Shown here: piece by piece, positions 1-18,459 of the stretch
Layout: each line of letters opens with the position of its first letter
Position numbering within the stretch: position 1 is the stretch's first letter
From: an uncultured delta proteobacterium
GTDB lineage: Bacteria; Desulfobacterota; RBG-13-43-22
Reading direction: 5' to 3'
Length of the DNA: 18,459 nucleotides
NCBI GenBank assembly: GCA_963711835.1
Contig: CAVQFQ010000024.1
Span: forward strand, 1-18,459
Made by a program: the position numbers and the translations under genes
The notes under the pieces: generated by a model
Seen by the model: the letters and a program-made list of their open reading frames with translations, nothing else
Told to the model about the DNA's origin: nothing
Database searches by the model: none

Positions 1-922
1 TGCTCTTTGATCTTGGTGAAATAGGGACGGTGCCTCCCCGCAAAATCCTGCGCCTTTCCCACATCTTTATCAGCCACATCCACATGGATCATTTTATCGG
101 GTTTGATCGTCTCCTGCGCCTCTGTCTGGGGAGAGAAAAACTGCTCCGCCTTTTCGGCCCGCCTCATTTCATCGACCAGTTGGAAAACCGGCTCTCCGCT
201 TATACCTGGAATCTCATCGAAAATTTCTCCTCGTCCTTGGATTTATTGACCATCGAAGTCCATCCCGGGTTCCTCAGAAAAGCCCTTTTCCGCTCCTCCC
301 GGGCTTTTAAAAGAGAGCGGCTCGAGGAAGAACCTTTTTCAGGAAACCCTCCATGAAGAGGACTCCTTCAGGGTCAAAGCCGCCTTTTTGGACCATAAGA
401 TCCCTTGTCTGGGCTTCAGTCTGGAGGAGAGGTTCCATATCAATATCCTGGAGCCGGAATTGGTGAAATTGGGATTTCCCAAGGGGCCCTGGTTAAGGGA
501 CCTAAAGGAAGCCCTATGGAGAGGGGAGAAGGATGCATTTCCAATCCCGGATTCCGGAAGCAGGGCAGGGGGGAAGGCGGGAAAGAACCATTCCCCTGGG
601 GGAGTTGAGAAAAAAGGCAGTCCGGATAACACCCGGGCAAAAGATCAGTTATGTCGTGGACACCCAATTAAACCCAACGACCCACCCCGTCATCAAAAAT
701 CTGATTCAGGGCTCGGACCGGCTTTTTATCGAAGCGGCCTTCCTAGAGGAAGACGCGTCAAAAGCCGAAGAAAAACATCACCTAACCGCCAGGCAGGCCG
801 GAAGGCTGGGCCGGGAGGGAGGGGTCAAGGAACTCATTCCCTGCCATTTTTCCCCTAAATACAGCCGGGACCTTAAACGTATCTACCAGGAGGCGATGGC
901 GGCCTTTCAGAGCGATTCCTGA
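1..922 (+). pseudogene. Ribonuclease Z-like metallo-beta-lactamase-fold hydrolase, 5'-partial, split over three frames (two +1 indels; pseudogene or sequencing error)
   Basis: Frame 3 is open from nt 3 (LFDLGE...SHIHMDH, the HxHxDH motif). It continues in frame 1 (LHEEDSFRVKAAFLDHKIPCLGFSLEE) and frame 2 (GQKISYVVD...LFIEAAF...HHLTARQAG...CHFSPKY). Removing one A from 344-346 and one C from 546-548 gives a single ORF. Confidence 0.8.
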
Positions 923-968
923 AGCCCGAACAAAGATGTTTTAAATTTTTTTCACATCTTGAAGAAAT

Positions 969-993
969 GGTGTTGGGGGGTCCCCCCAACACC
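969..993. repeat. Perfect 12-bp inverted repeat (possible terminator or REP-like palindrome)
   Basis: GGTGTTGGGGGG-T-CCCCCCAACACC followed by TTATTTT, downstream of the RNase Z-like stop codon. Confidence 0.6.
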
Positions 994-1117
994 TTATTTT
1001 GGAAAGTTAGAGATAAATTCTCAGACTAAAAGATGTAAGAATCTATTGAGTGCCCGTTCCCTTTTTGATTTGGAAAAACCCCGGGACTGGTGGTATAAGG
1101 TATTCAAGGAGAAAAAT

Positions 1118-1459
1118 ATGGAAGAAGATCACCGCCCCTGGGGTTTCTATCAGGTCCTATCGGACGAACCGGATCATAAGGTAAAAAGAATCGTCGTTTA
1201 CCCGGGAAAACGTTTAAGCCTCCAGAGGCATCAAAGGCGTTCCGAACATTGGTATATCCTTTTTGGACGGGCCCTGGTCACCAGGGATGAAGATCAACTC
1301 GACCTCAAGGCCGGGGAGGCCGTCGATATCCCGAAGGGGGTTCTGCACCGGATTCAAAATCCGGGTTCAAAGGACCTGGCTTTTATCGAGATCCAGACCG
1401 GGGACTATTTCGGAGAGGATGATATCGAGCGGCTGGCCGATGACTTCGGCCGGGATTGA
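1118..1459 (+). CDS. Phosphomannose isomerase type II C-terminal cupin domain protein (113 aa)
   Basis: RPWG...KVKRIVVYPGKRLSLQRHQRRSEHW...HRIQNPG...IEIQTGDYFGEDDIERLADDFGR matches the ManC/PMI C-terminal cupin. RBS AAGGAG at 1106-1111 precedes ATG 1118. Confidence 0.9.
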   Translation: MEEDHRPWGFYQVLSDEPDHKVKRIVVYPGKRLSLQRHQRRSEHWYILFGRALVTRDEDQLDLKAGEAVDIPKGVLHRIQNPGSKDLAFIEIQTGDYFGEDDIERLADDFGRD

Positions 1460-1505
1460 TGATCTGCCCGGCAACTCAGGATCCTTCAGTAAAAGGCTTC
1501 CCTCC

Positions 1506-2597
1506 ATGGTTTTGAATAAACGCATCGGAATTCTGACCGGCGGCGGCGACTGTCCCGGATTAAATGCCCTTATCCGGGCGGTGACCCGGACGGCCATCCT
1601 TGGCTACGGCCTGGAGGTAATCGGCATCCAGGATGGCTTCCTTGGCCTTCTGCTCAATAAAGCCCGCCCCTTGTCCGGTGAAGATGTGGCCGGAATTTTG
1701 GATCAGGGAGGGACCATCCTGGGGACCTCCAACCGGACCGATCCTTTTCATTTTTCGGATCCGAATCAGCCGAAAGAAAATCCAAGAGATTACTCGGCGG
1801 AGGTGATCCGGAATTTCGAAAGGCTTAAATTGGATGCCTTGCTCTGCGCCGGCGGGGACGGCACCCTGGCCATTGCTTCCAAATTAGTGGACCAAGGACT
1901 GCCCCTGATCGGCATTCCCAAGACCATTGACAACGATTTGATGGGCACCGATCTCTCTTTCGGTTTTGATACCGCCGTGGCCAACGCCGCCGAAGCCATC
2001 GACAAGATCCATTCCACCGCCCAATCCCATCACCGGATCATGGTGGTGGAAACCATGGGACGCTACGCCGGCTGGCTGGCCTTAATGGCCGGTTTGGCCT
2101 CCGGGGGCGATGTGATTTTAATCCCGGAAATTCCTTTTGATCTTTCCCGGATAGTCCGTCAGGTTAATAGGCGGACTCAGGTCGGCCACCGCTTCAGCAT
2201 CATCGTCGTGGCCGAAGGGGCCCGGGCAAAAGGCAGAAAGGCCATGGTCAAAAAAAGGATATTAGGCAGTCCGGATCCTATTCGCCTGGGGGGGATCGGA
2301 AACTGGTTGACCGAACGGATCGAGGGAAAAACCGGGATTGAAAGCCGGGTGTCGGTCCTGGGACATCTGCAACGGGGCGGCACCCCGACCGCCTTTGACC
2401 GGAATTTTGCCACCCGATTGGGGGTGGTTGCCGTCAGAATGGCAGCCCAAAAAAAATATGGCCGCATGGTAGCCCTTAAGGGCAACCAGATCACATCGGT
2501 TCCTCTGGAGACCGTAGGAGGAAAAACCCGCTTCGTCCCATTAGACTCTCCCTGGGTCAAAACCGCCCGGGCCATCGGCATCGGCTTCGGAGACTAA
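1506..2597 (+). CDS. pfkA: 6-phosphofructokinase (PfkA family, group III type, probably ATP-dependent)
   Basis: Motifs RIGILTGGGDCPGLN, GGTILGTS, GGDGT, PKTIDND, ETMGRYAGW and LGHLQRGG. Start placed at ATG 1506 because family similarity begins there. Confidence 0.93.
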   Translation: MVLNKRIGILTGGGDCPGLNALIRAVTRTAILGYGLEVIGIQDGFLGLLLNKARPLSGEDVAGILDQGGTILGTSNRTDPFHFSDPNQPKENPRDYSAEVIRNFERLKLDALLCAGGDGTLAIASKLVDQGLPLIGIPKTIDNDLMGTDLSFGFDTAVANAAEAIDKIHSTAQSHHRIMVVETMGRYAGWLALMAGLASGGDVILIPEIPFDLSRIVRQVNRRTQVGHRFSIIVVAEGARAKGRKAMVKKRILGSPDPIRLGGIGNWLTERIEGKTGIESRVSVLGHLQRGGTPTAFDRNFATRLGVVAVRMAAQKKYGRMVALKGNQITSVPLETVGGKTRFVPLDSPWVKTARAIGIGFGD

Positions 2598-2630
2598 TTA
2601 ATTACGCATCGGAGCAATAAATGTTACCTT

Positions 2631-2719
2631 TTACCGCAGAGGCGTAAAGGACGCAAATTCGTAACTCCGCGAACTCTGCGCCTCGAACGAGTACGCCCAA
2701 GCGGACGAGTGGGCGGTAA
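2631..2719. repeat. Intergenic palindromic repeat, copy 1 (REP/MITE-like)
   Basis: Terminal inverted repeat TTACCGC/GCGGTAA and internal CGCAGAG...CTCTGCG. Homologous to 3534-3634. Confidence 0.7.
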
Positions 2720-2757
2720 TAATGATAACCAGCTTCTAAAAGGAAAATAATTCAGCT

Positions 2758-3453
2758 ATGAATACCATAGACCCGGCTTATCTTGAGCCCACCTCGATTA
2801 TCGACAGCGACCATCCCAGCATAATCGCTTATGCCAGGAAAGCAGCCGACCATAGCCTGGACCCTGTTGAGAAAGCAGTGAAGATCTATTATGCCGTCCG
2901 GGACGGCATCCGCTACACCCCTTATTATCCCTTTTACCTCCCGGAGCATTACCGGGCCAGCAATGTCCTCAAGAGCGGGCAGGGTTATTGTGTCTGCAAA
3001 GCTTCCCTGCTTTGCGCCCTGGGACGGGCCCTGGAAATTCCCTCCAGGGTGGGTTTCGCAACGGTCCGCAATCATTTGCTTACCCGTCAATTGCAGGAAA
3101 GGATGGCCTCGGACCTGTTTGTCTATCATGGCTATGTGGACTTTTACCTGAATGGGATATGGGTCAAGGCCACCCCGGCCTTTAATAAGGAGTTGTGTGA
3201 ACGACACAAGGTGCAACCCCTGGAATTCAACGGTCTGGAGGATTCCATCTTCCAACCCTTTAATCTTGAAAACAGGAAATTTATGGAGTATGTGGGGTTC
3301 TCTGGAACCTATGCCGACATCCCTGTGGACATCATTATCGCCGGTTGGGAAAAGGCCTACGGCAAAGAGAGGGTCCAAAACTGGATTCGCGAGTTCGAAC
3401 AGGCCGGGGCTGGGAGCTTTTCCGATTTCTATCAGGAAGAGGTTGTTACCTGA
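2758..3453 (+). CDS. Transglutaminase-like (cysteine protease fold) domain protein
   Basis: YLEPT..IDSDHP, YYAVRDGIRY, GYCVCKA (catalytic Cys), IPSRVGFATVRNHL, FVYHGY (His), WVKATPAFN. Confidence 0.88.
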   Translation: MNTIDPAYLEPTSIIDSDHPSIIAYARKAADHSLDPVEKAVKIYYAVRDGIRYTPYYPFYLPEHYRASNVLKSGQGYCVCKASLLCALGRALEIPSRVGFATVRNHLLTRQLQERMASDLFVYHGYVDFYLNGIWVKATPAFNKELCERHKVQPLEFNGLEDSIFQPFNLENRKFMEYVGFSGTYADIPVDIIIAGWEKAYGKERVQNWIREFEQAGAGSFSDFYQEEVVT

Positions 3454-3533
3454 TTCAAGACACCCGGATTATTCGGTCAAGAAAATGGTAAAGTTCAAGT
3501 GCTGAGGGAACTAATAAAGCGAATGCATTTTTT

Positions 3534-3634
3534 TCAGCGCAAAGACGCGAAGGACGCAAAGAGGAAAAATATCTCTCTTGGCGGGCTCTGCGTCTTGAGC
3601 GAATCACGCCATGGGCGTGACGAGCGGGCGGTGA
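3534..3634. repeat. Intergenic palindromic repeat, copy 2 (REP/MITE-like)
   Basis: Shares AAGGACGCAAA, CTCTGCGYCTYGARCGART and GACGAGYGGGCGGTRA with copy 1. Internal hairpin TCACGCC-ATG-GGCGTGA at 3604-3620. Confidence 0.7.
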
Positions 3635-3659
3635 TAAAGTGTCTTTAGATGGAGGGATT

Positions 3660-4544
3660 ATGGCAGCAGAAGGACTGATGGAGACCAACTTCCCGAAATT
3701 AAACTTGTTCAACCGAGGCAAGGTTAGGGATATTTACGACCTGGGGGAGAATCTTTTGATCGTCGCCAGCGACCGGATTTCAGCCTTCGATGTGATCATG
3801 CCTAATCCGATCCCCGGAAAGGGTATCTTGCTGACCCGGATTTCCAAATTTTGGTTTAAGGTTATGGAACCCCTGATTCCCAACCATCTTGTTTCTACCG
3901 AGGTCAAGGATTTTCCCAAGGAATGTTGGCTCTACGAAGAAGACCTCAAGGACCGCACCATGCTGGTCAAAAAGACCAAACCCCTGCCGGTGGAATGCAT
4001 CGTGCGCGGTTATCTATCAGGATCGGGCTGGAAGGATTATCAGGAGACCGGAGAAATCTGCGGAATCAAATTGCCGTCCGGCTTGAAGGAGTCCGACCGT
4101 CTGGTTGAGCCCATCTTTACGCCCTCCACGAAGGCCGAACTGGGAACCCATGATGAAAACGTCACCATGAAGGCTGCGGTAAAAATCCTGGGAGCGGATC
4201 TGGCCCATTATCTGGCCAACAGCAGCCTGGCTATCTATGAAAAGGCCCGCTTGCTGGGCGAAGAAAAGGGGATCATCATTGCCGATACCAAATTTGAATT
4301 CGGGACTTTGAACGGCAAGGTGATCCTGATCGATGAGATCCTGACCCCGGATTCTTCCCGGTTCTGGCCTAAAGATCAGTATAAACCAGGAGGCCCTCAG
4401 ATGAGTTTCGACAAGCAGTTCTTGCGGGATTATCTGGAGTCCTTTCACTGGGATAAAAAGCCGCCGGCCCCGGAACTGCCCCAGGAGATCATCGCCAAAA
4501 CCAAAGCCAAGTATGAGGAGGCTTTAAGGATCCTGACCGGATAA
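3660..4544 (+). CDS. purC: Phosphoribosylaminoimidazole-succinocarboxamide (SAICAR) synthase
   Basis: [76 protein letters not shown] at 3651 precedes ATG 3660. Confidence 0.97.
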
Positions 4545-4589
4545 TAGCTCAAATCTATTTTCAAATATAAGAAAAATTCTATCGAATCC

Positions 4590-4618
4590 TTGACAGAATC
4601 CGTTGGAAATGGTAACTA
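4590..4618 (+). promoter_or_regulatory. Putative sigma70 promoter for tRNA-Pro
   Basis: TTGACA (4590-4595), 17-nt spacer, TG-n-TAACTA. The -10 element is imperfect. Confidence 0.45.
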
Positions 4619-4627
4619 TTCGATTAA

Positions 4628-4704
4628 CGGGACGTAGCGCAGTTTGGTAGCGCACCTGAATGGGGTTCAGGGGGTCGCTGGTTCAAATCCAGTCGTCCCG
4701 ACCA
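4628..4704 (+). tRNA. tRNA-Pro(GGG)
   Basis: CGGGACG acceptor stem pairs with CGTCCCG-ACCA. D-arm TAGCGCAGTTTGGTAGCGCA, anticodon arm CCTGA-ATGGGGT-TCAGG, T-arm GGTTCAAATCC. CCA is encoded. Confidence 0.97.
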
Positions 4705-4713
4705 GTAAAAAAT

Positions 4714-4750
4714 AAAGGGTTAGCCGTATGGGTTAACCCTTTTTCTTTTT
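4714..4750 (+). terminator. Rho-independent terminator after tRNA-Pro
   Basis: AAAGGGTTAGCC / GGTTAACCCTTT stem followed by a T-rich tract. Confidence 0.8.
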
Positions 4751-4932
4751 TCCTATCCTATCGCCTGATAGAGCGATCCAAGGTTCCTCCCGGGCCAACC
4801 TGCTTCCCTGGACCAGAACGATTCTTGGCTAATTAATACTACATGGTGGTATAATTTTAATACGCCGCAGGTATGCTTGACCATACACTACTTGTTTTTT
4901 AAGCCCCCCTCTCATCTAAAATAAATATTAAT

Positions 4933-4945
4933 AATCAATAGGTTA
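4933..4945 (+). promoter_or_regulatory. IHF binding site
   Basis: AATCAATAGGTTA matches WATCAANNNNTTR exactly, in an AT-rich stretch just upstream of a sigma54 motif. Confidence 0.7.
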
Positions 4946-4958
4946 CAATTATTTTAGG

Positions 4959-4975
4959 TTGGCATTGTAATTGCT
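4959..4975 (+). promoter_or_regulatory. Sigma54 (RpoN) -24/-12 promoter of the hydrogenase operon
   Basis: TTGGCATTGTAATTGCT: GG (4961-4962), N10, GC (4973-4974), matching TGGCAC-N5-TTGCW. Confidence 0.8.
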
Positions 4976-5041
4976 TAATCCTTATTAAGGCCTGTATTTC
5001 CATAAGAGAAAATATATTATTACTTATGAAATGAGGGAAAG

Positions 5042-5989
5042 ATGGGGCAAAATTTATCTTTTGGAAAACGTCTGTCCCAAAATGGGATTAGTCGTCGTGA
5101 TTTTTTAAAGTTTTGCGGCATCATGGCCGCTACCCTGGGGCTGCCGGAATCTTTTGTACCGAAAATAGCCCAGGCCTTAAGCGCCGCGGTCCGGCCGCCT
5201 GTTGTCTGGCTTGAATTTCAGGACTGCACGGGCGATACGGAATCTTTCCTCAGGGAGCCGACCATCATCAGCCTGCTGCTGGAAACGGTGTCCCTGGACT
5301 ACCATGAAACCCTGATGGTGCCTTCAGGCGCCTTGGCGGAACAGTCCCGTATCGATACCATCCAAAATTATCCCGGCCAGTATATCTGTATCGTGGAAGG
5401 GTCCATCCCGACCGCCAGTAACGGCGTTTACTGCACTATCGGCGGCCGCTCGGCCCTGTCCATCGCCCAGGAGGTCTGTGGTAACGCCCTTATGACCATT
5501 GCCGTGGGCACCTGCGCCTGGGACGGAGGCATCGCCGCAGCCGTTCCCAACCCCACCGGCGCCATGGGCGTCAAGGACGCCCTTCCTGGGCTGACCAATC
5601 TCATCAATCTGCCCGGCTGCCCGGTGAATGCCTATAACATTGCGGCGACCCTCGTTTACTATCTTACGAACCAACAATGGCCCCCGACCGACAGTCAGAG
5701 GCGCCCCATTTTCGCCTATGGGGAGGAAATCCATGAAGAATGCCCGCGCCATGACCATTACGAAGCAGAACGTTTTGTTCTGGCCTGGGGAGATCAAGGG
5801 CACAGGAACGGCTGGTGCCTGTTTAGAATGGGCTGCAAAGGGCCAAGAACGCGAAACAATTGTCATACGGTTAAATGGAACGGAGGCACCAACTGGCCCG
5901 TCGGGGCCGGCCATGGCTGCATCGGCTGCGCTACGGCCAAATTTTGGGATACCCTGACGCCTTTTTATCAGGCCCTGCCGGGCGATTAA
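5042..5989 (+). CDS. Group 1 [NiFe]-hydrogenase small subunit, Tat-exported, no C-terminal membrane anchor
   Basis: Tat motif SRRDFLK. Proximal cluster ligands QDCTGD, GTCA and PGCP. Distal HEEC and WCLFRMGC. Medial NC...WPVGAGHGCIGC, where the Pro indicates [3Fe-4S]. Ends FYQALPGD without a TM helix. Confidence 0.95.
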   Translation: MGQNLSFGKRLSQNGISRRDFLKFCGIMAATLGLPESFVPKIAQALSAAVRPPVVWLEFQDCTGDTESFLREPTIISLLLETVSLDYHETLMVPSGALAEQSRIDTIQNYPGQYICIVEGSIPTASNGVYCTIGGRSALSIAQEVCGNALMTIAVGTCAWDGGIAAAVPNPTGAMGVKDALPGLTNLINLPGCPVNAYNIAATLVYYLTNQQWPPTDSQRRPIFAYGEEIHEECPRHDHYEAERFVLAWGDQGHRNGWCLFRMGCKGPRTRNNCHTVKWNGGTNWPVGAGHGCIGCATAKFWDTLTPFYQALPGD

Positions 5990-5999
5990 GAGTAACTTA

Positions 6000-6310
6000 T
6001 TGGTATCGTTCAAAAGTTGTGGCATTAAATTTCTGATACCCGATGGAAAGGGACCGGGGGTCTTGATTTCAAGGATTGTCCGCCAAAACGCCGGCAGCCT
6101 GAACCCGGGCAGGAAGTTTATAAGGGGTTTAGAAACAGGCCAACACCAAAGCGATTTATCGTCTTGGGTGAATGCCCGGCTTCCAACCAACTTAGAAATT
6201 CGGGCCGGGTTGGGGCTACGGATTACCTTTCGGACAACCTTGAAATCAAGACCCCCGGTCCCCAAGTCAGGCAATAATACGCCAGTGTTATAACTTTTGA
6301 ACGTTACCAA
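6000..6310 (+). repeat. Approximately 310-nt nested inverted repeat (rod-like hairpin) between the hydrogenase subunit genes
   Basis: 6000-6026 pairs with 6284-6310, 6050-6082 with 6231-6262, and 6096-6108 with 6205-6217. Apical hairpin at 6144-6170. Confidence 0.9.
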
Positions 6311-6339
6311 ATTATTAAGAAATGAAATAAGGAGCAGTT

Positions 6340-8106
6340 ATGCCGAAAGTTTTTTTACCTTTAATCATGCAGAATCCGCAGGTGACCTCCCAGCGAATCG
6401 TCTTGGACCCGATCACCCGCATTGAAGGCCACTTGCGCATTGAGGTTCAGGTGGATAACGGTTACGTCACCGACGCCTGGAGCTCGGGGATGATGTTCAG
6501 GGGGCTCGAACTGGTGCTCAAAGGCCGCGACCCCCGCGATGCCTGGCTCTTTGCCCAGCGTATCTGCGGGGTTTGAACGACCGTTCATGCTATCTGCTCC
6601 GTGCGGGCAGTTGAAAACGCCTTGGGCATCGTCATACCGGACAACGCCCGGATCCTGCGCAACCTGCTGGAAGGGGCCCAGTTCATCCAGGATCATGTGA
6701 TCCATTTTTACCATCTCCATGCCCTGGACTGGGTTGATATTGTCAGCGCCCTATCGGCTGACACCAATGCCACCAGCCTGCTGCAACAGTCCGTCTCAAG
6801 CTGGCCCAACTCCAGTCCGGCTTATTTTCAAACCGTCAAGAACCGCCTGACAAGCTTTGTCAACAGCGGGCAACTGGGGCTTTTTGCCAACGGCTACTGG
6901 GGACATCCGGCCTATAAACTGCCGCCGGAAGCCAACCTGATGGCTGCGGCCCATTATCTCGAGGCCCTGGATTTCCAGCGGGAGTATATTAAATTTCACG
7001 CCGTGCTGGGCGGCAAAAATCCTCATCCCCAGACCTATCTGGTAGGCGGCATGGCCATTCCCATGGACCGGACCAGCACCTGGTCCATCAATGACAATAC
7101 CATCGCCCAGCTCCGAACCATGTCGCAGACGGCCCTGAACTTTGTAACCCAGGTCTATATCCCGGATCTTTTGGCCATTGCTTCCTACTATAAAGATTGG
7201 GCCGGACTGGGAGCCGGACCGGGCAACTATCTGTCCTACGGGGATTGGCCGGCCGGCCCTCAGGGAGGGTATTCCTGGGGGAATCAATGGCTACCTCGAG
7301 GACTGGTCTTTAATAAAAACATCGCTTCCGTACCGCAAGCCCTTGACCCCAACCTGATCGGCGAATATGTCAGCCGTTCCTGGTACAGCTATAGCGGCGG
7401 TGACGCCTTGCCGAAAAATCCGGCCCAGGGAGAAACGGTTCCCAGCTATACCGGTCCTCAGCCGCCTTTCGAAAATCTGAATACCGACGGAAAATACTCC
7501 TGGCTCAAATCGCCGCGATACAACGACGCCCCCATGGAAGTAGGACCGCTGGCCCGGATGCTGGTAGCTTACGCCGCCGGGCACACTCAGGTACGGCAGG
7601 AGATCAACAATGTTCTGGCCACCCTGGGGCTGGGGGCTGCGGCCCTGTTCTCAACCCTGGGGCGCGTGGCGGCCCGGGGTGTTGAAACCCTGCTGGCGGC
7701 TCGGAAGATGACTGACTGGATTACTGAACTGGAGGTCAACCTCAATAGTGGCAATCTGATCATTCATGAGTCCTCGAAATGGAATCCCGCCTCCTGGCCG
7801 GCTGATGCCCAGGGCTGGGGGGCCACCGAAGCGCCCCGCGGTGCTTTGGGCCACTGGATCCAGATCAAGAACGGGAAAATCGAAAACTATCAGGCCGTGG
7901 TGGCCACGGTCTGGAATGGCTCCCCCCGGGATGGAAAAGGGCAGCGCGGCGTCTGGGAAGAGGCCTTGATCGGCACGCCTATAGCGGATCCGGAAAGGCC
8001 GGTAGAGGTGCTGCGCACCATTCACTCTTTCGATCCCTGTATGGCCTGTTCAGTGCACATCGTGGACGGGCGGGGCCGAGAAGTGACCCGTGTACGCGTT
8101 GACTGA
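6340..8106 (+). CDS. Group 1 [NiFe]-hydrogenase large subunit (588 codons) with in-frame TGA at codon 79 (candidate selenocysteine)
   Basis: ORFs 6340-6576 and 6601-8106 share a frame and read DPITRIEGH...QRICGV(TGA)[16 protein letters not shown]...[10 protein letters not shown]...[12 protein letters not shown] plus a 15-aa cleavable tail. RBS AAGGAG at 6329-6334. Confidence 0.9.
6582..6619 (+). promoter_or_regulatory. Candidate bacterial SECIS element
   Basis: Upper stem CTGC[T]CC-GTGC-GGGCAG (6594-6610) with a bulged U and a G-initiated loop beginning 25 nt after the TGA. Possible lower pairing between CGTTCA and TGAAAACG. Not scored with a model. Confidence 0.5.
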
Positions 8107-8107
8107 A

Positions 8108-8599
8108 ATGAAAGAGGCCAAGATCCTTATCCTGGGACTGGGCAACATTCTGTTACAGGATGAAGGCTTGGGCGTGCAGGCTGTCCAAAGGCTGGAGTCT
8201 AACTATCAATTGCCTCCAGATGTGGAGATAATTGATGGAGGAACCAAGGGCCTTGATCTTCTTCCTTTTCTCGAAGGCCTCACCGACCTGCTTATCCTGG
8301 ATGCGGTTAAGATGGACGAGGCCCCTGGAACTTTAATTCGATTGGAAGGGGAGGCCATTCCAAAGGCCCTTTCCGTCAAAATGTCCATGCATCAAGTGGG
8401 TCTGCAGGAACTCCTGGCCCTGGGCGACCTGCAGGGCACACTCCCATCCCGCATCGTCCTCCTGGGTTTGGAGCCCGCTGTCGTTGATTGGGGACTGGAA
8501 CTCTCACCGCCAGTCGCTGATAAACTGGATGAACTGGTAGAGGCAGCGGCCGAAGAATTACGACGCTGGCAGGTTGAGCCTATTGAGAAACCGGCGTAG
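8108..8599 (+). CDS. Hydrogenase maturation endopeptidase (HyaD/HybD family)
   Basis: ILILGLGNILLQDEGLGV, IIDGGT, LILDAV, SMHQVGL, LSPPV. Starts 1 nt after the large-subunit stop. Confidence 0.93.
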   Translation: MKEAKILILGLGNILLQDEGLGVQAVQRLESNYQLPPDVEIIDGGTKGLDLLPFLEGLTDLLILDAVKMDEAPGTLIRLEGEAIPKALSVKMSMHQVGLQELLALGDLQGTLPSRIVLLGLEPAVVDWGLELSPPVADKLDELVEAAAEELRRWQVEPIEKPA

Positions 8600-8635
8600 A
8601 TCATCTTTTGTCTTTATAGGATCTGTAAATAGTCC

Positions 8636-8665
8636 TTGACAGGGATAAGGCAGATCTGATATAAA
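8636..8665 (+). promoter_or_regulatory. Putative sigma70 promoter upstream of the riboswitch
   Basis: TTGACA (8636-8641), then TG-A-TATAAA (8657-8665). Confidence 0.6.
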
Positions 8666-8679
8666 TCAAGTCAAGAATA

Positions 8680-8780
8680 ACAAAGGGGAGTAGCTTTTAA
8701 GATAGTTGCCGTCAATACGCCTTCCTAAAAGGGGGCCGGTACTATCCGTTAGAGCCCAATCTAACAAGCCAGACCTTTGT
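8680..8780 (+). ncRNA. yybP-ykoY manganese riboswitch aptamer
   Basis: ACAAAGG-GGAGTAGC 5' signature, CGTCAATAC L3 motif and 3' GCCAGACCTTTGT closing P1. Lies upstream of a P-type ATPase, as for L. lactis yoaB. Confidence 0.88.
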
Positions 8781-8812
8781 CACGATATGACCGTGACAAA
8801 GGTCTTTTTTTT
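8771..8812 (+). terminator. Riboswitch expression-platform intrinsic terminator
   Basis: AGACCTTTGTCACG-ATATGAC-CGTGACAAAGGTCT plus a T tract. The 5' arm overlaps the aptamer P1 3' strand, giving ON-switch geometry. Confidence 0.88.
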
Positions 8813-8833
8813 CCTAAGGTGCGAAAGGATTCA

Positions 8834-11530
8834 ATGGATTTAATAGCCGAAGAAAATAGAGTCCATTCCGTTTGGCATCAGCTTAATTCGGACGCGGTCA
8901 GGGATCGGCTTAAATCTGCAAGCACCGGTCTCACTCAGGAGGAAGTTCGGAAGCGGCTGGAGCGCTTCGGCCCCAATGAACTGATCGAGAAGAAACGCAA
9001 ATCGCTGTTTATGATGTTCCTGGATCAGTTCAAGGATTTCATGATCCTGGTCTTGATCGCCGCCGCGGTGGTGGCCGGAGTCATCGGCGAACCTTCCGAT
9101 ACGATCGCCATTGCCGTTATCGTGCTGCTGAACGCCGTACTCGGGTTCGTTCAGGAATACCGCGCCGAAAAGGCCATGGCCGCCCTGAAAAAACTGGCCG
9201 CCCCTTCGGCGACCGTTATTCGAGGCGGGCGGCCCGAGAAGATCACCGCGGACCGGCTCGTTCCCGGAGACCTGGTTATCCTGGAGGCCGGCCAGGTGGT
9301 GCCGGCAGATATACGGCTGATCGAAGCGATACAGCTCCGGACCGAAGAGGCGGCTTTGACCGGCGAGTCCCAGCCGGTGGAGAAGGAAACCGCCTCGCTG
9401 AGGGAAGAGGACCTGCCCATCGGGGACCGGAGAAACATGGCCTATAAAGGGACCTTGGTTACTTACGGCCGAGGCCAGGGCCTGGTGACGGCCACCGGAA
9501 TGCGAACCGAACTCGGCCGGATCGCCACCCTGCTCCAAGCCCAGGAAGAGGGGAAGACGCCGCTCCAGAAGCGGCTCACCTCCTTCGGGAAGAAGTTGGC
9601 CTACGCGGTTCTGGCCATCTGCGCCATCGTCTTTATCGCCGGACTTTCGCGGGGCGAGCCGCCGCTTTTAATGCTGCTCACGGCCATCTCTCTGGCGGTG
9701 GCGGCCATCCCTGAGGCCCTGCCGGCGGTCATTACCATCTCCCTGGCCCTGGGGGCAAAAAAGCTGGTCAAACAACAGGCTTTGATCAGGAAACTGCCGG
9801 CGGTCGAGACCCTGGGCTCGGTTACCTATATCTGCTCCGACAAGACCGGAACCCTGACCTTAAACCGGATGACCGTGGAAGAAATTTATGCCGACGGCCG
9901 TCTGTTCCGGTCTGAAGAACTTCCGACGGCTGGCCCTGAAAGCGCGGAGGTGCCTCTTTCAGGCAGGAACCCCCTGGGGATGCTGCTTACGGCCCTGGCC
10001 CTCTCCAATGACGCCCGATTGGATACCTCCGGGAAAGTCATAGGCGATCCGACCGAGGTGGCCCTGTTCAACCTGGCCCGGGAAAAGGGCTTGCTCAGGG
10101 AAAAACTCGATGAAAAATTCCCTCGGCTGGCCGAGATCCCTTTCGATTCGGACCGGAAGTTGATGACCACCTTCCATCCCTGGGAAAACGGCCGGGTGAT
10201 TTCCTTCACCAAAGGGGCGGTGGAGGAAATAGTAGAACGCTCCGAAAAGGCGATCACCAGTCGGGGTCCGGAGGATCTCGATCGGCCACAGATCCTGAAG
10301 ATCGCCGACCGGATTGCCGGAGACGGCCTGCGGGCCCTGGGGTTCGGCCTGCGGATCTGGGACGAAACTCCGGACCCGTTGATCTCGGAAGGAGTCGAAA
10401 CGGGACTCACTCTAATCGGGATCGTTGGAATGATGGATCCGCCGCGGCCGGAGGCGGGGGAGGCCGTGGCCATGTGCCGGTCCGCCGGCATCCGGCCGGT
10501 GATGATCACCGGGGACCACCCGCTGACGGCCCGGGTGATCGCCAAACGGATCGGGATCCTCGAGGGGGACGGGAAAGCCGTGTTGACCGGTCGGGAACTC
10601 GATCAGCTGTCTCTGGAGGAATTTGAAAACCGGGTAGAGAAGATACAGGTTTACGCCCGGGTCGCGCCGGAGCAGAAGCTGAAGATCGTCAAGGCCCTGC
10701 AGGATAAAGGGCAATTCGTGGCCATGACCGGGGACGGGGTCAACGACGCGCCGGCGCTGAAGCGGGCGGATATCGGTATTGCCATGGGCATAACCGGCAC
10801 CGATGTGTCCAAAGAGGCCTCCCATATGATCCTGATGGACGATAACTTCGCCACCATCGTCAAGGCCGTGCGGGAAGGACGCAAGATCTATGACAATATT
10901 CGCAAGTTCATCCGCTATCTCCTGACCACGAATTCCGGGGAAATCTGGACCCTCTTTCTGGCCCCCTTTTTGGGGTTACCGATCCCCTTGCTGCCTATTC
11001 ACATCCTCTGGGTTAACCTCGTGACCGATGGTCTGCCGGCCCTGGCCCTTTCGGCTGAAAAGGCTGAGAAGGACGTGATGAACAGGCCGCCGCGGAACCC
11101 TCGGGAGAGCATCTTCGCCCAGGGATTGGGCGTTCATGCCATCTGGGTCGGGCTCCTCATGGCCGGGGTGGTTCTCGGACTGCAGGCCGGGGCCATCCAC
11201 CAGGGCGATACCCATTGGCAAACCATGGTCTTTACCACGCTCTGTCTTCTCCAACTCGGCCATGTGATGGCTATCCGGTCGGAACGGGAGTCACTTTTTA
11301 AGCAAGGTCTTTTTTCCAATAAACCGCTGTTGGCCAGCGTCCTGCTGACGATATTGCTCCAGATGGCGACCATCTATATCCCGGCCCTGAACTCCGTGTT
11401 TAAAACCGAACCTTTGACCGCCAGGGAGTTGTTCCTGGTGTTTGGTCTTTCCAGTACGGTTTTTTGGGCCGTGGAAATTGAAAAATTTTTTAAGCGTCGG
11501 TTTAAAAAGACTTCATCCCTGTTTGACTAA
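8834..11530 (+). CDS. P-type cation-transporting ATPase, P2A (Ca2+/Mn2+; YoaB/YloB-like), 898 aa
   Basis: LTGES, IPEALP, DKTGTLT, MITGDH, TGDGVNDAPAL, TTNSGE, WVNLVTDGLPAL. Start moved to ATG 8834 (AAGGA RBS) because the ORF-track start lies inside the terminator. Confidence 0.93.
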   Translation: MDLIAEENRVHSVWHQLNSDAVRDRLKSASTGLTQEEVRKRLERFGPNELIEKKRKSLFMMFLDQFKDFMILVLIAAAVVAGVIGEPSDTIAIAVIVLLNAVLGFVQEYRAEKAMAALKKLAAPSATVIRGGRPEKITADRLVPGDLVILEAGQVVPADIRLIEAIQLRTEEAALTGESQPVEKETASLREEDLPIGDRRNMAYKGTLVTYGRGQGLVTATGMRTELGRIATLLQAQEEGKTPLQKRLTSFGKKLAYAVLAICAIVFIAGLSRGEPPLLMLLTAISLAVAAIPEALPAVITISLALGAKKLVKQQALIRKLPAVETLGSVTYICSDKTGTLTLNRMTVEEIYADGRLFRSEELPTAGPESAEVPLSGRNPLGMLLTALALSNDARLDTSGKVIGDPTEVALFNLAREKGLLREKLDEKFPRLAEIPFDSDRKLMTTFHPWENGRVISFTKGAVEEIVERSEKAITSRGPEDLDRPQILKIADRIAGDGLRALGFGLRIWDETPDPLISEGVETGLTLIGIVGMMDPPRPEAGEAVAMCRSAGIRPVMITGDHPLTARVIAKRIGILEGDGKAVLTGRELDQLSLEEFENRVEKIQVYARVAPEQKLKIVKALQDKGQFVAMTGDGVNDAPALKRADIGIAMGITGTDVSKEASHMILMDDNFATIVKAVREGRKIYDNIRKFIRYLLTTNSGEIWTLFLAPFLGLPIPLLPIHILWVNLVTDGLPALALSAEKAEKDVMNRPPRNPRESIFAQGLGVHAIWVGLLMAGVVLGLQAGAIHQGDTHWQTMVFTTLCLLQLGHVMAIRSERESLFKQGLFSNKPLLASVLLTILLQMATIYIPALNSVFKTEPLTARELFLVFGLSSTVFWAVEIEKFFKRRFKKTSSLFD

Positions 11531-11584
11531 AAAGGATTTTTTCTATACCTTGTATAGAAAACCGTAACACTTTGACCCCGAGGG

Positions 11585-12520
11585 ATGGCTCACAATCATA
11601 CTCAAAAAAATCTAAATTATAACCGGGCCTTTGCGGCGGCGATCCTGCTGAATGTTGTTTTTGTGACGATTGAAGCGGGGTATGGGATCCTGAGGGGGTC
11701 ACTGGCGCTGCTGGCCGACGCCGGCCATAACCTGAGCGATGTCTTAAGCCTGCTCCTGGCCTGGGGCGCCGGCTGGCTGGCCGCCAGAGGTCCGTCGCCG
11801 GCCAGGACCTATGGTTTTCGAAGGGTGACCATTCTGGCCCCGGTGGTCAGCTCCGTTCTGCTGCTGGCCGCCATGGGCGGAATCGGCTGGGAAGCGATCC
11901 GGAGATTTTACAACCCGCAACCGGCCGAGGGCGGGATCATCATCCTGGTTGCGGGAGTAGGCGTGGTGATCAATTCCTTGAGCGCCTTGCTTTTTTTCTC
12001 CGGTCAGAAGCAGGACCTGAATATCAAGGCGGCCTTCCTCCACCTGGCCGCCGATGCCGGGGTTTCGCTCGGCGTGGTCGGGATCGGTGCGGCCATCCTG
12101 ATAACCGGCTGGGTCTGGCTGGACCCGTTGATCAGCCTGGCCATTATTATCGTCATTCTGGCCGGAACCTGGGGATTGCTGCGGGATTCCATTAATCTTT
12201 CTCTCGACGCCGTTCCCAGGGGGGTTGATATGTCCGGCATCCGGGATTACTTGACCGGGTTGAGAAGCGGCACGAAAATCCATGACCTGCATGTCTGGCC
12301 GCTCAGCGTAACGGAGACGGCCCTGACCGTTCATCTGGTAGTGCCCGGCGATCCGGCCGATCAGGACTTGACGCAGGTCATCCAGCGAACCCTGCATGAC
12401 CAATTCGGGATTGATCATGCAACCATTCAGATCGAACGGGAACCGGCCGAACAGTGTTGTCCCTTAGATCGTCCGAACTGTTTGCCCGGATGTGGTCAAG
12501 GGCACTCCTTTGAGGGGTAA
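11585..12520 (+). CDS. Cation diffusion facilitator (CzcD/ZitB-like) transporter
   Basis: SLALLADAGHNLSD, RTYGFRR, NIKAAFLHLAAD, IHDLHVW, HATIQIE, with six hydrophobic segments. Confidence 0.93.
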   Translation: MAHNHTQKNLNYNRAFAAAILLNVVFVTIEAGYGILRGSLALLADAGHNLSDVLSLLLAWGAGWLAARGPSPARTYGFRRVTILAPVVSSVLLLAAMGGIGWEAIRRFYNPQPAEGGIIILVAGVGVVINSLSALLFFSGQKQDLNIKAAFLHLAADAGVSLGVVGIGAAILITGWVWLDPLISLAIIIVILAGTWGLLRDSINLSLDAVPRGVDMSGIRDYLTGLRSGTKIHDLHVWPLSVTETALTVHLVVPGDPADQDLTQVIQRTLHDQFGIDHATIQIEREPAEQCCPLDRPNCLPGCGQGHSFEG

Positions 12521-12530
12521 TTCATATACA

Positions 12531-12558
12531 GGGTGCCGGGGAAAAACCCCGGCTGCCC
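12531..12558. terminator. GC-rich hairpin between the convergent CDF and toxin genes
   Basis: GCCGGGG-AAAAA-CCCCGGC core. No clear U tract. Confidence 0.4.
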
Positions 12559-12569
12559 GATTAGGGGTT

Positions 12570-12863
12570 TTAGAACGCCTTGGGTTCTTCAGGAAGTTGA
12601 GCACTATGCCAGACAGCAACAATCCAGACGGTTTTTTCTTTTATACGGTAGAAGAAACGATAGGGATTTACGATAACTTCACGAAATTGAAGATCAGGAA
12701 ACTCCGGCAAGATCCTGCCTGATCGCGGAAATTTTCGAAGCCTGGTTAAACCCTTTTCCGCCTTGCGCCGGAAAGTGATCGCCGCTGTTGGATTCTCACG
12801 GTAGATATAAGCCATGGCTGCGAGAAATTGATTTCTCCCCGAAGGAGTGAAAAGAACTTTCAA
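12570..12863 (-). CDS. Type II TA toxin, RelE/ParE family
   Basis: MKVLFTPS...YIYRENPTAA...LRKFPRSGRILPE...REVIVNPYRFFYR...IVAVWHS. Overlaps the antitoxin stop by 4 nt. Confidence 0.88.
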   Translation of the reverse strand: MKVLFTPSGRNQFLAAMAYIYRENPTAAITFRRKAEKGLTRLRKFPRSGRILPEFPDLQFREVIVNPYRFFYRIKEKTVWIVAVWHSAQLPEEPKAF

Positions 12864-13141
12864 ACCTTCGACCCTTTCAGCACAGAATCGGCTTCGGCAA
12901 GAACTTCCTCGAGACCATACCCTATCCCCGCCGCGATCTCTTTTTCACCACGGGCGAGAAGACGCAGGAGTTCCACTTCATGCTGGGAATGTTCATAGGC
13001 TTCCATGCTGACCATTACCGCCGCCGCCCGACCTCTTTGGGTAATGACCAGAGGTTCCCGGGAGGCGGTTACACGCTTAAGGATCGTTGTGGCATCCTGC
13101 CGAAGATCGGTAATCGGTATGATATTAGGAATTTTAGCCAT
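12860..13141 (-). CDS. Type II TA antitoxin, Phd/YefM family
   Basis: IIPITDLRQDAT..LKRV...EPLVITQRGRAAAVMVSMEAYE. AGGAGG RBS. Confidence 0.9.
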   Translation of the reverse strand: MAKIPNIIPITDLRQDATTILKRVTASREPLVITQRGRAAAVMVSMEAYEHSQHEVELLRLLARGEKEIAAGIGYGLEEVLAEADSVLKGSKV

Positions 13142-13391
13142 TATTAATACCTCCTACAATAGTGTTAATGATACTTCCAATAACAGTAGAAATCAAGAAC
13201 GATTTTGGAACCTGCGCTGTGGGTTGAGGGGCTGGTGGATTTCTCGTCTTTTTCCGGTTCGCCCTGGGTCAGCAGAGGGGATATGTCCGGCAGGATCAAT
13301 CGGATGGACATAGTCTTTGTCCTAATGTCCGACCGGGACCAAATGGTTTCGGTTTATCCTGAAGAAAGCGCACCTATTTTCAAGAAAAGCT

Positions 13392-13595
13392 TTACATTAC
13401 AGCCTCTCTTAACTTTCGGTATTTTTCTATAAGGACCTGCTCATGGTGGCGTTCTATTTGCGCAAATTCCTCAAATATTTTTTGAGCTTCCGGATCCGAG
13501 GTATCGGCGGCGGCCTTCAGGTAAAATTCCTGGGCCTCCCGTTCCTTTCCCGCGGCCAACTTAAAAATATTTAACAAACCCTCTCGATCCAACAT
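13392..13595 (-). CDS. Small ferritin-like/rubrerythrin-family protein (67 aa, single helix pair)
   Basis: A..KEREAQEFY..AA....DPEA..IFEE.A..ERHH carries the E...ExxH di-iron half-site. AGGAGG RBS. Confidence 0.8.
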   Translation of the reverse strand: MLDREGLLNIFKLAAGKEREAQEFYLKAAADTSDPEAQKIFEEFAQIERHHEQVLIEKYRKLREAVM

Positions 13596-13789
13596 GTTGT
13601 CCTCCTGGTATACTGAAAAATAACCTTACTCCCTTTTTACCACAAAAGTTTCCCTAAGTGGCAGGAAAATAGAGCCAGGGGAGGGGCCGGCGTTCTTCCC
13701 GGTCGACGACGTTGGGTCAACAAGATTCTGGGTCAGCCCCATCACGATCCGCTTATTCCCCGTCCGCTGGGATAGGTCAGACTGCATCA

Positions 13790-14206
13790 CTATGAGACCG
13801 GCGATTGTGGGAGCACCGGTTTGATATCGACTATCGGCGTTCCGTCAATCGCTTCTATCGGCCCCACTTTTAATCTATTCCCGGTGATCTCCAGAACCGT
13901 AACCCGGTGTAAGCCAAGCGGATTTGGTCTATCGGGGGAGCGCGTGGCAAAGACACCGGTCAGAGGCCTGTTCTTGTCCCGGCGCGGGTGCACCTTCAAT
14001 CGGTCGCGATGAGCCTGGTGAAACCAGGTGATCACGACCATTTCATCGCCCGCAGTAATGCCTTCCAGTCCCTCAACAACCGTCGAATCCATTTCGAGCC
14101 AGGCATCGGGCGCGCCTTCATATCCCTGGAAGGGCGCCGCCTCGCGGCTGGTCAAATCGGAGCGGATGACCCCAATTGGTTTGATCGTATAGCTGGTTTC
14201 GATCAT
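13790..14206 (-). CDS. trmO: TrmO/TsaA-family SAM-binding tRNA (t6A37) methyltransferase-like protein, short form
   Basis: IKPIGVIRS, AP.QG, TWFH, GVFATRSPDRPNPLGL, AIDGTPIVDIKP. Confidence 0.85.
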   Translation of the reverse strand: MIETSYTIKPIGVIRSDLTSREAAPFQGYEGAPDAWLEMDSTVVEGLEGITAGDEMVVITWFHQAHRDRLKVHPRRDKNRPLTGVFATRSPDRPNPLGLHRVTVLEITGNRLKVGPIEAIDGTPIVDIKPVLPQSPVS

Positions 14207-14237
14207 ATCTGTGCCTTATTCGACCCTCGTCCATGGT

Positions 14238-14351
14238 TCAGTAATAACTAATCGGCAACCCCTTCAAAACTACGTAGCCAACGATAAACCCTTTCTCGGG
14301 AAGGGCTTCAACAATGGGCTTGTCGACACTTTCATCGGCAAGCAAGTTCAT
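14238..14351 (-). pseudogene. Truncated DUF5615/PIN-like toxin (N-terminal 37 codons)
   Basis: The ATG overlapping the DUF433 stop gives MNLLADESVDKPIVEAL..KG..V.YV, then an early TGA. This family is the usual partner of DUF433. Confidence 0.65.
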
Positions 14352-14585
14352 GCGGCGACCTCGGCAGTCGGATAAACCACATCAAACTTTAAAACTTCGG
14401 CGGCGTAGGCCAGCGCAGCTTGAATTCCTTCCATCGTTAATCGCGGATGGGCCTCGAGGATCTGTACCATTGATTCCCCAGAAGCCATTTTTTCTAATAT
14501 GAGCTCAACAGTTATCCTTGTTCCGGCTATAACCGGTTTACCCATCATTACTGCCGGATCTGACACAATTAATTTTTGTTTGCAT
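14348..14585 (-). CDS. DUF433 family antitoxin; the natural ATG (14585) is one base out of frame
   Basis: IVSDPAVMMGKPVIAGTRITVELILEKMASGES...HPRLT..GIQAALAYAA. The AAGGAG RBS precedes ATG-CAA-A-CAA-AAA-TTA-ATT-GTG, which has one extra A. Confidence 0.82.
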
Positions 14586-14674
14586 TTTTCACTCTCCTTT
14601 TAAAAACCTAACAAAGTATTCTATATTATTTATAATAAGCGCAATCCACCTTCAAGTCGAGATTGGCTTTTTGG

Positions 14675-14850
14675 GGGGTCGGACCCCAACCCCTTCAATT
14701 AGGTTAATTAAAATATCCATTGGCTCTCGGCATTGGTAATCCGCTTAGAAGCCTCTTTTCGGGGGTAAAAAGTGCATTCTAAGGCCTCATTTGCCTATCG
14801 CGTTTAATATGATTTATTGAGAATTGAATCCCTTCGCCTGGTCCGACCCC
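14675..14850. repeat. Approximately 176-bp fold-back element bounded by inverted GGGGTCGGACC repeats (REPIN/MITE-like)
   Basis: 14675-14685 pairs with 14840-14850, TTCAATT with AATTGAA (14694/14828), GGCA with TGCC, and CTTAGAA with TTCTAAG (14744/14783). All share a centre near 14762. Confidence 0.65.
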
Positions 14851-14867
14851 ATAGTCATAGTAGTTCC

Positions 14868-15032
14868 ATGACAAATCAATGGCTCAAGGATCAAGGATTG
14901 CTGTCTGTCAAAGATCTGTGGGTAAACATCCATTACCCGGCTACGGCTCGGTAACTCTGGGGAACCGCATAGTGCGGACCCGCTTGCTATGTGGCGTGGG
15001 GAGGGGGAGTGAAAGACTCCCCCTTACCCGAT
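14868..15032 (+). mobile_element. 3' remnant of a group IIC(-attC) intron: IEP C-terminus, domain V and domain VI
   Basis: 14868-14954 encodes MTNQWLKDQGLLSVKDLWVNIHYPATAR*. Short class-C D5 (CCGCATAGTGCGGACCCGCTTGCTATGTGG). D6 GGGGGAGT-GAAAG-ACTCCCCC ends TTACCCGAT. Confidence 0.88.
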
Positions 15033-15062
15033 TGTGTGATCTTTTATCATGTTGGAGGAAAT

Positions 15063-15560
15063 TTAATGTTTAAGTTCAGCAAATTTCAAAAGAGCGTTAA
15101 TACGGGAAAGAGCGAGTTCTCTAATATTCTCCTCATATCTAAAATTCCCGTGAGTGGCGTATTGTCGAAAAGTATAATTGCCCATAAGTTTGTCATCACC
15201 TGTATATGTTTTCCATGCCTTCTCTATTTCTATCCTATGGGCTTTGCACAGGAATCCATCTTTAAAAATGATAATGGCGGCTTCATGTTTGTCTGTTGCA
15301 GCGCTGAGAACTTCGGGAATATCCCGACCAGCACGATCAACGGCATAAAACCGGTCAATGAATCTAATTTCATCAATAAAGGATATTCGAAAGTTGGTGG
15401 CAGCTTTGTTGAATTCCTGCCTTCGCATAAGGTCAATGGCGTTTTTATGAGTCATTTTGATAAGGACTTTAGAAAAATAATATGTTAAGGGTCCGGCAAG
15501 AATAGCCCCGATAATAGCGCCACCAACGCCAATAATCGCTCCAATAATCGTGTCCGTCAT
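15063..15560 (-). CDS. Integron cassette gene, hypothetical protein with N-terminal TM helix (165 aa)
   Basis: AAGGAG RBS. Hydrophobic IIGAIIGVGGAIIGAILAG. Lies between attC 15639-15703 and the intron-interrupted attC. Confidence 0.8.
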   Translation of the reverse strand: MTDTIIGAIIGVGGAIIGAILAGPLTYYFSKVLIKMTHKNAIDLMRRQEFNKAATNFRISFIDEIRFIDRFYAVDRAGRDIPEVLSAATDKHEAAIIIFKDGFLCKAHRIEIEKAWKTYTGDDKLMGNYTFRQYATHGNFRYEENIRELALSRINALLKFAELKH

Positions 15561-15638
15561 CTCCTTTATGGTGCCTTTCTTGGTGTTGGAATATTCGCTT
15601 TAATTTTTTATTTAGTTTTTGGACTATGGTATTATTTT

Positions 15639-15703
15639 ACACAACGTCCAAGCTAACCGGCGGGCCGCTTTACGGCGCGTCCGAGTTGAGCGCCGTGTTA
15701 GGC
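15639..15703 (-). mobile_element. Integron attC site (65 bp)
   Basis: Minus strand: R'' GCCTAAC, ACGGC, L'' GCTCAACT, central hairpin, L' GTTAGC, TTGGAC, R' GTTGTGT. Confidence 0.88.
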
Positions 15704-16524
15704 TCCGATGGACCTGTTATGGCAACAGGCATCTTTAGCCTACCTGGCAAGCAGCAAACTATGATTTGAATGTCGGTATTATCTGAAAGCTCTAGCCTAT
15801 GCGATCGAAGAGGTAGCGCGGTTAATTTTTCAGGCAAAGGTGTGACTAAATAAGGACTTCCATGGGGGAAACCAAGTTCACCACCCAAATAACATTCAAA
15901 ACCCTTTGGGCCAACAATTAACCCAAAGTGCAGAAACCATTCATTGAAGGGAATCGGATGCTCCTCATTTAGAGAAACAATGGGGAACTTCGCCCCTTCT
16001 CGTGCCTTATGAAATACTTCGCGTCTGCGTTGACTATCGCTAGGTGGAGAATCAACAACAATCTTGGTCTCCTGTTTCACAAGCCGCATCACATGAGCAT
16101 CAGCTACACTTATTCCTAACCACAAAACCCTGTTTTTATCCAGCGGCAAAGTTCTTGGGCTGCCCAAGTGGCCTTTAGAGTGCCTGGAAGTTACATGCCA
16201 TTTAGACCGGTCTTCTTCGAGAGATATGTGATCAAAATCGAATGATTGATGCCATTGCAAAGACTTGCCCTGAAATCCTTGAATTTGATCAAAGTCATTA
16301 ATAAAGCCTGGGAAATATATGACTCTGTTTCCCGCCGACTGGACAAAAACACCGAGCCATCGCAGCGTAGCTGATGTGTCTTTGAAAAAACACATGCAAA
16401 GATTTAAAAAAGGCTTTCCTTCCTTGAATAGCTGACTGACTGCATTGGCGAGGGGGGTGCTGGTGTCAGTGTCGCAACCGGGGACACCATAGCCCATTTT
16501 CCAGATTAACTGAATCTTGTCCAA
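15670..16524 (-). CDS. Integron cassette gene, hypothetical protein (284 aa); stop codon lies inside attC
   Basis: Long ORF filling the cassette. TTG start with GGAG upstream. No motif recognised. Confidence 0.75.
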   Translation of the reverse strand: MDKIQLIWKMGYGVPGCDTDTSTPLANAVSQLFKEGKPFLNLCMCFFKDTSATLRWLGVFVQSAGNRVIYFPGFINDFDQIQGFQGKSLQWHQSFDFDHISLEEDRSKWHVTSRHSKGHLGSPRTLPLDKNRVLWLGISVADAHVMRLVKQETKIVVDSPPSDSQRRREVFHKAREGAKFPIVSLNEEHPIPFNEWFLHFGLIVGPKGFECYLGGELGFPHGSPYLVTPLPEKLTALPLRSHRLELSDNTDIQIIVCCLPGRLKMPVAITGPSEPNTALNSDAP

Positions 16525-16552
16525 ACCGTACTCCGTTGCTATCGGTAGTAGA

Positions 16553-16608
16553 GCCTAACGGCAAGTTCACCGCGTGGCGAAGCCATCCGGTGAAACGATT
16601 GGTTATGT
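16553..16608 (-). mobile_element. Integron attC site (56 bp)
   Basis: Minus strand: R'' ACATAAC, CAATC, L'' GTTTCACC, GGATGGCTTCGCCACGC, L' GGTGAAC, TTGCC, R' GTTAGGC. Confidence 0.9.
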
Positions 16609-16615
16609 GATTTTG

Positions 16616-17605
16616 TCATGGATACAACTCGATAGATGGTTCATTCTTCATTACGTGTAATGGCAATGTCTCTTGTGGCTTCAAGGCATAGAACTCCCAT
16701 TCCTTTTTAAATTCATCACTTGCCGGGGGAGTCTTGTACACCTCGTTGAAGTCCGAAGCCATAAGATCTAAGTAATCTCTCCTTGTTGTTTGATAATATT
16801 GAGTGGCTGTTGTCAGCCGCGCAGAGTCGGACCCTTCTGGCACCGCAAAGGCAATAAAGTATTTTGCGGAGATCGGACCAAAATAGCCTTGGTGCTTCAG
16901 GTGTGATGACCGATACAGGACAATATTTTGAATAAGCGCCTCTGGAAATTTTGTTAGCCACCGCTTGGCATGAATCTTTAGTGTACTGATGTCAAGATTC
17001 TTAAAGGTCTCCGAATTACCTTCGTTAAAGGTTTCGTGCAAAGATGGAGTGGCAAGCTGTGCACTTGTCTTCTGTATTTGGCCTTTCAATGATTCAATTT
17101 GTTCCTTACCAGCTTTTCCGTCTGTCATGATGCTCATTTCAGATCTCATGCGATCAAGAGCTTCTTGCTCAGATATCTTATTCCCTTTTGTGTCTTTAAG
17201 TATATGTTTTGAGTTACATCTCGGATCGCAGCAAAAGAAAACTGAAGGGTCGGTATCTGAGCTTGAGTATTTGAGGGGCTTTCCACAATTCAAGCATCTC
17301 ATTTTCGAATTTGTGTCCCAAAGGACATGGAATTCTTCCCGGTACTCAGGGTCAGGTTTCGATAACGGAACTGCAGTCCTCCTATGCAAATAAATAAGTG
17401 ACAGCAGAAAGAAAAGCAGCAAACCCGCGGCGATCCATAAGGGAGTTGGCAAAAGCATTATGATCTTGAATCGCGACCATAGGGTTTTTGAAAAAGTCCA
17501 GATACCGCCAAGCATTATGGCTATAGCACCGATGACCATTCCTATAATAGCGGAATGCAAATCGGAGAACAGTTTCTTCAGATACTCTTTAACAAGGCTT
17601 GCCAT
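16616..17605 (-). CDS. Integron cassette gene, hypothetical membrane protein with two TM helices and a Cys4 zinc-ribbon-like motif (329 aa)
   Basis: Two N-terminal hydrophobic segments and CLNC...CCDPRC. The ORF stops 7 nt before attC R''. Confidence 0.8.
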   Translation of the reverse strand: MASLVKEYLKKLFSDLHSAIIGMVIGAIAIMLGGIWTFSKTLWSRFKIIMLLPTPLWIAAGLLLFFLLSLIYLHRRTAVPLSKPDPEYREEFHVLWDTNSKMRCLNCGKPLKYSSSDTDPSVFFCCDPRCNSKHILKDTKGNKISEQEALDRMRSEMSIMTDGKAGKEQIESLKGQIQKTSAQLATPSLHETFNEGNSETFKNLDISTLKIHAKRWLTKFPEALIQNIVLYRSSHLKHQGYFGPISAKYFIAFAVPEGSDSARLTTATQYYQTTRRDYLDLMASDFNEVYKTPPASDEFKKEWEFYALKPQETLPLHVMKNEPSIELYP

Positions 17606-17622
17606 GCTTTTTTAGCCTTCCT

Positions 17623-17669
17623 TCATAACGTTGCTATAAAAGGGGACGTTCTTGCAGAAAGTGACTAAC
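17623..17669 (-). mobile_element. Cassette-array entry core site (attI-like or degenerate attC)
   Basis: GTTATGA (17629-17623) matches the first cassette's R'' ACATAAC at 6/7. A second GTTAGTC lies upstream in the same orientation. No attC hairpin. Confidence 0.45.
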
Positions 17670-17682
17670 GAATCGAAATCAA

Positions 17683-17841
17683 TCAGATAAAGAAAAACCA
17701 TCCCCAGATTAGATAGATCTTCCCGATGTCTGTGAGTAGCCGTTCTATCGCCGGATAAAACGAGGTCTCCGGCACATTCGACCTTGTGCCTCGGACTTCC
17801 CCCATGTCGGTTAAGTAACGTTCTATTAGGTGTTCGGGCAT
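17683..17841 (-). pseudogene. N-terminal fragment resembling a type IIG/ISP restriction-modification enzyme
   Basis: MPEHLIERYLTDM..VRGT....ETSFYPAIERLLTDIGK resembles the N-terminus of large N6-methylase/endonuclease fusions as I recall them. Truncated at 52 codons. Confidence 0.5.
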
Positions 17842-17904
17842 GATCCTTCGCCTATTCCACTCGAAGCCGGACATCCACTCCGGAACAAAAAGATTTTTTG
17901 CCTT

Positions 17905-17945
17905 AAAATAAAAAAGCCCTATCCTTTTTGAACTTGAGATAGGGT
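17905..17945 (-). terminator. Intrinsic terminator-like hairpin on the minus strand
   Basis: CCCTATCT...GGATAGGG followed by CTTTTTTATTTT. Confidence 0.55.
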
Positions 17946-18016
17946 CTTCTGGTCCGTCGGATTCTCCTCCGGTTAGAGTTAGACGAAAAAAGAAATGGAA
18001 AATTAATTAGATAGCT

Positions 18017-18045
18017 GAAATAGCATAACTTTTCCGGGATGTCAA
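18017..18045 (-). promoter_or_regulatory. Putative sigma70 promoter pointing toward the cassette array
   Basis: TTGACA (18045-18040), 17-nt spacer, TG-C-TATTTC. Confidence 0.45.
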
Positions 18046-18186
18046 TAAAATGGGGATTGGGTAGCGGGGAGCACTTTTTATTGCCGGCCACGGAGAAGTC
18101 CGGTTTGCTGGGATGGTGGAAGTCTGCTTTAGGGAGTGCTCCCCCGGATCAGTGAGACGTTGCCGTGGGCCTGAATAAAACATACA

Positions 18187-18417
18187 TCAGACAGGTTCCC
18201 TTTCGCTATCCGCCCCCATATTTTTCGGATTTCCTCGGCAGTCGGCATATCCTTCCAAGCCCCAGCCATTTTTCGTATATGGTCCGGCCAGAGCAGGGTC
18301 TGGTCTTTCACGGATCAGATCGGCTATCCATTTGCTTTTAGATAGGCCGTTTTTTTTGATCATGGTTTTCATTTTGGTTTCTGTAAGGTGATCCAGATAG
18401 ATCGTCACTTTCCCCAT
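18187..18417 (-). pseudogene. CopG/RHH-family antitoxin-like protein with two compensating frameshifts
   Basis: MGKVTIYLD..TETKM.....GLSKSKWIADLIRE continues in another frame as WPDHIRKMAGAWKDMPTAEEIRK, then returns to NMGADSEREPV. AAGGAG RBS. Confidence 0.7.
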
Positions 18418-18459
18418 ACCCGGATCTCCTTCCTTAATTCGTCATAGCGGAAGCAACTT

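Follow-up and report, generated by a model that had tools for sequence, protein, structure and literature searches.

A hairpin element with ISH6-type ends, very probably a MITE, lies between the hydrogenase subunit genes of an uncultured delta proteobacterium

Results

The hydrogenase operon and its spacer

We have analysed a stretch of 18,459 nucleotides (hereafter, the window) from the genome of an uncultured delta proteobacterium (G000; 3.9 Mb, 89% complete, 6.4% contamination), in which the two subunit genes of a [NiFe] hydrogenase are separated by a long hairpin:

5042..5989, + strand: host gene, Tat-signal [NiFe] hydrogenase small subunit
6340..8106, + strand: host gene, group 1-type [NiFe] hydrogenase large subunit with an in-frame TGA at codon 79 (RICGV-U), likely selenocysteine

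The stop codon of the small-subunit gene (TAA) occupies positions 5987-5989, the ribosome-binding site (RBS) of the large-subunit gene (AAGGAG) positions 6329-6334, and its ATG starts at position 6340; the hairpin had been placed between this stop codon and this RBS in the original prediction, and the coordinates agree. All of the stems that had been listed there are present: the outer stem (6000-6026/6284-6310) contains 22 Watson-Crick pairs, 4 G-U pairs and 1 mismatch, i.e. 26 of 27 positions are paired; the long stem of the core consists of 25 Watson-Crick pairs out of 25 (6050-6074/6238-6262) and, beyond the bulged A6075, of 7 pairs out of 7 (6076-6082/6231-6237), which makes 32 pairs in total; the stem 6096-6108/6205-6217 is paired at 12 of 13 positions; the apical hairpin (6144-6170) has a folding energy of -8.3 kcal/mol. 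The stop codon and the RBS are both located outside the stem, and the pairing probabilities of the RBS are mixed and uninformative.

Folding of both strands confirms that the hairpin is real, with an energy of -156.4 kcal/mol for the + strand of region 5990-6330 (z -13.2; 0 of 100 shuffles are as stable) and of -156.8 kcal/mol for the minus strand (z -11.9). Since both strands fold equally well, the hairpin reflects the inverted repeat in the DNA rather than a feature of either strand. The Rfam search that had been suggested for the hairpin returned nothing over the element, either at the gathering score or at E values up to 10, and the 97-aa ORF that runs across the element (6000-6293) has no match in Pfam. 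The scan for promoters and terminators yielded one of each, which equals the chance expectation. We have also considered and rejected a coding remnant, as the core has no 3-base periodicity and only 15 open frames occur in 44 core representatives read in 6 frames.

None of the 23 measurable homologous operons contains the element, and the core profile has no match in loci L031-L057. The spacer in other operons, from the small-subunit stop codon to the aligned large subunit, is 6-101 nt long (22 measurable of 24 large-subunit loci), with 37 nt and 47 nt in the closest homologues, G009 (73-75% identical) and G002, respectively; the spacer of the window, after subtraction of the element and one duplication, measures 35 nt. 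No base-exact empty-site allele was found.

The TGA (6574-6576) is located at the second Cys of the RxCGxC motif, a predicted metal-bridging ligand, and is followed by a SECIS-like hairpin at about 6594-6610. A TGA occurs in 11 of 25 distinct homologous stretches, and the same hairpin is found 15-17 nt downstream in 11 of these 11, compared with 1 of the 14 Cys forms; G000 also encodes tRNA-Sec(TCA) and selB. Judging from the sequence, the TGA likely specifies selenocysteine. Such a variant is rare but not without precedent: two Group 1 sequences of the N-terminal CXXU type have been reported earlier, according to an excerpt of PMC13582414. The other measurable TGA-type operons (L031-L037, L039, L049 and L056) have no element, which weakens the link to UGA read-through. 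In one homologous locus (L055, G007:C26), the small and large subunits form one open frame with a Pro/Gln-rich linker, where a Cys replaces the TGA, the same downstream hairpin is present and the frame is broken near residue 331 of the large subunit. The large subunit of the window has an unusual N-terminal extension (6340-6390), which is also seen in G002, in G009 and in the linker of the fused G007 form.

Elsewhere in the window, a short intergenic repeat occurs in two copies (2629-2657 and 3532-3560, 79% identical), which we take to resemble the REP-like units of Desulfobacterota genomes; two small overlapping ORFs on the minus strand (12570-13141) resemble a Phd/YefM antitoxin and a RelE/ParE-type toxin; three minus-strand ORFs of 165, 284 and 329 aa (15063-17605), located in AT-richer DNA, have no Pfam match above the cut-off and may form an island.

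Anatomy of the element and its target duplication

The hairpin can be divided into the following parts:

6002..6308, no strand: very probable non-autonomous element (MITE), 307 bp, with ISH6-type ends (shell type A) and the shared hairpin core
5994..6001, + strand: left target-site duplication, 8 bp, AACTTATT, which resembles the ISH6 target consensus AANATNTT given in an excerpt of PMC3942029
6309..6316, + strand: right target-site duplication, 8 bp, AAATTATT, identical to the left copy at 7 of 8 positions
6002..6024, + strand: left terminal inverted repeat, 20-22 of 23 positions identical to the ends of five full-length ISH6 elements
6286..6308, - strand: right terminal inverted repeat, 19-21 of 23 positions identical to five full-length ISH6 elements
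6046..6265, no strand: hairpin core, ~220 bp, which shells B, C, D, E and further ones also contain; it can lie either way round within a shell
6050..6082, + strand: left arm of the long inverted repeat of the core, 32 Watson-Crick pairs and one bulged A
6231..6262, + strand: right arm of the long inverted repeat of the core, partner of 6050..6082

The build is thus layered, with shell ends of ~45 nt enclosing a core of ~220 bp that has a 33-bp inverted repeat of its own. The limits that had been assigned to the hairpin (6000-6310) hold for the fold, but the true element extends over 6002-6308, and positions 6000-6001 and 6309-6310 belong to the target duplication. On the + strand, the right end reads C-Y-N-F-stop at 6286-6300, much as the ORF of the ISH6 transposase, which overlaps the end of the IS, finishes in C-H-N-F-stop.

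The duplication is seen across copies with the same shell. In 16 paired A copies, a subset, as the pairing of ends missed many ends, the identity of the flanks peaks at 8 bp and offset 0, with a mean of 0.89. Among the 28 A copies that have a core, the duplication is identical at 8 of 8 positions in 12 copies and at 7 of 8 in 10 copies, i.e. 22 of 28 reach at least 7/8; one copy, probably mis-paired, scores 0/8. The consensus of the A-copy duplications is AA-T-T-N-A-T-T.

Relation to ISH6 insertion sequences

ISH6 is described in an excerpt of PMC3942029 as group p-MULT 2 of the Mutator superfamily, with duplications of 8-9 bp and target AANATNTT; the same excerpt lists a member, ISDesp5, from an uncultured Desulfobacterium. 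The 23-bp terminal repeats of the window match those of elements L059/L076 at 22/23 and 20/23 positions, and the comparison with five full-length elements gives 19-22/23, with identity at background level beyond the ends. Scanning genome contigs for the end motif returned at least 117 stretches, which correspond to at least 42 distinct end-bounded elements in other genomes; the matches listed comprise 9 elements of 1.5-2.0 kb with a transposase-like ORF and 33 elements of 162-421 bp without one. The ORF of L081, the one full-length element that was tested against NCBIfam NF041731 (ISH6 family transposase), scores 463.8 bits, above the cut-off of 240. Partner elements of this kind point to a Desulfobacterota-like host.

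No ISH6 transposase was found in G000 and 20 genomes of its family (0 of 21; the best E value of a relaxed tblastn search is 2.0), nor were there matches to PF00872 (IS256) in G000 or to PF06782 (UPF0236) in G000, the latter model being likewise without any match in the control genomes, which makes its result uninformative. As G000 is 89% complete, the mobiliser may have been lost or may be unassembled; 1 of 56 contig ends in G000 carries parts of the element. The end pattern of the B shell, searched across the order, matches in G000 and G015 only (2 of 21).

The core is absent from the 9 full-length ISH6 elements among the matches listed, and 28 of the 33 short ISH6-ended elements among these matches carry other hairpin modules. 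At least four other hairpin cargoes are seen in the ISH6-ended MITEs of other genomes (L058, L065, L069, L094, L111, L120, L122, L127, L129, L160, L167 and others), one of which occurs in both orientations (L120 compared with L127); the small hairpin of L111/L122/L160 is also located inside the full-length elements L059 and L076. Some arms of these other cargoes resemble a DnaA box.

Copies of the element and their distribution

A BLAST search, which had been proposed as a check for further copies, finds 149 loci in G000; with a profile built iteratively from the central part, there are 150 hits, of which 119 are at least 150 nt long, and the near-full cores number 118. Together with its ends, the repeat takes up about 46 kb, i.e. 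~1.2% of G000. Of 20 genomes from the same family, 9 have related copies, all of them from genus g4, and none of 20 other families has any; the core pattern occurs in 7 of the 401 phylum genomes, each belonging to the family of G000, and in 90 metagenomic stretches, and has 0 matches in viral contigs. A literature search at listing level found no publication on this core/shell repeat family.

Between co-directional genes lie 66 of the 110 copies that were classified by crude longest-ORF calls (8 of the 118 were dropped, as they lie within an ORF, at an edge or at a distance from any gene). Divergent gaps are in weak excess (30/110 vs 437/2373, p=0.024), to which we give no weight, and the orientation of the core with respect to host transcription is mixed. 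Near-identical pairs of core and flank are located on different contigs of G000 (C17:356215/C27:8477 and C21:25611/C1:52), which suggests duplicated strain contigs and copy counts that may be a few too high. One B-shell copy with a core (C4:371122-371450) is located directly behind the RNase III gene (C4:370444-371094), which is probably a coincidence. The window itself contains a core-less D-type shell at about 914-1051, collapsed to a short perfect hairpin (about 962-1000); a near-identical core-less D shell with the same flanks (C5:104780-104917) may reflect a duplication or a mixture of strains.

One core in several shells

When the 118 near-full cores are sorted by shell, 37 are B-B, 28 are A-A, 16 are C-C and 15 are D1/D2, the rest being partial or untyped. 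Shells A and B have duplications of 8 bp, and shell C duplicates TTAA. Flipped cores occur in typed copies of every one of these shells (A, 3/23; B, 8/34; C, 3/16; D, 7/15). These shell types are met again in 88 distinct cores of other records, which come from few metagenomes or genomes, may include this organism or its close kin and are not independent.

In the core tree, the cores group by shell, but the B clade has the clade of the hydrogenase copy as its sister, and a B-clade core is found in one A shell. Recombination between copies explains this exchange of cores between A and B, not the first capture. The core is also found in an ISH6 shell with an unrelated inner sequence, as the hydrogenase copy and L077 are identical at 3-7 of 25 positions past the terminal repeat. 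Core-bearing shells are commoner than core-less ones; in the latter, the junctions vary and fall at short G/C microhomologies, suggesting that the core was deleted secondarily.

Pairing in the arms and the question of RNA selection

The original prediction read the G-U pairs as a sign of selection on the mRNA strand, which the wider comparison does not bear out: in addition to the equal folding of the two strands, the arms of all cores contain 3366 Watson-Crick pairs, 42 G-U pairs and 47 A-C pairs, and the mRNA strand of 64 tandem copies has 27 G-U compared with 19 A-C (p=0.30). In the absence of a strand preference and with G-U and A-C in balance, the suggestion that the element has been selected to tune the subunit ratio is not supported either. 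In the hydrogenase copy, 2 of the 4 G-U pairs result from C>T changes private to this copy, at positions 6288 and 6289 (C in 6/6 and 5/6 sister copies, respectively). The terminal repeats of the 28 A copies do contain more G-U than A-C on the sense strand of the core (44 vs 19); as the A copies are related and 10 of the 14 tandem ones have their core antisense to the host transcript, this excess is not due to mRNA selection.

The covariation analysis, proposed originally for orthologous operons, was conducted on 44 core representatives with less than 88% identity. The arms of the long inverted repeat do covary: they provide the top-scoring columns, which are Watson-Crick in 35/38, 39/43 and 37/42 cases, with almost no G-U. 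The other high scores are not base-pair-like; the interior of the core has conserved short motifs, and no helix covariation was found there in the 44 representatives. A conserved cis-regulatory RNA of hydrogenase operons is not supported, either by conservation (0 of 23 operons) or by covariation of the strand-specific, G-U-tolerant kind.

Junctions in sequencing reads

The read evidence consists of contigs of related strains; in no public run are as many as half of the words of the operon present. Contigs with about 90-95% identity bridge the right junction in all four DNA runs, which may represent one campaign; contigs at the left junction enter the element by 25 nt (three runs), short of the 31-letter standard, and the right junction alone was counted. 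The insertion seems thus to be present in related strains and to have persisted for some time, which is still compatible with a later co-option. The read depth over the element, being the sum for all copies and organisms, is uninformative on expression.

Regarding the RNA runs, X12 and X23 have no piece across either junction among the contigs listed. In X8, one contig of 217 nt (depth 9) joins position 5998 to 6321, a skip of 322 nt, which is 7 nt longer than the element with one duplication (315). This contig has at least 10 substitutions in common with the element-bearing DNA contigs of X3 and X4, and differs from them at 5962, 6335 and 6447; the common substitutions suggest, from three strains and an unrooted comparison, that it is more likely to have lost the element than never to have had it. 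A hairpin between 8-nt direct repeats is a described substrate for skipping by reverse transcriptase, known as 'falsitrons', according to an excerpt of PMC8240250. By our estimate, a skip of the reverse transcriptase has somewhat less than an even chance of accounting for the join and a deletion in the strain is a substantial possibility too, an ancestral empty allele with an additional indel is improbable, and a true excision from RNA would be a rare outcome.

Discussion

A probable insertion of mobile DNA

The hairpin is a gene-less repeat of 307 bp with ISH6-type ends and a flanking duplication of 8 bp, and we regard it with good confidence as a MITE, which an ISH6 transposase likely inserted in trans into a spacer of originally ~35 nt. 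Every feature with a clear result places it among the ISH6-type MITEs, namely its ends, its AT-rich 8-bp duplication and its being short, transposase-less and multicopy. A fold-back MITE was one of the readings offered in the original prediction, and it is the one that has stood up, through the dispersed copies with target duplications and the absence of the element from 23 of 23 measurable homologous operons. What speaks against it is that no ISH6 transposase was found in the 21 genomes and no base-exact empty site in a relative, that the core is missing from the 9 full-length ISH6 elements listed, and that short motifs in the interior of the core are conserved in 44 divergent representatives.

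In the mechanism that we propose, the ISH6 transposase would insert the element in trans, duplicating an AT-rich 8-mer; recombination at the DNA level, or template switching between the arms, would keep the core arms matched and would also flip or delete the core; and the core may pass between shell types by recombination or gene conversion among the many copies. The insertion has likely been tolerated because the stop codon and the RBS are located outside the element. The rod likely folds in the operon mRNA, where it could become a substrate of RNase III as a side effect, as with the Correia elements of Neisseria; the rnc gene is present in G000, and incidental cutting of the mRNA is plausible.

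Alternative explanations

A MITE could have been co-opted by the operon, so that RNase III cuts the rod and uncouples the mRNAs of the small and large subunits, in a ratio that offsets inefficient selenocysteine read-through. The long perfect stem and the rnc gene would suit such a role, as would a large subunit that likely needs selenocysteine, the right junction seen in related strains (4 DNA runs) and the cutting of Correia elements by RNase III in transcripts, which is described in an excerpt of PMC10969869; the other measurable TGA-type operons do without the element, though, the hydrogenase copy shows private C>T decay as an ordinary copy does, the 66 of 110 copies between co-directional genes make the site not special, and a related strain has an RNA contig without the element, all of which leads us to consider co-option improbable. 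We regard as more improbable still that the element is removed from the mRNA as an intervening sequence that is cut out and re-ligated, restoring a short spacer. The X8 contig that joins 5998 to 6321 would be its product, being kin to the element-bearing X3/X4 contigs (at least 10 substitutions) and the sole cover of both flanks there among the contigs listed; against this, the join is one contig from 1 of 3 RNA runs and is known from RNA data alone, the skip is imprecise (322 nt vs 315) in a strain that differs from X3/X4 at three positions, and the hairpin with 8-nt direct repeats has the geometry for reverse-transcriptase skipping that an excerpt of PMC8240250 describes. DNA-level microhomology deletions of these elements are, moreover, common. 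Fold-back sequences can also arise in assembly, and no contig listed spans the whole element; the arms are imperfect, however, the interior is not palindromic, the 118 near-full copies have distinct flanks and target duplications, and contigs bridge the right junction in every one of the 4 DNA runs, which leaves an assembly chimera with hardly any probability.

The origin of the core is a separate question, compatible with the MITE reading. The core may have been an independent mobile or structured module that targeted, or was captured by, IS ends and helped the shells to spread, which we consider possible, if doubtful. Shells of at least five types contain it, which differ in their ends and in their duplications (8 bp in A and B, TTAA in C), it has entered ISH6 shells of unrelated inner sequence (as in the comparison with L077), shells with it outnumber those without it, and 28 of 33 short ISH6-ended elements among the matches listed carry other hairpin modules; yet we found neither a core with a target duplication of its own nor a transposase with ends of the core type, no core could be confirmed outside a shell, and the core pattern is limited to one family (7 of 401 phylum genomes) and absent from viral contigs. 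A bolder version, to which we give rather little credence, would make the core a hitch-hiking module, a "parasite of parasites", that repeatedly entered the ends of different IS families within one bacterial family and whose mini-elements outspread the empty shells; its perfect stem might let the element drop from, or be cut from, the mRNA, so that insertions in operon spacers would be nearly harmless.

Under the MITE reading, the hairpin of this hydrogenase operon should be read as a recent insertion of mobile DNA and not as an evolved regulator, and cDNA reads that skip a rod of this kind can be mistaken for splicing. MITE shells of different ends and duplications have one invertible hairpin core in common, and other ISH6-ended MITEs carry other cargoes; if the cargo aids mobility or limits the harm to the host, this would be relevant to the origin of bacterial MITEs and to their rise to about 1% of a genome. 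New in this analysis are the comparison of operons, the test for G-U bias, the evidence from reads and the variety of cargoes.

Comparison with known systems

Intervening sequences that are excised by RNase III are known in bacterial rRNA. The element resembles these and the reverse-transcriptase falsitrons (excerpt of PMC8240250) in that the base of a long stem draws the flanks close to each other, in its falsitron geometry and in that one cDNA-derived contig skips it; it differs in being a dispersed repeat, located in an mRNA spacer, with no ligation mechanism indicated and a skip that is not repeat-precise.

With the ISH6 insertion sequences, the element has in common the terminal repeats, identical at 19-22 of 23 positions to those of full-length elements, one of which has been shown to encode an NF041731 transposase, and the C-terminal codons of the transposase, which are kept in its right end. 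The 8-bp duplication of an AT-rich, AANNNNTT-like target agrees with the excerpt of PMC3942029, and ISDesp5 is likened to the element by the family description in that excerpt, not by its sequence. Unlike these insertion sequences, the element has no transposase, and its interior is the hairpin core, absent from the 9 full-length elements listed.

The Correia elements duplicate TA. In an excerpt of PMC10969869, Correia/NEMIS of Neisseria and ERIC/IRU of enterobacteria are described as stem-loops with more than 100 intergenic copies, inversions and the potential to be an RNase substrate when co-transcribed, in all of which they are like the element; unlike them, it has other ends, an 8-bp target, a much longer rod and one core in several shells, and its cutting by RNase III is only potential. 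At most, the element would work in the way that a Correia element does.

Follow-up and report, generated by a model that had tools for sequence, protein, structure and literature searches.

The window, by which we mean the whole 18,459-nucleotide stretch analysed, is contig C24 of the source genome G000, which comprises 3.9 Mb in 28 contigs and is 89% complete. It contains a hydrogenase operon in the order small subunit, large subunit and maturation protease (Table 1). The large-subunit frame opens with an ATG at 6340, preceded by AAGGAG at 6329-6334, and closes with a TGA at 8104-8106; its codon 79 is also TGA. Positions 6559-6588 read CGT ATC TGC GGG GTT TGA ACG ACC GTT CAT (R-I-C-G-V-TGA-T-T-V-H), so that UGA takes the place of the second cysteine in the RxCGxC motif of a group 1 [NiFe]-hydrogenase large subunit, and the site aligns to RICGVC in PDB 3MYR. 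The residue at this position bridges nickel and iron, according to the available text of PMC13582414. An earlier, preliminary description of the window had reported that this UGA is the only interruption of the 588-codon gene, that it falls on a metal ligand and that the C-terminal motif is all-cysteine; the sequence and the 3MYR alignment agree on each point, the two C-terminal Cys codons lying at 8038-8040 and 8047-8049.

Table 1. Hydrogenase genes, metal-binding motifs and associated elements in the window.
Feature	Position	Strand	Basis or description
Hydrogenase small subunit, 315 aa	5042..5989	+	TIGR00391, 365.9 bits (cut-off 179.5); TIGR01409 above cut-off
Multicopy intergenic repeat, MITE-like	6000..6310	.	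Nested inverted arms 6000-6018/6292-6310 and 6050-6074/6238-6262
Large subunit, group 1 [NiFe]-hydrogenase	6340..8106	+	588 codons with UGA79 read through; PF00374, alignment, model
N-terminal Ni-binding motif C76-G-V-U79 (U79, putative)	6565..6576	+	TGA 6574-6576 at the bridging ligand; bridging role from PMC13582414 (available text)
SECIS-like hairpin	6594..6610	+	6-bp stem CUGCUC/GGGCAG, 5-nt loop CGUGC
C-terminal Ni-binding motif DPCMACSVH	8032..8058	+	Both ligands Cys
HyaD/HybD-family maturation endopeptidase	8090..8599	+	TIGR00140, 168.1 bits (cut-off 151.8)

The large subunit scores about 721-728 bits against PF00374, with one TGA inside the match, and its nearest solved structure by sequence is 3MYR (E 4.3e-207). 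The predicted model has a pLDDT of 86 and a TM score of 0.91 to 3MYR; an AlphaFold model made without an alignment (pLDDT 33) was set aside. Both nickel motifs and the fold of a group 1 large subunit are thus present, with UGA as the second cysteine of the first motif, and the Tat-exported small subunit and the maturation protease beside it are likewise those of group 1. The proximal-cluster motif of the small subunit is C62-T-G-D65, with Asp instead of the second Cys. The small subunit lacks a C-terminal membrane anchor, and the operon contains no cytochrome b gene.

The UGA codon is widely conserved. The exact pattern RICGV-TGA-TTVH occurs at no fewer than 119 GTDB loci, and among the matches listed, the titles name 73 Chloroflexota, 34 delta/Desulfobacterota, 8 Nitrospirota and 4 others. 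Eighty of the loci among the matches listed have long flanks; in 67 of these the frame continues to DPCxxC, in 6 it reaches the end of the locus first and in 7 it is broken downstream. A metagenome pattern allowing Cys or TGA returned 81 loci (32 TGA, 49 Cys), and the nearest metagenome relatives, L170 (94% identical) and L182 (95%), both carry TGA. Cys codons and TGA, the two states that the search patterns asked for, were the only ones at the ligand column. Contigs from three public runs (X2 and X3, DNA; X12, RNA) cross the codon with neighbouring differences and none listed at 6574-6576; these contigs come from relatives (94-96% alike) and not from the source genome's own reads, and the RNA contig does not prove transcription. 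A further run, X9, gave no contig at 91%. Downstream of the UGA, dN/dS against L170 is 0.10 over 509 codons, and values of 0.02-0.17 were obtained in the 18 pairs, out of 19, that had a usable (unsaturated) dS, two of them being Cys-type controls. The database proteins P0004, P0006 and P0036 (94, 91 and 80% identical) are 501-amino acid fragments that start just past the UGA. The in-frame UGA thus aligns to the Cys of homologues in a frame conserved on both sides, and from these comparisons we conclude that it is genuine, neither error nor decay.

The preliminary description had offered a nonsense mutation and a base-calling error as alternatives, to be judged by independent TGA homologues and by downstream dN/dS, and had noted that uniformly Cys-coded close homologues would weigh against recoding. 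The close relatives L170 and L182 instead carry TGA, and the number of TGA loci, the purifying selection downstream and the public-run contigs refute both alternatives. The best public run contains a fraction of only 0.21 of the sequence words, which leaves some room for a base-calling or assembly error, but since independent contigs 94-96% alike keep the TGA, we give error a negligible probability. The same holds for global reassignment of UGA, which the preliminary description had already discounted by pointing to neighbouring TGA stops; the one checked, at 8104-8106, directly follows a normal C-terminus, and a tRNA-Trp(CCA) is present. It is also very unlikely that the TGA acts as a true stop, either in a recent pseudogene or in a gene made as 78- and 501-amino acid pieces. 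A GTG at 6601 could restart translation, 7 of the 80 long loci among the matches listed are broken further downstream, and the genome has a second, intact group 1 enzyme, an all-Cys, group 1b-like paralogue on contig C6 that is 51% identical; yet the same TGA recurs at the 119 or more loci across several phyla, the downstream sequence evolves at a dN/dS of about 0.1, a co-varying hairpin follows the codon, and residue 79, a metal ligand, would be in neither piece.

The hairpin begins 18 nt past the UGA, pairs 6594-6599 with 6605-6610 and has a G at loop position 2, in keeping with the G at loop position 1 or 2 of the downstream hairpin in selenoprotein genes. Its folding energy was not above that of shuffles (z -0.31), and Rfam gave no match across it. 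Among 26 sequences, 99.4% of hairpin cells pair and 15 cells are changed on both sides, in a set chosen from 43 hairpin types for the window's register and containing kin that are not independent; the 17 types omitted are from other lineages, where hairpins occur in other registers. None of 500 shuffles reached these pairing and covariation values, and slid registers pair at 21-62%. When the peptide is kept constant (ICSVRAV), all 27 distinct TGA sequences have an intact 6-bp stem against 8 of 38 Cys sequences, most of the latter being distant controls of about 50% identity; among near-clade Cys loci it is whole in 2 of 7. Hairpin conservation cannot tell which residue is inserted. Relatives with TGA at both N-terminal ligands (UxxU) retain the stem despite amino acid changes from RAV to RGV or RSV. 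Two Cys-coded loci, L180 and L232, have kept a perfect hairpin and are likely recent Sec-to-Cys reversions.

The source genome encodes a tRNA-Sec (UCA anticodon, G discriminator), SelA, SelB and SelD; all four sel genes, for which the preliminary description had proposed to look, are therefore present. A single SelB passes the cut-off, the SelD gene carries its own TGA, and HypD is also encoded. A heuristic coding-potential scan placed the window's site among UGA sites with similar hairpins, including a SelD-like motif; we take the others listed to be FDH-, HdrA- and MvhD-like motifs. Five further candidate Sec sites (C16 c28923, C13 70250, C12 c67983, C5 c274043 and C17 646779) have coding signal on both sides, most of them with a hairpin. 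Co-occurrence with SelA was discarded as a test, the background being too high to discriminate: SelA was found in 48 of the 50 TGA genomes that were searched out of the 119 or more matched loci, against 225 of 251 and 55 of 60 genomes in background sets, and within one class it was missing in 2 of 34 U-type versus 6 of 27 Cys-only genomes (p 0.12). Genomes G074 and G099 had neither SelA nor SelB at the thresholds used.

A different outcome of the same hairpin would be insertion of cysteine through a tRNA-ReC/SelC*-type system; the enzyme would then have a standard NiFe site, and recoding would serve to regulate its synthesis. Such tRNAs exist, and genomes that encode them may translate UGA as Cys (PMC13582414, available text); the hairpin is silent on the inserted residue, and the genome is incomplete. 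However, a single intact UCA tRNA was found, its G discriminator makes it SelC by the rule given in the same text, and just one SelB is above cut-off. No tRNA-ReC (long UCA/GCA tRNA, U discriminator) was found in the 89%-complete assembly; a second selC-like match, C1:7250-7342, was rejected as such, being a partial copy in which the acceptor and the D arm are broken. We therefore regard cysteine recoding as improbable, if less so than a true stop. The conserved codon, the purifying selection to either side of it, the co-varying hairpin and the presence of selA, selB, selC and selD instead argue that UGA79 is recoded, in all likelihood as selenocysteine. As a separate observation, the 3' two thirds of selC are duplicated about 730 bp downstream (G000:C1:7250-8076, L316), flanking two small genes, in what appears to be a small island integrated at tRNA-Sec; the two genes presumably form a HicB/HicA-type pair.

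We surveyed the spread of UGA forms in 251 genomes from the class of G098 (Chloroflexota, presumably Anaerolineae), a genome chosen as TGA-type. A related TGA pattern was found in 35 of the 251 genomes, the reversed control giving 0, and the sample held 11 CxxU, 25 UxxU and 32 CxxC matches. No real UxxC form was found in these 251 genomes of one class, two chance matches having been dropped; L309 was rejected as a chance UxxC (open frame of 29+14 codons), and a TGA match in G182 was rejected by eye. In 401 genomes of the source phylum, a looser pattern gave 33 matches, and 18 of the 30 loci checked are hydrogenases (14 CxxU including the window, 4 UxxU), the other 12 being chance. Group 1 large subunits of the UxxU form (L257-L285 and L252 in the class of G098; L320, L341, L343 and L345) are commoner than CxxU in the 251-genome sample and use the same hairpin. 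One of them, L320, is 1b-like, and genome G083 has one CxxU gene and one UxxU gene.

In a 109-row tree, the second ligand switches state 18 times, and at least 10 of the switches are forced by well-supported branches; for most database proteins in the trees, the Cys state is a protein-level one. An AU test on 36 rows rejected a single clade of all UGA forms (p 2e-53), a result that cannot tell gains and reversions apart. UGA forms fall in three deep group 1 lineages: 1c-like (nearest Hyd-2), 1b-like (nearest Desulfovibrio enzymes) and the window's own, 1f-like. A Cys relative of the window, L232, matches the database protein P0003, has TGC at the ligand codon and is about 80% identical. In the window's subclade, the small-subunit motif CTGD (window 5225-5236) is found whether the member has Sec or Cys, and other UGA relatives have CxxC or CxxN; this motif does not follow the Sec state. 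The large subunit begins with a short FLPL-type motif (window 6340-6369), which by a loose pattern, and often followed by a Pro/Thr-rich linker, occurs in 63 of 77 homologues that have an N-terminal extension (P0003-P0122). The motif resembles one in exported proteins of Chloroflexota and may correspond to it; taken together with tree neighbours from that phylum, this hints that the gene was acquired from Chloroflexota.

The window has the two features of the predicted CXXU variant of [NiFeSe]-hydrogenases, a UGA at the second N-terminal ligand and a C-terminal CxxC. This variant is already in print. The available text of PMC13582414 credits two Group 1 sequences and one Group 3 sequence with N-terminal CXXU to Baltazar 2011; these are the closest precedents, sharing the Sec codon at the same ligand, and the two Group 1 cases belong to the same enzyme group as the window. 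In the HydDB 2016 table (PMC5037454), as far as available, CGVU stands in three group 3c rows (WP_012302733, WP_015617925 and WP_012545782) and CGIU in one 4g row, while the string GVUT is absent from it, and a CxxU form of 'FrhA' was noted in 2007 (PMC1976440, available text). The preliminary description is thus supported in reading the UGA at the bridging ligand as recoded, with Sec as the most likely residue. Its candidate new type of enzyme, and its statement that no natural Sec was known at that position, are not supported, since Group 1, 3 and 4 cases exist in print. These cases are all sequence predictions, and the Ni-Se-Fe bridge in a natural enzyme is, as far as our search reached, still a predicted one. 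The available portions of PMC10779653, PMC4730141, PMC9961374 and PMC13188914 hold nothing on N-terminal Sec in group 1, and our literature search, outside of which most subscription journals lay, returned neither a characterised natural group 1 CxxU enzyme nor a survey of group 1 CxxU forms. Set against the two Group 1 sequences for which Baltazar 2011 is cited, our set covers three lineages and 119 loci or more, and adds evidence from the hairpin, from selection and from trees.

In Group 4, Takano 2026 describes 47 sequences that have Sec at the N-terminal motif, of which 27 are CXXU; the available text (PMC13582414) indicates that they share with our set the CXXU and UXXU forms, a SECIS with an apical-loop G, a mosaic of Sec and Cys in the tree and truncation in annotation. 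They differ in being rare (about 0.2%), membrane-bound energy-converting complexes, whereas the window encodes a Tat-exported group 1 dimer, and in including UXXC, of which our 251 genomes of one class have none. Canonical [NiFeSe]-hydrogenases (group 1a HysAB; PDB 1CC1, 2WPN) are, like the enzyme predicted from the window, group 1 heterodimers with one Sec ligand, SelABCD and a SECIS; in these characterised enzymes, however, selenium is the terminal nickel ligand, contributed by the Sec of the C-terminal UxxC, whereas the window has DPCMAC in place of DPUxxC and scores 404.5 against NF045518 (cut-off 780) and below cut-off against NF045520.

By eye, the closest HydDB rows are those of group 1f (Roseiflexus WP_012121625, Oscillochloris, Frankia, Acidobacterium), and for the shared stretch NPHPQT the best 10 of 24 rows, again compared by eye, are all 1f. 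HydDB, in its available text, lists a cytochrome b for 1f, whereas the window's operon has neither this gene nor an anchored small subunit, the small subunit instead being of the CxxD type; both cytochrome b and an anchored small subunit are present beside the related UGA genes L252 and L253. The FLPL extension of the large subunit is a further difference from HydDB 1f. The all-Cys A. vinosum enzyme 3MYR belongs to group 1e; the window's operon lacks flanking isp genes (cytochrome b and FeS protein). In group 1e, the isp genes lie between the subunit genes, where the window has only the repeat.

Selenium at codon 79 would sit in the bridge between nickel and iron. If decoding follows the established bacterial route, SelB carrying Sec-tRNA would bind the hairpin and the ribosome would insert Sec; Hyp proteins would then add nickel and Fe(CN)2CO, the adjacent protease would trim the C-terminus of the large subunit, and the Tat signal of the small subunit would export the dimer. 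Because the operon encodes no membrane anchor or cytochrome b, the product is likely a soluble periplasmic H2-oxidising dimer, which could pass electrons to multihaem cytochromes c encoded elsewhere; the source genome has 12 multihaem open frames outside the window. Under selenium shortage, translation would be expected to end with codon 78, in which case the group 1b-like, all-Cys enzyme could step in.

Bridging selenium has so far been probed only in an engineered variant, E. coli Hyd-1 C79U, an artificial enzyme that has Se at the same position in an O2-tolerant 1d scaffold. As given in the available text of PMC8020662, this variant had 13% of native activity, the best among four Sec variants, with an apparent KM of 5.3 versus 36.8 uM; it was almost inactive at 10% O2, where the native enzyme kept about 35%. 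KM was lower in all four Sec variants, so the effect is not special to position 79. These kinetics make O2 tolerance an unlikely gain from Sec79 and H2 affinity a possible one. We also advance, as a tentative proposal that we would not yet favour, that the Ni-Se-Fe bridge may be a selected design, repeatedly gained and lost across the 1f-, 1c- and 1b-like branches of group 1, that it may equal the all-Cys form in frequency in some sediment lineages, escaping notice through the way the genes are annotated, and that it may tune the enzyme for scavenging at low H2 and be a required first step towards the double-selenium UxxU sites.

The CxxU variant, already predicted in print, thus appears far more widespread than the literature consulted indicates, and frequent among bacteria of sediments; what is new here, as read from the sequences, is the occurrence of UGA in three separate group 1 lineages and its frequent switching with Cys. 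Natural Sec/Cys pairs of about 80% identity, such as the window and L232/P0003, offer a test of selenium as a bridging ligand. Because gene callers trim these genes to 501-amino acid fragments that lack the first nickel motif, the genes may be overlooked or thrown out when H2 metabolism is surveyed in Chloroflexota, Desulfobacterota and Nitrospirota.

Several other features of the window lie outside the coding sequence of the hydrogenase. The MITE-like repeat between the subunit genes has dozens of copies across the source genome and is not part of the recoding signal. Scans for promoters and terminators gave results at chance level. The operon starts directly after a tRNA-Pro (window 4628-4704), the right end of the contig (12570-18459) has a lower GC of 0.43-0.48 and small toxin-antitoxin-like gene pairs, and together these features suggest a genomic island; the copy in genome G009 sits in a different context. 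Finally, the yybP-ykoY Mn riboswitch matches window 8673-8792 weakly, at 14.3 bits against a gathering score of 45, directly upstream of a P-type ATPase gene, a context that fits riboswitches of this family.
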